From Microcoleus sp. (lineage in GTDB: Bacteria; Cyanobacteriota; Cyanobacteriia; Cyanobacteriales; Microcoleaceae), in NCBI GenBank assembly GCA_042408215.1, contig JAYFMW010000004.1, positions 1 to 28,213 of the forward strand: DNA of 28,213 nt. The letters run 5' to 3'. The notes beneath the pieces were generated by a model. That model did no database searches, had not been told where the DNA came from, and saw nothing but the letters and a program-made list of their open reading frames with translations. Position 1 is the first letter of the stretch. Each line of letters opens with the position of its first letter. Shown in pieces: positions 1 through 28,213 of the stretch. A program made the translations under genes and the position numbers.

Positions 1-1
1 T

Positions 2-154
2 CGCCCTGAGATTCAAAAATCTGTCCCGGCCGTCGCAGATTTTCCTGAACCAAGTGACTTACTCAACCAGTTGAGGACGCGGCGCAAAAAGTCGCGGGCG
101 GACTTGGCGGATGTAGAGGTAGTTTTGGAAATACTCAGCTACCCAGAAGAGTAG
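2..154 (+). CDS. 3' end of a hypothetical protein (5'-truncated by window edge)
   Basis: Open frame from base 2 to TAG 152-154: RPEIQKSVPAVADFPEPSDLLNQLRTRRKKSRADLADVEVVLEILSYPEE*. It resembles a C-terminal 'LLNQLKxRRKKSKADLADVE' motif I recall from Oscillatoriales hypothetical proteins. Confidence 0.55.
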   Translation, partial: RPEIQKSVPAVADFPEPSDLLNQLRTRRKKSRADLADVEVVLEILSYPEE

Positions 155-238
155 GACTGAGCGAAAGATGAGCGGAAAACAGAACTTTTGGTGAGTCAAT
201 GAATCTGAAACTATTGACTCACAAAGGATGGAATAGTA

Positions 239-323
239 TGGGGGTGGAGGGACTTGAACCCACACGACCGTTTCGGGTCAACGGATTTTAAGTCCGTAGC
301 GTCTACCATTCCGCCACACCCCC
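239..323 (-). tRNA. trnL: tRNA-Leu(UAA), intron-less, CCA not encoded
   Basis: Reverse complement GGGGGTGTGGCGGAATGGTAGACGCTACGGACTTAAAATCCGTTGACCCGAAACGGTCGTGTGGGTTCAAGTCCCTCCACCCCCA folds into a cloverleaf: 7-bp acceptor stem, anticodon loop CUUAAAA, long variable arm, GGTTCAAGTCC T-arm. Confidence 0.97.
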
Positions 324-534
324 CTGATTTAAGTCACTGTAGCAGGATTACTCCCCAACAGACAACCACAAGTTTATACAATACAACCAAAACCCCAATT
401 TACGCAACCCCTAATCGAAAATTTCTTAAAAACCGCGCTGCACGCCCCCTAAGCGGTACAATAATCTTTCAGTATGTCGGGCTCAGAGCCCCTGTCCCAC
501 TTACCGCGTGTAATTATTCCCCTAAAGCAAATCT

Positions 535-750
535 ATGTATATTACCCTACTGCTGTACGCCGTCTTGGCGGGAGCTTATCTCCTGGTAGTACCCGCAGCT
601 ACCTACGCCTACCTCAACAGCCGCTGGTACATTGCTACCTCTTTTGAGCGCGCGTTCATGTACTTCTTGATGTTTTTCTTCTTCCCAGGTATGTTTCTCC
701 TAGCTCCCTTTTTAAATTTTCGCCCCAAACGGCGGCAGATAGAAGCCTAA
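535..750 (+). CDS. ndhL: NAD(P)H-quinone oxidoreductase (NDH-1) subunit L
   Basis: 71 aa, two hydrophobic segments, RWYxxxSFERxFMYFLxFFFFPG and NFRP motifs; typical ndhL-DUF3007-trpA order. Confidence 0.93.
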
Positions 751-1056
751 ATGCGACGTATTGACGTAATTGCAATCACTCTCGGCGTCTTTGTGGCTGG
801 TGGGTTGGCCTACTTGTTGCTGCAATTCGCCGGACTCGACAGCATGAATGCAGGTATCTGGAGTCAATTATTTTTGATCGCAGGCTTAATTGGCTGGCTG
901 GCTACCTATTTATTTCGAGCTGTTACTCAAAATATGACTTACAGCCAGCAACTGAAAGACTACGAAGATGCAGTCTTGCAGAAGCGACTCGATGAACTCA
1001 CTCCTGAAGAATTGGCAAAAATTCAAGCCGAAATTGAGCAGGAAAAAAATAATTAG
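751..1056 (+). CDS. DUF3007 family membrane protein
   Basis: MRRIDVI start, two TM segments, 'MTYxQQLxDYEDAVLQKRLxELTPEEL' C-terminus; abuts the ndhL stop. Confidence 0.88.
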   Translation: MRRIDVIAITLGVFVAGGLAYLLLQFAGLDSMNAGIWSQLFLIAGLIGWLATYLFRAVTQNMTYSQQLKDYEDAVLQKRLDELTPEELAKIQAEIEQEKNN

Positions 1057-1219
1057 TTATTAGTCAGTAGTCATTAGTCATTAGTCATTAGTTATTAGCA
1101 ATAAACTGTGAAATAATGACTGCGTACTAAAAACTAAGGAAGATGAATATTGACCGCAAAGTAATGATTGCTGACTAATGACTAATGCCCAATGCCCAAT
1201 GCCCAATGACTAATAACTA
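1053..1219. repeat. Pair of oppositely oriented heptamer STRR tracts (TTAGTCA)n / (TGACTAA, TGCCCAA)n
   Basis: ttagttattagtcagtagtcattagtcattagtcattagttattag at ~1053-1098; tgactaatgactaatgcccaatgcccaatgcccaatgactaataactaa at ~1172-1219. Confidence 0.85.
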
Positions 1220-2020
1220 ATGAGTATTTCTAATTGTTTTGAAAGCTTGCGAAAGACCAACCAGTGTGCATTAATCCCTTTTATTACGGCGGGCGACCCC
1301 GACTTGGAGACAACGGCTAAAGCACTGCAAATTTTGGATGACAACGGTGCTGACGCGATCGAACTTGGTGTTCCCTATTCAGACCCCCTGGCTGACGGCC
1401 CAGTCATTCAAGCCGCTGCTACCAGGGCTTTGCAGCGGGGAACTCGCTTAGACGACGTGCTGGAAATGGTAGCGAAAGTTAGTCCGAATTTGCGATCGCC
1501 CATTATTCTGTTCACCTACTACAACCCGATTTTGTATCGAGGTATAGAAACCTTTTTGCAGCAAATCAAAAGTGCCGGTGTCCAGGGATTAGTTGTACCA
1601 GACTTGCCATTAGAAGAAGCCGAAAGTCTGATGGAACCAGCCAACAAATTAGGCATTGAACTAACATTATTAGTTGCTCCGACAAGTCCCAAAAGTCGCA
1701 TAGAAGCTATTGCTAAGCAGTCTCAAGGATTTATTTACTTAGTCAGCGTGACAGGGGTGACAGGAGTGCGCGAGGGCTTAGAAACGCGAGCCAAAGAGTT
1801 ACTGCAAGAACTTCGCAGCGTCACCGACAAACCCATCGGCATCGGTTTTGGTATCTCGACACCCGAACACGCTCGTCAAGTGAAAGAATGGGGTGCAGAT
1901 GCTGCTATTGTGGGCAGTGCTTTTGTTAAACGCTTAGCTGATGGCACTCCAGAACAGGGTTTAGAATCTATTGGCCAATTCTGCAAGAGTCTCAAAGCAG
2001 CAATTCAAAATAGCTGGTAA
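1220..2020 (+). CDS. trpA: Tryptophan synthase alpha subunit
   Basis: [42 protein letters not shown] and AIVGSA motifs. The last codons (S-W-stop) are supplied by the inserted IS end. Confidence 0.97.
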
Positions 2021-3421
2021 AAGTATAGTCATCTATTACATGACATGGGAGGCGTTGAATCCCTCCCCTTTCTTTTTTACTTCGAGCGGATTCAACCGCC
2101 TCGGCTGAACTACGCAGCTCTCTATCCCATCGCACAAGGCATTTGGGATTGCTTTTCTCAATATATTGTAAGACCCGTTAACATCAGCATTAATCAATCT
2201 ACCCCTCGATGTTTTGTACAATCCTCTCTTAATTCGTTGGCCACTCAATGTGACATCCAGGGCACCAATACTCCCGTATACAGGAATTGGATCTAAATTC
2301 AGAAAACTGGATTGAGAAGTATATGATTCTTCCTGTACAATCACTTTTATTCCAACCAATACAGCCTTATATTCCAACATCTCAATCAATCGAGCATGAG
2401 GAACTGTTACGAAGTTCTGATTAGTTTGTTTACCCAAATTAATCTGGTTTTTCCATTGTACATTTTTGCCAATTACCAGAGTCCCAATCTTTCGTTCTAT
2501 TAGAAGATTGATGATAAACCGACTGGTGTGGTGCAAGTAATTATCGACTTTTTGATTACGACAACGAGTGAGGCACCCAAGTCGAGATGATGTTTTGCGA
2601 CTTCCTTTTAGCTGAGATTGTAGATGGGCTTTGCGCTTGTTGTAAAACTGATTAATTGATTTCAATGGTCGCCCGTTAATCAGTAAAGGGACAAATACCG
2701 GCTGATTTGAAGTTAACGCCACTAAATTATTTAGCCCTAAATCAATACTAGCTACTAATTCTTTCTGATTTTCATCAATGGTGGACTCCGGCTCATCATA
2801 AATTACCTCAATTACATAAGAATCACACTTAGGAACTAACCTAACTTGGCAAATTTGCTCTGGTTTTACCTTGGTCTTAATCAAGATGTTAGTCCCGGAC
2901 AGATGAATAATTCCTTTCTTTAGTTGCTTGCTACTAATCGCCTGAATCGTATAAACGAGAATGTTTCGCCCTTTGACTTTATCTTTGTACTTCGGTAACT
3001 TCGGGCGACCCGTGAATCTCGCTGACTCAATATTGTAAGCTTTAACGGCTTCAAAAAATGATTTCCAATTCTTGTCCAGTATCATCAAGATTTGTTGACT
3101 TACCTTGGCTGGTAACGCCTTATATGCTGGATGAGATTTCATCAAACGGTTCATTTTGTTGTAATTAATATAACCCCATCCATAGACAAAACTCTGACGA
3201 ATAACGTAGTTAGCGACGTTGTAGAGATTTTTGGATTTAAAGGCTAATCCGTCAATTTCAACAAAACGATTCTCGGTGGATTTAATGATATGTCTTTCTG
3301 CTAGTTGCATTCAGACTCTCCATTTTTTAACAATCGCAATAATTATCTCAGTTGAGCCTTCTGACTATATGATACTACCATTGCTTACTACTGCTTACAA
3401 ACTTAATAAAGTTTTATAATA
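2009..3421 (-). mobile_element. Non-autonomous IS607-like (IS200/IS605/IS607 superfamily) element carrying only tnpB
   Basis: AATA (TATT on the element strand) at both ends (2009-2012, 3418-3421). Both ends are independently delimited by homology with the mini copy at 20695-20956. Removing the element restores trpA ...CAA AAT ACT TAG. No tnpA between the left end and the tnpB ATG. Left end has repeated TAAG(C/T) units. Confidence 0.85.
2036..3310 (-). CDS. tnpB: RNA-guided endonuclease TnpB (rearranged RuvC type)
   Basis: 424 aa; MQLAERHII start, SKNLYNxANY, PKLPKYK, RuvC-I SIDLGLNN, LVIGKN with the alternative glutamate motif QEESYTS, RuvC-III NADVNGSYNI; GGAGAG SD upstream. Confidence 0.93.
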   Translation of the reverse strand: MQLAERHIIKSTENRFVEIDGLAFKSKNLYNVANYVIRQSFVYGWGYINYNKMNRLMKSHPAYKALPAKVSQQILMILDKNWKSFFEAVKAYNIESARFTGRPKLPKYKDKVKGRNILVYTIQAISSKQLKKGIIHLSGTNILIKTKVKPEQICQVRLVPKCDSYVIEVIYDEPESTIDENQKELVASIDLGLNNLVALTSNQPVFVPLLINGRPLKSINQFYNKRKAHLQSQLKGSRKTSSRLGCLTRCRNQKVDNYLHHTSRFIINLLIERKIGTLVIGKNVQWKNQINLGKQTNQNFVTVPHARLIEMLEYKAVLVGIKVIVQEESYTSQSSFLNLDPIPVYGSIGALDVTLSGQRIKRGLYKTSRGRLINADVNGSYNILRKAIPNALCDGIESCVVQPRRLNPLEVKKKGEGFNASHVM

Positions 3422-3520
3422 CTTAGCAGCGGTGCAGGTAATTTCTGCCATTAGATAGATGCGTGCGTGCGTGCGATCGATATTGTGATAATTTCCGTTA
3501 AAGACATTGTTGTACTTGAG

Positions 3521-3999
3521 GTCAGGAACCCCGCCCTTAAGGGACGGGGCTTGCAAGAGTAATCAAGCAAGTCGTTCTGACCAGCTATCGCCTTCACTGG
3601 CTACGTTTTTTGAGTCACGACACTCCTTGAATGCGACGCTAGTTTTCCGCTCTGTCATCTGCAATTAAACAGTTTTAAGGTAACATAAACAGTGTTGCAG
3701 GTTTAAAAAGCACGCCAAACAAAGGCGCGCGCGAACTTTACCCGAAAGGGATTGGAGACAACCATATCTCCGAAGGAGGGGCAACCATACCCCTGGGCCT
3801 CGAAAGAGGTAGGCAACTAATTTTTTAAATCAAACAAAGCCATCCTAAAAAGTGATGCACTGAGCGAAACCGAAGTGATGGGGTTTGAAACCAATTTTCT
3901 GATAGATTTTGAAAATATTTATGGGATGCTAAAGCATCCCGTATCGTTTTTCCTCCCTAGGCTCAAGCCACTGGGTTTCCAATCTCCCGTGAGGCCTTT
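3521..3999 (+). ncRNA. HEARO/IscB-type omega-RNA scaffold in a small iscB-less element
   Basis: Starts GTCAGGAACCCCG..hairpin..CGGGGCTTG, then GACCAGCT, CTACGTT, GTCACGACAC, CTAGTT..GCTCTGTC, ATTAAACAG, CAGTGT, the ordered motifs of HEARO RNAs. Ends resembling IS200/605 termini at ~3880-3901 and ~3950-3999, the latter followed by ATGA. No ORF inside. Confidence 0.72.
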
Positions 4000-4010
4000 A
4001 TGATACACAT

Positions 4011-4041
4011 CCTTCTGGTTTCTGACCAGAAGGTTTTTTTT
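4011..4041 (+). terminator. Intrinsic terminator
   Basis: CCTTCTGGT-ttctg-ACCAGAAGG 9-bp stem followed by T8. Confidence 0.8.
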
Positions 4042-4302
4042 GAGCCGCGCTAGCTACTAAATATATAGCAACCCGATCGGTTCCAGCGGACGTTTTTAAT
4101 TGCTGAAACCATTGATTTTATTGCCCGATCGCATCGACTTCTGACTTCGGCTATAACTTGCGGAATGTAACTTGAGATAGATGAAGAACTCGTGTTTCTA
4201 TTCGTATACTAAACAAGTCTTCAACTGACTGATTTTGTAATGCTAGCCATCTACATAACCATCAGGCATTTGAGCATCTCACAATAGAAAGGAGCATTTT
4301 TT

Positions 4303-5007
4303 ATGAGCAGAATAACTGCGTTTATGAAAAAAATTCGATTGGGACAAATTTTAACAGTGTTTCTGGCGGGCATTTTAGTATTCGTTAGTACGGCCTGCAA
4401 CCGCGCTGATGTGATAGCAGGAAAGACTTCCGACAAAGTTAGAGAAGAAGTTCCAAGCGAGGCTGTAACTTCGCAATACAAAGGTGGTCAGAACCAATAT
4501 AGCGATGTCGATCCCAGAAATCCAAACATGACAAAAATAGAAGCAAAAGCAAAGATGCTGAAGGATGAAGCACAGCGTCGCATTGATACTAAAGCTAGCA
4601 GCAATGTGGGTGAAAACCTGCGGCGGGTAGCAGACGAAGGGCCTGATAAACTCAACCAAATTGGTCAAAAGGTAAAGGAAGATGTTCGCGCAGCTCAGGG
4701 GAATGCTGAGGAATTTGGCGAAAATACCAAACAAAACATTGCTAATCTCAAAGAGAACACTCGTGAAGCTGTGAAGGGAGCAAAAGAGATTGCTTCTGAA
4801 GCTGGCGAGGGAGCAAAAGAAAGAGCAGCAGAGGTAACAGATTCGCTGAAATATAACCTCAGCCAAGGCAAAGAAAATGTCAAAGATGCTGCGCGAGCCG
4901 TAAAATATAATGCTGAAGATGCTTCGGACAAGGTTCGCTCTCAAGTCAATCGAGATATTGACAAAACTCAGCGAGCCGCAGAGAGAGCAGTTGATGCTAT
5001 CCGCTAA
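4303..5007 (+). CDS. LEA-like, highly charged helical putative lipoprotein (DUF6658-like)
   Basis: Basic N-terminus, hydrophobic stretch and STAC lipobox; A/K/E/D-rich repeated helical body; GAAAGGAG SD upstream. Confidence 0.75.
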   Translation: MSRITAFMKKIRLGQILTVFLAGILVFVSTACNRADVIAGKTSDKVREEVPSEAVTSQYKGGQNQYSDVDPRNPNMTKIEAKAKMLKDEAQRRIDTKASSNVGENLRRVADEGPDKLNQIGQKVKEDVRAAQGNAEEFGENTKQNIANLKENTREAVKGAKEIASEAGEGAKERAAEVTDSLKYNLSQGKENVKDAARAVKYNAEDASDKVRSQVNRDIDKTQRAAERAVDAIR

Positions 5008-5036
5008 GTAAGCCCACTTAAAAAAACAGAATACCG

Positions 5037-5069
5037 AGATACCCGACTTCTTTAATAAGTCGGGTATCT
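5037..5069. terminator. REP-like hairpin between convergent genes
   Basis: AGATACCCGACTT-ctttaat-AAGTCGGGTATCT, perfect 13-bp stem. Confidence 0.7.
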
Positions 5070-5095
5070 AACGCGCGATCGCATTTTACGTTTAA

Positions 5096-5431
5096 TCAGA
5101 TTGAGAAAGGCAAAATCAACTTTAACACCTGTCCAATAGATACCTCATGCTTGTGCGTCGCTACCACCACCGCACCATCCAATCGCGGATCGTAACATCC
5201 AACCCAAGCAGCGGGATGACATTCGTGGACTAAATATCCATACAGCCAAATCGCGCCTCTACCTTCAATGACAATACCTTGACTGAATTGAACATCTTCA
5301 GGAAGTTTCAAACCTTGTAAATCGTCCGGTGTAATAATACCGTCCTGAGTTGTAATTCGCAAACGCAAATGTTGGTAAGCTAAACCGTCTTGAGTTTGAT
5401 GGGGAATTATTTTTAATTCAATGGGGTTCAT
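5096..5431 (-). CDS. csx3: CRISPR-associated ring nuclease Crn3/Csx3 (stand-alone)
   Basis: 111 aa; GIVIEGRGAIWLYGYLVHECH, YDPRLDGAVVVATH, matching the Csx3 motif pattern including the conserved His, Asp-Pro-Arg and distal His. Confidence 0.88.
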   Translation of the reverse strand: MNPIELKIIPHQTQDGLAYQHLRLRITTQDGIITPDDLQGLKLPEDVQFSQGIVIEGRGAIWLYGYLVHECHPAAWVGCYDPRLDGAVVVATHKHEVSIGQVLKLILPFSI

Positions 5432-5525
5432 TTAGATGCACAAATTTTTAATATTGTGATAAAATTATACAGCATATTCCAGGTTCATGAAGTACAGTAG
5501 CAGCTATATTGTGTGGTGTTAGTTT

Positions 5526-5591
5526 GTAGGGTGCGTCGCTTGCTATATCTTGGATAGAACTTGCTTCGTGACGGGTGGCGACGCACCTTAC
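5526..5591. repeat. GTAG-type REP element
   Basis: GTAGGGTGCGTCGC...GCGACGCACCTTAC inverted arms; related copy GTAAGGTGCGCCGAGGCGCACCCTAC at ~17797-17822. Confidence 0.7.
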
Positions 5592-5643
5592 TTGCTAGAA
5601 GATTGTGTGTACCACATATAAATGGAATATGCTTTAGATCTTT

Positions 5644-6573
5644 TTATGGTAAATTGGGAATGCGATCGCCCACTTTCAACTCCAATTGGGCCGCCCTTCC
5701 TCCTCGGAGTTCAATCACTCCGTCAACGGGAACATCCGGGCCGTAGTTGGGGCAGTTTTCGCTCAAACAGGGCGGCACGTTGGGAATTATCGCTTGCACA
5801 ACTCCCTCCCGTACAAAAATCATATCGAGTTCAATCAACACATTTCTCATCCAAAAACGCACATTTCGCGCCGGTTCGATGGGGAACAACATTCCCCTGT
5901 CTTCCGGCAATTCTGTGCGAAACATTAAACCAATTTCTTGTTCTTGGGGAGTCCGCGCCACTTCCAATCCGATCGCGCGATCGCCGATGTTAGTATTAAC
6001 AGCAACTGGCAAAATTTGACCCATGTCAGTACCGCCAAACAGCGATATAAAGTTGGATTCCGACAAATTAGCGATTCCCGAAAAAACTCCTAAATATTTG
6101 CCCGTATTTTGCTCTTTCATAACAGTTTGGTTATCGGAAATAGAGATATCTAAGTCGCTAAACTTCATGCCATATGTCAAGACAATTTTATCATTTCCGT
6201 TGCCAAAATCTGTAATTATATCGGCTCGATCGAGACTCGATGCAGCAGCGGTTCTTTCAATCACAAATAAGTCATCGCCCGCACCACCTGTCAAGATATC
6301 TTTGCCTTCGCCGCCTATTAGCAAATCTTGACCCCGATCGCCATTAATGACATCATCTCCTTGTCCTCCATAGATTGTATCGCTTCCCTGTCCTCCAGCG
6401 AGGGTATCAGCGCCCTCATTTCCGGCGAGCAAATCATTTTCCCGATCGCCAAAAATCAGGTCATTTCCCCCCAAACCTTGAATTGTGTCATTACCCGCAA
6501 ATCCTCTAATTAGATCGCTGTTGGGACTTCCCAGGAGAAAATCAAAGCCGAAAGTACCATCTATGTTAACCAT
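5644..6573 (-). CDS. RTX/hemolysin-type Ca-binding repeat protein fused to a C-terminal DUF192 domain
   Basis: N-half has GGxGxDxL nonapeptides and the DxITDFxxGxDKI cap; C-half LEVARTPQEQEIGLMFR..GMLF..FWMRN..LDMIF..VPPC..CPxYG..VIELRGG is DUF192. Confidence 0.85.
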   Translation of the reverse strand: MVNIDGTFGFDFLLGSPNSDLIRGFAGNDTIQGLGGNDLIFGDRENDLLAGNEGADTLAGGQGSDTIYGGQGDDVINGDRGQDLLIGGEGKDILTGGAGDDLFVIERTAAASSLDRADIITDFGNGNDKIVLTYGMKFSDLDISISDNQTVMKEQNTGKYLGVFSGIANLSESNFISLFGGTDMGQILPVAVNTNIGDRAIGLEVARTPQEQEIGLMFRTELPEDRGMLFPIEPARNVRFWMRNVLIELDMIFVREGVVQAIIPNVPPCLSENCPNYGPDVPVDGVIELRGGRAAQLELKVGDRIPNLP

Positions 6574-6580
6574 TTTCTAT

Positions 6581-8341
6581 TTAATAAAAGGAAGCTTTGG
6601 CGATCGGCATTCGCCAACCGGTACCAAAAGCGCGATCGCTAATTTTCAAACCAGGAGGCGCTTGTCGCCGTTTAAATTCCGCCTGTCTCACTAATTTTAC
6701 TATCCGCGCAACCACCGCTTCATCATGTCCCGCCGCCACAATTTGTTGAACAGATTCGTGATTTTCGATCGAGCGCTGTAAGATGTCATCCAAAACATCA
6801 TAAGGAGGCAAAGAATCTTGGTCAATTTGCCCAGGTTTCAGTTCAGCACTAGGCGCTTTACTAATAATATTAACCGGAATTATCTCGTTAATAGGCTCTG
6901 TCTGGTAACGCAGATCTAGAGGCTCTGCCTCATCTTTACCCCGATCGATCCCCCCAGCATTCAGCCACCGACAAAGGGAATAAACGCGAGTTTTCGGTAC
7001 ATCGGAAATCACCGCCAATCCGCCATTCATATCGCCGTAGAGAGTGCAGTAACCCACCGCCATTTCCGATTTATTGCCAGTTGAAAGCAGTAAATGTCCG
7101 AACTTATTAGAAATTGCCATCAACAAATTGCCACGAATTCGGGATTGAATATTTTCCTCAGCAATCCCAAAAGTTGTATCGACAAACAAATCGGCCAAAG
7201 TGCGATCGTAGGTTTTCATCAAATCGGCGATCGGCAAAATCTGAGTAGCAATCCCCAGATTTTTCGCTAATTCCAAAGCATCATTAACAGAATGATCCGA
7301 ACTGTAGGGAGAAGGCATGAGTACGCCCAAGACATTTTCTGGTCCGATCGCCCAACTGGCGATCGCAGCCACCAAAGCCGAATCAATCCCGCCGCTCAAA
7401 CCCAGTACAACCTTAGAAAAACCGCACTTACGAACATAATCTCGCACCCCTAAAACCAGAGCTCCCCAAATTTCTGCATCCCCAACCTGCGGAGCAAATT
7501 TTAACTGTGCAGGGTTAATTTCTGCTTGATTTTGCGAGGTAATGCCAATTAAATCTTGTTTAGCTTCATCATATTCCAGCACCCCAAAATCTGTTTCAAA
7601 AGAAGCTAGAACCTGAATTAATTCACCCTTGCGGTTCACAGCAAAACTGCTACCATCAAAAATTATATCATCATTTCCCCCTACCTGATTAGCATAAATA
7701 ATCGGTATACCTGAGCGAATTACGCTGTGTTGCAACATAGCCGATCGCACTCCCCGCTTTCCCGCAGCATAAGGCGATGCCGACAAATTCACCACTAAAT
7801 CTACACCCAAGGAAGCCAAATCCGAAAAAGGCTCACCAGCGTAACTGCGTTTCCCCCAAAAATCCTCATTGTTCCACAAATCCTCGCAGATAGTAACACC
7901 GATCTTTATGTTACCCAATTTAAAATAATTGCTGTTTGCTCCCGGTTCAAAATATCTGTCTTCATCAAATACGTCATAAGTAGGCAACAAGCGTTTATGA
8001 AAAATTTGTTTAACAGTGCCATTTGACAACAAAGCAGCGCTGTTAAACAAAGATCTTCCGCCTTTTTTGCCAGCATTAGCATTGGGTATTGCAGTGCCGA
8101 CTATTACTGCCAAATCCCCAGGCAAATTTTGCGCCAATTGCTGCAACTGTTCGCCTGCTGCTGTAATGAAACTGGGGTTCATCAACAAATCCCGTGGCGG
8201 ATAACCGAGCAGAGAAAGTTCCGGTGTTAGCAATAAGTTTGCGCCCTCACCCGCAGCCTTTTTCGCAGCCGTGAGAATCAACTTGGAATTGCCAAAGATA
8301 TCACCAACAGTAGGATTGAGTTGTGCGATCGCAATTTTCAT
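6581..8341 (-). CDS. nadE: Glutamine-dependent NAD+ synthetase
   Basis: N-terminal nitrilase domain (TPELS, HKRLLP, ICEDLW triad E/K/C); synthetase domain SGGIDS, ENIQSRIRG, TGNKSE, PSAEL, EFKRRQAPPG. Confidence 0.96.
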   Translation of the reverse strand: MKIAIAQLNPTVGDIFGNSKLILTAAKKAAGEGANLLLTPELSLLGYPPRDLLMNPSFITAAGEQLQQLAQNLPGDLAVIVGTAIPNANAGKKGGRSLFNSAALLSNGTVKQIFHKRLLPTYDVFDEDRYFEPGANSNYFKLGNIKIGVTICEDLWNNEDFWGKRSYAGEPFSDLASLGVDLVVNLSASPYAAGKRGVRSAMLQHSVIRSGIPIIYANQVGGNDDIIFDGSSFAVNRKGELIQVLASFETDFGVLEYDEAKQDLIGITSQNQAEINPAQLKFAPQVGDAEIWGALVLGVRDYVRKCGFSKVVLGLSGGIDSALVAAIASWAIGPENVLGVLMPSPYSSDHSVNDALELAKNLGIATQILPIADLMKTYDRTLADLFVDTTFGIAEENIQSRIRGNLLMAISNKFGHLLLSTGNKSEMAVGYCTLYGDMNGGLAVISDVPKTRVYSLCRWLNAGGIDRGKDEAEPLDLRYQTEPINEIIPVNIISKAPSAELKPGQIDQDSLPPYDVLDDILQRSIENHESVQQIVAAGHDEAVVARIVKLVRQAEFKRRQAPPGLKISDRAFGTGWRMPIAKASFY

Positions 8342-8414
8342 ATTACCAAATTACCAAATTACCTAAGAAATTTTGCAAATAGTCCGCCAGCGCGGACTAC
8401 AGTTCGTTTAGTAT

Positions 8415-8544
8415 GAGATATTGCACCAAGATTAATAAAGGACTCTCGCGCTGGTGGGGGCGGGTTTATTTAACCTGTCTGCACCCTTTAAAGCTCAAGA
8501 GTGAACCGGCCCCTACAGGTTTTTGATAATGGTGCAAGATGTCA
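8415..8544. repeat. Small MITE-like element with TTGCACCA/TGGTGCAA inverted ends
   Basis: gagatattgcacca (8415-8428) ... tggtgcaagatgtca (8530-8544), enclosing a REP-like GGGGCGGG..CCGGCCCCTAC pair. Confidence 0.6.
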
Positions 8545-8574
8545 CCCCATCCAAGATTTGAATCTAGGGAAACA

Positions 8575-8868
8575 TTACTCAGATTTGTAATGCTTCAACT
8601 CTTCATCACTAAAATGATTTACCAAATCCTGGTAGAGCTTTTCAACCACATCAGGATTCAATCCCGCTTCTTTAGCCCACTCGCGCCGCTGCTGTAACAT
8701 AGCATAAAAGCGATCGGGCGCTTTAACGCTAGCTTCACTTGTTTTTAACCTAGCCGCCGCGATGACGTATTGCAATCTCTTGCTCAAAGCCTCGATCACT
8801 TCCCGATCGATTATATCAATTTCTTCCCGAACTTCCTGAATATCCGAACACTCATCTGGGGCTTTCAT
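8575..8868 (-). CDS. Chorismate mutase type II / isochorismate-pyruvate lyase (PchB-like)
   Basis: MKxPxEC..VRxEIDxIDRxVIxALxKR..V.AAAR.K....V.APDR...ML.QRRxWAxExGL.P, the AroQ/PchB pattern; AGGAG SD upstream. Confidence 0.82.
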   Translation of the reverse strand: MKAPDECSDIQEVREEIDIIDREVIEALSKRLQYVIAAARLKTSEASVKAPDRFYAMLQQRREWAKEAGLNPDVVEKLYQDLVNHFSDEELKHYKSE

Positions 8869-8934
8869 AGCCTTTACTCCTGAATAGCTTCTACTCTCAT
8901 CTTACTAAAATTATGATTTGATGTCATCAGAGAA

Positions 8935-9684
8935 CTAAATAAACACCAGCGGTTTGTCCTTCAGAGGAGCAAAAGCTTCGGCATCAAAGCGGTACAAACT
9001 AGCAGGGCGACCGGCCCCCCGCGAAACTTTAACACCCGTATCGCACAAAAAACCCAGTTTCAACAAGCGGGCGCGAAAATTAGAATAATCGGAAAAACTT
9101 TCCCCCAAAATAGTAGTATAAAGTTGATACAAATCGCTTAAAGTGAAAAGCTCCGGCAAGACTTCAAAAGCCACCGGACTATATTCAAGTTTATTCCGCA
9201 AGCGCCGATATCCGTATTCAAGAATTTGATTATGATCGAAGGCTAACTTAGGAACTTGTTCGACAGGATACCAAGCAATCCCGCTGACGCGGTGGCCGGC
9301 ACCCGCAACGACACTCCCAGCAATTAACTCAGCTTCCTCAAACCGCACTAAAGCAAAATAACTCACAGAAAGATAACGATCGCCCCTGGTAAATTCCCTC
9401 GGATCGCGCCCCGGTTCTCCAAAAGTATACAATTGCTCCAAATACAAATTTTTGACCCGAATTTTCTCAGACAAAATCCGGTAAGCTGCATTCTCCAGAG
9501 ATTCTCCTTGGCGCACCAAAGTACCCGGAAGACTCCAATAATCAATAAACGGTTCATCCTGTCGCATTACCAACAGCACCAACAAGCGGTTCTGCACGGT
9601 ATCGACCGAGAAAATCACATTATCTACCCCTACTTTAAAGTCAGCTAGTGAGCAACCTGCGCTCTTTTTTGTGCCTCGTGCCAT
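8935..9684 (-). CDS. nrtR: Nudix-related transcriptional regulator NrtR
   Basis: VGVDNVIF, WSLPG degenerate Nudix box, LEQLYTFG.P.RDPR, LAFDH, C-terminal wHTH (FTLSDL..NFR..GRPASLYRF). Start reassigned to ATG 9684, overlapping the nadD end. Confidence 0.92.
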   Translation of the reverse strand: MARGTKKSAGCSLADFKVGVDNVIFSVDTVQNRLLVLLVMRQDEPFIDYWSLPGTLVRQGESLENAAYRILSEKIRVKNLYLEQLYTFGEPGRDPREFTRGDRYLSVSYFALVRFEEAELIAGSVVAGAGHRVSGIAWYPVEQVPKLAFDHNQILEYGYRRLRNKLEYSPVAFEVLPELFTLSDLYQLYTTILGESFSDYSNFRARLLKLGFLCDTGVKVSRGAGRPASLYRFDAEAFAPLKDKPLVFI

Positions 9685-10244
9685 GCGTACAAATGCTCCC
9701 GATTGATATAAGCTTCGATGGGAGGCGTCAGGGCGCCCAAGTCTCCTGTTTCGCGATAGGATGTTGAAGAAACATTGGGAACACTCAAAGATGCGATCGC
9801 CACATCCGCACCCATGCGCCTCAATTTCCACAAATCTAAATTTTCTGGGGGATAACCAGGCCGCGGCACTACCAGTAATTGCACTTGTTCTAACAACTGT
9901 TGAATTTTGTACCACCGAGACAATTGCGCCACTAAATCGGAACCGACTACCAGCGTCAACTCTGCATTTTCCCACAGCAATTTTGCCCGTTCCACAGTCT
10001 CTACTGTCCTCGGACTGCTGAGTTCTCGATGCAAACAAAGATTTTGCCGTGGCGAGTTAATTTCTTGAATGATTAACAGCAGCATTGCCGATCGATGTTC
10101 TAGGGAAGTTTTATGGGACTTAAAAGGATTATCAGATGCCCAAACTGCCACATAATCAAAATGTTGAGCAAGCCAACTCAATATAGTTTTATGTCCCGCA
10201 GTAGGTGGATCGGCACTGGTTCCAAATAGGGCTATTTTTTTCAT
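9645..10244 (-). CDS. nadD: Nicotinate-nucleotide adenylyltransferase
   Basis: MKKIALFGTSADPPTAGH, NPFK, VVGSD, VSST motifs. Start set at ATG 10244; the upstream MPHAPCP is STRR read-through. Confidence 0.92.
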   Translation of the reverse strand: MKKIALFGTSADPPTAGHKTILSWLAQHFDYVAVWASDNPFKSHKTSLEHRSAMLLLIIQEINSPRQNLCLHRELSSPRTVETVERAKLLWENAELTLVVGSDLVAQLSRWYKIQQLLEQVQLLVVPRPGYPPENLDLWKLRRMGADVAIASLSVPNVSSTSYRETGDLGALTPPIEAYINREHLYAWHEAQKRAQVAH

Positions 10245-10295
10245 AGGGCATGGGGCATGGGGCATGGGGCATGGGGAATTGGGAATTGGGAATTG
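10245..10295. repeat. STRR heptamer tract (GGGGCAT)n(GGGAATT)n
   Basis: Directly visible tandem 7-mers. Confidence 0.85.
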
Positions 10296-10313
10296 AACTA
10301 CATACTAATGACC

Positions 10314-10720
10314 ATTAGTGTCAACTTAATATCAAACGTAGTTCCAGCCTGCTGTTTGATAAATAACCCCTCGATCCCCCCTAACCCCCCTTAAAAAAGG
10401 GGGGACAGGGGGCAGGGCTGTTTCATTCTCTTGTAGGGGCAATCCCCTCGTGAAGAGCCCCGATGCCTGAAACGCCCATTCGATCGTCTGTGGGGGGGGT
10501 AGGCACGGGGAGTAGGGGTAGCACTACCCCTACAAAATCGCGATTTTCCCCTCTAATGAAACAGCCCTGGGGACAGGGGGGGTCAACATCTCCCTTACAA
10601 AAGGGGGACAGGGGGGGTCAAAGTCAACCCCTACTCCCCTTCTTAAGGGGGATTTAGGGGGATCGAGACTAAGCTAGAAGCGAGATTTATCATGGATTTT
10701 AGTCTTAAGTTGATACCAAT
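10314..10720. mobile_element. Nested MITE/REP cluster between pncB and nadD
   Basis: Outer IR attagtgtcaacttaa/ttaagttgataccaat (2 mismatches); inner perfect 15-bp IR cagggctgtttcatt (10413-10427)/aatgaaacagccctg (10555-10569); innermost TTGTAGGGG..CCCCTACAA REP; CCCCCTTAA..AAGGGGG palindromes. Confidence 0.75.
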
Positions 10721-10736
10721 GACTAAGGACTGATGA

Positions 10737-12140
10737 CTAATGACTCTTTCGTGTTTTTTCGGTGAGACTTTGCAAATCAGTAGAAATTTCTACTGGCGGC
10801 GAAATCGGGTTGTCCAAACGGCGATTTTCGGGCCGCAGACTGGCGACAGAAGCAGCGGTTCGTTTGGCGATCGCCTCCAACGTTTCCGGGCCATGCAATC
10901 TTTTGCCCTCCTTAACAACCAATTTCATTAATGGTATTTGAGAATCATAATTATTGATTTCTTCTCCGGCTAATCCCAAACAATCTCCCACAATTTCCCC
11001 ATCTTTTACCTGTCTAAAAATTTGCTTTCGTCCCGGATATGTTACCTTGCCGCTTGCCTCCTTCATCACTGGAATCCCGTCAATTTCCACCAACTTATAA
11101 ACACCGTTTACAGGGGAACCGCTTACCAGCCGCGTTCCCAAACCATATCCGTCAATGCAAGCACCGGAACTTTTTAATTTAGCAATTTCCCACTCGTCCA
11201 AATCGCCGCTGGCAATAATCGGAACGCCCGGAAGGAGCGATCGCACTTCCCGCGACAATTTTACCAAATCCCCAGAATCCAGCCGCACGCCTTCCAACTG
11301 CATTTGACCGGTGTTTACTCGATCGGCCAACTGGCGCGCCGCCGCCACAGTATCATAAGTATCGATCAACAGCGGTGCACCCGGAAAATAGCGGTGAAAC
11401 GCCGTAAACGCCTCATCCTCACTGCCTTCGAGGGCCCCGACAGCCATCACCAAAGCGTGAGCCATCGTACCCACAGGTAGGCGGCCCAACCTCAAAGCAG
11501 CCAAAACATTAGAAGTCCCATCAATCCCCGCAGCCAGAGCAGCCCTAGCCGCCCACACAGCAGCTTGAGGGCCAAAAGCTCTGCGCGTGCCGAATTCCAG
11601 CAATTTAGCCTCCGGGCCCGCCACATCCCGCAGCCGCGCCGATCGCGTCGCAATCAAAGTTTGATAATTGATGACATTCAGCAGATAAGTTTCCACCAAC
11701 TGAGCCTGCCACAAAGGAGCCTCGATTCGCAGCAGTGGCTCATTGGCAAATACCGCCGTCCCCTCCGGCATCGCCCAAACATCCCCTGTAAAGCGGGCTG
11801 TGGCGAGTAGAGTCCAAAATCGATCGGGGGCACCAGCAAAAATGCCAGTGGACTGCAAAGCCTGAATTTGCGCCCCAGAAAACCGAAATTTCTCTAGATA
11901 ATCGAGAACTTGAGCCAAACCCATCGCGATCGCATAGCCAAAACCTTCAGGTAAGCGTCGCGCGAACAGCTCAAAACTCGCAGCCCGCCCGTCGATCCCT
12001 TCCCCCACGTAACAAGCAGCCATCGTTAGCTGGTAGAGGTCGGTCAATAAGCTGTAATCTTCTGAGGAAAGGGTAAGTTCTTGGTCTTCTTGGATTTCCT
12101 CAAAACCTTTGAGGTGCAGGCTCTCAGTGGCAGTTTTCAT
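10737..12140 (-). CDS. pncB: Nicotinate phosphoribosyltransferase
   Basis: SLLTDLYQLTM, EFGTRRA, GTMAH, LIDTYD, VRLDSGD, ASGDLDE, VYKLVE motifs. Start set at ATG 12140 because the longer ORF start overlaps the operator. Confidence 0.95.
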   Translation of the reverse strand: MKTATESLHLKGFEEIQEDQELTLSSEDYSLLTDLYQLTMAACYVGEGIDGRAASFELFARRLPEGFGYAIAMGLAQVLDYLEKFRFSGAQIQALQSTGIFAGAPDRFWTLLATARFTGDVWAMPEGTAVFANEPLLRIEAPLWQAQLVETYLLNVINYQTLIATRSARLRDVAGPEAKLLEFGTRRAFGPQAAVWAARAALAAGIDGTSNVLAALRLGRLPVGTMAHALVMAVGALEGSEDEAFTAFHRYFPGAPLLIDTYDTVAAARQLADRVNTGQMQLEGVRLDSGDLVKLSREVRSLLPGVPIIASGDLDEWEIAKLKSSGACIDGYGLGTRLVSGSPVNGVYKLVEIDGIPVMKEASGKVTYPGRKQIFRQVKDGEIVGDCLGLAGEEINNYDSQIPLMKLVVKEGKRLHGPETLEAIAKRTAASVASLRPENRRLDNPISPPVEISTDLQSLTEKTRKSH

Positions 12141-12172
12141 GGCAAAACCCCGGACAAGCTTCTTTGTTTTAA

Positions 12173-12193
12173 TTATAGTGACTAACACCATAT
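12173..12193. promoter_or_regulatory. NrtR operator (GT-N7-AC palindrome)
   Basis: TTATAGT-GACTAAC-ACCATAT, 33 bp upstream of the pncB ATG; fits the 21-bp AT-rich GT-N7-AC palindrome described for NrtR regulons. Confidence 0.78.
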
Positions 12194-12637
12194 CTTTTTG
12201 TAAATTTTTGATAAAGATTGCAGATAAATGTAAAAGTTTCGGTTCATGGACGCTGTAATGCTTGATATTGGGTAGATTGACAGCGGAGTGTTATGGTAGA
12301 ATCAATAAAAATTGTCCAGCAGTTTGCCCGTCATCGGTTGGCGTGACGCGGCCGGCAGGCCTAGCTATAAACCAAGGCACTTATGGACTTATGCAGAAGT
12401 AAAAAGCCGTAAAAGCAATGGTTTCAGCAATTGAGAATGTCCTAATCACTTTGACACTGGCGATCGAAAGCAAAAGGAAAAATTTTCAGCCATAATAGCG
12501 AGTTTAATAATCTTCAGCTTGCTTCGATAGTTGCAGACTAATAAGTAATTAAAACAAATATTGCTAAAGCAATCCAAAGGCAAAAAATAAGAGTAATATA
12601 TAAAGTATCAGAACCCAGAGCAAGAGAGGCGGGTACA

Positions 12638-12802
12638 ATGAACCTTTCCAAATCTTTGACGAATGCTATGCGTTACATTTCGGAAGCAGCTATACGGATT
12701 TTTAGCCCCAGCGATGACCAGTATCCAAGCACAGGTGTTCAACCTTTTGAAGGTACACCCTCCAAAAGATCTAAATGGCAACAGTCTGTTACCCAGGTCT
12801 AA
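12638..12802 (+). CDS. Small conserved cyanobacterial protein (54 aa), not in ORF track
   Basis: MNLSKSLTNAMRYISEAAIRIFSPSDDQYPSTGVQPFEGTPSKRSKWQQSVTQV*. The YISEAxxRIFxPxDDxYPxxGVQPFEG motif is one I recall from small cyanobacterial proteins; GAGAGG SD upstream. Confidence 0.75.
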   Translation: MNLSKSLTNAMRYISEAAIRIFSPSDDQYPSTGVQPFEGTPSKRSKWQQSVTQV

Positions 12803-13160
12803 AGACACGCTCGCTTGTAAGAGAAATGGTTCGACGGAGTTGATCCTGAGCGAAGTCGAAGGGCTCACCAACCATCGAAACAAGCCGTACTTACCAGACC
12901 ACCCTGAGCTGCGTCGAGGGGTCGCCGTCCCAAGGGTCACGACACCGGGCGAAGGCGACCCTAGTTAAGAGCTCTGTCATCCGCAATTAAACACTTCGAC
13001 TTCGCTCAGGAACCGCGTAGCCGCAGTGTCGAGCAAGAAAGTGCTTCACTTTCATCACACCGAATTAAACAACCCCCTGTGTAATGGCACTTGGCGGTTG
13101 AAACCGCCGGGGCGTTTCCCGCTTGAAGGGCGGGAGCCGCGCTCGTTTCCCACTTACCCA
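12784..13160 (+). ncRNA. Degenerate second HEARO/IscB-type omega-RNA element without iscB
   Basis: GTCTGTTACCC..GCTTG start; gtcacgacac...ctagtt....gctctgtcatccgcaattaaaca nearly identical to 3615-3671; IS200/605-like end GTTTCCCACTTACCCA followed by ATG. Confidence 0.62.
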
Positions 13161-13192
13161 ATGTTTCAATGACTTTTAAATATTTTCAATTT

Positions 13193-13223
13193 ACCCCAGC
13201 TAAACTTTGTTTAGTTGGGGTTT
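13193..13223. terminator. Hairpin between convergent units
   Basis: ACCCCAGCTAAAC-ttt-GTTTAGTTGGGGT. Confidence 0.6.
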
Positions 13224-13264
13224 GGCAACTAATATCAAGTAGGTTAGGTTAAGGGAATCGAAAC

Positions 13265-13383
13265 CCCAATTACCAATTACCCATTACCCATTACCCATTA
13301 CCAATTACCCATTACCCATTACCCATTACCCATTACCCAATTCCCAATTACCAATTCCCAATTACCAATTCCCAATTACCCAA
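13265..13383. repeat. Long STRR tract (ATTACCC/AATTACC/AATTCCC)n, about 17 units
   Basis: Directly visible; overlaps the kinase stop codon. Confidence 0.9.
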
Positions 13384-14063
13384 AACTGATTCAGGAAAAA
13401 GGCGATCGCAGCACTGCCGATCGGCACCGTCAAATTGTCAATTCCCCACTTAGAAACCGACTCCAAACTAGCAGCAACCAAAGCCACAACCGCAGATACT
13501 GCCAAAGTTTGCCAAACATTACCTTGAACCGCTAGCAAAATTAAACTGCTAACAACAAAACTCACCAAATACATAGTCGCAGAACCTTCCCAACTTTTCT
13601 TCATTCCCCAAACTCGATAAGTATGTTTGCCGTATTTCAGGCCGATGACAGCGGCCAATCCGTCCCCCCAAGTCATCACTAAAATACCCAAAGCAGCGTA
13701 TTCCTGATGTTGTATTGGCCAAAACCAAGCCACGAGAATGCTGATAGTAACAGCATAGAAAAAAGTCCCCCAACTGTGCCGATTGATGCTGTTAAGACTG
13801 GGCAAAATCGGCACTTGGTAGGAAATTAGGGCGATCGCCGCCGCTAAAATTCCCGCCGCGATCCCCACCCAACCCGGTATTTCCAGCCACCAAGCCAGCA
13901 AAATCACATTTCCAGTACCGATGTGAACCACCTTCCGCGAAACCTCAGCATCGACAGAAGTAAAGCGATTTAACCCTTCAGCCACCACTAAAATCAAACC
14001 CAACCAGATACCCACGAGGGAAATTTGCAGCCAGACAGTCGGAATTTCAGCAAATATAGACAC
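13362..14063 (-). CDS. Phytol/polyprenol (dolichol-type) kinase, CTP-dependent membrane family
   Basis: EVSRKVVHIGTGN, WGDGLAAVIG..YG, KSWEGS, GIDNLTVP motifs; multiple TM helices; GTG start. Confidence 0.88.
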   Translation of the reverse strand: MSIFAEIPTVWLQISLVGIWLGLILVVAEGLNRFTSVDAEVSRKVVHIGTGNVILLAWWLEIPGWVGIAAGILAAAIALISYQVPILPSLNSINRHSWGTFFYAVTISILVAWFWPIQHQEYAALGILVMTWGDGLAAVIGLKYGKHTYRVWGMKKSWEGSATMYLVSFVVSSLILLAVQGNVWQTLAVSAVVALVAASLESVSKWGIDNLTVPIGSAAIAFFLNQFWVIGNW

Positions 14064-14308
14064 GATATTTAGGAAAAATTGAGATCGAGTGGACTAGGCG
14101 GTCTTCTATAAACCTGATTTTAACCCGCATCGGTGTGTTTGAGTTGCATAAATACGATACAATATCAAATCTATTGGCATGGAAATTATTCATCTCTCTC
14201 TTTTATTCCTCTGCGCTCTCTGCGGTCTCTGCGGTTTAATCATTCCGAAACAACCGTAAACGATATTAGTCCTTTGAAGTTTTGAAATTATCAGAGAATC
14301 TGACGACT

Positions 14309-14590
14309 ATGCAATATGTATTAATCCTTCACGAAGTAGAAAATTATGAAGCCTGGAAAAAGGTATTCGATCGTGCAGCCAACCTAAGAAAAGAAGCTGG
14401 AGAGCGATCGTATCAAGTCTTGAAGTATGAAAAAGAACCCAACAAAATTGTTCATTTCTCCGCCTGGACATCAATCGCAGATGCTAGGGCATTTTTTGAG
14501 TCTCCGAGACTGGTTCAAATTAGAGAGGAAGCGGGAGTTAAAGCTCCTGAGTTTATATATTTAGACCAATTAGAATCAGGAGTATTATGA
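14309..14590 (+). CDS. Small ferredoxin-fold protein (antibiotic biosynthesis monooxygenase/cyclase-like)
   Basis: MQYVLILHEVENYEAWKKVFD..RKEAGE....W.S...ARAFFES..L...REEAGV...P pattern. Confidence 0.75.
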   Translation: MQYVLILHEVENYEAWKKVFDRAANLRKEAGERSYQVLKYEKEPNKIVHFSAWTSIADARAFFESPRLVQIREEAGVKAPEFIYLDQLESGVL

Positions 14591-14749
14591 AATAGCTCAC
14601 GATCGCCTTTGTGTAATCTCAAGAGATTTGAAGCATAATTATTACCATCAGTTTCCTGCTGACAATGCTGTCACTATGGCTGTTACTGCGGGACTAAGGC
14701 TAGACAAGACAACGACGGAAGCACTAGCAATAATAATAAATATTAAAAT

Positions 14750-15709
14750 TCAGAATTCAACACTATTCACCAACTCTCGCACCGCCGCAAAAGCCTTTCC
14801 CCGCCACTCCACCGGCAACAGTGACAGCCCCAAACCAGCCCACATTTTCGCCTCAGAAACAGACTTTCCGGCCCGCACCATCCACCGCCCTTTTTCAGTT
14901 TCACCCACCTCAATCAGTCGTAAACCCAGCGCTAATTGAGTTTCTGCAATCCTTCTGAGCCTGACAGTTTCCAACTTCTCCAAATCAAACTCATAGCTTG
15001 TCAAATAGCGCAATTTATCAGTCAAATAGGGAATTGCCCGATCGCTCCCTTGCTGTGCTGCATGAAATCGATACTCCATCAAAAGTTCCGGCAAATAATA
15101 GCATTTTTTCCCAGCTATGGCAAGTCTGACAAACAAATCGTTATCTTCGCAATTTTGCCAATTTGGGCGCAGAAACCCTACCTCTTGCAACGCACTGCGG
15201 CGAAACAAAGTTGCACCTATTTGCAAACTTTGTTTGAGAAAAACCGTAGTCAGCAAATCTTCGATAATTCCCACCGACAACGAGCTGCGACCCCACCTGT
15301 GCGAATTGAGTTTAGTCTCGTTTTTATCAAGATTATTCTTAACATCAATCACCCAGTGGTCGGTACTGACAAAATCGATGCTGGGGTCTTTATCTAAAAT
15401 AGCAGATGTCCGTTCTAGGAATTGTGCAGTCAGGCGATCGTCATCGTCAAACTTAAGAAAATATTCGCCCCTAGCCGCCGCAAAGCCCGATCGCATATTA
15501 TTGCTTTTACCGATATTCTGCGGGTGGCGAATGTAGCGAATCCCTTGGTCTACAAATTCTGACATTAACAGCGACGTGCTGTCAGTAGAGCCGTCATCGC
15601 AGACAATTAATTCAAAATCTGTATAAGTTTGATCTAGCACGCTGGCGATCGCACTGGCCAGCAAATGCACTCGATTGCAAGTAGGAATGCAAACGCTAAT
15701 TTTCGGCAC
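14750..15709 (-). CDS. Glycosyltransferase family 2
   Basis: ISVCIPTCNR, VCDDGSTD, FDDDD and ED motifs. GTG start at 15709; the upstream FFLLPSS is repeat read-through. Confidence 0.9.
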   Translation of the reverse strand: MPKISVCIPTCNRVHLLASAIASVLDQTYTDFELIVCDDGSTDSTSLLMSEFVDQGIRYIRHPQNIGKSNNMRSGFAAARGEYFLKFDDDDRLTAQFLERTSAILDKDPSIDFVSTDHWVIDVKNNLDKNETKLNSHRWGRSSLSVGIIEDLLTTVFLKQSLQIGATLFRRSALQEVGFLRPNWQNCEDNDLFVRLAIAGKKCYYLPELLMEYRFHAAQQGSDRAIPYLTDKLRYLTSYEFDLEKLETVRLRRIAETQLALGLRLIEVGETEKGRWMVRAGKSVSEAKMWAGLGLSLLPVEWRGKAFAAVRELVNSVEF

Positions 15710-15723
15710 AAGCTTATATAGCA

Positions 15724-15771
15724 GAAGGAAGAAGGAAGAAGGAAGAAGGAAGAAGGAAGAAGGAAGAAGGA
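15724..15771. repeat. (GAAGGAA/GAAGAAG)n heptamer tract
   Basis: Directly visible. Confidence 0.85.
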
Positions 15772-15862
15772 AAATGCAGGCCATGTCATAGTTTCAGTGA
15801 TTCAAAATGTCCTCACCGCCGAGAAGGTTGCTATAACATTTTAGATTTGAGATTAATGTATT

Positions 15863-16333
15863 TTAACTCAAACGAGCCGTACATTCGAGAATTAACTTTT
15901 GATTCACCAAAGCAAAGGGTTGAATTGCCAAAGCTCGGCGAAAAGCTTGAATCGCATTTATGTATTCTCCCAAGGCAGCGTAGCACAAACCCATACCGTG
16001 CAAGGCTCCAAAATGAATTGGGTTGAGTTTGAGGACGATTTCGCAGTCGTGGATCGACTTTTTATAATTTCCTTGGGTATAGTGGAGTACGGCGCGCCGA
16101 TTCCAAGCTTCAGCAAAATCAGGCTCTTGAGCAATCAGTTTTGTCAGCAAATCCAAAGCGTGGCGAACATCCCCTGCATCTAGGGAAACTTGCGATCGCC
16201 TGAGAATTTGCATCCCGTACTCTCCCTTCTGGTGAAACCAACTGCGCCAGAGTTCTGTAGTCGCCCGATCGCGCACGCTTTCGTCGGAGTTTTTCAAATC
16301 TTCGAGCAGCGCCTTAACAGATAATTCGTCCAT
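15863..16333 (-). CDS. TPR repeat protein
   Basis: PDFAEAWNRRA..Y, LNPIHFGALHGMG.CY, AFRRALAIQP TPR motifs. Confidence 0.88.
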   Translation of the reverse strand: MDELSVKALLEDLKNSDESVRDRATTELWRSWFHQKGEYGMQILRRSQVSLDAGDVRHALDLLTKLIAQEPDFAEAWNRRAVLHYTQGNYKKSIHDCEIVLKLNPIHFGALHGMGLCYAALGEYINAIQAFRRALAIQPFALVNQKLILECTARLS

Positions 16334-16403
16334 AGGTGCGAGGATTGTTAAAAAAGGTTTGTATCAATCAATCTTATCGCTTGGCCGCCACTTTATTTAT
16401 TAG

Positions 16404-16504
16404 TCCTGGATGCACTATCAACCTAAAAACCCGGTTTCTCGCGATCGTCAGCAACCTAAAATGACAGAATTAAGCTAAGAAACCGGGTTTTTGCGTAAGT
16501 CCTG
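16404..16504. repeat. MITE/REP-like element with AAAACCCGGTTTCT / AGAAACCGGGTTTT arms
   Basis: Inverted arms at ~16426-16439 and ~16478-16491, ending TGCGTAAGTCCTG; related arm at ~26740. Confidence 0.65.
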
Positions 16505-16519
16505 TTTATCAAACAGCCC

Positions 16520-17794
16520 ATGCAAATTTTGATGCTTTCCTCGACTTTTCCCTATCCCCCAAGCCGGGGAGGAACCCAGGTAAGGACGTTTAATTTATTG
16601 AAATATTTGAGTCGGCACCATCATGTAATTCTGGGAACAGTCCGATCGCCCGATGTGACAGATGCACAAATTGACGAATTGCGCCAGCAAGTTGCAGAAT
16701 TAGCCGTTTTCGACAATCTTGGCACGGTTTCACCCAGGATCACCGACAAAATCCAGCGTTTTGCTCGATTTTTGCAGTCTGGGACACCTCCGAATGTACT
16801 CTCAAGGTACTCGCCAGCAATGCAGAATTGGGTAGATGAGTTAGTAGCAGCAGAGAAGTGTGATGCTGTTACTTGCGAACACAGCGTTAATGAGATTTAC
16901 GTTCGTCCAGAATGGCGGCAAAAAGTCCTGACAGTTGTAAATATTCACAGTTCAGTTTGGGGAACTTGTCAGCAAATGTTAGAAACAGGCACATCTGAAA
17001 AACCCCTGCGCGATCGACTAAATTTACCCCTGCTAGCCCGCTACGAAAAACGTTACTGTTCCAAATTCTCCCGCATTGTCGCCACAACATCCACAGACAG
17101 GCGGCAACTTCTCGAATTGCTGTCGCCAGGGGAGATGGGAAAAGGCCTAGAATATTTCTCAATGCCAACTATTGAGGTAATTCCTAACGGAGTTGATTTA
17201 ATCGAATTTCCCTATCGCTCGATCGATCCGGGAGGCCATACCTTAATATTTGCAGGGGCTATGAATAATTTGCCCAATATTGACGCGGCGCGATTTTTGA
17301 GTGTGGAGCTATTGCCGATCGTACAGCAGCGGTATCCCGATACTACCCTAACTTTAGTCGGGCACTCCCCAGTCCCGTCCGTCTTAGCCTTGGGGAAACT
17401 ACCGGGAATTCAAGTAGTAGGCGGGGTGCAAAGGGTGGCAGAATATTTGCATCAGGCTGCTGTTTGTGTGGTGCCGATGCGAATTGGTTTTGGGATTAAA
17501 AATAAAACTTTGGAGGCGATGGCTGCGGGAACTCCTGTTGTTGCTAGCGATCGAGGTTTGGAAGGTTTAGCCGTCGGCGGTGACCCACAACCGATCGGGG
17601 CCTTGCGGGCGAACGGAGTTCAGGAGTATGTTGAGGCGATTAGCAGTTTGTTTGAAAATCCACAGCTAAGACAGGAATTGTCTCGAAATGCTCGATCGCA
17701 CATCGAAAGCGAATATACCTGGGATATCGCAGGTGGGCGCTACGAGCAACTCTTCAGGAATTACGCAAAAAGTAGTTTGACACGCTACTTATAG
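16520..17794 (+). CDS. Glycosyltransferase family 4 (GT-B)
   Basis: FPYPPSRGGTQVR, IPNGVD, GFGIKNKTLEAMAAGTPVVAS, YTW motifs. Confidence 0.9.
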   Translation: MQILMLSSTFPYPPSRGGTQVRTFNLLKYLSRHHHVILGTVRSPDVTDAQIDELRQQVAELAVFDNLGTVSPRITDKIQRFARFLQSGTPPNVLSRYSPAMQNWVDELVAAEKCDAVTCEHSVNEIYVRPEWRQKVLTVVNIHSSVWGTCQQMLETGTSEKPLRDRLNLPLLARYEKRYCSKFSRIVATTSTDRRQLLELLSPGEMGKGLEYFSMPTIEVIPNGVDLIEFPYRSIDPGGHTLIFAGAMNNLPNIDAARFLSVELLPIVQQRYPDTTLTLVGHSPVPSVLALGKLPGIQVVGGVQRVAEYLHQAAVCVVPMRIGFGIKNKTLEAMAAGTPVVASDRGLEGLAVGGDPQPIGALRANGVQEYVEAISSLFENPQLRQELSRNARSHIESEYTWDIAGGRYEQLFRNYAKSSLTRYL

Positions 17795-17900
17795 CGGTAA
17801 GGTGCGCCGAGGCGCACCCTACATATAGAGTGTGTGCGTCCTGGACTGTATTGCAATTTTAAACTCTAAATTCTCAACTCTAAATTCTCAAAATTGGACG

Positions 17901-19835
17901 ATGGAACACAAAATTAACCCCTCCAAAGGTCGAGCCAAACCCCCAGAAAAGGCCAAAGTTGCTCCGACTCCGACAAGACGCCGCAGAGGAGCCCGACGCC
18001 CCCAAAATCCTCAAGAGTCTCAACCTAAAACCCGCAGATCAAAAACTCCTACCCCAACATCCGTCGCCAGATATCCCTGGAAAAGACTGATCGCTAATTT
18101 GACAGCCCTCAGCGTCTTGTGCGGCTTCGCAGCTTTGATGGGCGGCGGCGCTTGGCTGAGTTATCAACTGATTGTCGATCCCAACGGTAACAAATGGATC
18201 ACTAAATTTGTCCCAGAATGGTCGCGCCTTCCCCTCGCCACCAGAGATTCGATCCAAACTCTCGATCAAATTCAAGCTAGCGTCCGCAAATTGGGATTTG
18301 TCACCGGAGAACCTCTACCACTTTCTGTCGATAAATCCGGCGATACTTCTATTTCTGATTTGCTATTACCAGTGATGGTAGATCGGACTGTGAACGCTTC
18401 TACATCCTGCAAAAATCCTTGTCGTCAAATTGTCGAACTTCGGGTATACAAGCGAGTGCAAGTTCCCGATCGAGATTCCGATACTGTGCAGTATTTTCAG
18501 CTAGCAAGTTCTGTGAATATAGAAGGCCCTGCGGAATCTTTTGTACTCGCTTCTTTAGTAGACTCCAAGTCAAACAATCAAGGCTCGAATCAGCCGCTAC
18601 CGCTGACAGAACTGCGCCGCTTTGACGGGAATGCTCCGACGTCGGGAATTTGGTTTAATGTCAGCGGTCAATTGTTGCGGGGCGATCAGAAACTTCCCTA
18701 CGGACAGGTGGTTCGCTACAACCCCAGCCAAAATCATTTAATCTCCCTATTAGATTGGGTGAGTGCGGCCGGACAAACCCCGAATTGGCAGCAAATTGTT
18801 AAGGGGTCATCTCCACAATTGGCGATCGATCAAACAGTTGGTTTAGAACCGCAATTTACTATTTATCAAATTGGAACGCGCAAATTTGTGCCGAACCCTG
18901 TTCAGTTAAACCCCATTTCTTTAGAAGAATTTGCTTTGAATGACGAGACATACAAAAATGGCCTACGACTAGCAAAAAGCGGCCTGTGGTCTCCAGCTTT
19001 AAATGTGATGCGTACTGCTAAGGGAAAAGCCGGCCCCAATTGGCCAACTGTGGCGCAAGCTCAGCTAGATACGATCGAATTTCACGCTAAAATTACTAAG
19101 GCTCAGGCGATCGCCTCTTGGGCCAGTCCCGGTCAACAAGTTCTAGCAGAGTTGATAGACGGTCGCTGGAGCCAAGCATTGCAGGTATTTGAAGCCGCTC
19201 CGAGCAACAGTTCTGAAATTGCCAAAACACTCAAAAATGACGACGGGAAGCTCTTGAACCGCGTAGACGCAGCCTTGAGAGTGAATGCGAGTGACGCTGA
19301 TGTCAAAGCTTGGGGCGCCCTAATTGTCGCAGCTCAAGACGGGACTCGCGAGGCGATGGATTGGCTCGATCAACAACCAGATACTGACAGCGAAACCAGG
19401 AACCGAATTCGGAATTTGGTAAATAAACTTGACGAAGCCGTTTCTCTGGCTGAAAGTTTAGAACAGCACAAAAGCCAAATTATGGGTTCTGCTACTTTAA
19501 TTAACACTATCAATCCCAATGAATGGCTGGAACCAGCATCTAAAAATGAGTTAAAATTGACCGAAAAACAAGTTTGGTATCAGGTGCAAGTGACCAGTTT
19601 TTACGACGGGAACCGCTGGGTTAGTTCACCGTTTGCAGATGTAGAATTGCGCTCTTTTCCTGCTAGTCAAGTAAAGTGGCTCTGGGGGCGACTAGGCTTG
19701 CAATCTGACCCGAAGATTAAAATTGAGGTGGCGATGGCTAACGGTCAACAAAGAGTAGCCGTCGGAACGGTGAAAGCCTTGCAAATTCAAGACGGAATGC
19801 TGCGGTTGCTGGCTGCTGTTGACCAGCGTTCCTAA
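17901..19835 (+). CDS. Conserved-type cyanobacterial membrane-anchored hypothetical protein
   Basis: Long uninterrupted ORF; basic disordered N-terminus, one TM helix, large soluble region. ATG 17901 preferred. Confidence 0.75.
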   Translation: MEHKINPSKGRAKPPEKAKVAPTPTRRRRGARRPQNPQESQPKTRRSKTPTPTSVARYPWKRLIANLTALSVLCGFAALMGGGAWLSYQLIVDPNGNKWITKFVPEWSRLPLATRDSIQTLDQIQASVRKLGFVTGEPLPLSVDKSGDTSISDLLLPVMVDRTVNASTSCKNPCRQIVELRVYKRVQVPDRDSDTVQYFQLASSVNIEGPAESFVLASLVDSKSNNQGSNQPLPLTELRRFDGNAPTSGIWFNVSGQLLRGDQKLPYGQVVRYNPSQNHLISLLDWVSAAGQTPNWQQIVKGSSPQLAIDQTVGLEPQFTIYQIGTRKFVPNPVQLNPISLEEFALNDETYKNGLRLAKSGLWSPALNVMRTAKGKAGPNWPTVAQAQLDTIEFHAKITKAQAIASWASPGQQVLAELIDGRWSQALQVFEAAPSNSSEIAKTLKNDDGKLLNRVDAALRVNASDADVKAWGALIVAAQDGTREAMDWLDQQPDTDSETRNRIRNLVNKLDEAVSLAESLEQHKSQIMGSATLINTINPNEWLEPASKNELKLTEKQVWYQVQVTSFYDGNRWVSSPFADVELRSFPASQVKWLWGRLGLQSDPKIKIEVAMANGQQRVAVGTVKALQIQDGMLRLLAAVDQRS

Positions 19836-20035
19836 GCAATTAACAATTAAACATTCAACATTAACAATGGGAGATTTGAGAGTTTATTCTCTCCCCTCTT
19901 TCCCCCTCTTTCACCCTCTCAATTGAGGACAAAAAATAGCAGAAGCCAGCTAGATCTCGTCCTCGCAGACAACAAAGTAAACAACAATTTTGTTAATTCA
20001 CTTTACAAAACTTGCACACAAAAACCCTTGAGATA

Positions 20036-20182
20036 TTAGCTCTCGCCCTTTTTAGAGAGTGCTGCAATCATCTGGCGTTTAACTGCTTTAGCCCAAAGCT
20101 CAAAATCAACACTGTTGGTGGTGTTAATTTTAACTTCCTCAACAGGTTGGTGGGGGGCTTCCTTCTGTACTGTAGTCTCCAT
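20036..20182 (-). CDS. Small protein (48 aa) with DFELWAKAVKRQM motif
   Basis: ATG at 20182 with GAGG SD; the amphipathic C-terminal motif is one I recall from small cyanobacterial hypothetical proteins. Confidence 0.65.
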   Translation of the reverse strand: METTVQKEAPHQPVEEVKINTTNSVDFELWAKAVKRQMIAALSKKGES

Positions 20183-20694
20183 TTTTTTTCCTCGTCCACA
20201 AAATGTTAGTAGTCGATCGCCAGCCGTCAGCATCATAGATCTATTCTATGAACTAATTGCAGGAAGTATTAGCAGTAAATACATAATATTTACCCAACAT
20301 ATGCAGTAAATACATTTAATCAATGCAATTTCCGAATGTCACTTGAAAACTTCCTGCAATCTGTGCGTGCGATCGGTTTTCCTGGAAGTTTGATTCTTAC
20401 AATTTAGGTTGTAAAACACTATCAAACCAAGACTTATGTTAATACACTGATATTTAAATGAATGTATTTACCTATACAGCAGACAATCATTTGAGCACAG
20501 GTCAAAAAGGAGCAAGACCGCCAAAAACAAGCTCGTCAATTAATGCCGGGGCGTTAATATTTAATGATTAATCTTGAGCAACATTCTTTCTTGATATTAC
20601 CTTTGTACTTCCCTCAACCCCATCCCCCAACCCCATCCCCTTCTTGCCGTAAAGCCGATCGCCAGCATCTCCCAGTCCCGGTACAACATAGCCG

Positions 20695-20956
20695 TATTGT
20701 AAAACTTCATTAAGATTGTAAGCATCAATAGATAATGGTAGTATCATATAGTTAGAAGGATCGATTGATTAACGCCGATGTTAACGGGTCTTACAATATT
20801 TTGAGAAAAGCAATCCCAAATGCGTTTAGCACTCTTGATAGAGAGCTGCGTAGTTCAGCTTTAGAAGGGTTAATCCGCTCGAAGTGAAAGCGAAAGGGGA
20901 GGGACTTCATGCCTCCCACGGCACTGTAATAAATGACTATACTTTTACCAGCTATT
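20695..20956 (+). mobile_element. 262-bp mini element (internal deletion derivative of the tnpB IS) retaining the left end and predicted omega-RNA/right end
   Basis: 20694-20759 aligns to the reverse complement of 3357-3422; 20763-20956 aligns to the reverse complement of 2009-2199; TATT at both ends. Confidence 0.9.
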
Positions 20957-21335
20957 CGTCTCAACAATCGTCCACTGCGACTTCGCTCTGTTACCGTCTT
21001 AGTCACCCGAAACTCCAGAGAGAGTTCTCTGGTTACTAGGCTCTTCCTTTCCAGGAAGAGCCGGATTTTGGCCTCGGATCTTCCGGAACATTGTTTAGCT
21101 GGCATGAATCTTAGAAAGTCAAAGCAAAAAATCAATCTTTTTCGATGAATTCCACACCTCGAAAAAGCACTGAGCTAGGTACTAGCATTTAGATCATCCT
21201 CTAGGTTTTCCTAGTTTTTAAGATGAGAAAATAAGACTTATAATCTCCTAGTTTAACAGGGATTACCTAAATTTTGCTGATTCAATTGATCGGGGTGATT
21301 CTCACACAAAACTTAATTGATTAAGGAGAACATCC

Positions 21336-21906
21336 ATGAAGTTTGTAAAACTCTTACTGGCCGCAGCATTAATGTCTGCTTCGATTAGCCCCGCCTTGGC
21401 CCAACAAGTTCAAATTTTAGGCGCAAGCTATGGTGGTAGTGGTTGCCCCCGACAGATCCGCCAGTGTCAGCGTCAGCCCCGACGGTCAAGAACTAACCAT
21501 TCTATTTGATAAGTTTGCAGCCCTGGGAAATGTCTCAGCAGAAAAGCGGAAAAGCTGTAATCTGAGCATTCCGATCAAAGTACCCCAAGGCTTCCAGATT
21601 TCTCTCTACGATGCTGATTATCGTGGTTATGTCGCACCAAAAACCAGCGGAAATCTACGAGCAGAATACTTTTTCGCTGGCACCCGTGGCCCAGTTTTTT
21701 CCCGGACTTTCAACGGCGAAACTAACTATAACGTTCGAGACAGCTTAGCAACCGTAGCAGATGTTTGGTCTCGTTGCGGTGACAGTATAAATATGCGCGT
21801 GAATGCTGCGATGACTGCCAGTGGTGCTGGTATGGCCACCGTTGACTCTTTTGATTTGGCTCACCGTGGTTTGGTTTATCACATCAAATATCGCACCTGT
21901 CGCTAG
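21336..21906 (+). pseudogene. Secreted DUF4360 protein with +1 frameshift (pseudogene or sequencing error)
   Basis: AAGGAG SD, then ATG 21336: MKFVKLLLAAALMSASISPALAQQVQILGASYGGSGCP. One extra C in the C5 run 21446-21450, then DRSASVSVSPDG..RKSCNLSI..PQGFQ..DYRG..WSRCG. Confidence 0.8.
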
Positions 21907-21918
21907 AGATGTGGAGAG

Positions 21919-21962
21919 TGGGGCATAGGGCATAGGGCATAGGGCATAGGGCATAGGGCATT
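21919..21962. repeat. STRR (GGGCATA)n
   Basis: Directly visible, between convergent genes. Confidence 0.85.
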
Positions 21963-22072
21963 GGTAGCCCGTCTCTCCCCCTCTTCCCTCTCCCCCCTCT
22001 CCTCGCACTTTTGGCGAATAGCACTAGGTGCGATCGGATCTTCCACAGTCTCCAATTCACTATTACTCAAGT

Positions 22073-23155
22073 TCATGCAACTAGACACCGATAAACATCA
22101 TTTTCTTTAAAAAAGTCAAACTGACTATAATCCAAAATATTATCTAGGATCGCATTTTTATCGAGCTTGATCAACTTATATTCCCATTTCGAGCCGCTGA
22201 CTTCCCGTTTGATGCGATCGGAAACTATCACCGAATTTTTTTCTGTGCCCGGAGATACTATTTTACTTAAATGTTCCAGTCGATCGGCTATGTTAATATC
22301 TTTACCGTAAGTACAAGAGCGAAATATATATAAATTTCCTTTAGTAACTCCCACAGACAAGCCGCAAGGTATGTGATTGCCGTGAATAAAAAGTTTCCAA
22401 TTTTCGCACAAACTTTCCATTGCCGCTAAAGCCGCATGAGCTTCCGGGAAAGTTAAAAGGTGCGAATCGCCAACGATACTCCGAATTGTGCCTCCGTATT
22501 CTTCGCAAATTGTTTTTTCAAAATTATCGAAGTTTGTCAGCAGGTATTCAACATCTTTGATTGAGTTGGATTCTTGATAAGCAATAAAACCTCTCAATTC
22601 AGCTTTAATTATTGCTTGATTTTTGACAATTCGCGTCTTATAACTTTGGTCAACTTTGTAGACTTTTTCAGGTTCGCTCATCCCTTTCAAAGCAAACTCA
22701 TTCACGAAGGATGTTTGCACTTCTGCTTTGTTGAGTGCCAGCCAAGCTGCTTGGGACAAATATATTTCATCAGGGGGCGTGACAGATTCTATGCGAGCTG
22801 TTAAATTCACAGTATCCCCAAAGATATCTTTATCTTGGTGCAAGACATCTCCTAAGGTAATCGACACCCGAATAGCCAATCGTTCGTCGCTCGATTTGCT
22901 AGACTGCTGAGCCCTCAATTCCTGCTGCATTTCTATGGCAGCCATAGCCGCTGCTGTGACGCTGGGAAAAATCATCCAAAATGAATCACCTTCCCCTTTA
23001 ATCACACTTCCTTCATTTCTGGTGCTAATATCTGAAATAAAAATTTTATGATCGTTTAATAAGCTACTTAAGTCCGACTGAGATAATTTTTTAACTCTGG
23101 CGGTATATCCGCAAATATCTGTTTTTACGATCACAGTAGAACGCAAATTAGCCAT
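22073..23155 (-). CDS. Class III nucleotide cyclase with two tandem cyclase domains
   Basis: Domain 1: KTDICGYT, IKGEGDS, DIFGDTVNLTARIE, LKGM. Domain 2: KAELRGF, RSIVGDS, CTYGKDINIADRLE. ATG 23155. Confidence 0.88.
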   Translation of the reverse strand: MANLRSTVIVKTDICGYTARVKKLSQSDLSSLLNDHKIFISDISTRNEGSVIKGEGDSFWMIFPSVTAAAMAAIEMQQELRAQQSSKSSDERLAIRVSITLGDVLHQDKDIFGDTVNLTARIESVTPPDEIYLSQAAWLALNKAEVQTSFVNEFALKGMSEPEKVYKVDQSYKTRIVKNQAIIKAELRGFIAYQESNSIKDVEYLLTNFDNFEKTICEEYGGTIRSIVGDSHLLTFPEAHAALAAMESLCENWKLFIHGNHIPCGLSVGVTKGNLYIFRSCTYGKDINIADRLEHLSKIVSPGTEKNSVIVSDRIKREVSGSKWEYKLIKLDKNAILDNILDYSQFDFFKENDVYRCLVA

Positions 23156-23192
23156 AACCTGCCCTGATTTATAAAAAAACAAGCAATAAATT

Positions 23193-24518
23193 TTATTTGG
23201 CAAAGACGCGCCGATTCGCCTCCGATCCCTCGCGCCTGTGCCCGATCGATCTCCTCAATCTCGTCATGAATGTTTCTGCAAGGATAGTAGCATCTGGCCC
23301 CTTGTCTGGTGTATAGTAACCAGCGGCTCTGTTGGCGATGATTTCAACTTGTGCATCTGCGGGAATCGAATGTTCAGGAAGGGGAATGCGATCGACTACC
23401 TGAATGCCAGAATTACTAATCGCATTGTATTTCTGATCGCTGATGGAAACTAAACGGTCAATTCGAGAGTTCCCCAACCAGTGCAACACATCTGGCATTA
23501 ATTCTTGAAACCGCATATCTTGAACTCCGGCGACACATTCAGTGCGAGTAAAATACGCATCAGGGCGATCGCCTCCTGACTGACGTTTTCTAGCATTGTA
23601 CACCAAAAACTTAGTAACTTCGCCCAAAGCTCTCCCTTCCTTGCGGAAGTAAACAATTACCCCAGAGCCGCCAGCCTGTGCCGTTTGGATGCAAACCTCA
23701 ATCCCCTGTACTAGATAAGGGCGACAGGTGCAAATATCAGAACTGAAAACGTCTGAACCGTTGCACTCGTGGTGGAAGAGCACCGCCAACTGCTTCTGTG
23801 GGTCAGAAATATGCGCGACATCCCCAATAATATAGACTGTAGTTCCGCCAATTGGTGGCAATAAAACCTGCAAGTCAGGCCGCCTCACTAAGTCCGCAAA
23901 CATTCCCCCTGTTTGTTGAAAAAGAACGCGACGAAGATCGTTTTCTTCAACACCAAGTCCCTGGGCAATTCCTGGCAAATACCACAGGGGATCGATCGCG
24001 ATTTTAGTTACCGCCAAATTCCCTCCTGCTTTAACTATTTTGCCATCAATTAGCACCCGCTTTTTGGCAATAGCATCTTGCAGTTCCGGCAGATTAATGT
24101 GAGCTTTTGTCACAGCAATTGTCGGTCGAATATCGTATCCCAGCAGGGATAATGAGCTGTAAATTTCCCTAACCAAACCCCCAAAGGGATCGAGAGACAC
24201 AATTTGGTTGGCGTCGCCCCAACGCCATCGTGCGGGCCGATGCGTTCGGCGGGAGATGTATTGGTAAAATCAGGGCGGTGCTCTGCTTGGAGTGTACCAC
24301 TGGCTACTGCTAGTGCCCGATCGACAGAGTAGGAACCGGAGTGAGTGCCGATCGCATTACGGTGAGACGATTTGGTGAGGCTACCAATCACAGGCCGCCG
24401 TTTCAGCGGATCTATTTCTCCGCAACAAATGGGAATAGATGAAGCGTCGGAAGTTCCCGAATCGGATGTTAAAACTAGATGCTTGAGTTTTGACACAGTT
24501 TGATTTTGCTCTTGCTAT
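23193..24518 (-). pseudogene. GTP cyclohydrolase II-like (URC1-type, uracil catabolism) pseudogene
   Basis: RNAIGTHSGSYS, SLDPFG, ECNGSDVF.SDICTCRPYL, RKEGRALGEVTK, QDMRFQELMPD motifs. Frameshift near 24220-24230, start apparently ATG>ATAG at ~24515-24518, apparent substitutions at usually conserved sites, aberrant C-terminus. Confidence 0.82.
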
Positions 24519-24730
24519 GGATACTGCTGTTGGTTGGGAGGCTAAATCTGAGTTTATCTAGTAAATTGATCTAATTTGTGGATATTTTTGTTGAATCCAA
24601 ATACAGAGGTAACAGAAAAATCAACAAATAGAGAAATAGGTAAAGATAGATGTTTACAACTCCTGCAAAGGTTGCTATAGTTACAGATGATAGCACTGAA
24701 TTATCAAGAAAATATTAACTCATAAATTGA

Positions 24731-25811
24731 ATGTTGCCAAGTACATCTAATTATTTGCTAAAAAATGCTTGCGTGCCCCTGTCTCTCTCAGAGACGCAAT
24801 CGATCGCACTTAAGCCCGATCCAGTCGCAGTCAGACAGACTGGCGAGGGTTTGTGTTTAGTGGATTTGGAAATTGCCGCAGGTGCGATCGCCCAAATTAC
24901 CCCCGCAAGTACAGAAGCCCCATCCCAAATTGCAGATATCCCAGTTGTAGATTTGCGCGGTGGGTTTGTGTTTTTCCTTGCTTTGTGGATTTGCACACCC
25001 ATTTAGACAAAGGTCATGCTTGGGAGCGATCGCCCAATCCCGATGGAACTTTCGCCAGTGCGATCGAAGCTGTGGGCGCTGACGCTCAAAAAAACTGGAA
25101 TGCAGACGATGTTTATCGGCGCATGGAGTTCGGGATCGAGTGCAGTTATGCCCACGGTACCAAAGCCATCCGCACCCACATCGACCCAGCAGGCGAACAG
25201 GGAACCATTAGTTTAGCAGTATTTCAAGAGTTGCGAGCCAAATGGGGCGATCGGCTAATCTTGCAAGCAGTTAGCCTAGTTTCCCTCGACTATTTCCTGA
25301 CACCAGCAGGGGAAAAATTAGCCGACAAAATTGCTGAAATTGGCGGCATTCTCGGCGGTTTTGCCTACATGAATCCCGACTTAGACAAACAACTCGATCG
25401 AGTTTTTACCTTAGCCCAAGAACGAGGCTTAAACCTCGACTTACACACCGACGAAAACGACGATCCAGAATCAGTAACATTGAGAGAAGTAGCAACAATT
25501 CAACTCCGCTCAGTGACCGTTTACGCCATCAATTTGCAGGTCAAATTATCTGCGGACACTGCCGCATTTTAACCGTACAAACGTCAGACTTAGTAACAGA
25601 AACCATGACCTTAGTCAAAGAAGCAAATATCGGCATTATCAGCTTACCGATGTGCAATCTTTACCTACAAGACAGACAATCTCAGAGTACGCCACGCTGG
25701 CGGGGAGTGACGCTATTGCACGAACTCAAAGCAGCAGGAATTCCCGTTGCAGTTGCTAGCGACAATTGTCGCGATACTAACAGCAATGCCGTGTCCCTAG
25801 GGTGGGGATAG
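24731..25811 (+). pseudogene. codA: Cytosine deaminase pseudogene
   Basis: DLRGG/PCFVDLHTHLDK, GTKAIRTH, DLHTDE, LPMCNLYLQDR, ASDNCRD motifs spread over several frames. Frameshift ~24965-24975, repeat insertion/frameshift ~25499-25570, truncation after DNCRD (~25775). Confidence 0.87.
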
Positions 25812-25851
25812 ATCGATCGCGCGGTGTCCTTCATAAATGTGGAATCTGCTG

Positions 25852-25979
25852 TATAGCAATCCTCCCATCAAAGGTGAACTCTTACTCTGATCTTATCTTC
25901 TCTTATCTTCTCTTATCTTCTCTGCTCTTCCTTCGCGTCATGAGCGTCTTCGCGGTTCGTTCAAATTGAGAATTGCTAT
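25852..25979. repeat. TATAGCAAT..ATTGCTAT-bounded small repeat element with (CTTATCTTCT)3
   Basis: Inverted ends visible; internal 10-mer tandem repeat. Confidence 0.55.
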
Positions 25980-26041
25980 CTTGTCAATTCACAAAAGATT
26001 TGATATAAATATAAAAGCTAATTCGATTGAGGATGTTTTAA

Positions 26042-26716
26042 ATGAAAGCAGTTATTTTATTATCAGGAGGGCTGGATTCCTCAACAGTTTTGTATCAAGC
26101 CAAAGCCGACGGCTGCGAGTGTTACGCGATTTCCTTTGACTACAAGCAAAGACACCGGCGGGAGTTGGAATCAGCAAGGGCGATCGCACTTTCGGCAGGT
26201 GTTAAGGCGCATCAGATAGTCAACTTTGATTTGACGCTTTGGGGAGGTTCGGCTTTGACGGATAATCAGATCGAATTGCCGATCGATCGCAGTCTCACAG
26301 AAATGTCCCAAAACATCCCAATTACCTACGTTCCTGCTAGAAATACGATATTTCTCAGTTTTGCCCTAGCCTACGCCGAAACCCTAGGAGCTCAGCGAAT
26401 TTACATCGGCGTCAACGCTTTAGATTATTCCGGCTATCCCGACTGTCGCCTCGATTATATCCAAGCCATGCAGGAAGTATTTCGGTTGGGAACAAAGCAG
26501 GGAAGGGAAGGAGAACCTATTAATATTATAACACCTTTGATTGAACTTAAAAAGACAGAAATTATTCAATTGGGTAACAAATTAGGAGTGCCTTGGGAGC
26601 AAACTTGGTCTTGCTACGCCGGCGGAGAAAATGCGTGCGGCGTTTGCGATTCTTGTCGGCTGCGGCTGGCGGCTTTTGAAGAATTGGGATTAAAAGATCC
26701 GGTGCCTTACGCTTAA
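26042..26716 (+). CDS. queC: 7-cyano-7-deazaguanine synthase
   Basis: LLSGGLDS, TYVPARN, DYSGYPDCR, TWSCY, CGVCDSCRLR motifs. Confidence 0.97.
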   Translation: MKAVILLSGGLDSSTVLYQAKADGCECYAISFDYKQRHRRELESARAIALSAGVKAHQIVNFDLTLWGGSALTDNQIELPIDRSLTEMSQNIPITYVPARNTIFLSFALAYAETLGAQRIYIGVNALDYSGYPDCRLDYIQAMQEVFRLGTKQGREGEPINIITPLIELKKTEIIQLGNKLGVPWEQTWSCYAGGENACGVCDSCRLRLAAFEELGLKDPVPYA

Positions 26717-26767
26717 ATATGGCTGACGCGCGGGTAGTCAGAAACCGGGTTTTTTCGCGAGAAATCA

Positions 26768-26829
26768 GGACACGGCAGTGCCGTGTCCCTACAATTAATC
26801 TGGAGTAGGGAAACGGCACTGCCGTGTCC
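26768..26829. repeat. Inverted GTAG-REP doublet (REPIN/BIME-like)
   Basis: GGACACGGCAGTGCCGTGTCCCTAC ... GTAGGGAAACGGCACTGCCGTGTCC. Confidence 0.75.
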
Positions 26830-26924
26830 TCTCTATCATTTCGGCGCAGCCGGAATTGATATAAGTCCTGTCTGACTAAAATTTGAAAAATTGATTGTTA
26901 ATTAGTTTTGAATCAGCAGGCTGC

Positions 26925-27437
26925 TTATTTAGCTTTCGGCTCATCCTCAACTTCCGGTTGACCCTGGTCTTCCTGTCCAAACTTAATTTCATTTTGCAGC
27001 GCATTCAATGGCACTAAAAGCATATCAGCTATTTGCGATTGTCCTCTAGCCCTGTAGATATCTATCGCTTTCTGAAAATCTTCTACTCCCCCATGTAGGT
27101 TTCCTAATAAAGTTTGAGCATCAGCGCGAACCATATGCGCTTCGGGAAAGCTAGGATTGAGATTAATTGCTTGAGTTAAAAGTTCAACTGATTCTTTATA
27201 TTTTCCTTGGCGACCGAGGTCGAACCCTTGTTGATAAAGTTCTTGAGCTTTCATCGCATTCCTTAATTTCTGCTGTTCATCATGCTTACATAAAGGATCG
27301 AGTCTATTTACTTGACCTGATGAATCAAGTATAAAGCACCCTGGCTGTTCCTGAGCATTCGCTATAGTCTGAAAAAGAGCTAGAGACGCAATAATGACAG
27401 AAGAAAAAGCAGAAATTAAGTAGGGGTGTTTCAGCAT
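26925..27437 (-). CDS. Secreted TPR protein
   Basis: Signal peptide (ANA-Q), GCFILDSSGQVNRLDPLC two-cysteine motif, TPR helices (AINLNPSFPEAH, DFQKAIDIY). Confidence 0.8.
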   Translation of the reverse strand: MLKHPYLISAFSSVIIASLALFQTIANAQEQPGCFILDSSGQVNRLDPLCKHDEQQKLRNAMKAQELYQQGFDLGRQGKYKESVELLTQAINLNPSFPEAHMVRADAQTLLGNLHGGVEDFQKAIDIYRARGQSQIADMLLVPLNALQNEIKFGQEDQGQPEVEDEPKAK

Positions 27438-27579
27438 TATTGGTACTGTTTAAATATTATTTATTATAGATGTTTACCATGATTGCTTCGTTTCACTCGC
27501 CATCACGGAGAGGTTAGCCATAAAGGGGATATCTAACCCGGATTTTGGGTCATTCATAGTTTACTTAATGGTGAAAATT

Positions 27580-28195
27580 ATGTCTATTGAACAGCGCCGG
27601 GGTATTGAAACAATTGACAGAAACCAAAATCTACTTCTCGTTCGCGCTCCTATTGAGTCAGTAGCCCAAAGGCTTAGTAGGGCGAGACGTGCGGATGTCT
27701 GGGAACGGGATATCTACGATCGCCCCATCGAAATTACCGCCGAAAGCTATATTGTTTTTCAGTTCCGGGGACACCCTTGGACGATCGTTGAGCAACTGAA
27801 TCATAAGCCCGGTTCCCTTGTATTTGGAGTAGGAGATGCTCTCACCCTTTCCTGGTTCCTATCCACTCGCGCCATCTACTACAAATGCAGCGACACTTGT
27901 GGTTACATTGGTTATAACTGCTATGACGGAGGTGCATTTGCAGAGATGCTGTACTTTGAAGCAGAAATGGATCTCCTATTCCTCTCTGACTTTCGTGAGG
28001 TTAAAGCTGAGGACATTGACGATGCCCTTCAACTTTACTTTCGCTTTTATGCAGGAGCAAGATATCTATATTCCCTACGCACATTACGAAAATGTGAAGA
28101 TTGGCGATCGCATTAATTTACGTCCCAAAGGCCCGACGTTAGATGATTTAGTACGCAGCGACTTCGAGGGAGTAGATTATATAGGCATTCGCTAA
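27580..28195 (+). pseudogene. Hypothetical protein split by a probable +1 frameshift near 28025
   Basis: Frame A reads to ..EDIDDA; removing one C of GATGCCCTTC continues FNFTFAFMQEQDIYIP..DFEGVDYIGIR* in the overlapping ORF. Confidence 0.55.
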
Positions 28196-28213
28196 AATAT
28201 GCTCAACTAGAAA

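What the first reader, a model, noticed from the sequence alone, without database searches (positions are those of the whole stretch)
20695..20956. Protein-less mini omega-RNA element: a 262-bp sibling of the tnpB IS that could load a second guide onto TnpB in trans
Seen: this segment is the left end (~65 nt, matching rc 3357-3422) joined directly to the last ~195 nt (matching rc 2009-2199) of the tnpB element 17 kb away, and the junction lies at a GA(A/G)GG microhomology. The similarity stops exactly at ...GACTATACTTTTACCAGCTATT in both copies. The copies have diverged, but the stems GGGAGG..CCTCCC and GCTG..CAGC are kept while loops and linkers differ, and the tnpB reading frame is not preserved. 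Known: TnpB omega-RNAs overlap the tnpB 3' end and right end, and take the flanking DNA as guide. Inference: the deletion removed everything except what is needed for mobilisation and an omega-RNA, which is now placed directly behind the left-end promoter. This would be a three-part parasite system (TnpA elsewhere, tnpB-only IS, RNA-only mini element). Predicted guides: CGTCTCAACAATCGTCCACT (mini) and TTGAATTGCTGCTTTGAGAC (full).
Basis: partly seen in the sequence, partly recalled or inferred. Interest (0 to 1): 0.85.

Follow-up and report, generated by a model that had tools for sequence, protein, structure and literature searches.

The report
Guide-RNA-only mini transposon family
This is one copy of a roughly 258-base mobile element that has lost its nuclease gene but kept the whole guide-RNA region of its parent transposon, a kind of hitch-hiking element already noted in the literature.

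Summary
Window 20698-20955 is the left end (about 62 nt) of a tnpB insertion sequence fused at a GAAGG microhomology to its last ~195 nt. It is not single-copy. The genome holds 17 copies with the same junction at 15 distinct sites, and a related genome has the precise empty site, so the mini element itself has moved.

- The family is IS607-type. Rare autonomous copies carry a serine-recombinase tnpA, and this genome's only cognate copy is cut by a stop codon.
- The target is GTAT, not GTATT.
- The right end is ...GCTAT (20955), so both predicted guides shift by one base.
- The closest parent is another subfamily copy (94% identity), not the element 17 kb away (84%).

Four independent deletion junctions all keep 172-197 nt of the right end. 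An IS607 transposase studied elsewhere needs about 60 bp. All 23 consensus RNA pairs of full-length elements are intact in the window's mini.

These points favour a retained guide RNA used by TnpB in trans. Transcription, structure (almost no covariation) and loading are unproven. The idea is already in print for protein-less IS605 derivatives (Meers 2023). Verdict: a real, mobile new member of a known kind.

The parts
20694..20697 (+). Target / transposon-adjacent motif GTAT, flanking DNA and not part of the element
   Evidence: The empty site in G008 reads ...AGCC GTATT CGTCTC.... GTAT precedes 17 of the 18 left ends found in the 20 right-end fragments of this genome (C7 has GTCT), all 18 mini-element rows and all 47 metagenome left-end matches. 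Twenty-one paralogous unoccupied repeat copies read GTAT plus a flank-like 20-mer.
20698..20955 (+). The mini element (258 nt). Because TAT is shared by both junctions, the boundaries could slide by up to 3 nt.
20698..20759 (+). Part derived from the left end, ending in the GAAGG junction microhomology (20755-20759)
   Evidence: Matches the left ends of full elements.
20716..20744 (+). Candidate left-end promoter: TTGTAA, a 17-nt spacer, TAGTAT, with TGG just upstream of the -10 hexamer
   Evidence: My own reading. The hexamers and spacer length are constant while the spacer sequence differs between subfamilies. It scores 8 of 12, below the bar of the scan, so that tool did not call it.
20760..20955 (+). 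Part derived from the right end (the last ~195 nt of the parent). In full elements this stretch encodes the TnpB C-terminus from just before RuvC-III.
   Evidence: 94% identical to C29:97066 and 84% to window 2009-2207.
20769..20797 (+). Second candidate promoter, inside the right-end part: TTAACG, 17 nt, TACAAT
   Evidence: Scan (9 of 12). That scan found 2 sites where shuffles give 1.3, so the support is weak.
20804..20955 (+). Predicted omega-RNA scaffold (~150 nt). It includes the long-range pairing AAAAG 20806-20810 with CTTTT 20942-20946, and the hairpin GGGAGG/CCTCCC at 20897-20917.
   Evidence: RNAalifold on 88 full-length right ends. All 23 pairs are intact in this copy. Column identity rises from about -150 onward. 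The size matches the 144-nt scaffold reported for the IS607 element ISXfa1 (passage read).
20956..20975 (+). Predicted guide, TCGTCTCAACAATCGTCCAC (flanking DNA)
   Evidence: By position after ...GCTAT. The empty site in G008 carries GTAT plus this sequence with one mismatch.
2010..3418 (-). Full tnpB-only element of the same family (1409 nt). TnpB is 2036-3310 (424 aa), GTAT lies at 3422-3419, and the guide starts at 2009 (TTTGAATTGC...).
   Evidence: NF040570, 171.7 bits against a cut-off of 100.

Best explanation
The segment is one copy of a non-autonomous, protein-less derivative of an IS607-family element (serine-recombinase tnpA plus tnpB).

Origin and spread. A microhomology-mediated internal deletion joined about 62 nt of the left end to the last ~195 nt. 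This removed tnpB but kept both recombination ends, the left-end promoter region and the complete guide-RNA (omega-RNA) module. The mini element was then moved in trans by a family TnpA next to GTAT sites and amplified to 17 copies.

Most likely working (inferred, not shown). Transcription from the left-end promoter, or from a second promoter-like site inside the right-end part, runs through the ~150-nt scaffold into the flank. TnpB made by the 13 apparently intact family copies processes and binds this RNA. Its ~16-20-nt guide (TCGTCTC... here) then directs cutting of the GTAT-flanked empty site left after excision. Recombinational repair restores the mini element, which is the retention mechanism shown experimentally for IS605 and IS607 TnpB.

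My odds: mobile deletion derivative about 0.97; IS607-type about 0.9; functional guide RNA used in trans about 0.55.
For: Copy number and mobility:
- Seventeen copies share one junction at 92.7-100% identity, at 15 distinct sites once two pairs with identical flanks are merged.
- G008 has the exact empty site, with no target duplication beyond the shared TAT.
- Paralogous unoccupied GTAT sites exist for the copy at C6:340639.
- The same junction occurs in 6 of 79 genus genomes, this one included, and in 10 of 47 metagenome left-end matches.

IS607 type:
- Two of 80 relatives' loci have a 208-210-aa gene between the left end and tnpB. It matches NF033518, the IS607 family transposase, at 173 and 168 bits against a cut-off of 110.
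- This genome has one such copy, C5:464643-466592.
- The left end shows no significant hairpin (DNA fold z-scores 0.03 and -0.37).

TnpB supply:
- Thirteen of 19 full copies have ORFs of at least 403 aa running through the RuvC-III motif.
- The window TnpB has D, E and D in the expected motifs and matches NF040570.
- The closest parent, C29, carries the same scaffold variant blocks and a 409-aa ORF.

Retention of the RNA module:
- Four independent junction classes keep 195-197, 172-174, 188 and 182 nt of the right end.
- None of the 34 minis examined is shorter than 256 nt.
- A studied IS607 TnpA needs only 40 bp of left end and 60 bp of right end (passage read).

RNA features:
- The C-terminal tail is read in different frames in different copies, yet the DNA is conserved, which points to a constraint at the nucleotide level.
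- All 23 consensus pairs are kept in the window copy and in 29 of 34 minis. The mean is 22.76 pairs for minis against 22.81 for 88 full elements.
Against: - No direct evidence of an RNA. The four RNA-library runs are contigs that break at the repeat boundaries and give no start, end or strand. The flank contigs overlap the element by only 30 nt, which is under the tool's bar for bridging.
- The structure is barely tested. The covariation term is -0.46 of -16.5 kcal/mol, and only 2 of 23 pairs show a compensatory change, each in a single sequence. Single-sequence folds are no better than shuffles (z -0.18 and -1.18).
- No Rfam family matches.
- The left-end promoter is my own reading and falls below the scan's threshold.
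- The window copy carries variant blocks that remove the outer pairs of two helices I drew by eye (AUCCC/GGGAU and CGAGGCGG/CCGCUCG). These blocks also occur in full elements.
- The only family-cognate tnpA in this genome is cut to 167 aa by an in-frame TGA, so present-day mobility is doubtful.
- The right-end length that this family's TnpA needs is unknown. The 60-bp figure comes from a Clostridium element.
- By its coordinates, one relative's copy (G008:C186) appears to have lost about 75 nt of the scaffold (sequence not inspected).
Confidence: 0.6

Rival explanations
1. It is a plain hitch-hiker. The mini element is moved in trans by TnpA, but its RNA part is a passive leftover. The ~170-197 nt of right end is kept either because this family's serine recombinase needs a long right end, or because deletions recur at microhomologies in that stretch. 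No guide RNA is made or used.
For: - Both junctions that I read base by base (J1 and J4) sit at short microhomologies, GAAGG and GTTAA.
- The structure has almost no covariation support.
- No transcript has been shown.
- The copies are young (92.7-100% identical), so intact pairs may only reflect recency.
- The left end (TGTAAAAC, TTGTAAG) and right end (CTGTAAT, and GTAAAAG on the other strand) carry repeated TGTAA-like motifs. These could be recombinase sites spread over a longer right end (my reading).
Against: - Four independent deletions all stop within a 25-nt span, just upstream of the predicted scaffold. None of 34 minis is shorter.
- A studied IS607 TnpA needs only 60 bp of right end.
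- The region is conserved as DNA across shifted reading frames.
Confidence: 0.3
2. It is a co-opted regulatory element. The mini matters to the host mainly as a mobile promoter or small-RNA source that drives or modulates the neighbouring gene, here the DUF4360 gene at 21430-21906.
For: - Promoter-like sites on the plus strand point towards the downstream gene (and my reading of the left end).
- In three RNA libraries the contig covering the right flank starts 30 nt inside the element and runs on beyond 21300 (records 8, 12 and 22).
Against: - Contigs break at repeat edges by construction and carry no strand or start.
- The related genome G008 has the same flanking DNA without the element.
- The 15 insertion sites share only GTAT.
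Confidence: 0.05
3. It is a decoy or competitor. Mini-element RNAs soak up TnpB and lower cutting for the full elements, or for the host.
For: Only that 19 scaffold-bearing minis (17 plus 2 of other junction classes) stand beside 13 apparently intact tnpB genes.
Against: Nothing specific supports it. It still requires the RNA to be made and bound, which is unproven.
Confidence: 0.03

Closest known systems
PATEs, the protein-less derivatives of IS200/IS605 elements, said to 'often encode omega-RNAs' acted on in trans by TnpB. Sources: Meers et al. 2023, bioRxiv 10.1101/2023.03.14.532601 (passages read); Dyall-Smith et al. 2011, PMC3119063 (passages read).
   Same: Both arise by core deletion of a tnpB element. 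Both amplify as a homogeneous family, depend on a transposase and a TnpB encoded elsewhere, and keep the RNA region.
   Different: PATEs are defined by subterminal palindromes and Y1 TnpA. This family shows no significant end hairpins and its autonomous members carry a serine recombinase. The Haloquadratum PATEs can shrink to 52 bp, whereas none here is under 256 nt.
IS607-family elements with TnpB. Examples: the CboIStron and its laboratory mini-IS (Zedaveinyte et al. 2023, bioRxiv 10.1101/2023.11.20.567912, passages read) and ISXfa1 (bioRxiv 10.1101/2023.08.09.552727, passages read).
   Same: Serine-recombinase TnpA, no target duplication, the same short sequence at both junctions and the target, and a guide RNA at the tnpB 3' end or right end. 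The ISXfa1 scaffold is 144 nt against about 150 nt predicted here. TnpB-driven retention has been shown for IS607.
   Different: Those elements use GG cores and TGGG or GGG motifs, whereas this family uses GTAT with a shared (T)AT. The mini-IS there was a laboratory construct lacking both genes, whereas here it is a natural amplified family. The TnpB here has no cysteines in the usual zinc-finger stretch.
Protein-less IscB guide-RNA (HEARO) mini elements, and a TnpB-type mini, reported earlier by this scan in the same genome (e1-7816776, e1-7686973, e1-7816774).
   Same: Same genome and same logic: the guide-RNA scaffold is kept, the nuclease gene is lost, and the copy number is high.
   Different: Most of those belong to a different nuclease family (IscB) with the guide at the 5' side. 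I did not re-test those notes.
MITEs (miniature inverted-repeat transposable elements).
   Same: Short, non-coding, multicopy deletion derivatives moved in trans.
   Different: There are no terminal inverted repeats beyond a GTAAAA heptamer-like motif, and no target-site duplication.

Membership tests
IS607 family (serine-recombinase TnpA + TnpB) | Autonomous members encode a small serine recombinase with an N-terminal HTH, upstream of tnpB and between the same ends | tested here: met
   L119 817-1443 and L104 878-1507 match NF033518 at 173.4 and 168 bits (cut-off 110) and the Pfam Resolvase family. That is 2 of 80 loci. The copy in this genome, C5, is truncated to 167 aa but still scores 129.9 bits.
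IS607 family (serine-recombinase TnpA + TnpB) | No target-site duplication; the same short core sequence at the left junction, the right junction and the target | tested here: met
   The empty site reads GTATT|CGTC. The occupied site reads GTAT-T...GCTAT-T, with TAT shared. The right end ...GCTAT is found in 20 of 20 right ends of this genome.
IS607 family (serine-recombinase TnpA + TnpB) | Excision as a double-stranded circle by TnpA acting on these ends | not testable with these tools
   Needs an excision assay.
TnpB guide RNA (omega-RNA / reRNA) module | Lies at the tnpB 3' end and right end, on the tnpB strand, and ends at the transposon boundary so that the flank supplies the guide | tested here: met
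   The retained segment is the last ~195 nt of the parent, up to ...GCTAT.
TnpB guide RNA (omega-RNA / reRNA) module | Conserved secondary structure supported by covariation | tested here: inconclusive
   There are 23 consensus pairs, but the covariation term is -0.46 and 2 pairs carry one compensatory change each. Pairs are kept in 29 of 34 minis.
TnpB guide RNA (omega-RNA / reRNA) module | Transcribed, and bound or processed by TnpB | tested here: inconclusive
   Family sequence is present in 4 of 4 RNA libraries laid, but as contigs without start, end or strand.
TnpB guide RNA (omega-RNA / reRNA) module | Match to a curated RNA family | tested here: not met
   No Rfam hit at the gathering score, and none at E up to 10 on 20650-21000. 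The scan found no curated family that covers this scaffold.
PATE (palindrome-associated transposable element, IS200/IS605-derived) | Near-terminal palindromes like those of IS605 ends; mobilised by Y1 TnpA | tested here: not met
   DNA folds of the left ends have z-scores of 0.03 and -0.37. Twenty Y1 hits exist in the genome, but none lies inside an element of this family. The family's own TnpA is a serine recombinase.
MITE | Terminal inverted repeats and a target-site duplication | tested here: not met

The most novel reading that the evidence does not exclude
Protein-less minis are kept under selection as guide-RNA-only parasites of TnpB. Each copy supplies its own guide, so that a nuclease encoded elsewhere defends the copy against loss.

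A copy that sits in a dispersed repeat could go further. The copy at C6:340639 has a flank that matches 21 other GTAT-flanked repeat copies with 1-4 mismatches. It could direct cutting of those paralogous empty sites and be copied into them by repair. That would be RNA-guided spread needing no transposase, which would matter here because the family's own tnpA is broken.
Probability: 0.1. Interest if true: 0.8.

Novelty: new member of a known kind. Interest (0 to 1): 0.42.

Why it matters
If the mini RNAs are active, one TnpB pool serves dozens of guides that it does not encode. That makes TnpB a shared resource exploited by a third tier of parasites.

The family offers a natural experiment:
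- Four independent deletions mark the smallest unit that persists (about 170 nt of right end).
- Copies with and without the scaffold variants can be compared.
- An empty site in a close relative gives a ready target.

The result also shows that this kind of element exists for IS607-type transposons and not only for IS605. My four literature searches found the idea stated only for IS605-type PATEs. This is not a new principle.

Tried and rejected
- **Y1 TnpA as the mobiliser.** The genome has 20 PF01797 hits, but none lies inside an element of this family. The nearest, C3:426844, is 317 nt beyond a right end. I dropped this idea once the serine recombinase was found.
- **Hairpin ends.** DNA folds of the left ends were no better than shuffles (z 0.03 and -0.37). 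The full element's right end reached only z -1.76.
- **Rfam.** No family matched the element.
- **PDB by sequence.** No hit for TnpB, so I read the catalytic residues from motifs only.
- **Covariation by my own column-pair scan.** It was swamped by G-U noise and I discarded it.
- **RNA libraries.**
  - Family sequence is present, but the contigs break at 20694 and 20955/6, which are the repeat edges.
  - The loose ends are flanks of other copies.
  - The left flank has no cover in three runs, and summed depth rises towards the 3' end.
  - No contig bridges the right boundary with 31 nt on both sides.
- **Variant blocks as decay.** I first read the blocks in the window mini (CTCTTGAT, TTTAGAAGGG, GGCACTG) as decay that breaks the structure. 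I rejected this because the same blocks occur in full elements with long ORFs.
- **Off-target search for the window guide.** No other GTAT-preceded match with up to 2 mismatches in 16 nt.
- **** was an unfinished script with no result.

Full report
**1. What is there**

- Window 20698-20759 matches the left end of the tnpB element at rc 3348-3421 (82% over 74 nt).
- Window 20760-20955 matches its last ~200 nt at rc 2009-2207 (84% over 202 nt).
- The two parts meet in GAAGG (20755-20759), which both parental stretches resemble.
- No tnpB frame survives. The only ORF across the segment (20791-21135, minus strand, 114 aa) has no Pfam family.
- The full element's protein (2036-3310, 424 aa) matches Pfam OrfB_IS605 and Cas12f1-like_TNB and NCBIfam NF040570 'RNA-guided endonuclease TnpB' at 171.7 bits against a cut-off of 100.
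- It has Asp in SIDLGLNN, Glu in VQEESYTSQ and Asp in NADVNGSYNI, but no cysteines where TnpBs usually have a zinc finger (the motif assignment is my reading). A sequence search of the PDB gave nothing.

**2. Boundaries, target and mobility**

BLAST of the 262-nt segment against the window's own 7.36-Mb genome gave 55 alignments.
- Seventeen cover the whole segment at 92.7-100% identity.
- One more (C30:626563) covers it at 74%.
- Twenty cover only the right-end part.

Aligning the 18 minis with 40-nt flanks shows the following.
- All 17 share one junction.
- Similarity begins at GTAT(T) and ends at ...CAGCTAT.
- The base after ...GCTAT varies.
- Two pairs have identical flanks (C22:98601 with the window copy, and C28:280069 with C23:4342), which leaves 15 distinct sites.

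All 20 right ends end in ...GCTAT. Of the 18 left ends found, 15 read GTATT, and the others read GTATC, GTCTT and one more GTATT-like variant.

A search of 30 relatives with the element plus 500-nt flanks found both flanks abutting in G008:C551, at 98% and 96% identity. The alignment reads ...AGCC GTATT CGTCTC.... Comparison with the occupied site shows three things.
- The insertion lies beside GTAT.
- There is no target duplication.
- TAT is shared by the two junctions, which leaves a sliding ambiguity of up to 3 nt.

I therefore place the element at 20698-20955 and the guide from 20956.

A second, independent confirmation comes from the copy at C6:340639. It sits in a dispersed repeat. Twenty-one other copies of that repeat read GTAT followed by the flank-like 20-mer with 1-4 mismatches (3, 4, 5 and 9 sites respectively).

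**3. The family is IS607-type**

The genome has 20 hits to the Y1 transposase family, but none lies within an element of this family. The left ends do not fold into significant hairpins (z 0.03 and -0.37).

Among 80 loci fetched around TnpB relatives (77-87% identity, nearly all titled Microcoleus or related filamentous cyanobacteria), the left end usually lies about 110 nt before tnpB. In a few it lies some 660-730 nt before.
- In L119 that space holds a 208-aa gene with a Resolvase domain.
- L119 and L104 both match NF033518 'IS607 family transposase' (173.4 and 168 bits, cut-off 110). That is 2 of 80 loci by a motif scan.

This genome holds one such copy, C5:464643-466592, 90% identical to L119's protein. 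Its tnpA is cut to 167 aa by an in-frame TGA. Twenty-six other serine-recombinase hits are at most 41% identical (at most 39% for any hit longer than 70 residues).

The genome therefore has three tiers:
- one tnpA+tnpB copy, whose tnpA is apparently broken;
- 18 further tnpB-bearing copies;
- 19 minis (17 plus 2 of other junction classes).

Of the 19 tnpB-bearing copies, 13 have ORFs of at least 403 aa running through RuvC-III, and 6 are broken at 164 or 240 aa.

Passages I read in Zedaveinyte et al. (bioRxiv 10.1101/2023.11.20.567912) say that IS607 TnpA:
- works on double-stranded DNA through a circle;
- needs matching core dinucleotides at both ends and the target;
- leaves a scarless donor joint.

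For their Clostridium element it needs only 40 bp of left end and 60 bp of right end. They also show that its TnpB suppresses transposon loss by cutting the donor joint. The shared (T)AT here fits such a core, although the published cores are GG.

**4. Is the RNA module kept for a reason?**

(a) Independent deletions.
- Besides the 17-copy class (J1, right end kept 195-197 nt), this genome has C30:626562-626833 (J2, 172-174 nt kept) and C7:175429-175711 (J3, 188 nt kept).
- A metagenome scan with a left-end pattern gave 47 matches, of which 15 are minis: 10 of J1 size (256-258), 3 of J2 (269-271) and 2 of a further class J4 (274 nt, 182 nt kept).
- Of the other 32 matches, 10 are cut by contig ends.
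- All four right breakpoints fall within a 25-nt span. None of the 34 minis is shorter than 256 nt.
- If the 60-bp requirement carried over, much shorter minis should be possible. Haloquadratum PATEs shrink to 52 bp.

(b) Nucleotide rather than protein constraint.
- In an alignment of 88 distinct full-length right ends, blocks with +1 indels shift the reading frame.
- The C-terminal tails after NILRKAIPNA therefore differ completely between copies, yet column identity is 0.88-0.99 from about -150 to the end, against 0.84-0.86 upstream.

(c) Structure.
- RNAalifold gives 23 pairs. These include an invariant long-range AAAAG/CUUUU pairing that brackets about 140 nt and abuts the guide side, plus a GGGAGG/CCUCCC hairpin. 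This recalls the 'nexus' pairing next to the guide described for these RNAs.
- The covariation term is only -0.46 of -16.5 kcal/mol. Two pairs have one compensatory change each.
- The structure is therefore plausible but unproven. Single-sequence folds are not better than shuffles.
- All 23 pairs are intact in the window copy and in 29 of 34 minis.

(d) Variant blocks. The blocks in the window mini that looked structure-breaking also occur in full elements, including the closest parent C29:97066. That copy is 94% identical and has a 409-aa ORF. The blocks occur in all combinations among the minis, a sign of recombination between copies.

**5. Expression**

Two promoter candidates face the scaffold.
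- TTGTAA-17-TAGTAT with an upstream TG lies in the left end (20716-20744). This is my reading. The hexamers and spacing are constant while the spacer sequence differs between subfamilies, but it scores below the scan's threshold.
- TTAACG-17-TACAAT lies at 20769-20797. The scan called it, but the scan found 2 sites where shuffles give 1.3.

Thirteen of the 20 listed runs that hold part of the stretch are on record as RNA. Four from four studies were laid.
- All contain family sequence.
- They are contigs that break at the repeat edges.
- Their loose ends are the flanks of other copies.
- Nothing can be said about start, end, strand or level.

Transcription is therefore open.

**6. Comparison and novelty**

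The element works like a PATE carrying an omega-RNA. Meers et al. [quoted passage not shown] Dyall-Smith et al. 2011 described PATEs arising from IS605-type elements by core deletion and then amplifying (passages read).

It fails the defining PATE features, which are palindromic ends and Y1 TnpA. It belongs instead to IS607. For IS607, my four literature searches found only laboratory mini-IS constructs and no natural protein-less family.

The ISXfa1 scaffold of 144 nt plus a 17-nt guide matches the size predicted here. Earlier notes of this scan on the same genome report protein-less IscB-RNA minis and one TnpB-type mini. I did not re-test them. One HEARO RNA without an IscB gene does lie in this window.

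My recollection that standalone guide RNAs were noted in the first OMEGA paper (Altae-Tran 2021) is from memory only.

**7. Verdict**

- The deletion-derivative and three-tier picture is right.
- Several details are corrected.
- The key functional claim, a guide loaded in trans, is plausible (about 0.55) but untested.
- The concept is already in print.

Noticed in passing
window 3521-3741 (+): A HEARO RNA (the IscB guide-RNA family RF02033, 119.4 bits against a gathering score of 83) lies about 100 nt outside the left end of the tnpB element. No IscB gene follows; the next ORF, 4303-5007, is DUF6658. It is probably one of the protein-less IscB-RNA minis that earlier notes report in this genome.
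   Followed up: partly
window 1220-2020 (+) and 2010-2020: The full tnpB element is inserted in the last codons of trpA (Trp_syntA, E 1e-93). The trpA frame now ends 11 nt inside the element's right end, and the element's predicted guide (2009 downwards) lies in the trpA 3' coding sequence.
   Followed up: no
G000 C6:340639-340898 and 21 other sites: One mini sits in a dispersed repeat. Twenty-one unoccupied copies carry GTAT plus the 20-nt flank with 1-4 mismatches. All 12 copies that I printed differ from the guide at its second base (C rather than T). If the RNA is active, these are near-cognate self targets.
   Followed up: partly
G000 C22:97842-99101 vs window 20195-21455: A stretch of at least 1261 bp that includes the mini is 100% identical on another contig. 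It is either a real segmental duplication or an assembly duplicate. The same holds for the copies at C28:280069 and C23:4342.
   Followed up: no
alignment of minis (own genome), window 20825-20935: Three variant blocks occur in every combination among the 17 minis and also among full elements. This mosaic implies frequent recombination or gene conversion between copies.
   Followed up: partly
G000 C5:464643-466592 (L127): The only tnpA of this family in the genome has an in-frame TGA at codon 168 (167 aa instead of about 208), while its tnpB is open (403 aa).
   Followed up: partly
G000 C6:779691-785161: One family right end and its nearest left end are 5.5 kb apart, so that copy probably carries a large insertion. 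Earlier notes mention nested introns and IS607 elements in this genome.
   Followed up: no
window 2036-3310 (-): This TnpB subfamily has no cysteines in the stretch between the RuvC-II Glu and the RuvC-III Asp, where TnpBs normally have a CxxC...CxxC zinc finger.
   Followed up: no
G008:C186:25819-26006: In a relative, a copy with the same junction appears by its match coordinates to lack about 75 nt of the scaffold (query 616-692). This is a possible decayed mini.
   Followed up: no
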